A stretch of 63,840 nt of DNA, the filler included, from Folioceros fuciformis (taxonomy: Eukaryota): NCBI GenBank assembly GCA_049999805.1. It is 18 parts of 18 records of this genome, joined end to end, with 100 filler letters (N's around TTAATTAATTAA, not from the genome) between each part and the next. Parts side by side here need not be neighbours in the genome. Positions count along the whole stretch, not along the records: positions 2,727 to 7,431 come from JBNGIO010006757.1; 17 more parts are not named here. One strand, 5' to 3'. This document shows, one piece after another, positions 1 to 63,840 of this stretch. A program made the position numbers and the translations under genes. Below the pieces are notes generated by a model. That model saw only the letters and a list, made by a program, of their open reading frames with translations. It ran no database searches and was not told where the DNA came from. How positions within the stretch are numbered: position 1 is the stretch's first letter; every line of letters starts with the position of its first letter.

Positions 1-1037
1 GCCATGAGGACTCGCTGCGTCCAAGGAACTGCAGGCCTGGAAGGCGACAAGCCACCATGAGCTCCCTCCTAATCCCGGTGTTCAACAACTTCGACGAGAG
101 CCATCCCCAAGCAGGAAGCAAACCAAAACCTGGCCCGCAGGCGAGATGGCCTAGTCGGCCAAGCAGTTGCCGCCAATCTACCAGTCCTTGCAAGACACAC
201 CACCTGCGTGGGGCACAGCATCCGCAATTGCCAGCAGCAGGATCGCGCGATGGCCCACGACATGGGAGAGAAGCAAGGCAGGGCAGGCCCGTAAGTGTGA
301 ACGGGGTGTTTTACGGTACCCTTGGAAGGGCAGACCACGAAACTGGTCACTCCATGTCCAAATTATCATGGACCAGGACAAGGAAGCACAAATAATGCAA
401 CGAACAAACGATACAGTTGCAGTGAAGCTGGAGCCAACACACGTACATCCACAGACGCATGTGGAGCCGTGCCTGAACTCTTGTTATGCAAGACAAACCA
501 TCGCAATTACTGTACAAGAGCGGACTTACAGCGTACCGGCCTAGTCCCGACCAGAGCGAGTCAGAGGGAGCTAATTTCGAGGCCCCCGTCGATCGAGTCG
601 CAGTCCGCGCGTTCCGGATTCCAGTAACGACTCCTCCCGCAACTGAGAGTCCACGCTAATGCGCCGATAAATGGAAAGGAGGGCGCAGAATCGGTCCCGC
701 CCGGTCCGTAGCAGTTCGGTCGCGTGGGGCCCCGACCTCCGGTCGCGCGAGCAGTCACGGACCAGTCACACGCCGCGCGTGCTGGCGTGGCGTGGCGTGG
801 CCTGGCGCGATATGGATTTCACGATCCTTATTCCCCGCACGGCGCTGAAATCCGTTGCCGTAGGCAGGTGAAACGGAACCGTGACCCGAGGACGACCCCG
901 ACGAATCCCGTACCGTTGCAGCCCCGTCTTCTCCGTTCTCCCGGCGAGGCCAGATGCGCGACTTCCAACGTGTGTCAGAGACTGTGGGCTGATGAGGGCT
1001 GTGGGCCGTGCTGGCTAGCTGGCCTGGGAGTGGAGTG

Positions 1038-1196
1038 TCGGGGGTGGGCAAAATAAGCAAAAGCGGGGCAATGTAGTGGCTGGAGGGGGCCATGGACCCG
1101 GATTCTGCAGCGGTGAGTGCCCCGGGTGGGCAAAATAAGAGAAGGCACGCAACTGTAGCTGCTGGCTGGAGCCGTGGCCCCGGATTCGGCCACGGA
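1038..1196 (+). repeat. Imperfect direct repeat, 2 x ~80 bp
   Basis: GGGTGGGCAAAATAAG...TGTAG..GCTGGAG...CCCGGATTC occurs at ~1042 and ~1124. Confidence 0.6.
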
Positions 1197-2626
1197 GAAG
1201 GATGGGTACGTTGGCACGTTCCCACCCGCACGTCGTCGCCATGCGCTTCTTTTCTGGAAATTTGTGGCCTTGTACAAACTAGTCCGCAAACGCATCACCA
1301 AGACCCCGGACTTGAGGCTGTGGATCCACACGCCCGGACGGCCCGTACATGCCAACACGCCTCGATCCCGGCCATGACAAACAAATGGGTATCCGGAAAC
1401 GCGTAGACGAGAACGTTGGCAGTGAAGGACGAAGTACCCGACTTTACCCGCGGTGGTTAGCAAACGCACGACGTCACAGCTGACGACGGACGGGCCCGAG
1501 TGGGATCCATGTCCGCCGTCGACTGCGCTGCCTCACCACTCGCACTAGAGGATGCGACACACAATACTCCATCGTGCAAGGACAGCTCGCTCGTTAGTTT
1601 ATCTGGTTACCTGCCACTCGCTCCGCTCCGGGGCGGGGTTAACAGAAAAGCGGCCCAGCAAACCGGCGTCTCGGGATACTGAGATCTTCACAAGCCCAGG
1701 CACTTCTCGTGTGCTGAGAGACGCGAGTCCCGAGCTACTCAAACTTGACGCCAATGTAGACGGCTTCGCTCTGGAGATTAGAGAAGAGACGGACGACAAA
1801 GTTGTGTTTTTGGGTTCTCGATTTGAGACAGAGCACGGTGAGGGAGGAGACGACTTCGGGGTACTGGAGCAAGCATTTACACGTAAAAGACAGACTCCAG
1901 AAAGGAGTCGATCGATTATAATCCACCACCCCCAGTACACATCGAAGATGGACAGTTTCTCTTATGAGAAGGGAAGGGATAAATATAATGGCTGAACTAA
2001 CTAGGACTGACGACGCAGCTGTCCTGGGGGAGGCTAAGGCCTGGCCGCAACAAACAATAGGAGAAAGCCACCAACAGGACTGCACTGACATCCATGCTGC
2101 GCTCGCAGCTCTTCGAGCTGAGAGGCGCATGCTACAGCAAGACGTCTGGACAGAGGAGCAAAAGTGGATAAAAAGAAAAAAGGAAGAAATACGGCAACTA
2201 AATTTGCAACAACCGGTACATCGAGGGCTCTTCCTGGTCTGATGGGTGGATGAGAACTCCACAGGCCTTGCGGCACCAGCAAACCAGGGCCTGGTATAAA
2301 ACACACACCTCCCCCTACACTAGAGCGTGCCAGGGCAGGACCCTAGTTGCCGGGATGGCACACAAACTGCAAGTGCAAACCTGTCTGCCCTGAAATTCCA
2401 CTGAGACACTACCCCATCAATCACACGGACAGGAAGAGAAGCTCAATGCTACGACAGAAAGCAAACACACCTGGCCTACTTAGGTTGGTAACGAGGTTGG
2501 GCCGCCTCTCGGAAGAGAAGGCCCTGCCCGCCAACATCCAGAGCTGCAGAACAGAAGGAGACGACACGGCCTACTGACACCCCCTCCAGTGGCTAGCCTG
2601 CTGCAATGGTTGCCCTCCTTATACCC

Positions 2627-2726
2627 NNNNNNNNNNNNNNNNNNNNNNNNNNNNNNNNNNNNNNNNNNNNTTAATTAATTAANNNNNNNNNNNNNNNNNN
2701 NNNNNNNNNNNNNNNNNNNNNNNNNN
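2627..2726. other. Artificial contig-joining spacer (N44-TTAATTAATTAA-N44); 17 copies in the window
   Basis: The same 100-nt spacer, with stops in all six frames, starts at 2627, 7432, 11862, 18367, 20780, 24247, 25746, 27244, 30644, 33076, 40325, 43182, 51010, 54083, 57432, 59074 and 62714. Genes are cut off at these points. Confidence 0.97.
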
Positions 2727-3964
2727 GTAGGATACCTGGATGATACTGGATCTGAAAATGTAGTGATCCTGTGCCACGGATTTCGTTCCTCCAAGGTTGG
2801 TTGCCTTCGGGTTTCCATTTTCTGCCCCTGTTGGACACGAAATGATCCGTGTTGTGAGCTCCTTGCCCTGATTGGGCGTTGGGGGAATGTGTTGCCCAGG
2901 ACAGTGGCACTCTTGGCATCGTTGCATCAGCTCTTCTTGAAGCTGGCATCACCGTTTTTCGATTTGACTTCTCTGGGAATGGGTTGGTGGAGTTCTTGAA
3001 AATTTCCCTGGCAAGCCCTGATGATTTTTCTGGATCCGTTTGGGGGTTGAAATACGTTCTTGTCTGCTGCCCGACTCGCCAGGGAAAGCGAGGGAGAGTT
3101 TGTAATTGGTAATTCCTGGGATGAGGTAGAGGATCTTCGAGCTGCAGTTCTGCATTGGAGAAGTGAAGGTCGCAAAGTTGACAATATTGTGGGTCACAGC
3201 AAAGGTTTGCCCAGGTTTCTTCAGCTCTAGGTCGTGTTGGACTGAAGCATGTGCGTGCAAGTATGGCCAGGAATAGAGTGGCACAAGTTGCTTGTGGCTT
3301 CATCTCGCGGTCGAACTGATGTGTACGTTGTGCAGGAGGTTGTGCCGTGTTGCTCTATGCTTCCAAGTACCACGATGTGAGCACCGTGATAAATGTGAGT
3401 GGTCGATGCCATGGGAGAAATGGAGTCAGGGTGCGATTAGGCGAAGAAGGCATACGAGAGCTTGAAGAGAAAGGCTTTCTTGACGTCAATGACAGATTCG
3501 GTACTGCCCTACTGCTAGCTCCTCGATTTCATTATATTTCTTGTTCACTTGCACTAGCTAGCATGACTGAACTGCTGTTTTGGCAGGTTCTTATCGCGTG
3601 ACCAAAAAAAGTCTCGAGCCCAGATATGCGGACACAGATATGAAGGAGGAAGCTGCCAAGATACCGACGAGCTGCAGGTCCTTAATTCGCCTTCCATACC
3701 GCCATTTGCACTTCCCGTCGTAATGCCTCCTGTTCTCGTGACGGCAAAGACCTTGACTGTGCAAATTATCTCCGATGCAGCGTTTTCACCATCCACGGGT
3801 CGGACGATGACGTTGTACTAGTGAAGGACGCGTACGAATTCGACGAAGTAATTCCCACCCACAGCTTGAATATTATTCAAGGAGCCGATCATCGTTTTCA
3901 GTCGAAGGCAGGTGAATTGGGTCAGGCTGTAGTGACTTACGTACGAAGGAATATTGATTCGTGA
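2727..3964 (+). CDS. Alpha/beta hydrolase family protein, multi-exon, 5'-truncated by contig edge
   Basis: Spliced exons read VILCHGFRSSK, VFRFDFSGNG, EVEDLRAAV, nucleophile elbow GHSKG, VINVSGR, TIHGSDD and GADH. Stop TGA is at 3962-3964. Confidence 0.9.
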
Positions 3965-4814
3965 ACTTCCCTCGGTTGGGGGAGACTTAACGCACCGAGG
4001 ATAAGGGACTCGGCAGGAGTTTCTGTTGCTCGGCATCTTGAAAGAAGGTTTTGCGGTGGAGAGAAGCCACGGGGAGATCTGACCTGCATTCTGGAAGTTG
4101 TCAGCAAGGTGCTTAGGCCGTATACTTTTACAAGGATCTGTATCTGGCACTGAAACCTAAGTTCACTGACTCGACTGTAGCCAGGATTGCTGGTTCTTCG
4201 CTGCCTCCTCTAAGAATCCTTGTTTGTAGTGGCCTTTCTTTAGTAAAATTATTTCTCTGAATAGTCTCGTGGAAACCACCTTCTTAGATATCCCCAGATT
4301 GACAAGGCTTCTGACAGCAATCCTGATTCGATGAGGAGGCAAAAGGAAAAGTCCTAACTCGGTTTCCTTTGCTCGAAATTGATCGCCTAGATGCTCATCA
4401 CACCCTTGAGACAATTCCAAAACAAAGATCCTTTCAATATTCATCCTTTGCTTGCATTTTCCTCACGTTCCTCCCCACTTGTTTGCACGTTCGCGCGCTT
4501 GCGGTACCCATAGTGAACAGGGTGGATATCACGCGGTTTCTCATTCTGGGTCCCAACCGATTTGCGATGGGTGTGGGCGTCGTTTTACTTGGATGGTGAA
4601 AGGCTCGAATTCATCATCTGGATTTACATGGGCAATCTCTCCCTCCGAAATTTCCAAACCACGACGTGCATTTCGTTCCACTTGTCCGACAAAAATCCGC
4701 GTGCATTTTTCTTCAAGGTAGTGAGGTCTCATGTGGTAGTCTAGACAAGACTTGCTGGCATCGTGCTGCATGTAGGTAGTCTGTTATGGTTCGGAGCAGA
4801 AGTGGAACGGAACG

Positions 4815-6529
4815 ATGGTCACAGTATGGCACCCGGAACCGTTGTGGTCCCAACAAGTTGGTGTGCGTACAGGAATTCTACAAGGAGCTCCCGCTCACCT
4901 CACCTTACCGAGTGGATCTTCATCAAACAACCAAGACTCCAGGTGGAGCAGCAGCAGTATAAGAAGCCCAGCACTTTCGCTTCCGACAAGCCCTATGGGT
5001 GGGGGCGTCGGTCGCTGTCTGGAGCAGGAGCAGGAGCAACTGTGGCAAAAAACAAATTGTGGATCCTACCATGTGGTGGGACAACAGGCGAGATAAGAAG
5101 AGCTCCCATTGGCCGGACTTCCGGCGTAGAGGATCCGGGGAGGTCCTGTGGTTGAACCACATGTTCAAACCAGCTTGGGTTGATGAGCACCTTGTTGCCT
5201 TGGATATGACGGTGGGTCAGGGTGCCTCTCCTTCGTCCAAGTCGAGCTCTTTGGAAATGGAAATCCCCGAACCTGGGAGGCGTACAGAGTCGGAAATGGG
5301 GTGCAGGTCAACCAGTGAGAGCAGCCCAGCTCCTCCACTTCCGAGAAAGAGTGCGGGTTGGGACGAGGTTCCCGACGACGGTAGTCGTGAGGAACAGCAG
5401 CACTTGTGGCAACAATTTTTTCTGGACCCTACCGTTTGGTAGGATAACAGTCGAGACAAGAGGGACTCCCGTTGGCCTGACTTTCGGCATAAGGGGTCCG
5501 GTGAGGTGCTGTGGTTAAACAGCATCTTCAAGCCAGCTTGGGGTTGATGAGCAACTCATTTTCTTGGATATGCAGATGGGTCTTGGTTCCACTCCTTTGG
5601 AGTCCACGTATCCCGCCAGGTTTTTGACAGCATGAACAGAAAGGATGTGGTGACATGGACCACCCTGATTGGTGGGTATGCTCAGCAAGGGCTTGGCCAA
5701 GGGGCGCTTGTCGTGTACGGTCACATGGAAGAGGCGGGCCTCATTTTGGCTGACCATGTTACTTTCGCTTGCCTTCTGCAGGCCTGTGGAGCCAGTGGTG
5801 CCTTACAGAAGGGGAGGGATCTACACTCTCAAATTGTGGAACGAGGACTACTGGATGACATTGTGTTGGGCACCTGCCTGGTGGACATGTATGCAAAATG
5901 TGGTGAAAGGATGATGCATGCCGGGTGTTTGACAGTATGAACAAAAAGGGTGTGGTTACATGGACCGCCCTGATTGTTGGGTATGTGCAGCAAGGACTCG
6001 TCCAAGAGGCGCTTGTTGCTTATGGACGTATGGAGGAGGCGGGCCTCAGTTTGGCTGATCGTGTTACTTTTGCTTGCCCGATGTGGATAGGAGAGAAACT
6101 CAGAGAAGGGCAGCAGGAGCTAACAAGAAACCTGCAGTGGCGACCACCGAGGTGAACGAGCAGGTACATCGATTTGTGATGGGAGAGAGGAGACACGATA
6201 TTGCAGTTAAGGTACAGAGCACGAATGCACGACTGAAGCAAGAGGGAGGCCACGTTCCTCAAACAAATCTGGTGCTGGAGCCATTGTCAGAGAAGGATAA
6301 GGAAGACATGCTGTGTGGGCATGCTGAGAAACTGGCTCTGGCGTTTGGTCTTTTAAACACACCTAGTGGAACCCCTCTGGTGGTAACGAAAAATCTACGC
6401 ATGTGCAATGACTGCCACAGTTCCACAGAGATCATGTCAAGGCTTGAACAGCGAGACATTGTTGTAAGGGATGGATACCGTGTACATCGGTTCACGGCTG
6501 GTTGTTGCAGTTGTAAGAGCCGGCCTTGA
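4815..6529 (+). pseudogene. Disrupted PLS-class PPR gene with two N-terminal PDF(OSB)-like motifs and a C-terminal DYW:KP (GRP-like) deaminase domain
   Basis: PLS repeats (VFDSMNRKDVVTWTTLIGGYAQQG, VTFACLLQACG, LVDMYAKCG) precede KKPAVA...HAEKLALAFGL...KNLRMCNDCH...CSCKSRP*. Lesions: frameshifts near 5050, 5541, 5912 and 6078, TGG>TAG at 5440-5442, and most of the E region missing. Confidence 0.88.
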
Positions 6530-6736
6530 GAAGAATGAAGACGTGGGCAGTCCTGATATATTCGTCGGGGGTGAATATTCTTCTCTCTGTCCAAATTGAG
6601 ATATTTATTTTGTATTTATTTTAAAAAAACAACATGAACAACCATCCACCCCCTAAAGACACCCTCAAACCTAATGACTACCAATAACACCTCAAATATG
6701 AAAGTTGCTGATGCAGTCTCTCTAGCCAATGTTGTC

Positions 6737-7040
6737 ATCTTGTATATGGGATTAGTGAGTGCTCACTATAGACCAATGAAAACGAACCTGTATATGGGAT
6801 TAGTGATCCTGTATATGGGATTAGTGAGTGCTCACTGTAGACTAATGAAAACGCTTGCTTGTAAAACAATGGAAACCCTCCACCGAAGTAGAACAATGGA
6901 AACTCTTGGAAACCCTCTACCAAAGTAGAACAATGGAAACTCTTGTCATCCTGTATATGGGATTAGTGAGTGCTTAGACCAATGAAAACGCTCACTTGTA
7001 GAACAATGGAAACCCTCTACCGACGTAGAGCAATGGAAAA
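6737..7040 (+). repeat. Interleaved short tandem repeats
   Basis: CTGTATATGGGATTAGTGA and variants x4; GTAGAACAATGGAAAC and variants x5. Confidence 0.8.
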
Positions 7041-7130
7041 AAGAATCATACAATACACAACACACTAAAAACTTTTAAGAACCTTTTCACCTCGGAGGAT
7101 TATATTAGATTTACAAATCAATTTATAATA

Positions 7131-7431
7131 TTAATTTAATATTGGAGATGGGCACAATTTTTCATCATCAATTTTTTTGCGACGAGAATAGTAATAATCT
7201 AACTTGCAGCCTGGTGATTCAATTATTGCTCCTACACTTCTTGCACAAGTTGTAAGCACCATGTTTTGAATATAGTTAAGACATAGACCACAATCTACTT
7301 TTGATAAATAAACATGATCTTTAGAAACATCTTCTTGAGGATAGATAGCATTCTCATACCCCAAACAACTAGCACTAGAGTCAAACACGATGTTACCAAC
7401 TAGTAAGTTGTATTGAACATTGGATCTTGGA
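7131..7431 (-). CDS. Gnk2/DUF26-like cysteine-rich domain fragment, 5'-truncated
   Basis: DCGLCL...TTC...GAII...CKLDY matches the C-terminal half of DUF26 (DCxxCL..C..GA.I..C.LRY). The sequence is AT-rich and divergent. Confidence 0.55.
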
Positions 7432-8287
7432 NNNNNNNNNNNNNNNNNNNNNNNNNNNNNNNNNNNNNNNNNNNNTTAATTAATTAANNNNNNNNNNNNN
7501 NNNNNNNNNNNNNNNNNNNNNNNNNNNNNNNCCCCTCTTCCGCTTGACGTTGGTGCCCGGGGGCTGCAGGGCCGCCTCCGCCTCAATTTCAGCCCTGGTT
7601 CTCCTGTGCCTCCGGCGGGGCGCGGCCGGATCCATGAGCCCCTTGGCCACCATCGCCAACAAGAGCGCGTTGCCGTCCGTGCCCTCCTGTCCCCTCCGTC
7701 ACCCCCGCTGCATTGGCCGGGCCATGCACTGCAGTGGAGTACGATGCAATGTGCGCGCTGTTGTCAGCTCCCGCTTCCAATTGGCCCCGCTGCCCCCTTC
7801 CGGTACCGTCCCCTGGCCTGGCCTGGCCTAGCCTGGCCTGGCCTGGCCTGGCCTGCTCTTCCACCCTCCTCTCCCGCTCACACAAATTGTGAAGACCAAT
7901 GTGGCAGCGACAAAGACGTGGCTGGGCGCAGCGTGATGGGAGCTCGGGACGGCGCCATCGCTGTCCCCTCGTGTCAGGACGCAGAAGGCGGGAGTGCAGT
8001 CTCCTGCACCTGCTACTTCCGCTCAGTGTCACTCACAACGCAACCTGGCGACACTCACACTCACATTTTCAACACCGGGGCAGGCATCTATCCCCGTCTA
8101 TGCATGATGATGTGTAAGACATGGTTCAGGTTAGGGCAAGGCGGGGGGACGGACGGGGGCCGGCCCCGGCCCCGGGGGACGGTGACGGGCAGCACTCCGT
8201 ACTGCTCTTCCCGCTAGGGTTAAACCGTAACCAACGGTCAAGGCTCCGGCATTCAAAATTGCCTCATTCGGAGACCAGAGTGGCGTG

Positions 8288-8340
8288 GTGAGTCGTGAGG
8301 CGCGTTTGGTGAGTCGTGAGTCGTGAGTCGTGAGTCGTGA
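8288..8340 (+). repeat. GTGAGTC 7-mer microsatellite (GGCCT 5-mer arrays also at ~7814-7855 and ~8540-8570)
   Basis: Tandem units are directly visible. Confidence 0.8.
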
Positions 8341-9375
8341 CCCTGGCCTAGGCATAGGCATAGGCCGACGCTGCCACATTAATCACGCAAGCCTTCTGCC
8401 CATTTGCCAAATGTGTCTGACGCTGGTGTGAAAAGGGCCCTGCCGCAGGCAGCGGATCCCGGCGAAGATTTGCAGCAGGCCGGGCCCCGGGCCCTGTTGA
8501 TAATGTTTTGCAGGCATATCCGACATCCGGATCCCCAAGTGGCCTGGCCTGGCCTTGGCCTTGGCCTGGTCTGCCCCGGCCCCCAGTCGCAGGCAGCTGC
8601 TATAGGGCCCCCCTGGGCACTGGCCAGGCCTTCCTCATCGTCCCGCTCGTCACCGGCCTGCGATACATACGTATGTACATCAGCACATGTCTATGTACAT
8701 GACAGACATGGACACAAACTGGACACTGGGCTGGCCCAGGGCTGTTCCATGAATGCATCAATGCGGCCCGGTGACGTCTCTATCCGGTCTGGGGCCCAAG
8801 TACAGAACAGAAGCTGCCGCTGCCTGGCTCGGGTGGTGGGTGGGTACAATCTTTAAAGAAGCAGGAGGCCTTTCCCGCGGGACCGGAGCCCGGAGCGAGC
8901 CCGGCCCGCAGTGGTACGGTACCAGCTTCGGCTTCTACTCACACATACCCCGGTCGCTCGCTCCGGGGTGGGCCAGCAGTTGACTGGATTCGCTAGTCTT
9001 GTCGCATTCGGTCTTAACGGGACGGGGCGACACAACCCGTTATACAGCTCGGCTCTGTTCTGCACTGCACAACGGAGGGGGCCCTGTACCGTGGTAGCGG
9101 CATCGTCTTGGGGCGAGCAATATGGGATAAAGGCGGGTGGGCGGGCGACCGGGTAAGCGGGCAGGCGAGCACGCACAGACACAAAGACACGCATCCGACG
9201 TGCAGGCTGATGCCGGACCGATTATTTTTCCTTTTGTTACACTGTAGGCTGCCGCCGTCGGCACAATAATGTTCAGGCCATTCGGCAGGAAGCTACCAAC
9301 ATATCCCAAGGCAAATGGTGTACAGGGGTGAATTCACCCAAGAGATGGTCATGGCTGGGGAAGGAGCGGAAGGTG

Positions 9376-11278
9376 CTATTGGGAGTTGCGCCTCATCTGA
9401 GAACGGAGTTGCTGCTCGATGGACGAGAAGTTGGCTTGGAGATCGAACATCCGCTCCAGAGCATGCATGTTTTCTATGGTGTCGCTCACACTCTTGCCGT
9501 CGGTGCCGTCCGTCCTGAGGTGCTGCATGGGCCCATGGAGCAGCTTGTTCACGATGCTTCTCGACAGCTCCTCCACCAGTTGCCTGTCCTTCTTGGGCAC
9601 ATCTTCACTCAGTTTGCTCAGGCACTTGTTCACCTCGCTGGATCGGATGCGTTCTGCGTAGGCCCGCAGCCGCTTGATGGTCGGGACAGTTTCCAGAGAG
9701 TCCCGCCACGACTCGAAATTCTGCAGCTCGATGTCGATTAGTACTTGGGCTTCCTGTGCCTTCCGTCTCCTGTCCTCCTTGTTGGCTGCCACCACTTCCT
9801 CCAGGTCGTCCACGTTGAAGAGTCTGGTGGAAGGGACGCCGGAGACGCAGGGGGCCACGTTCCTGGGCACGGCTATGTCAACGAAGTATCTGGTCCCGCC
9901 CACATGGGTGGAGGCGGGAGGGAGCTGCTCCACGTCTTCCTTCACAAATAGAGGGGTGTTAGCTGCAGTGCTGGTGAAGATGACGTCTGCCTCACTCGCA
10001 CAGATCATGAGCCGTGAGAGAGGCTCGTACTGCAGGTTCAACTCTGGGAACTCCGCCTGCAGCTCCAACACTTTCTGCTCCGACCTGTTCACCACCACCA
10101 CGTGGGTGGAGCCCCTGGAGACGAGATGCTTCACCAGCAGCTTCGCCATCTTCCCTGCACCCACCACCAGCACTCGTGCCAGGGCAAACCTCTCCTTGGA
10201 AAGCTTCAGCACAGCCAGCTCCACGGCAGCAGAGCTGACGGACACAGCCCCTGCAGAGATGCTGGTCTCCGCCCTCACCCTCTTCCCTGCCGTGATGGCC
10301 TGCTTGAACAGCCCATTCAAGTGCCTCCCGAACCCCACGCTCCCCTGCCCGGTCTTGAACACCTGCTTCACCTGCGACAGGATCTGCCCTTCACCCAGCA
10401 CCAGCGAGTCCAGCCCCGACGACACTCTGAACAAGTGCTGACAAGCGTCCCGATCCCGAAGAACGAAGAGATGCTCCCTCAACTCGGCACCAGCGACGCC
10501 GCTTCTCTGCACCCAACACAACACGTGCCCGGCTCCCTCAATTGAACCATCGACCAGCCAAAACATGAACTACGGCAGCGAAAGATTGCGATCCCGCACC
10601 TTGGACATCCAATCCAGCACCTCAACCAACCCTCGATTCCAGGACAGAGCCACCACGTAAATCTCCATCCGATTGCATGTACTCAGCACGGCCGCTTCCT
10701 CAATGTGATTATGCCCACAGAGCTCGGTGATAGCACTAGACCACTCCGGTTCCGGAACCGCCAGCTTCTCCCGCAACTCCACGGGAGCCGTATGCACGCT
10801 CAACCCTAGCACCATGATCACGTTCTTGGCTTTGGTATACCCTGCAAAATCCCATCCCACGCAGGCATCATCAGACCACGCCACAGGTCCAACCTACCCC
10901 CAGAGCCCGGCAACCCAGAGCACAGCACAGCACAGCATGGCAATCCAACCACTCACTTTCAGGCCCGGCAAGACGCAGCTGCTCCAGAGCGCTGGCATTC
11001 GCCGGCTTGATCCTGTGGCCCGGGGGCAGCTCAGGTGTGCCGTCACCGGACAAGGCAGCCCTGGCCCCAGCAGCAGGAGCATGACCCGAGATCTCCAACT
11101 TCTCCAGTCTATGAAACCAGCCCCCGGAATCCCCTCCCCTGAAGAAGGCCCAGCTCCGAAGAAACGGGCACTTGGAGGAGCGCAAAAACGGACACCCCTC
11201 CCGATCGGCCCTAGCAATGTCTGCCAGCCCCTCCAGACCGGAGGCCGGGGCAGGGGCGGCGCACGTCCTCAGACCCAT
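9376..11278 (-). CDS. HEMA: Glutamyl-tRNA reductase (GluTR), 3 coding exons: 11278-10957, 10841-10600, 10506-9376
   Basis: Motifs [25 protein letters not shown], catalytic [38 protein letters not shown] and NKLLHGP. The GT-AG junctions keep frame, and an in-frame TAG just upstream fixes the ATG at 11278. Confidence 0.97.
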
Positions 11279-12127
11279 GCTCCTCTACCTGCACCCGCAG
11301 CCAATGAACTGCAATGAGCCCCAACCCCAGCCGCTACGCCAGCCTCCCAATGCCCCACCAGCTGAGCTGAGCAGACGCCCATCACGCCATTCCTACCTCC
11401 CAAAAGCTCAGGGACAGGCTCGGGCCCAGGCTCCCACCCAGCCAGCGGCAAGTCCTCGCCGACGCGGCGCCCGAGACGAGGCAAGGCGAAGCGATGAGAT
11501 GCGAATGCAAGCAAAGCAGCCTGAACCTCTTGGTGCAGCTGCGGAATCCGAGAGACACAGACAGCATGGGAAGACGGCGCCCACATCCGAATCACTCGAG
11601 ATCGAAATGAAGAAGCCCGTGGAGGAGCGTGGAGGAGGCGGGCGAGGTTGAGGGCGAGGAAAAGCCAGTTAGCTACCCAACGCCGGGTCAAAGGAGGGAG
11701 CCCGCGGTCGCCTCGGACTCGAAGCAGCAGGAGCAGGAGCAGGAACAGGAACAGCAACGACAACAGCGTCCGCATTCTTTCCTGCGCAGTGCTGCCCATC
11801 GGTCATGGAAAGGGGTGCGAAGCCTCGTGGTTGTAGTTGCTGGTACTATTTCATACAGGACNNNNNNNNNNNNNNNNNNNNNNNNNNNNNNNNNNNNNNN
11901 NNNNNTTAATTAATTAANNNNNNNNNNNNNNNNNNNNNNNNNNNNNNNNNNNNNNNNNNNNGTATGCACATGTACATATATGCCCATCTTCCAAGCCCTT
12001 CTATATCCTCCACCTCCAGCACGCCAGCACGCAACCAGGCAAAAAAACGAAGGCATTGCATCATCAAACTGTCACCATTCTGCACGGATCGGGAGATGGA
12101 TAGGGGACATGACAAAGTCTGCTCACC

Positions 12128-13267
12128 CTACACCGCCTATCAAGGTCGTAAGTAGTTGATCCGTCCACGCTGATGAAAGGCATCCACGGCAGGTTTATGA
12201 AAGTCCTGCACACCACCACTCCAGCCCACGCCACGCCACCACTCACTCTTGCATAATTTACTCCTCACCGTCATATCTACTACATACCACGCCCGCTCCT
12301 CCCACTTACTTACCTCAATGTCCAGAAAGCGATGATGAACCTCCTCTCTCCATCCTCCCCCTGCACATCCACACCACCCCCCGACATGACTTTTGCCTTC
12401 TCACCCTACCCTACCCTACCCTACCCTGCCTGCACCCAGAATCATACACATGTAACACACACGTCAATCCTATCCTGCGCACAAAGAATATCCACCTCAG
12501 CTATGCTCTTCAGCTCTAGGGATGGATCCACCACAAACGGCACCAGAAGCTTCAGGTTTCTCTCGTACGTGTCTCTCCCTGGCCAAATCCACTGCAAAAT
12601 TTTTGCTTCCATCAACTCTAACAAATCCCCCGCCATTGCCCCACGGGCTTATCCACCATACCTGTAAAGCTAATCGTTGGATCCTTGAACACGCATTCTT
12701 CTGTGTACAGCTCACGAGTAAACTCCCCTGCCAAGTCGAGATTTAGTACCGGCCGGCATGTGCCAACTTGCGCTGCGGCCACACTACAGTCCAGAATCTC
12801 TCGTCAACCTGTTAGGAAATATGCGCGAGCATAGTCGGCTGTGAGGATCTGCACAGCATCCAGGATCACACCTGCGTCTCTTTCTGTTTCTGTGATGCTC
12901 GCGAGGGGATACCTGCCGACAAACAATGCTCTCATCAACCCCTGCACAAGCATGCCCCTTCCATCTGCACAATCAAACATGAACTCAACTAACGCCCATG
13001 GCACACATGCCTGCTCGCCCGCCTGCTGGAGAATCCCCGTAGCAGCTCCGTCGCTGCAGCCACAAGCAACCGCACAATCACTGGCTCCCGCTTGGGTAAA
13101 TTGCACACCACCTGACCGTGCCTGTGCCTGTGCCCGTGCCCGTGCTGCCGCCTCACGCCGCCGACCCTTGTCAGCTGAAACGTCCTGCCGTTAATTCCAC
13201 ACTCGTTCCAGTTCAAATTCATGGCAGGCATCTGGCACACCAAAGGGCTGCTCATCGTGTTGGCCAT
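12128..13267 (-). CDS. Plastid-type NTF2/SnoaL-like (DUF2358) protein, multi-exon, 3' end not resolved
   Basis: Exons read ILTADYARAYFLTG, ELYTEECVFKDPTISFTG, TYERNLKLLVPF, FIIAFWTLR and TFINLPWMPFISVDGSTTYDLD. The N-terminus looks like a transit peptide. Confidence 0.82.
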
Positions 13268-13383
13268 GGAAATAGACTCCGAATTGTCCCCCTTCTTTAT
13301 GTACACTACATCATTTGCGGCGCATCGTCATCGTTTACTGAGTCACGCTGAGCTGAGGTGGTCAGGGTTTCCACACCGCTGTT

Positions 13384-16300
13384 ATGGATGAAGCTGGGTC
13401 GTCTTTCGGCGGACTGGATGCCACGATTGTCGTCATCAATCTGCACTCAGAGCCACCGGGGCTCAAGCTTGAGGAAAGTCATGGTGATCGGAGCGAGGAT
13501 GTTAGTGGGACGAACGTGCTCATTCACGACGACACAAAACATCTTTCCGTTGCACACGCCGTGGTGGATGCCTGGGACTTGGGCCCCGACCAGTGGGTCG
13601 CGCTGGCATTGACCCAAGGATGCTCCATCCGTGTGCACAAAGAATTGTATGTCGTTTTGAATGACTGCCACTCAGTGACAAATGTGAACAAATGCATGTG
13701 CAGGGTGGGGACAATTTCATCCATGTTTACCTGGCTTTCCATGTTGCTGCAGATTGGTCCGTGAGTCGATTTACTTTCGTTCCCTCTTCAGCAACTTCAG
13801 GTATTCTCCGCTGCCCCTCTTGGAACCTCTAGCCTGTTGAGACCATTTTCGCTCGTCGCTTAAGTTAGGTTCAACGTTGCACAGGCCGTCGTCGAGATGT
13901 TTCTGTTCCCAAAGTATGCCATGGTCGGCTTGTTTTTGACGCTGCTACTGTTAACTGTGGTTTCAGGGAATCCGAAAGCGTTGCTATCGCAGTTAATTGG
14001 GATGTGGCCACGTTCATCACATTTCTACAGTTTCTTCACGGTGGGAAGCTCGACGTCTTCCCTGGAAACGTTGTGAACTTGCTAGAGGTAAGGCAGTTGA
14101 CATTGCTCAACAGAAAAAAGGCAATACTCAGTTCGGGAACATGTAACTTTCATGACATCGCTTGTAGCAGGGAGCTGCATTTTTTTCGATCGACAAAGTG
14201 CTCGGGAAAGTCGACTCGTGGGCATCTAAGTCAATGCTTACTGAGGAACCGATCGATGGGGACGTCTTGAGAAGCACTCCTCTATTATGGAGTTCCGCCA
14301 AGGAAGTTGGTAATCCCTCTGCAGACAAGTAATAATGGCCAGTATGACCTGCTATTTCCACTGCCCTTGGCATTGTCATTCGTACGCTCCTCATGCTGAA
14401 TGCAGGAGCCTCGGCACTCATGGAAATCTGCGTGGAGAGTTTTTCCATTCACTTTGTCAGTTCTTATCCTCTTAACCTTAAACCCTTATCAATAAATATG
14501 GTGGTCTTTTCCGTCTATGTGACATCTTGTGGCATATTTCTGACAGAACTATCGTTTGCTGGCAGGTAGCTGGAATGTGTTTGGAGGGTTTTGAGAATCT
14601 TCCATCCGCTTTCCTGAATGCCTGCCTCGGTCACCCCCAGCTGACTGTGCACAGGTGCTGACCTTGTTGCCATTTTGAGAATTTGAGTTGGTCCTTGACA
14701 ACTTGAATATCTCTTGGATTCGCTCTGTTTCTATCAACCTGTGTCTGTGTCTTTGTGTGCCTCTGTAATATAGTGAGAGACAGCTTTGCGAAGCTCTCAT
14801 ACGTTGGTGCACAGGGCAGGCAGAGTGGAAAGACTGGTTCAATTCAAGGGCTCCTGGGGCACAAAACCATCAGTTTGAATGTCTGAAGAAGGTGACCTAG
14901 TCTTTACAGATGCACACCTCCACTCATTTCTAGGTTCAATCCTTTGAGCAGCTGCTGTCTGCCCATGTTAACTGGTGAACGCGAATGAGGTCCGCAATGT
15001 AGGGTTTCAGAGGTAACCTGAAGCTCCTTTCATGTGCAGCAGATTCGCGTGTTCCTTCTGCCTCTGGACTATCTTTATGGTAAGGCCCAAATTCTTACAG
15101 ATTGTACAAACACAATTGCAGTAACAGGTTGCAAAAACAGATGCCTCAATTGGGACCGTGTGTGACCATAGTTGGCTTTCTTGCAGGATGCATAATAAGC
15201 AAATTCCCTGCTAGTTTGTTCCGTCTTGGTGAATACGATGAACCAAGGAATTGGGACTCTGCTTTTGATGCTCTCCACGACACAATCTCGAGCTTCCCAA
15301 GAAGTGAAGACAACAACGCACAGTATACAATAAGGTTGACACAATATTCAGAGGTCGGTTCCATGTTACAGGCGTAGGTGTTGTGGCAGGGACCAGCTTG
15401 ACACTCCACCTTCAAGACGGTACTAAGCAACAGTCTTTCGAAGCTTTGTTTGCAGACTTTGGACCTCTCTGGGTGCCAGCAAGTTACCTGTCCGATTCTC
15501 GTCGCCTCCGCTGCTTGTGCCCCAGCCAATCATCGGCGAGCTGTCCCCTGGGCTCGTAACAATTTCGGGAATGCTGTTCACCCAAGTAGAAGCTGGGAGT
15601 CAAGTATCATGTCTTCCGCCTCTCCAACGATGGATCATAACCAATGGGCAAGATATCCCAGTTTCGAGAGGTTATGCAGAGTCTGTCTGTCTAACTGCTG
15701 GCGACTGAGCGAGAGGGATCTCAGTTCCTGGTTGCAAGCATCTTGTCCAGCCTTACGCGAGCTCATTGTGACGAATTGCCCCCAACTGAGATTGACTCTT
15801 CTTTCCGAGTTGCCTGAGAGTTGCCCCTTCATCCGAGTGGCTGATTTCTCGGTGGACACAAGCCGGCTAGAGAGGCAAATGTTACATGTGGAAAAAAAAA
15901 GGGTTCTGGACGATGGGACTAGTCATTCCTGTCCCTGGAATCATTGCTGGCTGGCACGTCTGTCAGAATTCAGTCTACAAGGACGCAAGGATGTGACAGG
16001 TAAGGAACAAACGTTCTTATTATTACAATACAGTGAACTGCATCTGAGGAACCATGACTTCGAGTGCAGGAGCGGAATTTTGGAAGAATTGCAACTTATC
16101 CATGTCTTGTTTGTGTAGACTCTCTGCTCGCAGCTGTTGCCTGGTCCTGCCCTTCACTGCTAAAAGTGAACTTGAGTGGCTGCACGACTTTGTCAGATTC
16201 GGGTATCAGTCGGTTTCTTAGAGTTTATACCAGACTACTTGGTTTTCAAGGTGCATGGACCAACTTTGGTGCGGTTTCAGTGACGTCCCTCATCAAAGTA

Positions 16301-18366
16301 TTTGAACATGGTGAAACTTTAGATCTGGGAGGCTGCCTTGGTATGGCTCACCGGTGATTTGAACAGTTCCAGCGCGTGATTTGGTTTTAAACTGCCTGAC
16401 TGACGAGACCTGCTGCGTCACAGGGTTGCAGGAGAACTGTTTGGGAGAATTGTTGAGGACTGCTGCATCCCTGAAAGTATTGACCCTGAGCAACACAAAT
16501 CTTGGCGATTCTGCTCTCAAGGAGTTTGTTGGGGAAGGTCTCGAATTCTTGGATATCAGTGAGACCCAGGTCAGTGGTGGCACACGGTGCTTTGTCGCAA
16601 GACTGAAACCTCTTGGGTTGGTCGAAGGCCGTATTTGACGTGTACAAACACCCTTTGTCATGAAGTCTGAAGCTATTTATTGTACGCAGGTCTCAGGTCC
16701 AGCGCTCGCCTATGTAATTGCAAACAATACAGGCTTAAAGTCCATTAATACAAAAGGCTGTGTAAGAATTGAAATCGCTACAGAGACAAATGCAATCCCG
16801 CCAACATTTTTTAGGGCGCTTGGATACAGCAGTATGTGCTTGTTGGAGCTGAAGGCAGGTTGGGGGTTTTCTGACTATGTCCTTAGTCTCAAGATGCCAG
16901 CGTTTGCTCATGTCACGAGCCTGGACATCGGACTTGGGGCATGCTCAACCGTAAATTTACTATCCACTCTTCCATGCTTGCAGCAGCTGTCCCTATCTTT
17001 CCAGGTGATATTTGCACTCTTCGTTATGTCTGCATTTTCTTCCCGATTACACTGGACATGACCACCCTGCCGCCTCTCCTCTCCCCCACGTACCCCCTGG
17101 ATGTCATTGAGCCTAAGGATGTAACAGCAATTTCTTCGGACACTGCCAACAGACTGTCTCTGATGAAAGCATGAGCAAGCTTGTCGAACATGCACCCAAC
17201 CTTCAAGTGTTGGAGCTTCGGAATTGTATGGGATCTCTCTCGTCTGCCGGCATTCGTTCCTTGGCGCTGAAGCCTGGAGTGAATTTGACTTCCTTAAAGT
17301 TGGAGAGGGTTGCTTCAAGTTTGACGGATGATGACCTCTTAGTTCTCGGTACCAGTTGCAAAGGACTCCGCTATCTTTCACTTACAGGATGCAAGGCTTT
17401 GACTGCAAGTGCGTAAGGTTCTGAACCGACAGTGAGGGACAGTCAGAATCTTCCAAAGATTTGTTCTTACTGTGAACCATGGTGCTGTTCAGCGTTTTGA
17501 CCCAGTTCTTTTACATTTTGCTTGAGTCGTTACTGTCCTAAATTCCACCAGCTGATTTGCTGCCCGCAGAGGGACTAGAAATTATTGCTGACAAATGGCC
17601 AGGACTCCGCGACTTGAAGCTTGAGGTAACGGCCTTAGCTGTACTAGCCTCTCTGTTGTCTGTGTGATCCTATCTCACTTGGAAACTGTTTCGTATGTTG
17701 AAGGAATGTGGTGGAACAACAAGCGACGGAGCATCCCATATCCTCAGATCATGCCGAGCATTACAAGGACTCAACCTGAGGCACAATGTGAGAATGTTTA
17801 TGAGGTTTCCTTGTACAGTGACCCTCGATGGCTTCAAGACTGTTGTTCTTGCTGACACTAAGGAGTGCCTTGCATCTTTTCAGGGAAGAGGGTTGCCTGA
17901 CACTTTTGTCGTAGATGTAGTATCCCATGTAAGTTTCTTTCACTTGGAGAGTCGTCCTTAAGTGCAACTGGCTCCGACATGACAACCCAAAGCTATACAG
18001 CGTTTTGACATTATCTACGTAGGAACTCCTCTGTCCTCCGCAAGGTTTGAGCTTAAGTCGTCATCCTCTGTCTTGCAGCTGCGATTGCTGCGCTTCCTGG
18101 CGCTTGACGATTGCGATGCAACAAATCAGGGGTTCAGGTTGCCTGAGGTAAGTTCTCATCATTTCACTGTGAATGGCCCATGTTGCACTAATGCATTTCT
18201 CTGCCCCCTTGTGTGGATTCATCAGAACTAAATTTACTTTTGCAGGGGGTTCCGTTTCGACCACTGTGTTTTTACCTATCCAAATGCAAAGCTCGCAGCA
18301 ACCCATTCCAAATTCAATGCCACCCTCGTGCGGCTTCCGTATGCCACAGCCAGACGGTGATAAGTG
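13384..18366 (+). CDS. FBL11: BTB/POZ-BACK-LRR protein FBL11-like, many exons, probably 3'-truncated
   Basis: N-terminal AWDL...SIRVHKE, a BACK-like SERQLCEALIRW, and many cysteine-containing LRRs (LDLSGCQQV, LSNCWRL, VNLSGCTTLSDSGI, LDISETQ, LSLTGCKALT). Confidence 0.8.
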
Positions 18367-18466
18367 NNNNNNNNNNNNNNNNNNNNNNNNNNNNNNNNNN
18401 NNNNNNNNNNTTAATTAATTAANNNNNNNNNNNNNNNNNNNNNNNNNNNNNNNNNNNNNNNNNNNN

Positions 18467-20308
18467 ATGCACCAGGCCGTCCATGTCCGTCCACCAGCTC
18501 TGCCCCGGCTGCTTCAGAGCCCCAACTTCCTTTCTCCTCACCTGCATCTCCTGTGCCTTATCCCACATCTGGGCACCCGAGTAAATGTATGACATCAACA
18601 GGTACGCTGCAGGATCCTTTTTGTCTAGCTTCACCGCTTGGTTGAAGGCATGGCAACCTACCTCCACATTTCTCCACTTTCGACAAGCACTCAAGAGGGT
18701 GTGCCAAACTGAAAGATTAGCCTCAACAGGCATCAACCTCACCATTTCTAGTGCCTTGTCAAGTTGGCCTGCACGACCCAGGAGATCTACCATACATGAG
18801 TAGTGCTCTGCAGCGGGTGTGATGCCGGAGTGCCTCATAGCTTCAAAGTACTCTTGCCCCTTGCTCAGTAGACCTGCGTGACTGCATACGGTTAGAACAG
18901 CCAGAAACGTCTGGCTGCCGGGCTGTATGCAATCCTCTCTCATTCTGTGAAAAAGGTCGAAGACCACTTCACTGTCTCCTTGACGGGTGTATCCATTGAT
19001 GAGCGCCGTCCAGGCAACCACATTTCTTCCGGGCAGAGCATCGAACACCTGTTGCGCATCAACCATGCTCCCGGACTTGGCATACATGTTTATCAAACTG
19101 TTCACCACATTCTCATCACCTTGAAGCCCTAGTTCTTTAATCTGCTCATGAAGCTGATTTCCCGCCTGTAAAGCTGCCACACTTGCACATGCTTGCAGGA
19201 GGCACACAAATATCACAGAATCGAGGATAGCGATGCCCTCTTGTTGCATGGCATGGTACAATCGAAGGGCATCCTGCGCCATTCCCTGCTGGGAATACCC
19301 TGCAATCAGAGCAGTCCAGGTAACCACATCTTTTCGAGAAAGCCTGTCAAACACTCTCTGTGCGTCCGGTAGGCTGCCACATTTTGCATACATGTACACC
19401 AAGCAATTACACACAAACAGATCAGGCTCAACCCCACTGGCCAACACATCAGCATGGACCTGCTGCCCACTTTTCAAGTCTTCTGCCTTTCCACAAGCCT
19501 GCAGAGCCGCCACAAAAACATGGCCATCCGGATTCACCCCTGATCTGCGCATCTGATGATACAGTTGTATGGCCACCTCCGATTCTCCTTGTCTAACATG
19601 TGCAGTGATTATGGACGACCACATGAAGGCATCTGGTGTGGGAACCATGGTGAACACATCCATCGCATCCTTCAACATTCCATGAGAGGCATACATCCGT
19701 ACGACGTGGTTGCACATGAACGTGTCTGCCTGATACCCTCGCATCACGCTGAAAGCATGAACCCGGCGACCCAGTACCAAATCCTTACCACGCACACATG
19801 CTTTCAGGACATTGTGAAACAAGGTCTTGGAAATTCGACACTCCCTGTGAACCAGAATTCCCAGGGCCTCCACAGCTTCGGTGAGCTGGCCCTGCTCACA
19901 TAATTTGCCCACCATCGCAGCTGTGATGCCCATTCCGTATTCTGCAGGGCTCCAAGGATCAGCCTCACCGGGCATTCTCCAATTGGATTTAGGAGCACGA
20001 CGATCCGTCTGCGTAGCCTGTGCAGCCAGCTGACATCCCAGACGCCGTGGCTTGCAAATGCTCCTTAACCAGAGCACCTCCCCAGACTGTTCATGCCGAA
20101 ATTCATGACACCGAAAGACCTTGTTCAGTTTTCTGTGATTCCAACAAAGAGCATGTTCCAATAACTGATGTCGCCCCAAAGCCAGCTGATCTGAAACGCT
20201 TCCTCCAAGACCTGTGAGCCCATCAATCTGCCATGTCCATGAAATCTGCTCCCCCAATAGGCCTGGTCCCCGTCTGCCAGAGTCAATTGCAAGGTTACAG
20301 GCAGCCAT
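18467..20308 (-). CDS. PLS-class PPR protein with E1/E2 and start of a DYW:WW-type domain; intronless, 3'-truncated
   Basis: Canonical P-L-S repeats, HYSCMVDLLGRAG and VWHTLLSACR are followed by KQPGQSWWTDMDG (WW variant of the PG box). A degenerate PDF-like motif lies near the N-terminus. Confidence 0.95.
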
Positions 20309-22395
20309 GGTCGACAGCCTTGTCTGCTGGGCCACGTGCGCAGTTTATGTCCAAACCCATATGCAAGCTCGATTCTTCAAAGTTTCTACCTCAGAGGACT
20401 CCTCTCCTTTGAAAGTACTACACTTCGCTGCCCTCTCGCAAGTTGCAACCAACACCAATCCGGCCAGCGATTTCTTCCCAAGCAGAACGAACATACACTG
20501 TATGTGCAGTGAATGGATAGGAGGTGGGCACACATCGAAGCTTGTGTCAGCACAGCCATCTTGTCTGAGAGCCTTCATTCGTATGATGAACCTAAAACCC
20601 TAGCCATTCCTCTAATTTGGCATGAAGACAGTGCAGGTCCGAAATCTGGGTTTTGAAACTGTAAGAATGCGCGGGGATTTGATTTCACGTCTTGTTGAAT
20701 GAAGTAGGAGCCTGCTGCTGGAAAACGAGGTCGGCGATGGAAGCGGAGCGCGCTTTCTGATTGTAAGGAGCCGCAGTAGNNNNNNNNNNNNNNNNNNNNN
20801 NNNNNNNNNNNNNNNNNNNNNNNTTAATTAATTAANNNNNNNNNNNNNNNNNNNNNNNNNNNNNNNNNNNNNNNNNNNNGATGTGTCCATCTTACCAGGA
20901 TTGAATGCAGAGGCCTAGTCTGCAGCACGCCTGGGGCCGAGACACAAGGTTCTGATACATGGCACAACTAGTGTGACTTGACTGGACAATGGACATGGGA
21001 GCATGGCAGGGCGGCCAAAGGATCTGGAACCCAGAAGCAAACACTCTTCTCCAATACACCCTCGAAGATTCAGTCCTGCCGTTTTATTTCTACAAGTACG
21101 AGCACTACACAAGGCAGGACTCAAGTGACCAACAACAGAAACTAGTTGTGGCTGACTTCATCACAATCCCGTGCAGCACACGAACTACGAAGCCTCCCTG
21201 CGCCAGTATCCCAGGCTGGATTGCCTTCTTCTTGACGCGGTCTCCAAACGCTAAAGCCTTTCGGGAACTGCAAACTGCCACGGTGATCCCTCAAACTCCG
21301 TTCCAGAACCATTCCCCTTTTCTAAAAGGGTACCCATCACAACCAGCTTATCTGCTACAACAACCCAGTGTTAGCGAAGTCGCTAGAGGGATACAGGCAG
21401 CATTGCGCAGCTCAAGCAGAAGCCGGCAAAGCTGCCAGACGAGTGGGGCTCACATCTCCACCCACCGCTCCCCCAACGCCTCAAGCTGGTTTGATCTTCT
21501 GGGGAGTAGCAGTAGCGGGCTTCTTACCAAGCCATCTGAGGAGCACATACCCGATGATCGAGATAATAAGAGACAGGGCAGCGAAAACCTGGGGATCCAG
21601 CCCACCACCTGCCATCAGCCACAATCTGATGTGCAAATATCCCCAACCTGCAACGGCCCAAGATCTCAACCGCTTCCTCAGTTCGCTACTTCCGGCCTGT
21701 TAGGCCTGCACTCGCCCCCCGTGTGCAATTTATTCAACTTGGAGCCTTAAGGCCTTTCTCAAGGCTCACAGTACCTCGACGGCCCTGAGTAATTGCACAG
21801 CCCGCGATGGCAATAGCAATTGAACAGTAGGGGAACATGGCATCGCAGAACTACCGGCTCAACAGAAGATTTCCTCAACTTGTGTGCGTACAGCGGGAAC
21901 GTTGCTTGCAACCCTGCAATCTTTGTTCTGTGAACACCAACACCTCGCTGGAACCTTGGACATCGGCAGGTCGCTCCTACTGCATCTATCGGGTTTGGGC
22001 GTGCAAAACCCTAACAGAGATGCAAGTTTGGGATTGGGTTCAACGCCTGAAGCTGCCGCGGGCAGCATTGGGTCGCTTTGATTAGCGCAGGCAAATAATG
22101 TTAATGCCGTTGCTGATGAGCTTTCCTCCTCGAAACGAGAGCTTCCCCTCCAGGGTCGCTTTGCTGAACACAAATAGAGGGTTTTAACCCGGAACTCAAA
22201 AAGATTGTGGCTTGGCCTGGGCATCGATCGCCGCATCGCACATGGGCTTAGGATTGCCTGCACCGAACGAAAATCGAGAATCAAGGTGCGGCTCTAGATG
22301 AGCTGATCAGCTGCCGGCACAGTCTGGACTCAGGGCTTCAGATAGACGAGTTGAACAGGGACGATTTGCGGCGGCCGCAACGTACAGGTGGAGCC

Positions 22396-23413
22396 ATGGG
22401 AGGATTGAGGATGGCGCTGCTCATGCTGGCGCTTCTGCATCTGCTCGTGAGCCACAAGTGTGCAGATGCGCTGCGTTTCGACATTGCCAGCACGGAAACC
22501 AAGTGTTTGGCGGAGGAAATCCAGAAGAAGGTGTTAGTGGTCGGAGACTTCAAAGTTCTCGCCCCGGACGGTCAGCATGAGCCTCCTGTGCGCATCAACG
22601 TTAGGGTAAGTTGGCAGGATGCTGCGCGATCTTGTCCTCCTGCACCCATGCTGATCTGAGCACAACCTAAAATTGTGCAGCTTGACTCACGTCCCTATGC
22701 TGGTCTGTTGATTGTTTGGAGTGTTGAGTCTCCGCGATTGGTGGGGTATGGGCAGTTGATTGTTTTTCGTTGTCTCTGCTTCCTAAGTCGTGAAATCTTT
22801 GTTGCATCAGGTGACATCCCCCCATGGTAAAAGCATGTACTATCAAGAAAACACGCATTCTGGCCAATTTGCCTTCTCAGATGGGGAAGCAGGCAATTAC
22901 ATGGCGTGCTTCTGGACTCTCAACAATCCGAACTCTGTGACATACACTGTTGAGCTCGACTGGAAGACAGGTGTTGCGGCAAAGGATTGGGAAGGGATCG
23001 CAAAGAGGGAAAAAGTCGATGTAACGATTTCTGCCTATTGAATTGTCTATGCAAGTCCTTGAATGCACCAAGCGATGTGATTAAGTTGAGCGTCTCTCAC
23101 TGCAGGCGGTCGAGCTGGAATTGCGGAAGCTAGAAGAAACTGTAGAGAGCATTCACGAGGAGATGCTGTATTTGAGAGAGAAGTACGGTCTATTAGCTTT
23201 CCACATGCAGGGAAACGGCCATTGCTCTGCGTGGAAACTTTCTAACTCGTTCGTCCTATTGTTGGCAGAGAGGCAGAAATGCGAGAACTGAGTGAGGCTA
23301 CCAACGCCCGGGTGGCATGGTTCGGCATTTTGTCCCTTTTTGTTTGCGTGTCAGTGGCTGGGTGGCAGCTGTGGCATTTGAAGACCTTTTTCGAGCGGAA
23401 GAAGCTTCTCTGA
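22396..23413 (+). CDS. p24 delta (emp24/gp25L/TMED10-like) cargo receptor, 4 exons
   Basis: Signal peptide, TKCLAEEI, GQFAF..GNYMACF, LDWKTGVAAKDW, ELELRKLE, a TM helix and the C-terminal FFERKKLL* dilysine motif. Confidence 0.95.
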
Positions 23414-23687
23414 ACCATCGATTACACAGGGATTGACCGTCTCAATGTAGACCGGACAAGCAATGGAAAGTGGAGGTTGGCCGCAGCTGCTCTTCGTTTT
23501 GTAGAGTCAGTAGCTTTCATTTGTTACTACCACGGATTTCGAGTTTCACTTGCTCTAATTTGAATATTTCATCATTTTATTCCCGTGGCAAGGCAGGATT
23601 TGCCGGAATTTTCTTGCCAATAGTATAGACGCAAGTACATTACAGTCGACACTCAAGAAGGGGATCAATTCTCTTGCACGGAGCCGG

Positions 23688-24246
23688 TCACTTCGGCACA
23701 GTGACGTTCAAAATCTTTACGTCTTGGTACGGCTTGTCGTTTCTGTCGGTCTTTACCTTCTCTACAGCCTGCAAACGAAAAACCAAATTCAGCTAACGAG
23801 CATGCGCCACAGCGGAAGTTGGTTCCAAGCTGATCTGTAGGACGGCCTCACCTGAACTACGTCCATTCCCTTTACAACACGGCCAAACACGGTGTGCTTG
23901 TTATCAAGCCAGGGAGTAGCCACAGTTGTGATAAAAAACTGAGAACCATTTGTATTGGGACCAGCATTGGCCATAGAAAGTGTGAAAGGACGATCGTGTC
24001 GCAAACTGCGTCCAGCAAAAGATGATCTTAGTACAACGAATTTCGGATTAATGCAAAACGTGAATTACCAGAAACACTTGCACAAAGCAATCTCTACTTC
24101 ACCTTTTGTGGAATTCATCTTCAAACTCCCCACCCCAGATGGACTGTCCACCAGTGCCGTCTCCTAGAGGGTCCCCAGTTTGTACCATAAAACCTTTAAT
24201 GACACGATGGAATATAAGATTGTCGTAGTATCCATTACGACAATGT
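23688..24246 (-). CDS. CYP71: Cyclophilin domain, C-terminus of CYP71/PPWD1-like WD40 PPIase; 5'-truncated
   Basis: [79 protein letters not shown] and [16 protein letters not shown]. Confidence 0.9.
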
Positions 24247-24346
24247 NNNNNNNNNNNNNNNNNNNNNNNNNNNNNNNNNNNNNNNNNNNNTTAATTAATT
24301 AANNNNNNNNNNNNNNNNNNNNNNNNNNNNNNNNNNNNNNNNNNNN

Positions 24347-25560
24347 TGCAGTTAGTATGAGAGGGCCTTCCCCACAACGCAACTCTACAACAGTTGTATA
24401 ACCAGTTGCTATCGCACGCCACAACAGGCATCCCGATGGCCCTCACACAAGAATATAGTTTGAAGGACGCCTGTATCTACACAAAGGACAGGTTGGTGAT
24501 TCCATCTCAGCTGCATGACCTAAAACAATCCATCCTGCACGATTTCGGAATTGACAAAACCTATGCCCATATTAAGGAGTATTACAGTTGGGCCGGACCC
24601 CAGCGAGATTGCATCGAGTGGATCCTTTCCTGCACATCATGCTAGCAAGTCAAGACAAGTCATCAGAAACACCATGGCTTGCTACAACCCTTACAAATAC
24701 CGTGCGGTCACTTCAGATCCATATCCATGGATTTCATCACTCACTTACCTCGTACCCGTTCCGACAAGGATTGCATCTGGGTCATGATAGACAGGTTCCC
24801 CAAAGTCTGCCACTTTGTCCCTGTCGTATCCACCATCACCACCCCCAAGCTGGCGGGCATATTTATCCAAGAGATCTTCTAGCACCATGGCACACCTGAA
24901 GATATTGTCTCGGACAGAGATGCAAAGTTGACGTTTGGGTTTTGGCAGAACTTCTTGGACACCTTGGGCATCAAACAGAGCATGTCAACGGCGTATCATC
25001 CCCAGTTGGATGGCCAAACCGAGAAATAGAATAAAGTATTGGAGGATATGCTGCAGCACTTCACTCATGAGAAACAGGGCAGATGGGAAGAATTACTCCC
25101 CTTGGTCAAATATGCGTACAACAGGTCCAAGAACACGGCCACATGGGTCACACCCTTCAAACTCTTATATGGTGAAACCCCACTGCTGCCTGGCTTATGG
25201 CCGTGCCGACAGGATTGTTGGTGGAGTGCCGCCGAGATCACTGAAGATCTATATCACGAAATCAAACAAGCGAAACAAAAACTCCAGTCGGCCCAATAGC
25301 GTACCTGCAACACAGCTAACCAACACCACAGAGAAGTCAGGTACAAGGTGGGACACTCGGTCTGGCTATGCCTTAAACGACACAGGTACCCAACATTGAT
25401 CCAAAAGGGGAGCAAGCTCACTTACCGATTTGCAAGCCCTTTCTGGATAGTCCAACGGATCAACTAGGTCACATATCACTTGGATCTCCCGTTGAACTGG
25501 CGGACGTGCCGCACATTCTATGTCTCTATGCTTAAGCCAATCATCCCGCGTCCAGCCCAT
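24347..25560 (+). mobile_element. Ty3/Gypsy retrotransposon integrase remnant (multiple stops)
   Basis: GLLQPLQIP, ISMDFITHLP, VMIDRFPKVCHF, HGTPEDIVSDRD, STAYHPQLDGQTE and TPFKLLYG, with in-frame stops. Confidence 0.93.
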
Positions 25561-25845
25561 CTGTTTTCAGTCCCGTCAGATCCTCCCCAGCCTTTTCTTG
25601 CATCCACCAGCCCGCCATCAGACCCCAGCTAGACAGAACCCAGCCCCCCCTCACTCCTACCTTCTGCTAAGTCTCGTTTGGCTGCCCACTCACCTCCAGA
25701 CCAATGCCCGCCCGTTGACACCAATTTTCCCGCAGACCCCACTAANNNNNNNNNNNNNNNNNNNNNNNNNNNNNNNNNNNNNNNNNNNNTTAATTAATTA
25801 ANNNNNNNNNNNNNNNNNNNNNNNNNNNNNNNNNNNNNNNNNNNN

Positions 25846-26382
25846 CACATCGCCGGTCCGCATCCGAGCCCCCTGATCCCCGCCCAGCGTGCGGTGCAGC
25901 TCCAACACCATGTCGGGAGTCACCGCCAGCGCCTCCCACTCCCGCTGCCCGGAGCATCCCAGCCGCAAATCGTAGTGCGCCTTGAGGGCGCGCAAGGCCA
26001 TCCCCAACCGGATCACCTCCCACTCCGCATCCCCGGTCCCGTCGCCGCGCCCCAGCACCTCCTTGCTCCGCTCCACCGACTCCATGCCCTCCCCAGCCTC
26101 GTCCGCCGTGTTGCTGCTCACAACAAACCTGGCCACCGCGTCCGACCAGTGATTGTAATCCGCAAATGCCACCGCGGTCGGGCTGCGGGAGAACTTGGCC
26201 GTCCATACCGCCATGTCCTGCACCATCTGGGACGTGCTAGGCACACCCACCCTCCATTCCGGCACCTCCGTCGGCGTGAAATTCATGTGCGATCGACACA
26301 ACGCTGCCAACTCCATGCTCCGCTCACCTCGCCCCGCCTCTCCCACCTCCTTCCTCCCTTCAGTGAGCACCTTCACGGTCAA
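25846..26382 (-). CDS. Putative Fic/Fido-domain protein, N-terminal part (3'-truncated)
   Basis: GC-rich intronless ORF with VVSSN..E, ALRALK, and VTPDMVLELHRTLGG..GARMRTGDV resembling the Fic core (T...I.ELH..L...G..R...V). The catalytic HPFxxGNGR motif is not in this contig. Confidence 0.5.
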
Positions 26383-29300
26383 GGAAGCTCATCTCGCTTA
26401 GCAATGCGATCCATTCATCCAATGAAGCACGGCTGGCATTGGCTGGCGAGGAGACGTGAAATTCCTCTTCCTCTCCTTCACCTGTATATCCCTGAGAGTT
26501 TCCTCCTGGCTCACGACCCAGCTTCAAGTACCATGGCAGGCATGACGGACGATGTCGCAGGATCTGGCTTCGTTTCTCATCAATCTCACGACCTATCCCC
26601 CGGGCGAGGAAGCAAGTGTGATTACTTATTTATGATGGACATATTATGAGTAATTGTAAGCGACAGAACGAGGGACCCCTATCAAAGGGGGCACACGCAG
26701 TTAGAAGCCACTGCAGGACCGTACCAAACACGGGCCAAATCTACGAGTCGTCCTTTTCGCAAGACGATTCGTAATGCAAACCAATACTCTTCCATAAGAG
26801 CATAGAACAAAAACAAACATTGCATGAGAGGTCGTTAACAAAGGATTTTCACAATAGCATCCTTATTTTTAAGCACTCCATCCAAGTATCTATTCAGGCG
26901 CAAGATGCCTAACCAAGAGTTTTTATAAATATGTGTCCACATCTAATCTTAGTTTTAACTAGAAATTTAGCTTAGAAAGCTTTTAAGTGGGCACAAAGCA
27001 TAGAACTCTTTGGGCAATCCACGTCTATGTTAACGATTGTACTTTAAGCAAGTCTCACGATTGTACTTTAAGCAAGTCTCTTAGCTGCATGACTCAAGAG
27101 TTAAAAAACTATGCTTTAGTGGATTCCTCGCCCAATTCACATCATTTTAAAAATTAGGTCTTAATAGGAAATGTGCACATACTAGAAAAAATTTGCATAA
27201 GAAAAACATGATTACCATGCTATCAATTGAACTGAACATGTGANNNNNNNNNNNNNNNNNNNNNNNNNNNNNNNNNNNNNNNNNNNNTTAATTAATTAAN
27301 NNNNNNNNNNNNNNNNNNNNNNNNNNNNNNNNNNNNNNNNNNNGGGCAGCGCAGCACGGCACGGCACGGGAAGGGAGGGGAAGGGAAGGGGTAGTGGCAG
27401 GGCCTTCAAGGGGAAGGGAATGGACTTGAACGACGTTGGCGGCCTGTTACGGAAGGAATCGCGCGCGTGAAGTGACATGTCCTCACCCGGGTGTAGCTTT
27501 CCGGAAATAACACACCACCCCTTTCCACCCTGGTACTGCCTGCTTGAGCAAGCCATCCCTGGCCGGTAAGTGCGTGCGGCCGATGGTCGTGCGGCCCGGC
27601 CCTGGTCGATCAGGCTCCTTTTCCGCGCCGCATACAAAACAAGCGACTGTCGTTTGCTCCGTCCCCAATTGTCCCTACGATGCCCTGCCAATTTCGGAGC
27701 GGAAACTGCTGCTCCCAGTTTCCAGGGTCTCTGTTGCTACGGATCCCCCAGGTATCTCTGTGGAAGCTTGACAAGGAGGATTTTGGTCTGTACCTGCACG
27801 GCCCCAGGCCGCTTGTGCGCCACAAGGCCACGTTCATCCTCCGGAATTAGAGCTGGACTGGGAGCATGTGTGCACCGTGTAATTTAATCACAGTCCATCA
27901 CGCCCTCGGCACGCACGCACATCGATGCTGGCGGGTTGCGGGTTGCGGGTTGGGAATCCGGATCTGGACGAATAAGCCAGCCGCGTGCAATTCGGAAGAC
28001 AATACTGCCTGAAATGCTGATACGACGAAACACAGCAATCACGTTACCAAGACGAACGGCAACCCATTTGCAAGGAGGGGCAGTGGGATCGGCTCTTCTC
28101 GCCTTCCTCACTCGGGCGCCGGGCTAACATTAGCGCTACCGACATCTCCCCGCGCTTCCCACTGGCGTTTCGCTGTTGGGTGTCACGGCAAGGATGAATG
28201 TGCACAGGTAGCACTGGCCAATAGCATCCCGCTCCTCCAGGACGTGCTGGTCTCCCACCTTACAGTACGCGTCCACTGTCCGATCGACTCGGACACAGAC
28301 GAGACACGGAAGGGATCATCTACACTGTCGAAATACAGCCAGCTCCTGCTGCAGTTTTTCTCCATGTTCGGCAGCCTGCAGGACTGTTGTCCGACTCGCT
28401 CAACACCAGAAATATTTGCTGCAGGCCAAGGGACACACCTATTACCGGCTGTAAACCCCAAGGACATGGATCCATATCAATCCCACCAGCTGCACCAAGA
28501 ATGTTGAGACAGCAAGATCACATGCCATGGGGTTGACATTTGTTACCGGCACCGGACGCATCGCATGTAGGATACCTACAGCCAGACCGTACCTGTATAC
28601 GCCGTGTTGGTGTACGTTGAGATCTGGACAGGACCACGTCTGTGCTGTACATACAACCCATAATCGACATCATTAGCGACTGGATCACAACACACACCCC
28701 CACAACACAAATGTCAAGCCAGGGTCCCAAGTTGCAGTGTGGCATCGCTATTCCCAGTGCCACCCCTCTCAGCACCTACTTCCATATGCATGAAGTCTAG
28801 CAAGCGACAGTGGTAGCCTGGAAAAGAAAGTGGGAGGCAGATGAATCGGGAACTGTGGCTGCACCAGACTAACATGCCGGGACAAGGAGGCGCGCGTGAT
28901 TGGACGATGCCACTCTGCATCCTAGGGATTTCCTGATGGCTTCCAATTATGGGGGAGAGCAGCTGTCAAGCTTGCTTGCAGCTTCCTAGGAGCATTAGGT
29001 AGCCGGGACATTCGAGTCGGAGGTGCGGCGACCCGGGCCGACGTCCTTCGACCGTCCAGTGTTGTCCATCTCTCCCAGACTTGTCTGTCGACCAGAGCGT
29101 GGCGTGTCCCGTTTCGACTGGCTCCACCGGCGCCACCGGCTCCACCGGTCTCGTCCAAGTTGCTAGAGACAACAGCAGCCCCTGGCGAACACCTTTACCA
29201 AGCGGGACCAGGCAAAGAACACAAAAGTCAGATGCGGGACAGGATTCCGGCCAGATGCGAACCATCTTAAAATGTCAACATACTTCGCCCTCACTCTCCC

Positions 29301-30183
29301 TCCACTCATGCACCTTTCTAAGTGTCAGAATTTTATGTCATGTGCAACTCTTCTGGTATCTTTGTATATTAAATCTTTAAATGTTTTACTAAAAACGGAC
29401 GGAATGTCCCATCTTCCCAAAAAATTGAAGAAATATGAGAAACACCCTAAAAGGGGCGGAGGGTAGAAAGGAGGATTAGGACCCACAAAGATCACTCCCA
29501 ACCTATCTTTCACCCTACATGTTTGTTGTGGTCTTTGTATATATTATATAAGATATTCAAAACTCAAAATATTCTCTTATTTAGGATATTCCAACATACA
29601 TTCTAAAATTTATTAACATGCTTTTTTGAATATTTTTTTATAAACAGCACATGAGTTTAGAACTCACTTCTCACATGCCTAAGTATGTGAGATTATTTTA
29701 TTTTATTAATATATATATATAGTAATATCTATTATTTATTACGATGTATCAAATATATCTACTCCACATACATACCACTTTGTGGATGAGAATACTAGAG
29801 GGGATGTGAATGATTGGTTATTGAAATGTTTGTGGGGTGCAAGTAATTTATTTGGGCACTTGTGTAACAAATCACTATATTTTGAAGCCTATTAACAATT
29901 TATTCGATTGGGACAACATAATGGATTAGAAGTAAGCTATTCTTGATGAATTTACTATCGAATACCCATACGGACACCACCATACATTACATAGTCCGTT
30001 TTTTCAAGCTAATCAATTTGCCTATTTAGGTAGTGGGTGGCGTCCCGATCCAGGCATCACCAACAAACAAGTTTTTTTTCGTCCCACCCATTGAATGCAA
30101 CACATCAATGCTTCCTCCTTAAGGGTTTTAGGGTTCCATGCCATCACACTAAAAGGAACCCAACTCAAGGCAGCATGCTCTCT

Positions 30184-30252
30184 GTCTCCTCTTAAGAAGC
30201 TAACCTGGTTGTCTCCTCTTAAGAAGCTAACCTGGTTGTCTCCTCTTAAGAA
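30184..30252 (+). repeat. ~27-bp tandem repeat x2.5
   Basis: GTCTCCTCTTAAGAAGCTAACCTGGTT is repeated. Confidence 0.85.
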
Positions 30253-31279
30253 TCCCATGGCCCTGACAAGGATTGAAAGGGAAGAGCTTGAGTGTGGGCA
30301 AAGTGAAGGAGCCTTTTTGCAGAATCAGTACACGTAGAGGAACCCGAGGAACCCTTGGAACCGCAATGAGCATTGAACACAATACATGTGTAATGGAAAT
30401 CCAATATAGCCTCTGATTGTGGCGCAAGCAACCTTGTGAACGCATTTGTGGACAACGTTTTCGTGGACTGAGGCACGAAGATTGAGATTCACTAGAATTG
30501 CGAATCCTTCGTGCGTGCTATGTACCTGCCTGGCCATGGTACTAAACCCTAAAATCCTCTGGTGAGCTAGTGCAGACCCATACTTGTCACTCCGCTAAGT
30601 ATAGACGAATACTCGTTCCTCCGCTTAGGAAGGGGAATCCCTANNNNNNNNNNNNNNNNNNNNNNNNNNNNNNNNNNNNNNNNNNNNTTAATTAATTAAN
30701 NNNNNNNNNNNNNNNNNNNNNNNNNNNNNNNNNNNNNNNNNNNTTGAGCCATCTTGTACTTTATTATATTTTATAAAGTTTAGATATTATCTAAATCTCA
30801 TATATTCTTAAAAAAAAACACCAGACAAATATTATTATAGGTAGGTATTTTTCTGAAACAAAATAATGATTTTCTGACTATGGATAATAATATTCTTTGG
30901 TTAGGCTTAAAACTAGATATTATGCATAAAGCCAAGTTAATGAAGACTTTATTATTAAAATAAGAAGGAAAATATTCCAACTGACCCAAAATAGTGGCGA
31001 AACAAACTAATGAAGGGACTATGAAATGCTGATCTTGTTTCCTACAAGATTACAAGATTAGCACTTTGTTTTTCTCGAGAGGATATTCTATTCGAGACTT
31101 TAGGCAAATATCTTCACCAAGTACTTGTATTTTATGATTTGAATTCTTGACACAAAATGACCAAATGCTTCTCAATATCTAAAGCAATAAATGCTTTGGA
31201 GGTGTGATATCCTATGTGGCATGGCATGCCCCATGTCTTTGGTCACTCTCTCTCTTATCTACCCGTATACCCAGGTTTC

Positions 31280-32580
31280 GCCACAAACAAACGGTGGCAT
31301 AACCTTTTAAACCAAATCCTTTTATGTGGTTAGAGTTCGTTCAGCATGGGATGAATAGTGTTTTAGCCATGGATGCTACATTTGGTATGAACAAGTATGA
31401 GTACTACTTGTTCACTATGAAAGGTTTTCTTATCAACACCTAAATGCTATTCCAATTGATTGGGCACTAATATAGGAGGCTACTATCATTTCTAAATGCT
31501 ATTCCAATTGATTGGGCACTAACATAGAAGGCTACTATCATTTCTTTAGTGTCATGGTTGAAGCCGCTTCGATTCCCAATATGTGCAACATGGGTTCCTA
31601 ATTGTTTTTTTATTGATGATTCTATGGCAGAGATAGGTGCTTTTAAACAAGTATGGGGAACAAATATATATGTTGGTTGAAGAATTGCAAATTGTATCCT
31701 CAACCCGGACAAGATACCATATCTCAATTGAAGGCTTTTCATCGCTTTTTGAAGGAAAGAGTCTCTTTCACTACAGCAGCGTTACCAAGAAGGCATATGA
31801 ATTGGCTTTTGCATCAACTAGTGAATGCGATAGGATGCCACTACTTGTACCTTGATTTCACAAAGGCTAGGGTTATAGGCCAAATTTGAAGCTATATTAA
31901 CATGTTCTATTTGCATTAAGAACCATTCTAAACACAACTGTCATATTTCCAATATTCAATCGGTCTACTGTTGCATATTGTATGTTCTCTGAAGATAGAG
32001 AGAGAATATATGTTATTGAGGTAGCACACTCACCGTGGGCATTTTCTAGTTGTCCGATGAGGCAAAAAGGTATTCTATGCAAATATGTTGTGAAGGTGCA
32101 ACATGTTTGTAGTGTATTTGAACATCCTTCTCATGTTCTGCGCCTTGCATACTGTACCAACGGATATTGTGTTGGGGTAGAGGAAGGAAACAGCGTATTA
32201 CATGACCTCAATGTTGTTGTTCAGATTGATGTGCGAAAAATGCATAATCTAATAATTCCGCAAAGCACGACTTGTAGTATGACACTTAGTTGGAGGCACC
32301 TCGAGAACATAGAAGAGTTCAAGCTGTAAAGTCATCAAGACTTGGATGCAATGTGTATTAGTATTCCAAGCATGGTGGAAGCAAAGCTTGATATTCTATT
32401 TGAGGTTTAAGCAATAATGGAACAAGCACAACATCATATTAGGGAGGTTGCGGCTCAAATGAACGCAACCTCAAGCAACATGACAAGAATAGAGAAGTTA
32501 GTCCCAAATGATGGAACGAATAGGCTGGTACGATTTAGAGGCATTGAAGAATGGTCACGGCCAACGAAGAAGAAAGACAC
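31280..32580 (+). mobile_element. Degenerate MULE (Mutator-like) transposase with SWIM finger
   Basis: AMDATFGMNKYEYYLFT, NAIPI.WAL, WVPNCFFIDDSMAEIGA and SWIM-like FSSCPMRQKGILCKY. There are stops, frameshifts and a ~52-bp internal duplication at 31440-31545. Confidence 0.78.
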
Positions 32581-34256
32581 CTGTTAATTGTAGAGGATGC
32601 CACCAAGTCATAATACTTATAGTGGTTTAAGTAGTTTTCTTTGTTGGATGTAAGTGCTTGCTTGGTGTCTAGCTAAGTTGTGATAAGTGTTCACTAGCCC
32701 AGTTGTTATTAGTTTTGTATGGCATGTGTAACATGATTGAGTGTCATTGCAAATTACAAACCTACGGGAAGGAGTGCTACATGTGATTGCGCTTAATTCA
32801 TATGAGAGTAGATTAGTGAGAACCTCTGCCATGCTATCCTCCATCCTTCATATAGACTATCCTTCATTGCCAACAACAGCTCGCTACTCTACTGCACAAA
32901 AGAACGTCATCTTACATATAGAACAAGGTAGTAAAAGGAATGCAGATGATTATCAAGGCCCTGAAATTTAGACCAGCCACAAAGGTAGTGATTCAGCTGC
33001 AACAACCATGAACATGGGCAGGATGTCCCCTCCACCACCACTATGATCACACGCAAAGTCTATTCAAGATATAACNNNNNNNNNNNNNNNNNNNNNNNNN
33101 NNNNNNNNNNNNNNNNNNNTTAATTAATTAANNNNNNNNNNNNNNNNNNNNNNNNNNNNNNNNNNNNNNNNNNNNCCCAATGCCCTACTCCCAACAGGTA
33201 ACCCAATGCCCTACTCCCAACATTTAGGGAGGGTGGACTGTAATATGTATGCGGTAAACTCGCAAGTGGATTTACTTGATTGTACATAGTTTAATCCCTA
33301 AACAACGGGGTTGCGGGGAGCCGAGTTTTGCGATGGACTCCAATTCAGTTTTTTGGTAGCTTGCGGGGTGACCATTGTTACACCCTAACGCACCCTCCAC
33401 ACAGATCCCTAGAATGTGGTGGAATCGATGGAGACCGTCATCGACCACTGGAAGCCTTCAGCTGTGAAGGGACTTCCAACTTCGGCCGATGGTCGACCCA
33501 TTGCATAGCTCTGGCACCCTCGCCTGCAATTGACTACCTTCCAGCCCCGAGACCTCCTTGCAATCTTCTGCCTCATTCAGATAGTCATACCTTTCAGCTG
33601 TTCCAACTCACCTCTGGCATTGCTCTCTTTGCAATCTTCTACTTCAGGAACAGTTGCAGGCTTCATCAACCACAGCATTGAGAAGCTCATCTTGGAGTGG
33701 AATCTGCTGCGCCTCTATTCCAGACAGATGAATCAAGCAGACATGGTCGTCCCCCAAACCCCTGACTCCGACCAGTCCAGCAGCTATTCCAGACATAAAC
33801 AAACGAACATTTCATTCGAGTCTTTGATTGAAGATTGTTGCACACGAACACAATCACTTCATTGGTAAACACTAAAACCAGTCCCTTCGGCATGCAAGAA
33901 TGAAGCGATACGCAAGGACAAGCTCCTGCAGCAACAGAATACGGATCGACGGCAGAAGCAAACTCGACACTGTAACCACTTAGAGCTGGAACATCAACAG
34001 ATCCTACTGCAAGAACGCTCCATCAATTCCGCTTGCCGTTGAACGAAGGTGACCACAAGCACTTGATACCACACTCAAGCCTTGGAAGACTGACACCATA
34101 GCGTCAGTTAAAATACACATGATGCGGCATAGCATGATAAGACGCTGCAAGAAAGAATTTGTATCGCCGGCCAACGAAAATTCCCCTTCGCAACGCCTCT
34201 CACATCTGGAGCATAAAGAAGACCTGATGGCAGAACATACGCTCTTGAAGCGAACG

Positions 34257-35111
34257 ATGAAGGCTCCCTGGACGCTGCTGCGGCTGCTGGTCCTCAGTCT
34301 GCACTTGCCTCGTCCTCACACGACACACGCCAGGGCTCCGACACCTGCCCCGGCTCCAGCTCCCTCGAGAAATGCAGGGACCAACTCCTTCAACTTCTCC
34401 ATCTCAGAGTGGGACCAGAGTAGCTACTTGACGCTGAGTGGCGACGCGGCCCTGGCGCCAGACGGGAGCAGGCTCCTGTTGGTACCGGGCTTCAGGCGGT
34501 GGGGCACCGCAAGGGCTACTTTTGCAGAGCGAGTCCTTTTCCTGGACGAGAGCAGCAAAGCAGAGGCGTCCTTCTCCACCACCTTCACCTTCTCCATCCA
34601 GGTGAACGATTCGGGGTACATGGGGGACGGGATCGCCTTCCTCATTGCGTCGGGGCAAGAAGTCCCCGAGGGCTACGAAGGCAAAAACATTGGGCTGCAC
34701 GACGCCGGGGTGAGGGATGGTGATCCCGCCATCCAGGTGCTCGCCGTGGAGTTCGACACGCACCGGAACCTGGACCTACAGGACCCCGACGGGCATCACG
34801 TCGGCCTGGACGTGAACAGCCTCGTATCCCTCATCACCAGGGACGTGGCGGCGCTGGACCTGGCCTTGGCCGACGTCGCCGTGCGCAAGCTTACCGCTTG
34901 GATCGACTACGACGCTCGCAAGCACCAGATCGAGGTGCGCCTCGCCAGGTACCCGGCTCCCAGGCGCGACGCCACCCGCCTCTTCACGTACCCCAGGATT
35001 AACCTCGCAAAGATCGTGAGCGGAGCGTCCTACGTCGGCTTCTCTGCCGCAACAGGCATGGCCACCGAGGAGAACACCATTTACTCCTGGTCGTTTCAGA
35101 GCTGGCTGTAG
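34257..35111 (+). CDS. Secreted legume (L-type) lectin domain protein, single exon, no TM or kinase domain
   Basis: Hydrophobic N-terminus, then LTLSGDA, ASFSTTFTFSI, GDGIAF, LAVEFDT, HHVGLDVNS, AWIDYD, YVGFSAATG and IYSWSF. Confidence 0.92.
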   Translation: MKAPWTLLRLLVLSLHLPRPHTTHARAPTPAPAPAPSRNAGTNSFNFSISEWDQSSYLTLSGDAALAPDGSRLLLVPGFRRWGTARATFAERVLFLDESSKAEASFSTTFTFSIQVNDSGYMGDGIAFLIASGQEVPEGYEGKNIGLHDAGVRDGDPAIQVLAVEFDTHRNLDLQDPDGHHVGLDVNSLVSLITRDVAALDLALADVAVRKLTAWIDYDARKHQIEVRLARYPAPRRDATRLFTYPRINLAKIVSGASYVGFSAATGMATEENTIYSWSFQSWL

Positions 35112-35646
35112 GACTACTCACCATCTGTTCAACAATTGCGCGGATTGCAAGGGGAATGCAATGTGGACCACAGCATAATAATTAACCAGCAAATCATGTT
35201 CCCGTCCAAGTCTTCCTCTCGAAGTCTGGTTAAGGCAGAACACAATAATGCCTGTACGCTCCGTGCCGCTGTGGAATAGTCTTGCAGTGTCAACGTCAAA
35301 CGAGTTCGATGCTCTCCCGTCAGCACCAAAGGCTTCACGGACTATCCGCCTCGGTACTTCGAGGCTGATAGCCACTGATAGCTCCTTAAACGAACGAGTT
35401 GCTTCCTTGGCATAGAACAGATCCGAGGCAAGCTTTTGTGATGTTGGACCCATCTACCATTCCTCATCATCATCATCATTCATCATCATTCCTGTCGTCT
35501 TCCGGAGTCCAGGAACGTGATCCTCGAATCTCCAGGCACGAGGCAATTCACATCTCCACAATGGTGGTCCTCAACCACCACCAAACTGTACGCTCTCTGC
35601 CCCATCCTTTTCAAAAGGATGCCCAAGCACAGCTTCAGCGGCAACG

Positions 35647-38600
35647 TCACTCGGCTGATGCTAGCACTTCTGCAGTCACTTCAGATACCTGCGCCACACC
35701 CACGTCACCATTACCCTGTGTAACCGTAGCTGTGATGTATTCATCTACAACCTCCGGTGCATGCGACAATGCTGTGTCCACGACTAGCTCAACTTGTCCA
35801 GTTTCTCCAGCTTGCAGGGTCCCAGGACTTCCGTCGCTACAGAGTCCAAGCGGTTGCCCCTCGAAAGCTTTTTCATCACCTTCCAAGATGCCTGAACTGC
35901 CGTTGCGATCAGCAAGACCTTCATTTCCAGTGTTTGCAGCACTAATGTGCGCCTCCCCTGTCTCCCTGACTTCGACGTCCTGAGAGGACGCTTGCACCTC
36001 CGTTTTCGGCGCGGTCCTCTGTTCACCTGAGGCGCTTGGTTCAACATCCTCCATACTGATGCGAACCCCCTCCACTTGAGTATCTTTGTCGTCGGAAACA
36101 CATTGCAATACGGGTTGCAGCTCGTTTGTTCCCGTCCGCGTCGTTCCCACACCAATCGCTGGCATTGACTGTCCAGCTTGCACTAAGGCCCCCTCCTCCA
36201 TCGTTTCCATCTGGGTCGCATCCCCCGAGTCACCATCTAGAACCGACTTCGCCAATTCAGCAGTTTCTTCTAGATGCTCGCTTGCTGGAACAACTCGAGA
36301 AAGGTCAGTAGCTTCTAATTCAGAAGGCTCTTCATGCTCAAAACCTGCATCAGGACTATCGTCAACATCAACTGGTCCATCTGCGCCAGAGGTTGCAGGA
36401 GGAGACGCTTCCGAGGTCAAAGCTTTTCCGACTGCGAGATCACCGTCAGGCAAACCCTCAGCTGTGCAACGACTTCCAACGTCAGCCGATGTGGACCCAC
36501 CGCATACTTCAGGCTCCGCTGCCTGCAATATACTAAGCTCAGTCTCAACTGCCTCCGATTTACAATCTTCAAGCCCCGAGACCTCCTTGTAATCCTTTGC
36601 CTCATCCAGACAATCCGGTCCACCTGGTCCTAACTCACTTGCCAGATTGCCTTCTTTGCCATCTTCAACCTTGGAAACACTTGATTTACGAATCACAAGG
36701 CGATGAGGACCTGGAACTGGAGTCTCCTGTGACTCTATTTCAGACAGATGACATCGACTTATGACGGGAGCTCCTTGAGTCTCAGCATCATTCTGTGTCA
36801 TATCATGGTCGCCTCTTACAGGCTCCCACAAGCGAGTCCCACAGCCTGATTTTACCCACTCCTCAAAAAGTTGTACACCGGCACTTACAGTGGGAGTTGT
36901 AGCTACATCATCCTCGCCTTCCTCTGACTCATCGTCCAACTGTCGAATGGACAACATTGGCAGTTGTGCCACATGAGGACTCCATGCTGTTCTGTAGGGA
37001 CCAACGGCTTGCACCGTTTCTTCCTCATTAAGTCGAAACCACTCTTCGTTATCATTTCGAAGCTGGTTTACAGTGTTCATCTGCTCCTGTCAAATGACCA
37101 ATTACGAAAAGTGAGAATGCTTTCCATAGACCCTGACGCCTGTCGCACCTTCACCCAGATCTGAACCGAAATAGCTAGTAGACATCAGCACATCAACAAG
37201 AAAAACAAAAGGTTGCTATACTGCCGTTCAACCATACCTTCAACAAGTGCTGCAGAGACAGCACTTCGGCACTAGCCTTTTCAACCCGTGCTTCAGACTC
37301 TCTTCTTCTTGCTAGGGCCGCAACTGTCTCCTGCCGCGAGCGCTTTAACTGAAGATGGACAGTTCATAAATCAGTCGGCGCTTACGGCTTTCCACTCAGA
37401 AGCGCGCACGCATTGAAAGGGATCGCGGCACAGCGGATTGAGGTCCCTGTGACAATTTTGGCGAGTGAGGTTGCAGTACCTGCGCCTCCAGTTCTTCCAC
37501 TCGGTGAACGGAGGCCTGTTCAGTGCGTGCACGGAGCTCACGCTCTTGGTCAAGCATTTCCATAAGCTGGTATCTTAGCTCAGCCATTTCTTGAGCCAAA
37601 TCCTCAGCTTCCTCCTTTGCTCTTTCTTTTTCTTCCTTGAGTTCAGTCTGCATGAAATCAAAATAATTCAGCTTAGCTCTGAAAAAGCTGTAAGGATGAG
37701 CAAAACAGAATAACGCGCAAGAAATACGAACCTTCAATTGTGCAACAGTAGACTCGAGCTCACTCAGTTCTTTTGCCTTTTGCATCAATTCCTCTGTGGC
37801 TGCATACTCGCGCCTCTCCACCTCTGCTAGTTTTGATTTCCATGATGCAAGTTCTTCCTCGTCGACAGTATCCAGAGAAGCTTCCCCAATGTCTAGTAAC
37901 GCTTGAATAAGACCCTGGGTCCTCACTGGAGATAATTGCTGTGAAGCAAACCTAGGGGGAGATCTCTGAGGTGAAATATACCTAGCAGACGATCTCTGAG
38001 GGGAAGGGAATCGAGCTGGAGATATCTGAGGGGAATAGAGAAATGCAGTATCTTTTCTTGAATCAAGCGAAAAACTTCTGTTCAGCTTCGATTTGCCGAC
38101 ACCACTGCATGGAAACAAAACCAGAACGTTGAGTGAATCAAGAGCAAATCAAAGCACCGACTTCGCACCAAGTGAAGAAACGCGTACCGTGGCCGGAATT
38201 CGAAGACGTCATCAACATCCGCAAATCCTTCATATAACTCCTCCTCTTCCTGTGCCTGCCATTGAAGTTGCCTAACCTGCTCCAGCAACCCTGTTCTCTC
38301 ATTGTTCCATTCACTGATCCTTTTAGCGTGCACTTGTTCCAGCTGACAGAATGATTCCACCCACGTCCCTTCAGACCTAGCCAAGTCTGTCTTCAGGTGC
38401 ATTATCTCACCTTGTATGTTTATCATCTTTTGCTGTGCCTTAGATACTTGATTCTCCAAGAAGTTCACTAACTCTGTGAGCTTCCTGGCTTCTGCTGTTT
38501 TGTCTTCCAAAGAACGGTGCAGGTCAAAGCAGTCAAATTCAGCTTTGGCAAGCTCCTCCTTCAAGTGCATTATCTGATCTTCATAGTCTGCTTTGCTCCG

Positions 38601-39480
38601 AGCAATTAACTCCTCAAGACGCTCCACAGTTTGAGAAACTGTCGCCAACTCTATGCTCCTCTCCTCTAGGTGTTGCTGCATGCGTAGGTTGTCTGCTTCA
38701 GATTTGGCCAATTCATCGCGCAAATGGTTGACCTTTCTTACGTGCAACGCAACTAGCTGTTCCGAAACAGTGGTGCTCCCTTCAAGCTCCAGCACTTGCC
38801 CGTTCAGACGTTTCAACTCCTTATCTCTCTCTCTCACAACAGCTGTCAGAGAGTCTGCAGGACATTTGTAGATATTCAAACTCGGAATTTCAGCAGAATC
38901 CTTATGTACGTGGAAGGCAGCAAACGAAACAGATAAGCATCGTTGCTAAACATATGTAGTGACTGAAGAAGGCATTTACCACAACGTTGTGAAAAGGTAT
39001 GCAACTGCAACTCCAGCCTCTGAACTGCGGCATCTTGAGCCATCTCATCCAACTGCACACCTTCCAACTCCTGCGTACTGAACCTCTGCACTTTCAAATG
39101 ACAGCAAATGAGCCCCGAGGCCTGGTTTATGGGATGCCAGGACGCCACCTGAGAAAAAGTTTCTTCGAATTCAAAAACAAAATAGAAAACATTACCCGAA
39201 CCATTCGCCGGTTTTTCTGCTGCTCAGCCACAAACATCTGCTCGAAGGTATCCCTTTCATCTTTAAGCTGCCAACAGGCACACGAATAATGTATTGAAGT
39301 TTGCAACAAATGTGTCGGAGAGTTGCATGGACAAGAGATGCGTGCATAAAAGGACCCTCTTCCCGCGCAGCCGACACACCTACCTGCTTACATCTGATCT
39401 CCAAAAACAGAAGATCTCCAGTTTGGCCACCTGAGGGGAGAGCTCCAGCACTGTCACTTCTCGAGTGCAAATAGCCCTGG
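35647..39480 (-). CDS. Long coiled-coil 'myosin heavy chain-related' plant protein with acidic low-complexity tail, multi-exon; 5' end uncertain
   Basis: Heptad-rich exons, the conserved-looking EAEDLAQEMAELRYQL...EQASVHRVEELEAQ, SPxR repeats, and a 477-aa Glu/Asp-rich final ORF. Confidence 0.72.
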
Positions 39481-42400
39481 AATCCAAAGGACGTCAATTA
39501 GAAAGATGAGGAATCTTACAATCACCACTGTTCTTGTCTCCGAGGTCGACAACAACACAATGGTTACACGGTTCAAGCAAGCACCTTCTTCTCGGATGCC
39601 TCCTTAGACTCCGTGTCAGAGGGATACCTGAAAGTCAAACTTCACGCTTTGATAAAACACTCAACCCCTGGGAAGGTCCAAAAGGCACAGAGCATCGCAA
39701 AATCCTACCTGATGTGCGCGGGATCTCCAGAAAACGCACTGGCATACGCAGCCTGGTTCCGTTGCATCTGCAAACAATGAAGAAGGTTACAGTCCCACCC
39801 GGCGAGTAGTTGAAACGCAGAATCCACGACAAACGCCCCGCAGACACCTACCACCTTCACTTTATAGTCCGCGCTCACGGACCTTCCCGAGGGCTGTGCT
39901 TCCGGCACATCCTTCACCTGCAAAGAGATCGTATGCGGGACTCAGTCAACGCCATCCTACCACACGCAAAGCGAAGGCCCGTCTTTCTACCGTACCCTGG
40001 ATTTGAAGAACGACAGAGCCCCGGGCTTCCACTTCTTCGAAGCCATCGAAACCCGAGAGAGAAAACCCCTGCACTCCGCTCCACTCTAAAACCAATCAGC
40101 CACCAGGAACCGCATCCTCGATAAGCTCAAGGTGCCGCCACAAGCAGCCCGGTGCCGACTTCTCCCCGCCGCTCCATCACCTCCCAGTCCATTTCCCACC
40201 GGCGCGAAGTAGCAACGACGCCACCCTCGTCTCATTCCACTATCCGATGCAGAGTTCCCGCATCTCACCACCTACCTACCACCACCAACAGTACTCTACA
40301 GTACCACCATACAGTACCTACCAANNNNNNNNNNNNNNNNNNNNNNNNNNNNNNNNNNNNNNNNNNNNTTAATTAATTAANNNNNNNNNNNNNNNNNNNN
40401 NNNNNNNNNNNNNNNNNNNNNNNNGTGTTGTGCAAAGCTGTGCTCGAGTTTCGTGTCCCTGCCCCGTCCCGCACACCGGTACGCCGTGTATATTATATTG
40501 TTTTTTCCTGCCAACGCCACATGTGCCCTAGGATAACTTTTTTTTATGTCCCTCCAAACCATAACCTAAAAAATTAATAAAATATTAAAGAGAAACAAAT
40601 ATCCGATCATATTCACCAAAAAATATTAAAATATTAAAGAGATACAAATATCCGAGGATATTCATCCAAAAAATAATTTATGTATTCACTTCAAAAAAAA
40701 TCATGAGTTTGTTCACAACAAGGCACGCGTCTAAAGTAGACCACATCCATACCAAATGAGCAATGTGGTCAAAGTATGCCTTCGCCAATAGGGAATGGCA
40801 ACCTAAGTTGGCTGAGTAAGTATGCAAGTGTATAAAAGGAATCAAATCTCGAATTAGCATATGGTATGAGTAGGAATAATCGGAACAATGAGAGAAGCAT
40901 CTCTCTTTTGCAAAAGGTATGCTCTAAGTGATACTATGGTGCACCATGTATATGGGCATTCCCTATATCAAAGGAATTCTCACTCACACTCTCTAGCCAT
41001 TGAGAACATGACATCGTAAACGAATGTATCATGTATTATGGTGATGTGTTGCGTCAATTTGTTATATAGGACCTTTGGTCATCAAAGACAACCCCGCAAT
41101 TTGGATGGACCATGGCCAAGTGGAATCTCATCATAGTGACAAAAGTTGGTGGGTAGAACTAGAAGCCAATGCAAACCACAGAGGACATAGGAATTGATGA
41201 ATCCAAAAGAAAGGCTCTTTGTTCTTTTTCCAAAATAGAGATTTAAAGACCCCATATTTTTTCTCTAGAGAAGGGAGAAGCAAAAGCATGAGCTCTCGAG
41301 CCTCCAAGGGTAAGAAGTCTCTATCTTGCCTCAAAAACACATGTGAAGGGAATGCCCTCTCCTCCACATCCAAGACCAAAACCTCCAAAAGGGGGAATCA
41401 CGAAGCAAAAATCAAGAGGCTAGAATTGGAGTAAAGAGTGCCCAGCTACTAAGAAAGGCCACTTATGCTATGGCCTCCATGGCTAGCAAATTTGAAATAA
41501 TGCCCTCAAAAGGTGATTGACAAGCTTCTTCTAGGCCAAAACTTGAAGATGTTAAGGCCTATAACAAGGTCTGATCAAAATTTGCGGGTTCCGCCATTCC
41601 GTGCTTCGCCAAATTTTGACGCTCAATTTCGTGTCAAATATCCATATTCTGGTGCATTTTTTTCCGGCGATGCGTAAATGTGGAGGAAAAGGGTGTTGCG
41701 TACCAGCACAAACATCATGTATTGTATCAATATATGCGAATTTGCAGGTGTCCTTCCATTCAAATATATGACTGAACGCAATAATCTAGTAGGTATCATG
41801 TCATTCGAGTTTTGTCTGATTTCATGTTTAGTTAAGCTATTAGGTTATCTTGTTCGAACATATTCTTGGAAATCATCACACTTGCACGTCTACCTTTATT
41901 TCCGATAAATTGTAGCATGACTATGCGCCGATATACCAGTGCACTCAATGCTACAGTGCGTTAAACCATTAAATTTCAATTACCATAATGACATGAAAGC
42001 CCTAACTTATGTTTCGTTTTGTCCACTACAAAGGGAGCAGAATAGTTCTCTAGAACTGTTTTGCGTTGTGTGGGGGGTGCAGTGCTGAAGAATCGAACAC
42101 CTGTGGTGAGGCTTGTGGGAGACTGGTAGCGCAAGTCTTTGCAAGTGTAGTTTCCTGTTTCTGGCTCTCGGGAAGTAGGGTTCGTGAAAGACAGGCAGGA
42201 GATGCAGCGTAGGCAACCAAAAGTATCGGAAGAGGAAGCCCCTAACATCCTTGGAAACAACGACGAGGAAGACAATGAGATGGCTAAGTACTCGTCAGCG
42301 GAAGATAATCTAAACGAGGCTGTGGAGATGACTCGCAATTCCAGCAAGGAAGATGCAGCAGTTGACTCCCTAGTGGAGATTACTCCACCGCGGAAGAGGG

Positions 42401-42699
42401 TGGCCTAGGTGCACTGGTCTAACGGCGCACTGGGGCAGCGGAAGCGGAAATCATTTGCATCTTCATTGAAACAACAAAAGAGGACACCCGATGAAGATTT
42501 CATATGTTTGCAGAGCTGACGGCTTTGGAGTTGTTTCTATGAAGCTCTGTGAGTTTGTATGTGCTCTGACTTCCTTCCCTAAACCGAACAATGACTATTT
42601 GTTCCCACAACAACCTCTCTGCAAAAAAAAGCAAAAGAAACCAGCAACATCTACAGCTGCACAACCCGCACATTCACAGAAGAGGAAGAAGGGCGGAGT

Positions 42700-43181
42700 A
42701 GTGCAGCTTATTAAGCCAAAGCCCACTCGAGCAGTGGAAACTGACTCTACGAGGTTTGAGAGACTGGCGCAAGATGAAGACCACTTGAATGGTATCAGAA
42801 AGAAGGCACATGCCAAGAGGATTCGGTCAACGACCTTTGACTTGCATTTTCATATTTTGCACCCTATGTCATTCATCACATCTGACGCTCAAATAAGGCA
42901 AGTTGATCAAGCTTGGATTAAGAGCTTAATTAGGTAGATGTAGGTTGAATTTGTGAAGAAAGCGATCTTGCCTCTCTTGTGTATGATTGACCCTAAGCAA
43001 GCAACAAAGAAGGATGATGTATTCCTCGACAGAATTATGGTCAGCAATACCATATGGAAATTTTGGGAGGAAACCATTGTTTTGCAGCCATGCAAAAACT
43101 CCATCAAATGTCTCGATCAGGGGATAAGTATAAGTGGATGGAGGGGCACGTTTATGCTGGGCTTACAGAGGAAGAGATGAG
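42700..43181 (+). pseudogene. ParB/sulfiredoxin-like domain remnant, probably from a transposon
   Basis: QIRQVDQAWIKSL, then after stops and a frameshift EILGGNHCFAAMQKL...VYAGLTEEE (43057-43176). Confidence 0.5.
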
Positions 43182-44999
43182 NNNNNNNNNNNNNNNNNNN
43201 NNNNNNNNNNNNNNNNNNNNNNNNNTTAATTAATTAANNNNNNNNNNNNNNNNNNNNNNNNNNNNNNNNNNNNNNNNNNNNGTACTACACATCCTCTGAC
43301 CACTCTATTGCAATCTCCTAACCACTCTATCGCAATCTCTTAACCACTCTAGTGCAAGTAACCTCATAGACCACTCTAGTGCAATATCATGAATGTGTTG
43401 GATCGCAAACTAAAATCCCAAAGCGAACATGGCCAAATTCTTCCTCTCACGCTACCATCTAAGATGCATCACTAGGAAAAGTTCGAAGAAGTTGGTACAA
43501 CGTTTACACTCAATAGTGGTGTTGTGGAGACATTGCAGAAAAGGTTGCAAGTAGGTCTCGATACCCTGCAAGCATGTAGGTGGGCATGGATTCCTTGAAG
43601 GAGACCATGTGGTAGCTCAAACCAGTAGATTGCTGAAGGGCTAGGCTGGGTTGCAGAGATCAGAAACGCTAGAGGGGGAGGGAAATAGCTATTCTGTTTA
43701 GATTGATTTTTACGTACAGTCATGATGAAATTTTGTTTTGGGCGGATGCTTTCGCCAAATCAATAGTGATTTTGTTGCACACGGATGCTGTTAGAGACTC
43801 GGTAGCACTGTTTTAGAGTGAAACTATTGCAAGGCTTCAGAGTGACGCTATTGTAGATTCTGCCTGAACGTATTCGGGGTTAGGAACGCTAGGAATTATG
43901 TACTCTACAAGTTATGAATGTGGTTGCATTGGGACTTCTTGCTATCTGCGCGGTTGCACAGCATGGAAATGAGGCATATGATTGCAATAAATCTCCTTAT
44001 GCTACCTGTGTACCCAGCACTCGCTCACCCGAATTGCTCACCAACCATTAGCTCTCATGATATAGGCCACCACTAGAGGCACCCTAGGATCAAGCTTCCC
44101 CAAGGAATTCATGACGTCTATTGGGGACTCTACATTATCTTTGCTATCAAAAAAAATTACCTGCTTCAACCTCTTGACCACACTCATTTGTAAGAAACAG
44201 CTTGGAACAAGAGAGGGAGATGGTCCATGGATAGCAGGTCCGGTTTCAGCCCTGGACAAGACCCGGTGCGGATAAGACACCAAAAGACCATGAGCAACTG
44301 ATACTCGGAGATGTACAATTAAAACAAGGTGATTTCCTCTGTCAGCCGTGGTAAGCCATACTCATCCCCGGAGGCTTCGTCGGTCACCACAGAGGCGAGG
44401 AGATGGCTTCTGTAAGTTGTATCCGAGAATTTCAGATCCTACATGCTGACACCCTGGCGTAGTAAATTTCTATGTGTGCAACCACATGCCTACTGTAGAA
44501 GTGTGAAGAAACGGACAGTTGGTCAAAACAGACGTTCCAAGGGGCGCAGGTGACTGCGTCTGCTCACGGGGGTTTACGCACAACCACGGGGAATGACTAT
44601 CCGGGGAAGTTCAGACCCGAGTTTTTTCGTGAAGCGGATGTACCCAGCAAGGGACTAGGTCAGTTCTATGTGCTGTCATGGGATTCTCACAGTTCATCTC
44701 TCAGTAGGTACCAGGGTACCTTCAATCGGGATTCCAGGCATCAGGTTTGGCTTGGATCAGCCTCGCAAGGAATCTGCATGTGTTGAACCTCAGGATGGTC
44801 CATGGCAGACAGTCCGGCCGCAAGAGCAAACAGCAATCCATGCCACATCAGAGAGCTCACGCAACTGTCGCCAATAGCTATGTATGTACACATACCTACA
44901 GCTGAACTTGCACGCTGTTACGGCAGACAAGGAGAGCCAGAGGACAGAGCACAGCGTCCCAATCACCTTCCTGGAAGCACAGACAAACACAGAGACACA

Positions 45000-45117
45000 G
45001 GCACGCTCCCTCCGCAGGTATTAACCTGTTCAGGTGCGAAGGGACTCTCTCAGCCTGTCCAAGTGCACAGCACTGGCTCACAGCCAGGCTGCAATTGGAA
45101 CAAGCACCCCCGGTGCC
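45000..45117 (-). ncRNA. TPP (thiamine pyrophosphate) riboswitch aptamer in the THIC 3'UTR
   Basis: Minus strand reads GGCAC-CGGGGGTGCTTG...CAGGCTGAGAGAGTCCCTTCGCACCTGAACAGGTTAATACCTGCGGAGGGAGC-GTGCC. It has P1 GGCAC/GTGCC, the CTGAGA motif and the P5 CAGG-TTAATA-CCTG hairpin, about 420 nt after the stop codon. Confidence 0.97.
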
Positions 45118-45537
45118 TTGTGTGATTAGCCAACTTGACCGACACGAAACAAAAGTCCATAGACACGTTCTAAAATCAAAGCTTCCAAAGATTATTACTC
45201 CTCATAGCAAATATACAGCCCTGCAATCTGACATGGATACTATCACCGGATGCAGATACGTATAACCTCATGCCAGACGCAGGGTAAAATATGAAGAGCT
45301 AGAGAAAGCTGACTATGTGCGCACACCAAAACCCGCAAGCACGGGTGAGCTGCCACAGCTCGCATGAAGGGACGTCCACTGACGTAACCTCTCTTTTGCC
45401 AACTTGCAGCTGGGGAGTTGCTGTCACCATGAGTTTCGACGTCAGTCACAACTGCACTTTGGGCAATACCAACCCCTGACAAGCCCCAGAACAAGCATAA
45501 GCCAAGAAAGTGATGGACCAACGATCCAAACCTTTCC

Positions 45538-48025
<2,488 letters not shown>

Positions 48026-48191
48026 TGCCAGGCCGCGACGAGACTGCTGAGACGAGCCGGGGCGCGACGGGAGAGTTCCACTTCACTTCACGTCACCGCA
48101 TCTCTGTGGAAAAGTGCGAGACGGGCACGGGTTTACATCTGAGGTTAAGGTGAGGCCAACTGGCTACGGTGCGCATCCAAGTACACAGTAC

Positions 48192-50173
<1,982 letters not shown>

Positions 50174-51624
50174 TCTCACGCCTTGTGCCTTTTTTCGCGC
50201 ACAGACCTAAGGAAACTTCGATTCCTCTGGCCTCTTTCCTCTTGTTCTTCAAGCACATGCTGTATGCATTGTCATTGTACAATTGTAAATGTGGAGACTA
50301 TCGGGTTTTGGCCACTTGTCGTTGTAGCGCGGTTTGTGAAAAGTGCATCGCCCAAACGGTTACACCTCTTCCGATATTTATAGTAAACCACAATATAAAA
50401 TGCGCAGGCCTTCCTTTTCCCCACAATTAAAGCACAGCGAAACAGCAACTGCCAAATTGTCCTCATTGCTTGTCTGCTCTTGTTCCGTGGCAGAGTAAAA
50501 TCTCGGTCTCCTCTTCGTGCACCTGTCAGTGCGACCTTCAACAGCATGCCCCTTTGCGGAAACAATAATATCAACAAATCTTCCACGCAGAACATGATCA
50601 AACACTTCCTCCATGTACAAACATGAAAAGTGGACAGGAAAAAAATCCTCATCCAAGCCAACTGCAATGATCGGAACCCCATTACACCGCACGCATCCCT
50701 GCGAACCGTGTCCACAGGTTAATCTTTGTGGAAGCAACGGACGTTCCTAGCTTGGTTGTCTGGCGTAGGTTCATAGCCTACATAGTCTCTGGGATGTTTT
50801 TGCTGTGAGCAAATGAACACTTCCGCCTTACTGCGGGTTTCCAAGGCCCCTGTACACAGAGATCACACCAAGCAACAGATGTGTTATGTCTGGATCAAGC
50901 AAAAAGATCACCACTTCCAAATCTAATTTTTGTCTGAAAAAAATCTGGGTAACCTCATTTGCTTCCTCCTGCAGTTAAGGCCAAAGCGCAGGAAGTGTAG
51001 AGCAATTACNNNNNNNNNNNNNNNNNNNNNNNNNNNNNNNNNNNNNNNNNNNNTTAATTAATTAANNNNNNNNNNNNNNNNNNNNNNNNNNNNNNNNNNN
51101 NNNNNNNNNGGCCTGGCCCAATGTAGTTCAAGGATGCAGCACTAAACGCTCGTTGTCCTTTTGTGTGAATTTACAATTTTTAAAGGGGGTTCAACCATCA
51201 ACATGCGAACCCTAAACCCTCAGTTTCCATCCAGTCCTTCCTGCAAATAACTGCTACGCTCCTACGTATAGCCTCCCGCTAAGCCATTTGGACGACTGGC
51301 ATGAATCCAGAAATTTGGCTGGCGTCATAGAAACTCCACGTACAGAGTGGCTCCCAAGGTTGTTTTACAGTGAGACGTAGGACTCTAAAGCTCTGCGTCC
51401 TAGTTCTTCCATACCTGAGGACCGCCATGCGTTTGACCCAACCCACGAATACAGTATACGGGTTCGTCAGAGATGACACATAGTGAGCATGGGAGAAAAG
51501 ACCAATTACGGTCAGGGTGGTGGGTGCTACATAAGTATACCGAAGCAGAGGACTCTTGGGTGAGCTCGAGTCCCAAGTGTGTAACGAGATGTTTCGAACA
51601 TGGAAAGCCACTGGTCGTTCCTCT

Positions 51625-53898
51625 TCACATGGTTTCAGAGTCGTCATCGTCTAGAGGAACTTCGTTCGGATCTACGGCACTGTTAGCGATGGGTCCCTGG
51701 TCATCCAAATTTTCCTCTTCGGCGAGTACTATTTCGTTGGGATCGCCTGTGCAGGTAGAAGTCAAAAGCAATGAAACTACAATGCCTGTTGCTTGGTCCA
51801 GTTACGTCATGCGAGCATCTAAACTAGAAACAATATTACGGCCGACTTACCAGTCAGTTCGAGAGCGGAATGTCCCCTGTTGGCCATTCTACTCCCAACA
51901 TGCGGGGTTGATTCCAGCTTGTATGGCAGTTCCAGCAACTTCAGGAAGTCTTCCGTATGAGGGTTTCTGTAATGGACTGTTGCTATCCTGAAAGATCAGA
52001 GCTTGCACAAGGGCGATTGTAGACGGGCATATCATACCGAGTACTTTGGTAGATGGAGTGGAATACCTTTAAGGGCCGGGCGGTTCTGTCTTCCCTGATT
52101 GGGATTGTGGGGCGGCGCAGTTATAGAAAAGTCATTTGGAATAACGTTGCCCTTTTCCTGCAGTCTTTGTTGCAGCCATTGTCTGTGCCCCCTCAATTCT
52201 TCCCTGGTTCTGAGGAAAGACATGATCGAGAGCAGAAGAGTTGACTTGTCAGTTCGCAGACTGTTCGTGACGCCGATGAAACCATGAGCAAGCATTCTGG
52301 CGCGGCACCCTACATTGTTTCCCAAGGTCTGCCTGAAGAATGCCTGCTCAAAGGGAAGTGGGGGTCATACGCCCTGGTAATTGCAAGCCATTCCTCATCA
52401 TATGTAAACTCAAGAGCTCCATTCGCTTCAGGAAAATCGAGCACCTGTGACCACAGGACAGAGTCATATTTGTGCTCGATGTCCCATTGCTTCCTTCCAG
52501 TTACTCATCCAAGTTTTCTTCCCTGACTTTGGTGGTTTTGAGGATCAAGAAGAGAGTCAAATGAGCAAAAAGGTATTAATAACCCTTCACAAGCCCCAGA
52601 GAAGACATCATTCCGGAAAGCTGAAGTACCCACCTGCAAAAAATCCCTTCGTGGCAGACACTTGTCCAGAGCCAAAAATCTAGTGAAGGAGCCACTAGAA
52701 TGTGGAACTACGGCAGAAAACTTGACGTGAAGATGAGCCGAGAACCAGCAAGCTGGCTTCAGTTTGTTTAAAAGTTGCTCTGCAGGAAGGCTTCCTAAAG
52801 TGTTATTCTCCACCTGGGTAACATAAGTTACTGGACACTTCAGCGCACCATTGCCACACTCGAAGATACTCTAACGAGGAAAACGCAGGTAGCCTGGCGT
52901 CAGCCCTAGAACTTAACAAGAGACAAACAATTAATCCACAACTCGTACATCCCGTTGGAAGAATGGTTTGTTCCGAAGCAGCTCTTGCTGATCTCCAAAC
53001 TTGCTGATACCTCGAGGCCAGTCGTGAGACACGAAAACGTCAATCTTTTCTTCAATGCGCATCAGCTTGTGGACATCATACGAGCGCACATGATAGATTG
53101 AGCGGATGTCATGGTGATCGTAAGGTACTCGCTCATAATGTCCTACTCAAGGCCCACTACAACAGATGAGCAAGAACCACGAGACAGTCATTACCACAAC
53201 CACCAAGGATCCAAACAATTTACTTACCTGAGTGATAGTCATGTGAACTGTAGATACCAGACAAACCACCAATGCGCAGGCCCCCGAAGTTAATCACCCC
53301 AGCGGCTCCGAGGAAGTAAATATTCCTTGCAGCCCATCCACCATAGTAACTAACCAAGTCATATCACACCACAAGACCGCAGCACAAATTAGTCCCCACT
53401 AATCCTCCGGCCACACGAAAGAGCTCACACAACACCCAAAGACTGCGTCACGAGACTTACAGCTCCCACAGATAATTGGATGCCTCGTGGTTACCTCCAA
53501 CAAAAACCGTGGGATATGGTGCAACTTTCTCGCCAGAATAATACTTCCAAAAACTGTTCATGGCACGATACTTCGGAGGACATGCTAGGGACTCGAGATC
53601 CTCCTGGTTCCGAACAGCCTGCAAAAAAAAAAACCCTAATGAGTGCTGCACTGAAGCACAAAATGCCAACTTCCACCACCAACCTCACCTGGAAGTCTCC
53701 ACAGCAAATGAGGAGATCAATTTTGATCTGCTCCGCACGCTCCAAATGCTGCAGCGTGGCATAAATGCTGTCCAGAGCTCCATGAGCGCAACCCTCCACT
53801 GCAATCTGGAGGCCGAGTCAGCCCTGAGACCGAGACCGGGAGCAGGCAAGCCGAAACTAGAATGCTGCACAACGTAGGCAGAGGGTGGCCACCTTCAT
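51625..53898 (-). CDS. DBR1: RNA lariat debranching enzyme, multi-exon
   Basis: [68 protein letters not shown], and an acidic DPNEI tail. Confidence 0.95.
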
Positions 53899-54182
53899 CC
53901 TGCTCAGCTGCAGCCAAGTCGATATATTTGCGTTTGCCGAACCACGAATCACGCTCCAGTCGGAGGATCGAGGGAGCCTGTGGGATTCGGGCCAGCCGAA
54001 GTTCCACAACCCGGGGTTTTAAATAGGTTGGCGTGTGGCTTGTCGGAAACTACACCTGTAGGGTTAGTTGGCCCTTTTTGGCNNNNNNNNNNNNNNNNNN
54101 NNNNNNNNNNNNNNNNNNNNNNNNNNTTAATTAATTAANNNNNNNNNNNNNNNNNNNNNNNNNNNNNNNNNNNNNNNNNNNN

Positions 54183-54651
54183 GCCTGCAAGGATCCAATC
54201 TACACCAAAACTCACACCACATTGTGGTATTGCAAAACAAACACCTATCTTCTGATTCATTCACTACATTTAATTCTTGGTTAAGTATAAGTTGTCTATT
54301 TTCTTGTTCTCTTTCCGTCATTTTCTTCATGACTTCCTTCTTATGCTCATCAAGCATCTTCTCTAATTCAGCTTCTACGTCTGCATTAGTTCCTTCCATT
54401 TTATTATTTGGGTCATGAACTTGTTGTGGGGAGCCATCTAGGGTCCAACAGGTTCGGCAAATTGCACATCGTTTTTCAAATTCTGGTTCCATTTTATCTT
54501 CATCTTCATCTTTCACTTTACTAAAAAACCACTTGGCTATGCAAGATGCATGGAATCCATGCTTGCAAGGATGCAAATACACCCAGGTTTCATTTACAAA
54601 TAATTCTGTACAAAGAATACAGTCATCATTATTCTCATCCACTGGATCCAT
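54183..54651 (-). CDS. AT-rich intronless protein with tandem RING fingers, 3'-truncated
   Basis: RING-H2 (CILC...PCKHGFHASC..W...CAICR), a charged linker, then a second CLFC...LDPC. Confidence 0.75.
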
Positions 54652-55633
54652 TTCTCCTCAATTTCTTGTTTGAAATATTTATCTAGCTTTTAATCAATTT
54701 CTTATGTGCAAGATAGAACACATTTTAGGATGGTTCTTGTTTGGAATCTAAAAACTTTTTTGGTTGATTATATAACATGTATTAATTTTATTTTTATTTT
54801 AAAGACATAAAATTTCAGATCAATTTCTTATTGAGACATAAGAGCAACAAGTCAAGACATTAAAATGAACTCTATACTTGGATGATATTGGATAAATCTA
54901 ATCAGACCGCGTTATTGCATGGAAACACTTTCTTGATTGCTTGATACTCATGTTACTTATAATTAATACTTAGGGTTTTTAAATTAAATTAAATAATTTA
55001 AAAAAAACAGGTTAGGATATTTAGGCCATCTATTATCTATCTAATAAGTGACTTCAAAGGTATTCAGGACTACAATTTTACCTCTTATTTATGATTATAT
55101 ATCATGAATATTTAAAATATATTAAAGGTTTAACTCAGTACGTAATAAAATTTAATTATATCATTCATATATTCTTTATATTTTATTATATCATGAAAAA
55201 TAAAATTAATAAGGAAGGGCATTTATGGCGTACGTGTTCCCTTATAAATCTCAAGATGGCGTTGTGTGGGGTTCGATTAACCTCATTCTCTACTGTGTGT
55301 AGGGTTTGAGTAATTAACCTAAACCTAATCCGTGTCCACTGAAAGGGTTTCGTTCGCTCAAACGTTTAAAACACAAAGGCTTTGCTCATTGGTCGTTAAT
55401 AGAGACGTCACTCACGTAACCTGACAGCCATCACTTCCAGATGAAATTTATTGGGCTATCTGTGGGCTACCCTAGGATCATGCAAGAGTACGAAGGACTG
55501 AGCGTCAAGGAATTTCTGGTACAGGGAATACTTACTAGTTCACTATCGTAATGATAATCTGGCCGGAAACGTTAAGCCCCATGGGAACAAATAAACAAAT
55601 AAAGAAGGTACATCCGTTGAGAAACGACGCATA

Positions 55634-57431
55634 TTAGAGCCTATGGCTGGGGTTCTGTTCCCCGGACCAGGGGACATGATACGGAGCCGGAAACGGGCCC
55701 TGACTTGCCAGATTTCGGCAGTCCCTGCTGGCCAGATCCTGAAGTTCATCAATGACAGCCTGATAGATGAAACGGTATTGCTCCTGAAATCAGTAGCCCA
55801 AAACAGTCAGTTCACCGCATAGACCAGATCAGGCTTCATGACCGGAGAACCTGAAAAAAGGGACGTGGGGAGGGGTGTATGTACTTACCGAAGTCTGCAC
55901 CAGCCCTGCACGAAAATTCCTGAACTGGGCAACTGTGTTTTGAATGTCAACTGCAGTGAGATCACCATTCAGAATTCGATTTACTGTGCTGCTGATGACG
56001 ATGAAGGTGCCAGTCCTTCCTATGCCGGCACTGCAATTCATCAGGCAGACAGCAGTTCAAGATATCCAGATTCGCACATTGGAATGACACTTGACACAGA
56101 CAGATTTTCCACACAGCAATTCACCTGCAGTGCACTACAAAGGGACCGGCATCTTTTGGAAACTGGTATAAGTTTCTTAGGATTTCCCGCACTGGGCCTG
56201 TGGAGCGGGGTACACCATGATCTGGCCAAGCCAGATATTCGAAGTGCACAACCGAAAAAGGTGGTTCCACATTCTTAGACAGCACACGACAGCAAGCTAG
56301 TCAGTGTTGGCTATTCAAACCGCGGTTTAGAATCAGGTGTAGGCTAGTAAGTCACTCAGGAAAGGGTAACACAATGAACAAGTGATGGGCCCAGTCACGA
56401 GCTTACCGAAGTGTCTTGTACTTCATATGTCCGAAGGGTGATGGGATTTGTGCATCGTTCAACACTTCTGTTGGTCACTCGAATGCGTCCAAAAACTGCC
56501 GACTCACCAACGTTCAGAGGAAAGTAGAGAGCTTGTGTCTCCTGCAGCCGTCAAGAAAACCGTGAGATAGAATGGAGCGGCGCGCACCACGGTAGTAAAC
56601 GTTTGTTTAAAACATTGTGAGCAGATGAGATCCGAGTACTCTGTGGTCATCTTCATGCCGCGATATCATAACGATTGCCGGACTGTGCTGCTGAAACACC
56701 ATTTCCCAAAAGTCCTGCACAGTTGCCTTCAGAGGGGCCTGCGTGGCGATGTACCTGGGTAACCCGTCCACGGCATCGTCCTGCCGAGCACAAACCTCAA
56801 GGTTGATGATGATCGGTTACAATAGCAATCTTGCATGACTGGATTAGCTCTGCGTGTAAGGGATACTGCACTGACCACTACATGAGAGGCGTTGATGTAA
56901 TCGGCAGAGGAAGAAGAAGACAGCCCTCCGTGTGTCACAAGTACAACCCTGGAGTCATCGACTGGATTGAGGAAAACGTAGTCAAGGACGACTGCATCCT
57001 GAATTCATTGAGAAGTAACCGACGACACATCCCATGTGTCCAACCATCCTGACATAAAACAAGTGACATAAAAAGATACAGGGAAGAACATTCATGTATC
57101 GGTTCTTCTTCTCGTTCGCATTTTGCTCTGCCACAGAGTAAGCTTTCCCCAACGCTTGAACATCTGACTGGCAAGCACAACAAGAGGTACGTCACAGAGC
57201 TGCACCAGTGCAGCGCATTGGAAAAAACCCAATCTGCGGGAGACTCTTACGGCAGCTCATCGACAATTGCCCACCAAATCAGCAGATCTGATATAGTAGC
57301 AGCATTGCGCATGCTGCCATCCAATCCCCCAACATCATCTGATGACCTGGATGTCGATTTTCCTCCAGGTACGGGAAGGGCTCCTATAGTGTAATCAATC
57401 CCAAATGTGCATAAATCACTGGAATCTCGGA
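55634..57431 (-). CDS. PTP1: Classical protein tyrosine phosphatase, multi-exon; 5' end unresolved
   Basis: [46 protein letters not shown] and LVQT|EQYRF. Confidence 0.92.
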
Positions 57432-57531
57432 NNNNNNNNNNNNNNNNNNNNNNNNNNNNNNNNNNNNNNNNNNNNTTAATTAATTAANNNNNNNNNNNNN
57501 NNNNNNNNNNNNNNNNNNNNNNNNNNNNNNN

Positions 57532-58582
57532 GCGCGATACCTGCCTTAGGTGACAACCCTTCCTCTGCCGACTCTGCTACTGGAGAAGGTGGTTGTGGAG
57601 GTGAAACATAGACAACCCTCAACTTTGCCTCGTGAACCTCCTTTCCAGCTTCTTTGTTGAACTGAAAAATGATCGGAGTCAACATACAACAACTACTCCA
57701 TTTCAAGGGTACGACTGCTCCCACCACTACAGCAATGCAATACCGTTTGAGGCTTACCAGCTCTTGGTTTACATCCTTGGAATGCATTCCACTAGGGGCT
57801 ACAACACTCTGGACAAGGAACTTGTCCTTGCATACCATGTCTGGGGGAACCTCTCTCTGAGCTTGCATTGTGACTGCAGACAGCACGCAACAACTGTAAG
57901 AAGAGACCTCGTCATTCTCAACCTCCAGCTGGTGTCAGATTTCAAACTAGCCTCGGTGGAGAAATACCTGTGACATCCGCACTAGCCTGCGGCAACACGA
58001 TGCCAGTGTTCGGACGTACGCAGTACTTCTTGGGAGAAGTTGTTTTAACCTAAGACGCGCAGCAGGTTGAACTTCTTGCAGGACAAGCTACTGCGCAGCT
58101 GGGAACAACAGCATCAAAAGGCACCAACCTTAAACGCCACATAGTTGTCGGTCACATTGACCAGACGGAGCGAGCAGGATATCTGCTTCTTCACCTCGAC
58201 TGTTCACCCCATTAAGGCCTCACATCAGAAGAGCAAACAACTTAACCCAAAACTACACCGCCATGCCAAGAACATCCTAATGCACCGGCTACCGTCAGAT
58301 AACCAAGAGAACACCGATAGCCACGCCCACGATTCGGCCACAATTGCACTCTCACGCTCACCTCCCATTGACATCACCTTAACAGACACAAGACTACCCT
58401 AAGCTTCTGGCCGAGCAACCAAATTGACCAACAACCAACACGACGCACACCACACACGGGGACCAAACAAGCTATTGCAGACGCAGCACGCACTGAACCC
58501 ATGTGAACGGAACACAAACCGCGACAATCTTACAAGGAAATTTCAGGTCCCCCGGCTGGATATGAAGCAGTTCGCTGGGCAT
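57532..58582 (-). CDS. VAP27: Vesicle-associated protein VAP27 (MSP domain), 3'-truncated
   Basis: MPSELLHIQP..LKFP, VAFK|VKTTSPKKYCVRPNTG, VTMQAQREVPPDMVCKDKFLVQS and KLRVVYV. Confidence 0.94.
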
Positions 58583-61500
58583 GGCTGCTGCTTCAGGTCC
58601 TCCTCCTCTACTGAATGTGCAACCCTCCTCTTCAGGCTAACAAACCGGCCCTCCCTCTCTCCTACGAGTGCGTAATATTTACACAGCGACCTCACAGGCA
58701 GAATTCCCTACAGCCGTCTCAGGAAGAGCTGGCCACATCCACAGATCTGAGGCGTATGCTTCATCCGAGTGCACCAGCCTGGCAGTGCACCTCACAATAC
58801 CGATAGCACCACCGTCACTCCCTCACCTCCCACTCACTGACTCAAGCCAGCTCCCCACGGCTCCCCTTCCCAAAACCGTCGCCTCCTTCTCTACCTGGCA
58901 GATCCGGCTGCCGCAGGCGCGAAGGCCAAGACGCCTACTGCACAGCAGAATCCCGCAGCAGGCCCAGGCCGCCCCAAATCCCGCGTTTCCGCTGCCCCCA
59001 AGACGGCGCTGAGGCGGAATTGCGTTCCGGAAGGCGGGAATTGCAGAGCAGCAAGCAGCACAGCGGGCAACACNNNNNNNNNNNNNNNNNNNNNNNNNNN
59101 NNNNNNNNNNNNNNNNNTTAATTAATTAANNNNNNNNNNNNNNNNNNNNNNNNNNNNNNNNNNNNNNNNNNNNCAGTAGTAATGTGCAACGATTATCTCG
59201 TTGGCCCGACGAACATTTCTTTTCCTCCTCGTTCGCGGGTTTCGAAGCCGGGGGACGTAAGACGAAACGGGTCCCGGACTCGGGAGCCGTATCCGTGGCT
59301 TCAGTTTCGGGGACCGTGTAAGGGTGGCCGTGTATAATTTATTATTATATTCTATTGATAAGGCTGCCAGCGAGGGCGGGACCAATCCCAGCTGGGACCG
59401 ACTCCTCGGGCTCGCAACCGAGCCGAAGCCAGCGCGCTGTAAACACCTCATACACCTCATATCTCTGTATACGTACAGTACGCGGGTAGCCGGGGCAGGC
59501 AGGACACCCAATGGGGACACATCATGGCCCGTCCCGCTGCCTTCTCCGCCTTGGTGCACTAAACGCCTCTCAAGATTCAATGCATCACTTACCACCGTCT
59601 CCGCCACGCTTGCCCTAATAATATCTCTTTCTTCCGTGCTACCCAGCTGGCACTCTTCCGTTAAATCTTACTATAGACTCTTTGCCAAGGCAAGGGATCT
59701 TTTTCTTGCCTTCCTTCACAAACTTAGACGATTAAGTAACACCGCTGTTACGCATCCTACAGTTATGTACGTAGCGGCCAGAGTGAACTCACCTCTGTAA
59801 GGTGAAAGGGTGCTGTTAGTACTGTAGTTGTGAGGTACGACTGGGAACATCCGTCCAAGTGGACTAGAATCCACTTCTCCTCGAATGCAAGGAGGCCGCG
59901 TGGCGGAGGAGCGGTGGAATGGATGCATTGTTGGGTGAAGGTTCTCGGGGAGGAGATGGCGGTGGGGTGTGGGGAATTTGGCCACCACGGACGCGCAGCT
60001 GAAGGATGCGTTAGGTTGGATTCAATCTCGTGGTGGATGGGAGGCTGCGGGCCAGATTGGCCGATCCGCAATTCGGTCTGTGGTTCTTGGAAGATCGGTC
60101 TGCGGGTAAGGAGGGAGGATTGGACAGGCTGTGCGCGCAGAACGCAAACCGAGTCCTGCTGAGCGCTGTGCCTGGATTTGAAGGATCGGGGGAGCTCACG
60201 TGCCTGCATTCGTGATCGCTGGTACGTACGTCATAGTGTGAATGGAGGAAGCGCTGCTGGCTCATGATGCCGGTCATGCTATGGTGGAAAGCGGAGGAGG
60301 TGGAGGCAGATTATGCGTTGTTAACGAGGTTCGGTTGGTCGAAATTCAGCGAGTGAGGGAACAGGGGATCGTTGGAATGCGGAAATTCCTGCTATTCTCT
60401 GATATAGACCTGGTTGTTTCCCCTGGGCTAGAGGCGTGAGAGCTTTGGTTGCTGGCTGCGGGGATTCCATACATGTGTAGGTGGAGCACGGCGAATTTAA
60501 GACGAACGTCTGATCGGTGCAAAGGCGGAAAACATGCATATAGGTGTTGTAGTTCCTACTCAAGGCTTGGCTTGTTCCAGCAAGAAACCTAGCTACCATG
60601 GCTCCAGCTAATGCGTGCATGGAAGGAATGCAGGTGTCGTACGACACCACTATCTCTGGGATCGATGTAGACTCACGTATATTGGTGACGCCATTGCAGG
60701 GATGCAACATTGTTTTGTGAAGTACTGATTCTTGCAACTGGTGCCAGTGCCAGTACGTGTACGTCTGGAAACAGTTCGAAGTCATTCCAGAACTATATAG
60801 AACAGAGATATAGTATGTTTAGTACAGGTCGCCAGATATGGGGAGAGACCTATCAGGCCTCAATTGCATCCCAAATGTTGCCGATGCTGACAACCTAGGT
60901 ACTGCGCTGGTAATTGCTATCTGGTGCAATCTATCTCGGGGCTCTTAATTAAGAGCCCCGAGGCAACCATTCATAGATGGTTGCCACTGAAGAAGAGTCG
61001 CATATGCACCTAGCTATCAGCAGGGAAACTTGTTGTGATTGACGGAAGTTATTTTGGCATGGAAGGTGCTGCTGCCACGTCAGCATGGAAGCTTGAGACC
61101 CCTGTAAGCCTGATAGCATCTGTTGTGCTGAAACTGAAGCGTGTGCAAATGCTCTCTCGTCAGATATCACTTGAGCCAAGACAAACATATATGCAGGTCG
61201 TCTTCCCGGAGTCCCATGGCATGTCAAGGCTTTGCACTCCAAGAGTAGGCAGACACTGTGAAGAGGTCCCTCGAGAAACGGCATCCATTTTGCAATGGTT
61301 TCTATCAATCACAGCAACAGACTCTCCTTTGGTCTCAGAAGGAAACCTCATCTGTTCCAACTATTTTCTGAGTTTCTGAGTTTCAGGCATCTATGCAATT
61401 GTAGACGTTGCCACTGTCCCTCCGAACGACACACATCGTTTGCTGATGTTGTCTGCCATCCAGTCTGTTTCAATTGGAATAGGACGGAAGTAACTGTAGG

Positions 61501-63199
61501 CATCTAGGATTGCAGACGTACGGAAGGGTCACCATCGCGGAGTATGTTGATCATGCACGCAATTCTGCAGCTCTCTGACAGAACTTCATGCTACAAAATG
61601 ACACCTGCCCGCAGGGGTTAAGCCTCCTGACCTGCTAACATATTTTGGAACCCCGTATCACGCACGCGTGTCCTGTGAGTCTTGTCGTGCTGCAGGTACC
61701 ACTGTTTTCCACAATTCTACTCCAAAAGTACGTACATATTCGAGTATCGACGGAATCGCGCGGAATATATTTTGGCAATTCCAGGGCCACACTGACTAGT
61801 GCCTTATCCTCTACTGTAAGGAGAGCTGAATCTTCGAACTGGCATCCCAACCCATCGTTATTGATTTCCAGGCGAAGGGACGATTGAAGCCGGCACCATC
61901 TACTCAAAGGACGCCACGTTCTGGTACGAGACTGGTAAGGGCACATTCCCCCAAACTCAGAGTCAGTTTCTGGTCTCCTAATTTATCTGGTCTTTTCCCT
62001 CTCGTGCCGATTGGGCCAGGTCATGTGCAAGAGACACTTTGGAAAGCGGCAACCCCGATGTAAGGAGCTGGAGACGAGAGGAGCTGTGGGCCTTTCTCCC
62101 GTTGTGACTAAACAATTCCTGACACTTCGTTTCATGTGTAGGAATTTGCACTTCTTCCAGGGATTGCTAGCAGACAGTCCCAAATTGATCTCAATCTGTT
62201 GGAGCACGCATCCAGCGTCGAGAAGGCGTTATCAATCGTCAGCAAAGTGGCGGTTGCCTCGTGAATTTTCGATGTACTTTCCATTGAAACACACATCTTG
62301 AATATTTGTCTGTACTGTGCACGCAAACTTCGATGCTTGTGCCACACGTACACGGGAAGTTGCACTAAGCCAGGGTGGGTATATTTTTTTCCCACCGACA
62401 AGTTATTAAGTTGGAGGTATCTTGGCGAACTTGAAGTTTCCGTAAGAATCGCGGAAACTGCACGACACTGATGTACCCACGTATGGGCATGTATCCTTCT
62501 CGAATGAGTACAGTACGAATAGGCTGGACGGTTTGTCGGTCCGGTCCCGCACTATGAACCACAAAACTTACCTCACCAATTCAGAAACTTATCTTCCTTC
62601 ACCAAAAAAATCTTGTCCTTGCAAACTCTTTTGGAGCCATCCGTGTCTATCAAAGCGCGGAGACCTTACAACGAAAAGAAGGGGAAAAGAAAAGAGACTT
62701 CAAACTATAGGACNNNNNNNNNNNNNNNNNNNNNNNNNNNNNNNNNNNNNNNNNNNNTTAATTAATTAANNNNNNNNNNNNNNNNNNNNNNNNNNNNNNN
62801 NNNNNNNNNNNNNACAAGATACTTGCAAAATAGTAGAAAATATGCCAAGTTTATACCAACTGAAGGATCAAGTAAAGGGCATGGGTCACTCCTAATCAAC
62901 TTTAATGGTTTCAACTTTGAGCTAGATATGTGCGGAAAGTAATGCAATGGTTTTCAATGTACCAATAATATACCAAGAATAATGTTCCAAGCTCTAAGTT
63001 CAATACACAACTTATACTAAGTGGTATGCACACATATATACAATGAGGTTCTAATATATATATATAGATGTCAGCAACGTTAAGGTTTCTATTCTTGTAC
63101 GTCACACATTTAGAAGTTGCAATACATTAACCATACTAAGTGATATGCCCATGTATAGAAAGATGTTATCAATATATATGTATATATAGATGTAGGTAT

Positions 63200-63840
63200 T
63201 GTTGCAACTTTAGAGTTTCTATTCTTACATGTCACACCTTTAGTAGTTGTGGATGCTTAGTGTTTGTTGACTAGTTTCTATTGTCGTAACTTTAGGGATT
63301 CTATTCTTGTAGGTCACATATTTAGTAGTTGTAGATGCCTAGTGTTTGTGGGCTAGTTTCTATTGTCGCAACTTTAGGATTTCTATTCTTGTAGGTCATG
63401 CATATAGTAATTGTAAACTCCTAGTACTTGTTGGTCAGTTTCTATTGTCACAACTTTAAGGTTTCTATTCTTGTAGATCACACATATGGTAGTTGTAAAC
63501 TCCTAGTACTTGTTGGCTAGTTTCTATTGTCACAACTTCAAGGTTTCTATTCTTGTAGGTCACGCGTATAATATTTGTAAACTCATAGTAATTGTTGGCC
63601 AATTTCTATTGTCACAACTTTAAGGTTTACGTTCTTGTAGGTCCCGCATTTAGTAGTTGTAAACTCCTAGTAATTGTTGGCCAATTTCTATTGTCACAAT
63701 TTTAAGGTTTCTATTCTTAAAGGTCCCACATTTAGCGGTTGTAAACTCCTATTGTTCGTTGGCCAGTTTCTATTGTCGTAACTTTAGGGTTTCTACTCTT
63801 GTAGGTATGCATTCAGTTGTAGACGTCTAGTGTTTATTGG
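63200..63840 (+). repeat. ~82-bp AT-rich tandem minisatellite, about 7-8 diverged copies, running off the window end
   Basis: TTTCTATTGTC recurs at ~63275, 63357, 63439, 63521, 63603, 63685 and 63767. A degenerate copy lies near 63075. Confidence 0.92.

Follow-up and report, generated by a model that had tools for sequence, protein, structure and literature searches.

OSB-type PDF motifs in a decayed PPR-DYW:KP gene of Folioceros fuciformis point to an apparently undescribed subclass of PLS-type PPR proteins

Introduction

In plant organelle RNA editing, PPR-DYW proteins provide both the specificity and the catalysis. DYW:KP is the U-to-C type of their DYW domain, and the proteins that carry it are candidate and designer U-to-C editing factors; MORFs are helper proteins in seed plants. 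Designer RNA editors that work without a guide are also built on PPR-DYW proteins, and to our knowledge these include the only U-to-C editors. The described PPR-DYW:KP proteins have the plan (P1L1S1)n-P2L2S2-E1E2-DYW, and the available text of their description mentions no N-terminal accessory domain (PMC9478123). According to the same text, the DYW:KP domain is marked by HAE at the HxE site, an altered PG box and a non-DYW triplet at the C-terminus, with GRP and DRH as hornwort variants (PMC9478123). Several other PPR proteins combine the PPR array with a second module that binds nucleic acid or protein, namely the RRM-PPR, MORF-PPR and RanBP2-type fusions and the NUWA-type bZIP/coiled-coil additions (PMC13386178, PMC11897456), and the proteins described below follow the same principle. 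The terms "OSB", "PDF", "ssDNA" and "single-stranded DNA" are absent from the texts of both papers.

The PDF motif is about 50 aa long and has Pro-Asp-Phe as its conserved core, flanked by WWDNR and LWL/WV signatures. It is described in the OSB proteins, where it occurs in one to three copies (PMC6963530) and lies C-terminal to an SSB-like OB fold (PMC6963530, PMC4166229). The excerpts available from these papers state that the PDF motif of AtOSB1 alone suffices for ssDNA binding, that AtOSB2 is a tetramer (PMC6963530), and that OSB1 and OSB2 prefer ssDNA to dsDNA or RNA (PMC4166229).

Here we analysed a 63,840-nt stretch of DNA (the window), made up of 18 contigs of the Folioceros fuciformis assembly GCA_049999805.1 joined end to end with filler letters. 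The segment 4776-6529 on the plus strand is very probably a decayed copy from a real, apparently undescribed PDF-bearing subclass of PLS-type PPR organelle RNA-editing factors.

Results

A broken gene with two PDF units 5' of a PPR array

Translation of the window, combined with profile searches, located two units of about 50 aa on the plus strand, directly 5' of the PLS repeats, at the place where the original prediction had put them (Table 1). The units share 71% identity over 41 aa, and a tblastn search with unit 1 as the query found unit 2 (E 1.3e-17). They had been called tandem units. The repetition holds, but they are not arranged strictly head-to-tail, since about 70 codons, which matched no Pfam family, lie between them. 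The ATG at 4815-4817 might be the start of the leader.

The reading frame of 4776-6529 is interrupted repeatedly. Unit 1 is read in two frames, split by one base extra or missing in the A-run 5047-5052. In unit 2 an in-frame TAG (5440-5442) stands at the position of the second W of unit 1, and the extra G of GGGG at 5540-5543, compared with GGG in unit 1, puts the tail VDEQL in another frame. Two frames encode the PPR remnant, one over 5602-5907 and the next over 5910-6116, and a one-base frameshift near 5905-5910 separates them; the remnant matched PF01535 (E 1.7e-12 and 8.8e-10), and the PF01535 and PF13041 matches within 5551-6155 characterize it as a tandem P-L-S PPR array. A further frame change with a deletion lies at about 6077-6080. 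When the intact relative P0212 was searched against the window with tblastn, several of its triplets aligned to one and the same PPR stretch, and most of the PPR array is absent from the window copy. The same search aligned no window sequence to P0212 residues about 735-801, the P2-L2-S2-E1-E2 block, which is deleted in the window copy and present in the intact relatives. With two homopolymer frameshifts, an in-frame stop codon, additional frame changes and most of its array missing, the copy is as broken as originally claimed: it is a pseudogene, a dead copy without function of its own. Introns were considered as the source of the frame changes and ruled out, because they shift the frame by one base within conserved motifs.

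Table 1 Features of the two PPR loci in the window, in positions of the whole stretch
Feature	Position	Strand	Description
Pseudogene leader	4776-5046	+	Open frame ending ...EQEQEQLWQ; ORF 4776-5096
PDF unit 1	5040-5193	+	LWQ 5040-5048, in the frame of ORF 4776-5096
PDF unit 1, remainder	5047-5193	+	KKQIVDPTMWWDNRRDKKSSHWPDFRRRGSGEVLWLNHMFKPAWVDEHL; intact frame from 5047, ORF 4963-5442
Linker between PDF units	5194-5403	+	About 70 codons, Ser/Pro/Glu-rich
PDF unit 2	5404-5556	+	LWQQFFLDPTVW 5404-5439, TAG, then DNSRDKRDSRWPDFRHKGSGEVLWLNSIFKPAW to 5541
PLS-type PPR array remnant	5602-6116	+	About 1.5 P-L-S triplets; starts mid-motif
DYW:KP-type deaminase domain	6080-6529	+	Third frame, open to stop 6527-6529
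Second PPR gene	18467-20308	-	Other contig; open 614-codon frame from ATG
Decayed PDF-like unit	20048-20173	-	...CWNHRKLNKVFRCHEFRHEQSGEVLWLRSICKP; tblastn E 2e-6

The units match the PDF motif of OSB proteins

We compared the units with a profile built on 401 PDF units that come from 163 non-PPR, mostly OSB-like proteins; this profile had been seeded from matches to the window's own PDF unit. Among the six-frame ORFs of the window, it matched unit 1 at E 2.3e-19, covering positions 3-46 of its 46, and unit 2 at E 4.3e-13 (5443-5541). The reversed N-termini of 192 PPR proteins gave no profile match at E <= 1. A phmmer search with unit 1 against 1.84 billion representative proteins returned 248 matches at E <= 1e-3, including proteins named by their sources as OSB1 (Populus) and OSB3 (Lupinus, Chenopodium); of ten matches checked, some carried SSB-like domains. 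The profile consensus gave the signature WWDNR..K...PDFKHK..GEALWL...P.WV over about 50 aa. Residues W10, D12, R14, K17, P23, D24, F25, L34 and W44 were invariant or nearly so in the alignment dominated by non-PPR units (A2) and invariant in that of the PPR-linked units (A1). Judged by these matches, the two units and the PDF motif of the OSB proteins are homologous, in agreement with the original prediction.

Pfam holds no family for the PDF units, and neither SSB (PF00436) nor any other Pfam family was found in 5029-5544. Since Pfam has no model for the units, surveys based on domain catalogues miss the PDF-PPR fusion. The AF2 model of unit 1 had a pLDDT of 84; in the PDB, Foldseek gave no match to the PDF model at E <= 10 and hmmsearch none to the PDF sequence at E <= 1. 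The window gene has the PDF motif in common with the OSB proteins; in contrast to them, its units have no OB fold and are placed on the N-terminal side of the PLS PPR array and the DYW deaminase. The lack of an OB fold and the PPR/DYW context indicate that the window gene is not an OSB gene and shares with OSBs the module alone.

The deaminase domain has the marks of DYW:KP

The DYW domain of the window (PF14432, E 3.5e-34) carries the HAE active site (HAEKLA) and CNDCH; KKPAVATTEV replaces the PG box and the domain ends in ...CSCKSRP. On these sequence marks it is assigned to the DYW:KP subtype, as had been predicted. PLS repeats, a deaminase with HAE and CxxC, an altered PG box and a non-DYW C-terminus are common to PPR-DYW:KP proteins and the window copy, the C-terminus being SRP in the window copy and GRP or DRH in the best matches. 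The best match was P0212, whose residues 802-950 align without gaps at about 68-69% identity. HAE was present in 38 of the 62 database matches, the closest of which end in GGRP or GDRH; another 20 were HSE proteins, all lower-scoring, 19 of them ending in [DF][YF]W.

The junction is reproduced in contigs from two studies

The stretches 4733-5094, 5078-5428 and 5496-5660 are matched by exact contigs, which come from two studies. The contig over 5078-5428 was found in runs X1 and X2, and those over 5496-5660 (X1) and 5496-5669 (X2) span the junction from PDF unit 2 to the PPR array. Both homopolymer frameshifts (5047-5052 and 5540-5543) were reproduced in contigs from the two studies, indicating that the frameshifts and the PDF-PPR junction are not errors of one assembly. 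The TAG at 5440-5442 falls in the part left uncovered by the listed exact pieces (5429-5495), where no variant is listed. Contig depth, which here is a sum over contigs and not a copy number, was about 10 in the flanks in X1 and rose over the PDF units to 730-950, with X2 and X3 behaving alike; this rise hints at many near-identical copies.

These data bear on whether an OSB fragment merely lies beside, or was mis-joined to, a PPR pseudogene, with no PDF-PPR parent behind it. The assembly is fragmented, the pseudogene sits on a 4.7-kb contig and the uncovered 5429-5495 leaves room for such a chimera. However, the contigs of both studies run across the junction, there is no SSB/OB domain upstream, P0212, which best matches the DYW domain, has PDF, PLS and DYW:KP in this order in one intact protein, and the second PPR locus of the window holds PDF-like and PPR parts in one open frame. 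A chance juxtaposition is therefore scarcely credible.

Intact proteins combine PDF units, PLS arrays and DYW domains

The parent gene had been proposed to have a PDF-PPR-DYW architecture. Intact proteins with an N-terminal PDF, a PLS array and DYW:KP were found in P0212 (950 aa), P0307 and P0315, and with DYW:PG in P0133 (Sphagnum), P0241 and P0252; proteins with PDF and PLS that are of the E type or without DYW came from Selaginella, Diphasiastrum, Adiantum, Ceratopteris and Pteridium. Because intact ORFs combine both parts, the objection that no intact ORF joins PDF and PPR fails. Transcripts joining the two are represented by Pteridium transcriptome ORFs, in which PDF and PPR lie in one frame, and full-length Sphagnum models contain complete PDF units. 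Single ORFs of this kind, in transcriptomes and in the window, make it unlikely that the two parts belong to separate transcripts or were fused by gene models. A search of the available main texts of the literature found no published description of a PDF-PPR fusion, consistent with the claim that this architecture is absent from described editing factors.

PDF units were present in 27 of the 191 PPR proteins retrieved overall, always at the N-terminus and with 7-80 aa between the PDF end and the first PPR. Among the phmmer matches listed for unit 1, PDF occurred together with PPR in 10 of 150. An N-terminal unit at E <= 1e-3 was found in 12 of the 120 PLS proteins retrieved with the window's second PPR gene, and 3 of the 62 proteins retrieved with the window DYW domain alone carried one, the top match P0212 included (3/38 of the HAE proteins in that retrieval; 3/27 of those of at least 600 aa). 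In the PDF-PPR proteins scanned, the only Pfam families were PPR, TPR, E-motif and DYW, and no SSB domain was found. The intact members consist of a disordered presequence, one to three OSB-type PDF units (the same range as in OSB proteins; PMC6963530), a short flexible linker, a PLS array, E1/E2 and one of three endings: DYW:KP with GRP/DRH variants, DYW:PG, or no DYW. The family adds PDF units to the PPR-DYW:KP plan, and the window copy differs in lacking P2L2S2-E1E2 and in being frameshifted. In the AF2 model of P0212 (mean pLDDT 87.5), residues 1-53 are predicted to be disordered, 54-126 to form a confident helix-strand-strand-helix module and 126-140 a disordered linker, with PPR helices from 144.

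A second PPR gene retains a decayed PDF unit

Only two PPR loci are present among the 18 contigs of the window, and both have PDF or PDF-like units. The second gene stays open up to the contig end, which cuts it where the post-E2 region begins, and it encodes an N-terminal leader, a decayed PDF unit, a PLS array and E1/E2. The gene and P0260 are collinear and share 52% identity over 588 aa, the PDF position included. Its decayed unit aligns to the canonical unit of P0260 and matched the non-PPR PDF profile at E 1.1e-3; it still has GEVLWL but no longer the WWDNR and PDF signatures. Decay of the unit in an otherwise open gene indicates that the PDF module is dispensable in many lineages.

Such decay would be expected if the PDF units of PPR genes were neutral relics of old exon shuffling that serve only as spacer or presequence, and the weak remnants in P0309, P0181 and P0287 and the patchy presence of PDF on the PPR tree agree with this. 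On the tree of the PPR C-terminal region, the PDF label required 14 changes compared with a shuffled mean of 19.2, a weak clustering, and at least 7 of the 14 were forced by starred branches. On the tree of the PDF units the label clustered, requiring 6 changes compared with a shuffled mean of 19.5, but with 52 columns and only 2 starred branches among 100 inner ones this tree is too short to tell a single origin of the PPR-linked units from several. Against neutrality speak the scores of full units in PPR proteins (E 1e-17 to 1e-23), the confident fold of the module in the predicted structure of P0212, and the invariant or nearly invariant A2 residues, which stay invariant in the PPR-linked units of mosses, lycophytes, ferns and hornwort-like sequences. 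A neutral sequence would not be expected to stay so conserved in these lineages, and we consider this explanation very unlikely.

Discussion

What the PDF module does in these proteins can be approached from its position. PPR arrays bind RNA in parallel, so that the superhelix turns its N-terminal end to the 5' side of the RNA that it holds. If the module folds on its own, has non-specific affinity for single-stranded nucleic acid and hangs at this end on a flexible tether, it could grip the RNA just upstream of the PPR footprint; the grip would raise affinity and keep the site single-stranded for the DYW deaminase. We put forward this role of a single-strand-binding accessory 5' of the footprint tentatively, as a reading with a real chance of being right, if somewhat short of an even one. 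Loss or decay of the module in many paralogues suggests that it is helpful and not essential.

Alternatively, the module might bind ssDNA of the nucleoid, at transcription bubbles, R-loops or replication intermediates, or bind proteins, and so recruit the factor for co-transcriptional editing without touching the target RNA. The sufficiency of the AtOSB1 motif for ssDNA binding (PMC6963530) and the preference of OSB1 and OSB2 for ssDNA (PMC4166229) argue for such a tether, and the AtOSB2 tetramer makes a role in self-association conceivable (PMC6963530). In the model of P0212, the linker 126-140, predicted to be disordered, would let the module act away from the PPR-bound RNA. The preference of OSBs for ssDNA over RNA would fit a DNA tether at least as well as an RNA clamp. 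On the other side, if the module were a general recruitment device, one would expect paralogues to retain it more consistently, yet it is lost or decayed in many close ones, and the present evidence fits DNA and RNA binding alike. Recruitment through nucleoid ssDNA or through proteins seems to us somewhat unlikely.

A bolder extension of the subclass reading is that PDF-PPR proteins are an ancient, overlooked editing class of seedless land plants, in which the module would couple editing, including U-to-C editing by DYW:KP, to single-stranded nucleic acid of the nucleoid or take the place of MORF-like helpers. We regard this as decidedly unlikely. If it were true, adding a PDF module could boost designer C-to-U and U-to-C editors and, at its boldest, could give the deaminase access to ssDNA.

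The PDF motif is not confined to OSB proteins. It would be a new accessory part of the editing machinery and occurs on native editing-type PPR proteins of mosses, lycophytes and ferns, as well as on DYW:KP proteins for which hornwort sequences are the nearest named relatives. Its presence there raises the question of how editing factors in heavily editing plants gain affinity or are recruited.

Decay of the PDF-PPR locus

The window of 63,840 bases comprises 18 contigs of 1-8 kb, separated by spacers (2627-2726, 7432-7531 and 15 more) in which TTAATTAATTAA is flanked by 44 N on each side; because it is made of joined contigs and is not one genome stretch, adjacency across spacers is uninformative. 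The contig at 2727-7431 bears the PDF-PPR pseudogene, and both PDF units of the original prediction were recovered there from the DNA and its translation. Translation placed the frameshift of unit 1 within the A-run that spans 5047-5052. Unit 2 starts at 5404, carries a TAG at 5440-5442 opposite the tryptophan codon of unit 1, and has GGGG at 5540-5543 versus GGG in unit 1, which puts its tail VDEQL into another frame. Identity between the two units is 71% over 41 aa, and they lie ~70 codons apart. Pfam likewise confirmed the PPR repeats (PF01535, E 1.7e-12) and DYW deaminase (PF14432, E 3.5e-34) reported 3' of them on the same strand.

The locus was aligned with P0212, a database protein of 950 aa and the closest intact relative. 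The alignment indicates that the P2-L2-S2-E1-E2 block and most of the PPR array are missing from the locus. With its frames also disrupted, the locus is a pseudogene, as had been proposed, and this copy has no activity of its own. Contigs assembled from the public sequencing runs X1 and X2, which come from two studies, were identical to the window over 4733-5094, 5078-5428 and 5496-5660; owing to these exact matches, both homopolymer frameshifts and the junction between unit 2 and the PPR repeats are real. The TAG falls outside the listed exact contig matches, and no variant was reported at that site.

The assignment to the DYW:KP class also held, as the window domain has HAE, KKPAVA replacing the PG box, and an SRP end. 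According to PMC9478123, the marks of the class are HAE, a changed PG box and the final triplet, and its hornwort variants are two, DRH and GRP. Two close matches to the domain, P0300 and P0305, come from transcriptome ORFs of Nothoceros, a hornwort, and the window is therefore probably of hornwort origin.

Features of the window and of the relative P0212 (model, predicted structure)
Feature	Window position	Strand	Description
Unit 1, start LWQ	5040-5048	+	own frame, translation
Unit 1, remainder KKQIVDPTMWWDNRRDKKSSHWPDFRRRGSGEVLWLNHMFKPAWVDEHL	5047-5193	+	frame other than that of LWQ
P0212 72-118 (PDF)	5065-5205	+	57% identity
Several P0212 PLS triplets	5602-5907, then 5910-6116	+	pile on the same stretch; the two stretches differ in frame
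P0212 802-950 (DYW)	6080-6526	+	68% identity, ungapped, third frame
Second PPR locus	18467-20308	-	open 614-codon frame, runs off contig end
Glutamyl-tRNA reductase	9376-10566	-	GlutR_N, Shikimate_DH, GlutR_dimer; one 396-codon open frame
Legume-lectin domain open frame	34053-35108	+	PF00139 E 2e-52
ThiC	45538-47160	-	PF01964 E 1e-183, long open frame, contig 43282-51009
Thi4/THI1	48737-50170	+	PF01946 E 2e-109, long open frame, contig 43282-51009
P0212 1-53			disordered, presequence-like (model)
P0212 54-126			confident module: helix 54-70, strands 75-77 and 90-92, helix 109-126 (model)
P0212 126-140			disordered linker (model)
P0212 from 144			PPR superhelix, then DYW domain (model)

The units match the OSB PDF motif

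No Pfam model matched the PDF units. A phmmer search of 1.84 billion representative proteins with unit 1 gave 248 matches at E <= 1e-3, of which 47 reached E <= 1e-10 and 4 reached E <= 1e-30. Ten of the listed matches were checked: source names in the clusters P0004, P0007 and P0035 were OSB3 (Lupinus, Chenopodium) and OSB1 (Populus), and the SSB family PF00436 reached the Pfam cut-off in P0007 and P0013 and matched more weakly in P0003, P0014, P0022 and P0035. We then used a PDF profile of 401 units (consensus VANPSEWWDNRKDKKNPKAPDFKHKDTGEALWLNSRSTPEWVKEKL) taken solely from 163 fetched proteins without PPR repeats, the units having been gathered as matches to the window's own unit; its E-values, 2.3e-19 for unit 1 and 4.3e-13 for unit 2, agree with the proposed OSB motif match. 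Residues invariant or nearly so in an alignment in which non-PPR units dominate are invariant in PPR-linked units. Profile comparison shows that the window units share homology with the PDF motif of OSB proteins.

Among the phmmer matches of unit 1, PDF units are not confined to OSB and PPR settings. P0128 (179 aa) has one after an N-terminal part unlike OSB or PPR proteins, and in P0005 (521 aa), whose source is a MAG bearing the name of the green alga Sanguina aurantia, five stretches matched and the SSB family gave no match. PDF units were further present in a kinesin-motor protein of Coptis (P0044, 1526 aa) and in a Striga protein named 'Interactor of constitutive active ROPs 2' (P0022, 1063 aa); both probably arose when the model of an OSB gene was merged with that of its neighbour.

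Intact genes combine PDF and PPR

Many proteins with an N-terminal PDF unit and PPR repeats were retrieved, so that the architecture predicted from the broken copy exists in intact genes. PDF and PPR occurred together in 10 of the 150 listed phmmer matches of unit 1, whose sources include Adiantum, Ceratopteris, Selaginella, Sphagnum compactum and Pteridium transcriptome ORFs; the last hold both in one transcript-derived frame. In P0133 from Sphagnum, a PDF unit at 99-143 precedes PPR repeats, E, E+ and a DYW domain ending RDYW. A word-based search with unit 1 yielded P0002, a protein of 1,371 aa that has three PDF units in its N-terminal part, ahead of a long PLS array, and a weak E-motif match below the Pfam cut-off.

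Among 120 listed PLS proteins retrieved with the second PPR gene, 12 had an N-terminal PDF unit (E <= 1e-3), including proteins of Diphasiastrum (two units) and Sphagnum; the unit was absent from all 11 proteins named from seed plants and all 16 'Gb_' entries. Several 'partial' units proved to be artefacts of shortened gene calls, and the full-length Sphagnum models (780, 906 and 980 aa) have whole units.

The least biased test of the architecture was a query with the window's DYW domain alone. Its top match was P0212 (69% identity, HAE, end GGRP, PDF unit 70-114), and P0307 (GGRP) and P0315 (SDRH) likewise carry a PDF unit. These counts amount to 3/62 proteins overall, 3/38 with HAE and 3/27 HAE proteins of >= 600 aa; none of the 20 HSE proteins in this set had the unit. 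Across all 191 fetched PPR proteins, 27 carried PDF units; these were without exception N-terminal, and 7-80 aa lay between their end and the first PPR. Reversed N-termini of PPR proteins, used as a control, gave no match to the profile.

PDF-type sequences in the F. fuciformis genome

Our statements on this genome are drawn from the window and public read sets. The window holds only two PPR loci, both with PDF-type sequence. The second PPR gene is collinear with the database protein P0260 (52% identity over 588 aa); where P0260 has a canonical PDF unit, the second PPR gene has a decayed one (profile E 1.1e-3). Summed contig depth, which is no copy number, was ~10 in the flanks and climbed to 730-950 across the PDF units in X1; X2 and a further run, X3, behaved in the same way. 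This rise fits many near-identical PDF-coding copies.

Over the conserved PPR/DYW stretches 5596-5659, 5852-5915 and 6300-6427, summed depth was ~2,900 to 49,000 in the three runs versus ~10 in the flanks, and many contig joints step back one PLS triplet (5907 to 5614). High depth and triplet-back joints mark F. fuciformis as having a PPR family that is very large and expanded recently. Elsewhere in the window, ThiC and Thi4/THI1, adjoining and divergent, may be a thiamine-biosynthesis gene pair.

Predicted structure and possible role of the module

Unit 1 alone was predicted to form two short strands and a C-terminal helix (mean pLDDT 84), and the PDF model had neither a fold nor a sequence match in the PDB. 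The P0212 model (mean pLDDT 87.5 overall) shows a PDF module predicted to fold independently, with the disordered linker joining it to the N-terminal end of the PPR array. In PPR-RNA complexes, 5' nucleotides face the N-terminal repeats. The PDF module would hold single-stranded RNA just 5' of the PPR footprint and help binding. That the module aids RNA binding by such a grip is possible, and we put it forward tentatively.

The PDF motif of AtOSB1 is enough for ssDNA binding (PMC6963530), and OSB1 and OSB2 favour ssDNA relative to dsDNA or RNA (PMC4166229). The main alternative is that the module tethers the factor to nucleoid ssDNA or to proteins, which we consider rather unlikely. Among the main texts covered, a literature search found no paper describing a PDF-PPR fusion; the words OSB, PDF, ssDNA and single-stranded DNA are all absent from a 2026 survey of editing-factor domain fusions (PMC13386178) and from a 2024 PPR review (PMC11897456).

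Evolution of the module

In a tree of PDF units that took a random draw of 90 of the 338 non-PPR units, PPR-linked units clustered: the label required 6 changes, fewer than in any of 500 shuffles (mean 19.5). All PPR-linked units fell in one starred set, shared with 32 non-PPR units. Judging from these sequences, PPR-linked PDF units may have a single origin. When PDF presence was mapped onto a tree built from the C-terminal PPR region (177 proteins), it required 14 changes, of which at least 7 were forced; the module has therefore been lost, or more rarely gained, many times. The Selaginella PPR proteins P0086 and P0152 have a full PDF unit (E 2e-21). According to the review PMC4166229, OSB was not detected in Selaginella and was lost in 'Pteridophyta'. 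In the Selaginella lineage, the PDF motif may survive only on PPR proteins.

What the first reader, a model, noticed from the sequence alone, without database searches (positions are those of the whole stretch)
11153..11197. Glutamyl-tRNA reductase presequence with two ALAS-type heme regulatory (CP) motifs
Seen: HEMA residues 28-42 read [15 protein letters not shown]. Exon 1 is in frame with ALEQL|RYTK and an upstream in-frame TAG fixes the start. The two CPFLRS copies differ at synonymous positions (TGT CCG TTT TTG CGC TCC vs TGC CCG TTT CTT CGG AGC), which points to conservation at the protein level. Known: [R/K]CP[F/L/V] heme regulatory motifs in the N-terminal region of animal ALA synthase bind heme and block mitochondrial import. 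GluTR is the unrelated rate-limiting ALA-forming enzyme of plants, and its described feedback runs through FLU, GBP and an N-terminal regulatory domain. I know of no CP motifs in angiosperm GluTR. Inference: this could be a convergently evolved heme sensor gating plastid import or turnover of GluTR.
Basis: partly seen in the sequence, partly recalled or inferred. Interest (0 to 1): 0.85.

Follow-up and report, generated by a model that had tools for sequence, protein, structure and literature searches.

The report
Twin Cys-Pro motifs in GluTR presequence
A land-plant (probably hornwort) gene for the first enzyme of chlorophyll and heme synthesis carries two copies of a short Cys-Pro peptide in its plastid-targeting leader; they are real, expressed and conserved as peptide, but whether they sense heme is untested.

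Summary
On the minus strand, 11197..11153 encodes [15 protein letters not shown], residues 28-42 of a 564-aa glutamyl-tRNA reductase.

A spliced, mismatch-free transcript contig confirms the exon and the start codon. It adds a 108-nt intron in the 5' leader.

The two CPFLRS copies differ at 6 of 18 bases yet give the same peptide. Six random substitutions keep the peptide in only 5 to 34 of 200,000 trials.

The motifs lie about 36 residues before the likely cleavage site, so they belong to the transit peptide. They align with an older element of non-seed plants that often has Cys but never Cys-Pro.

Single CP dipeptides occur here and there in other GluTR leaders and are not conserved. No close orthologue could be read at these codons.

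Best reading (0.5): a duplicated import-recognition element. The heme-sensor reading (about 0.2) is neither shown nor excluded. Interest is moderate.

The parts
11153..11197 (-). The finding: [15 protein letters not shown], residues 28-42. Hexapeptide copy 1 (C29-S34) is 11194..11177 and copy 2 (C37-S42) is 11170..11153.
   Evidence: The copies differ at 6 of 18 nt and give the same peptide.
11276..11278 (-). Start codon ATG, with A at -3 and G at +4. It is the only in-frame ATG before the catalytic core.
11285..11287 (-). In-frame TAG two codons before the ATG. It is kept in the mature mRNA, whichever of the equivalent intron cuts is taken.
   Evidence: frame 0 reads ...AFGR*RSMGLRT..., table 5.
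11057..11278 (-). Predicted plastid transit peptide, M1-A74. The inferred processing site is GARA|A between residues 74 and 75.
   Evidence: One search places it opposite VRA|S, PRA|D and ARA|E of ferns, mosses and liverworts. This is inferred; no cleavage predictor was run.
10957..11278 (-). Coding part of exon 1: 107 codons plus 1 base. It ends ...[11 protein letters not shown].
   Evidence: X1 record 1, piece 10956-11284, cut +1.
10842..10956 (-). Intron of 115 nt, GTGAGT...GCAG.
   Evidence: table 5 (skips 115, CT..AC, cut +1).
10600..10841 (-). Exon 2, the first half of GlutR_N.
   Evidence: (PF05201, 1.6e-17).
10507..10599 (-). Intron of 93 nt, GTGCGG...TGCAG. The same skip is seen in the contigs of all four runs.
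   Evidence: table 5 (10506->10600 in X1, X2, X3, X11).
9376..10506 (-). Exon 3 coding part with the TAG stop at 9378..9376: the rest of GlutR_N, the NADPH domain and the dimerisation domain.
   Evidence: PF05201, PF01488, PF00745; 4n7r_A, 1.8e-147.
11289..11396 (-). Intron of 108 nt in the 5' leader, GTAGGA...GCAG. It can equally be written 11285-11392.
   Evidence: table 5 (11284->11393, cut +4, both 6).
11397..11700 (-). Non-coding 5' leader exon. The contig runs 61 nt beyond 11700. It holds two upstream ATGs in weak context; one upstream ORF overlaps the main ATG.
   Evidence: X1 record 1, piece 11393-11700, record positions 62-369.

Best explanation
The 45 bases encode two tandem copies of the hexapeptide CPFLRS in the cleavable plastid transit peptide of the glutamyl-tRNA reductase precursor. 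The plant is a non-seed land plant, probably a hornwort.

Most likely this is a lineage-specific, duplicated version of an old recognition element of non-seed-plant GluTR transit peptides. The element is a small residue or Cys, then Pro or a polar residue, then two hydrophobic or aromatic residues, then a basic residue and Ser. That make-up resembles the FP/RK and FGLK motifs of other transit peptides.

The element would act while the precursor is outside or crossing the envelope, by engaging the TOC/TIC import machinery or its chaperones. It would then be removed with the leader about 36 residues downstream. Two copies would raise avidity. The Cys-Pro pair gives each copy the chemistry of a heme regulatory motif, but on this reading that is a by-product.

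Shown: the segment is transcribed, spliced and in frame; the start is fixed; the copies are conserved as peptide; the second copy aligns with the liverwort, fern and lycophyte element.

Inferred: plastid targeting, the cleavage site, and the import function.
For: 1. A spliced contig identical to the window covers the exon. The mRNA has a stop two codons before the ATG.
2. The copies differ at 6 of 18 nt with the same peptide. This is expected in 5 to 34 of 200,000 random trials. No DNA tandem repeat is detected there. In the two plus-strand frames the copies do not read alike, so the constraint is on this frame.
3. MAFFT of the window against 16 non-seed GluTR N-termini that I picked from the 120 hits:
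   - Copy 2 plus WAFFRGG lies opposite liverwort GRC(S/N)(L/F)R..(I/L/V)FGAG.
   - It also lies opposite fern SCSFVK, ACHFFK, SPLFR and SPLFK.
   - The column of C37 holds Cys in 8 of 16 rows, Ser in 3, and V or L in the 5 moss rows.
   - The column of P38 holds Pro in 2 of 16 rows.
   - GARA|A aligns with the VRA|S type sites.
4. Each copy has an aromatic residue, Pro and Arg (Lys follows copy 1) and no acidic residue. [quoted passage not shown] The compositional rule itself is recalled, not read.
5. In three related species, exon 1 has no frame-breaking indel. The only indel is 6 nt in X2, at 11075-11083. There is no 24-nt indel, so both copies are present in all four species. Exon 1 differs by 8.5% (X2, 28 of 329) and 10.2% (X3, 33 of 325). 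The leader exon differs by 11-15% and also carries 14-22 gap letters (table 8).
Against: - Cys is kept in both copies through a synonymous change (TGT against TGC), and Pro in both. No import-motif rule known to me asks for Cys.
- The leader is unusual for a transit peptide: 7 acidic residues and only 7 Ser or Thr in 74.
- The transit-peptide alignment is short and gappy, and MAFFT favours Cys-Cys columns.
- The pattern C.[FL].?[RK] is only weakly enriched: 9 of 86 N-termini against 4.3 +/- 1.9 in shuffles, and 10 of 500 shuffles reach 9. I chose that pattern after seeing the data.
- No targeting or cleavage predictor and no import data were available.
Confidence: 0.5

Rival explanations
1. 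Heme regulatory motifs. Free heme in the cytosol binds the Cys thiolates of C29-P30 and C37-P38 in the precursor. It then blocks passage through the envelope or marks the precursor for cytosolic degradation. ALA synthesis would thus fall when heme is in excess. This would be convergent with the presequence motifs of animal ALA synthase.
For: - Both copies have Cys-Pro followed by two hydrophobic residues. Copy 2 has Lys at -1 and a net positive nonapeptide.
- Peptides with a CPFL core (IRP2-derived variants) bind heme at about micromolar Kd, with the 367-369 nm band (table text of PMC10377097).
- The position is in the presequence of the rate-limiting ALA-forming enzyme.
- For ALAS, a CP motif is needed for heme-induced degradation (passages of bioRxiv 10.1101/2024.07.05.602318). 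For the import block I saw only the titles of Munakata 2004 and Dailey 2005 in reference lists.
- The peptide is under constraint, with Cys and Pro kept in both copies.
- I recall that mammalian ALAS1 motifs share the same four-residue core. I could not check this here.
Against: - The aligned element of 16 other non-seed plants has no row with Cys and Pro together at these columns, so the older function did not need CP.
- Single CPs in other GluTR leaders are not conserved. L017 and L018 have ICPRV while their relatives L019 and L024 have PCARV. Brassicaceae GluTR1 has GCPKLE while the paralogue has TPKLE.
- In Arabidopsis, heme feedback on GluTR runs through GBP and Clp, and the GluTR N-terminus does not bind heme (passages of PMC6597238).
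- No paper in the library links heme regulatory motifs with GluTR or with a chloroplast transit peptide. In some searches, none of the listed papers (8, 1 and 1) makes that link by title, abstract start or, for the three I opened, the passages read.
- CP conservation in the close relatives is not known.
Confidence: 0.22
2. The element has a Cys-based function other than heme. Examples are a redox-sensitive thiol pair (Cys-x7-Cys) that ties import competence to the cytosolic redox state, or a transient metal site.
For: - Cys occupies the aligned column in 8 of 16 non-seed GluTR leaders (liverworts, ferns, lycophytes), without Pro beside it.
- The window has two such Cys eight residues apart.
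Against: - Mosses lack the Cys in 5 of 5 rows and two ferns have Ser.
- There are only two Cys, and the nearest His is 19 residues away.
- The only solved-structure look-alike, a Nanos zinc-finger stretch, scores E = 2.3, which is no match.
- I know of no precedent for this in GluTR.
Confidence: 0.08
3. There is no specific function. The segment is filler in a tolerant transit peptide, and the identical peptides are a lucky outcome picked out after the fact.
For: - Transit peptides tolerate much change.
- The test rests on six codons chosen because they looked striking.
- CP dipeptides arise by chance in GluTR leaders: 2 of 86, 5 of 17 recovered N-termini (two sequence groups), and 5 of 20 (two gene lineages).
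Against: - Only 5 to 34 of 200,000 random trials keep the peptide.
- The Ser codons TCC and AGC cannot be interconverted without passing through another residue.
- The repeat is shared by four species without an indel.
Confidence: 0.15

Closest known systems
Heme regulatory (Cys-Pro) motifs in the presequence and N-terminal region of animal 5-aminolevulinate synthase (ALAS1, ALAS2)
   Same: - A Cys-Pro followed by hydrophobic residues, present more than once.
- Placed in the N-terminal targeting region of the enzyme that makes ALA.
- The proposed logic is the same: the end product blocks entry or stability of the first enzyme.
   Different: - The enzyme is unrelated (GluTR, C5 pathway) and the organelle is the plastid, not the mitochondrion.
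- Heme binding is not shown here.
- The motif is not conserved in other land-plant GluTRs.
FGLK and FP/RK motifs of chloroplast transit peptides (RbcS and others)
   Same: A short, acid-free element with an aromatic residue, Pro and a basic residue, often present twice in one transit peptide, upstream of the cleavage site.
   Different: - The order of residues differs, and Cys is not part of those motifs.
- Binding to Toc34, Toc159 or TIC20 was not tested.
- The leader has more acidic and fewer hydroxylated residues than angiosperm transit peptides.
Arabidopsis GluTR1 N-terminal regulatory domain (RED, formerly 'heme-binding domain') with GBP and Clp
   Same: Heme-dependent post-translational control of GluTR through its N-terminal part (PMC6597238 passages).
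   Different: - RED is the first 30 residues of the mature protein and acts in the stroma.
- There the heme binder is GBP, not GluTR.
- The motifs here lie upstream of RED, in the part that is cut off. RED would correspond to about residues 75-104.
Single CP dipeptides in other GluTR transit peptides (Brassicaceae GluTR1 VGCPKLE; B. carinata TCPMNN; Drosera IRCPVVW; P0026 RYCPLFG; metagenome loci ICPRV and VPCPQI)
   Same: A CP in the leader of the same enzyme.
   Different: - There is one copy only, in other sequence contexts and other positions.
- The CP is replaced in near relatives or paralogues.
- None has the repeated CPFLRS.

Membership tests
Glutamyl-tRNA reductase (HemA/GluTR) | GlutR_N, NAD(P)-binding (Shikimate_DH) and GlutR_dimer domains in this order | tested here: met
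   PF05201 is split over exon 2 (1.6e-17) and exon 3 (5.5e-26); PF01488 scores 3.1e-39 and PF00745 scores 6.3e-27; 4n7r_A (Arabidopsis GluTR1) scores 1.8e-147; 70-71% identity to bryophyte and fern GluTRs.
Glutamyl-tRNA reductase (HemA/GluTR) | Intact, expressed open reading frame | tested here: met
   a 564-aa CDS with no internal stop; a spliced contig with 0 differences.
Heme regulatory motif (CP motif) of the ALAS presequence type | Cys-Pro dipeptide followed by a hydrophobic residue | tested here: met
   CPFL occurs twice.
Heme regulatory motif (CP motif) of the ALAS presequence type | Lies in the cleavable N-terminal targeting sequence | tested here: inconclusive
   the motifs end 32 residues (C37: 37) before the site aligned with VRA|S-type processing sites. 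This is alignment only; there is no predictor or proteomic N-terminus.
Heme regulatory motif (CP motif) of the ALAS presequence type | Cys and Pro conserved among orthologues | tested here: inconclusive
   Distant orthologues: 0 of 16 aligned rows have C and P together at these columns. Close relatives (X2, X3, X11) cover the codons without an indel, but their letters were not shown (272 rows hidden).
Heme regulatory motif (CP motif) of the ALAS presequence type | Cys-dependent heme binding (Soret band near 370 nm) | not testable with these tools
   This needs peptide and hemin spectroscopy.
Heme regulatory motif (CP motif) of the ALAS presequence type | Heme-dependent block of organelle import or heme-induced degradation | not testable with these tools
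   This needs import and stability assays.
FGLK / FP-RK type transit-peptide motif | Aromatic residue, Pro or Gly and a basic residue in a short acid-free stretch (rule recalled from Chotewutmontri et al. 2012, not read) | tested here: met
   CPFLRSSK and CPFLRSW.
FGLK / FP-RK type transit-peptide motif | Contact with Toc34/Toc159/TIC20 and a need for it in import | not testable with these tools
   Only review passages were read.

The most novel reading that the evidence does not exclude
The twin CPFLRS peptides are true heme regulatory motifs. In this lineage the GluTR precursor senses cytosolic heme and is kept out of the plastid, or destroyed, when heme is high. That would be convergent with animal ALA synthase.

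In the widest form, the Cys-bearing element seen at the same place in liverwort, fern and lycophyte GluTR leaders is an old heme or thiol sensor, and the hornwort form is the canonical Cys-Pro version.
Probability: 0.2. Interest if true: 0.8.

Novelty: new variant of a known kind. Interest (0 to 1): 0.4.

Why it matters
ALA formation is the control point of chlorophyll and heme synthesis. In plants the known heme feedback on GluTR acts inside the plastid, through GBP and Clp (PMC6597238).

A heme-gated import step acting on the precursor would be a new layer of control. It would also be a clean case of convergence between two unrelated ALA-forming enzymes.

It can be tested cheaply with a 20-residue peptide, hemin and Cys-to-Ser controls, followed by chloroplast import assays.

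If the motifs are only import elements, the finding is still a well-defined example of a transit-peptide motif held under peptide-level selection. It also gives a corrected gene model, with a new donor site and a leader intron.

Tried and rejected
- **Homologues of the exon-1 peptide.** The word-index search among longer proteins found none at E <= 0.01 among 2786 candidates. The search of every representative protein gave 2 hits, both long proteins (1893 and 4032 aa) matched over low-information stretches, which I rejected. The metagenome scan gave 444 pattern matches and 0 relatives.
- **Close orthologues through exon 3 or exon 2.** The best was 71% identity among the 120 hits listed and 80% among 80 metagenome loci. 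No near relative is in these collections.
- **RNA runs.** No RNA holder is listed. The runs I laid are contigs labelled 'RNA?' by guess. I count X1 record 1 as transcript-derived only because it lacks three GT..AG introns.
- **Codons 11153-11197 in X2, X3 and X11.** They are covered, but their differences are among the 272 rows not shown.
- **Whole genome.** It is not held, so the second HEMA copy seen as an about 80%-alike contig could not be read at its N-terminus.
- **Solved structures with residues 22-53.** The only hit was a Nanos zinc-finger stretch at E = 2.3, rejected as chance.
- **Pfam on the exon-1 peptide.** 0 families.
- **Earlier findings of this scan.** Nothing came back for place, sequence or words.
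- **Primary ALAS papers.** PMC5034046 and PMC1134803 are not held. The likeness of the CPFL core to ALAS1 therefore rests on recall.
- **14-3-3 type phospho-motif around RSSKCP.** Considered by eye and rejected, because the spacing does not fit (my reading, no call).
- **Short transit peptide ending at IARA|D** (which would leave the motifs on the mature protein). Considered and thought less likely, because the homologous site of other plants aligns with GARA|A.
- **Supplementary files of papers** were closed and not consulted.

Full report
**What is there**

The finding lies on the minus strand. Translating 11284..10976 gives a stop, then RS, then [42 protein letters not shown].... [15 protein letters not shown] is residues 28-42, at 11197..11153. 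The downstream exons carry GlutR_N, the NADPH-binding domain and the dimerisation domain. They match Arabidopsis GluTR1 (4n7r_A) at 1.8e-147. The gene is therefore a glutamyl-tRNA reductase (HEMA).

**Gene model and expression**

I laid four public runs on 9300-11700. Run X1 holds a 2241-nt contig with 0 differences from the window. It covers 9300-10506, 10600-10840, 10956-11284 and 11393-11700. Read on the minus strand, the three skipped parts have GT..AG ends. The run is labelled RNA only by guess, but the loss of three introns shows that the contig comes from spliced RNA.

- Coding exon 1 ends at 10957 (GAAA|GTGAGT), not after ALEQL. The protein reads [15 protein letters not shown], which matches the spacing and even the residues of liverwort GluTRs (FEQLRLAKSNRY in P0012 and P0018).
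- A 108-nt intron lies in the 5' leader. Its acceptor overlaps the in-frame TAG.

Whichever of the equivalent cuts is taken, the mRNA reads ...AFGR*RSMGLRT.... The TAG therefore stays two codons before the ATG, and the start is fixed. The next in-frame Met lies in the catalytic core. The spliced CDS gives 564 residues without an internal stop.

**Is the repeat more than chance?**

The two CPFLRS copies differ at 6 of 18 bases and encode the same peptide. In copy 1, six random substitutions leave the peptide unchanged in 5 of 200,000 trials with no transition bias, and in 34 of 200,000 with a threefold bias.

Other points agree:
- The two Ser codons (TCC, AGC) cannot be interconverted without passing through another amino acid.
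- Tandem Repeats Finder reports nothing at the site, so this is not a young DNA repeat.
- In the two plus-strand frames the copies do not read alike.

The constraint is therefore on this peptide. One caution applies: the test covers six codons that were chosen because they looked striking.

**Close relatives**

Contigs of three other organisms (X2, X3, X11) are 90-95% alike and spliced at the same places. They cover 10962-11290. The only indel in that stretch is 6 nt in X2, at 11075-11083. All four species therefore have both copies.

| Run | Exon 1 | Exon 3 | 5' leader exon |
|---|---|---|---|
| X2 | 28 of 329 | 79 of 1181 | 10 of 68 and 24 of 223, with 15 gap letters |
| X3 | 33 of 325 | 93 of 1181 | 27 of 208, with 14 gap letters |
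| X11 | 14 of 197 over 11094-11290 | not compared | not compared |

All counts are, table 8. Exon 1 thus evolves more slowly than the leader. Whether Cys and Pro are kept in these species is not known. At about 8% divergence, their retention would in any case be a weak test.

**Distant relatives**

No homologue of the exon-1 peptide was found in any protein or metagenome collection. The best GluTR matches are 70-71% identical and spread over liverworts, ferns, mosses and lycophytes. That spread, the introns of about 100 nt and a PPR-E gene nearby fit a hornwort. This is an inference, not a result.

I aligned the window's N-terminus with 16 non-seed GluTR N-termini that I picked from the 120 hits:
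- The part from AAGARA to the core aligns well.
- GARA|A falls opposite the VRA|S, PRA|D and ARA|E sites, which look like stromal processing sites. The transit peptide would then be M1-A74, and the CP motifs lie well inside it.
- Copy 2 with its tail ([14 protein letters not shown]) falls opposite liverwort GRC(S/N)(L/F)R..(I/L/V)FGAG and fern SCSFVK, ACHFFK, SPLFR and SPLFK. Copy 1 is an insertion.
- At the column of C37, 8 of 16 rows have Cys, 3 have Ser, and the 5 moss rows have V or L.
- At the column of P38, 2 of 16 rows have Pro.
- No row has both Cys and Pro at these columns.

The element is therefore older than the CP pair. The pattern C.[FL].?[RK], which I chose after seeing this, occurs in 9 of 86 N-termini against 4.3 +/- 1.9 in shuffles. 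Ten of 500 shuffles reach 9. That is weak support.

**How common is CP in GluTR leaders?**

- Of the 120 hits, 86 start with Met and have at least 60 residues before the core anchor. The other 34 were dropped as truncated or not matched by my anchor pattern. Two of the 86 have a CP in the leader: P0026 and P0101, which is Drosera.
- Of 26 metagenome loci examined (out of 80), an N-terminal ORF was recovered in 17. Five of these have a CP, in two sequence groups. L017 and L018 have ICPRV, while their relatives L019 and L024 have PCARV. L023, L025 and L027 have VPCPQI.
- Of 20 Brassicaceae GluTRs, 5 have a CP. P0137 and P0141 (GluTR1 type) have VGCPKLE, where the GluTR2 type has TPKLE. P0138, P0139 and P0140 have TCPMNN, where others have LPMNN.

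Single CPs in GluTR leaders therefore arise and vanish freely. None of these proteins has two CPs or the CPFLRS peptide.

**Mechanism**

The simplest reading is that the hexapeptide is a duplicated import-recognition element of the transit peptide. It has an aromatic residue, Pro, a basic residue and Ser, and no acidic residue. That is the make-up of the FGLK and FP/RK motifs, which contact Toc34, the TOC complex and TIC20 (review passages; the compositional rule is recalled). I give this reading 0.5.

The heme reading remains open, at about 0.2.
- For it: both copies have the Cys-Pro-hydrophobic core, and copy 2 sits in a basic context. CPFL-core peptides bind heme in vitro (table text of PMC10377097). 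The position mirrors the ALAS presequence.
- Against it: the element lacks CP in other lineages, and CPs elsewhere are incidental. In Arabidopsis, heme acts through GBP and not through the GluTR N-terminus (PMC6597238). Nothing in print links these motifs with GluTR or with chloroplast transit peptides in the three searches made.

A role in turnover of mature GluTR is unlikely, because the motifs should be removed on import.

**Verdict**

The heme-sensor idea is neither shown nor excluded. It is cheap to test. Interest is moderate.

Noticed in passing
window 11397-11700 (minus strand): The HEMA 5' leader is long (over 370 nt), is split by a 108-nt intron, and holds two upstream ATGs in weak context (C at -3). 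One upstream ORF runs across the splice and ends 8 nt after the main ATG. This may be translational control.
   Followed up: partly
window 9439-10440 (contigs of runs X1, X2, X3, X11): Each of the four related organisms has a second, about 80%-alike contig over parts of exon 3 and exon 2 (for example X1 record 2, 2097 nt). This points to a second HEMA gene. Its N-terminus could not be read.
   Followed up: no
P0003, P0012, P0018, P0004, P0008, P0011, P0033, P0014: Liverwort, fern and lycophyte GluTR transit peptides share a Cys at one aligned column, as in GRC(S/N)(L/F)R or S(R)xC.F.K. Mosses have V or L there. This may be an old Cys-bearing element, or it may be an alignment artefact.
   Followed up: partly
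P0137, P0141 against P0124-P0131: Brassicaceae GluTR1-type proteins have VGCPKLETLL at residues 8-17, where GluTR2-type proteins have V(T/S)PKLE. So the best-studied GluTR family carries a single CP in its transit peptide.
   Followed up: partly
window 45538-47163 (-) and 48737-50173 (+): Two thiamine-synthesis genes lie back to back about 1.6 kb apart: ThiC (PF01964, 1.2e-183) and Thi4 (PF01946, 2e-109).
   Followed up: partly
window 18470-20344 (-), 34053-35111 (+), 54180-54657 (-): An intron-less PPR protein with an E motif, cut by a run of N. A legume-lectin-domain ORF. A weak RING-finger ORF that scores below Pfam's cut-off.
   Followed up: no
window about 3310, 7480, 11860-11960, 20300, 25800, 54130, 59120: Short runs of N (about 45-50 bases each) interrupt the window at several places. 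One lies just upstream of the HEMA leader.
   Followed up: no
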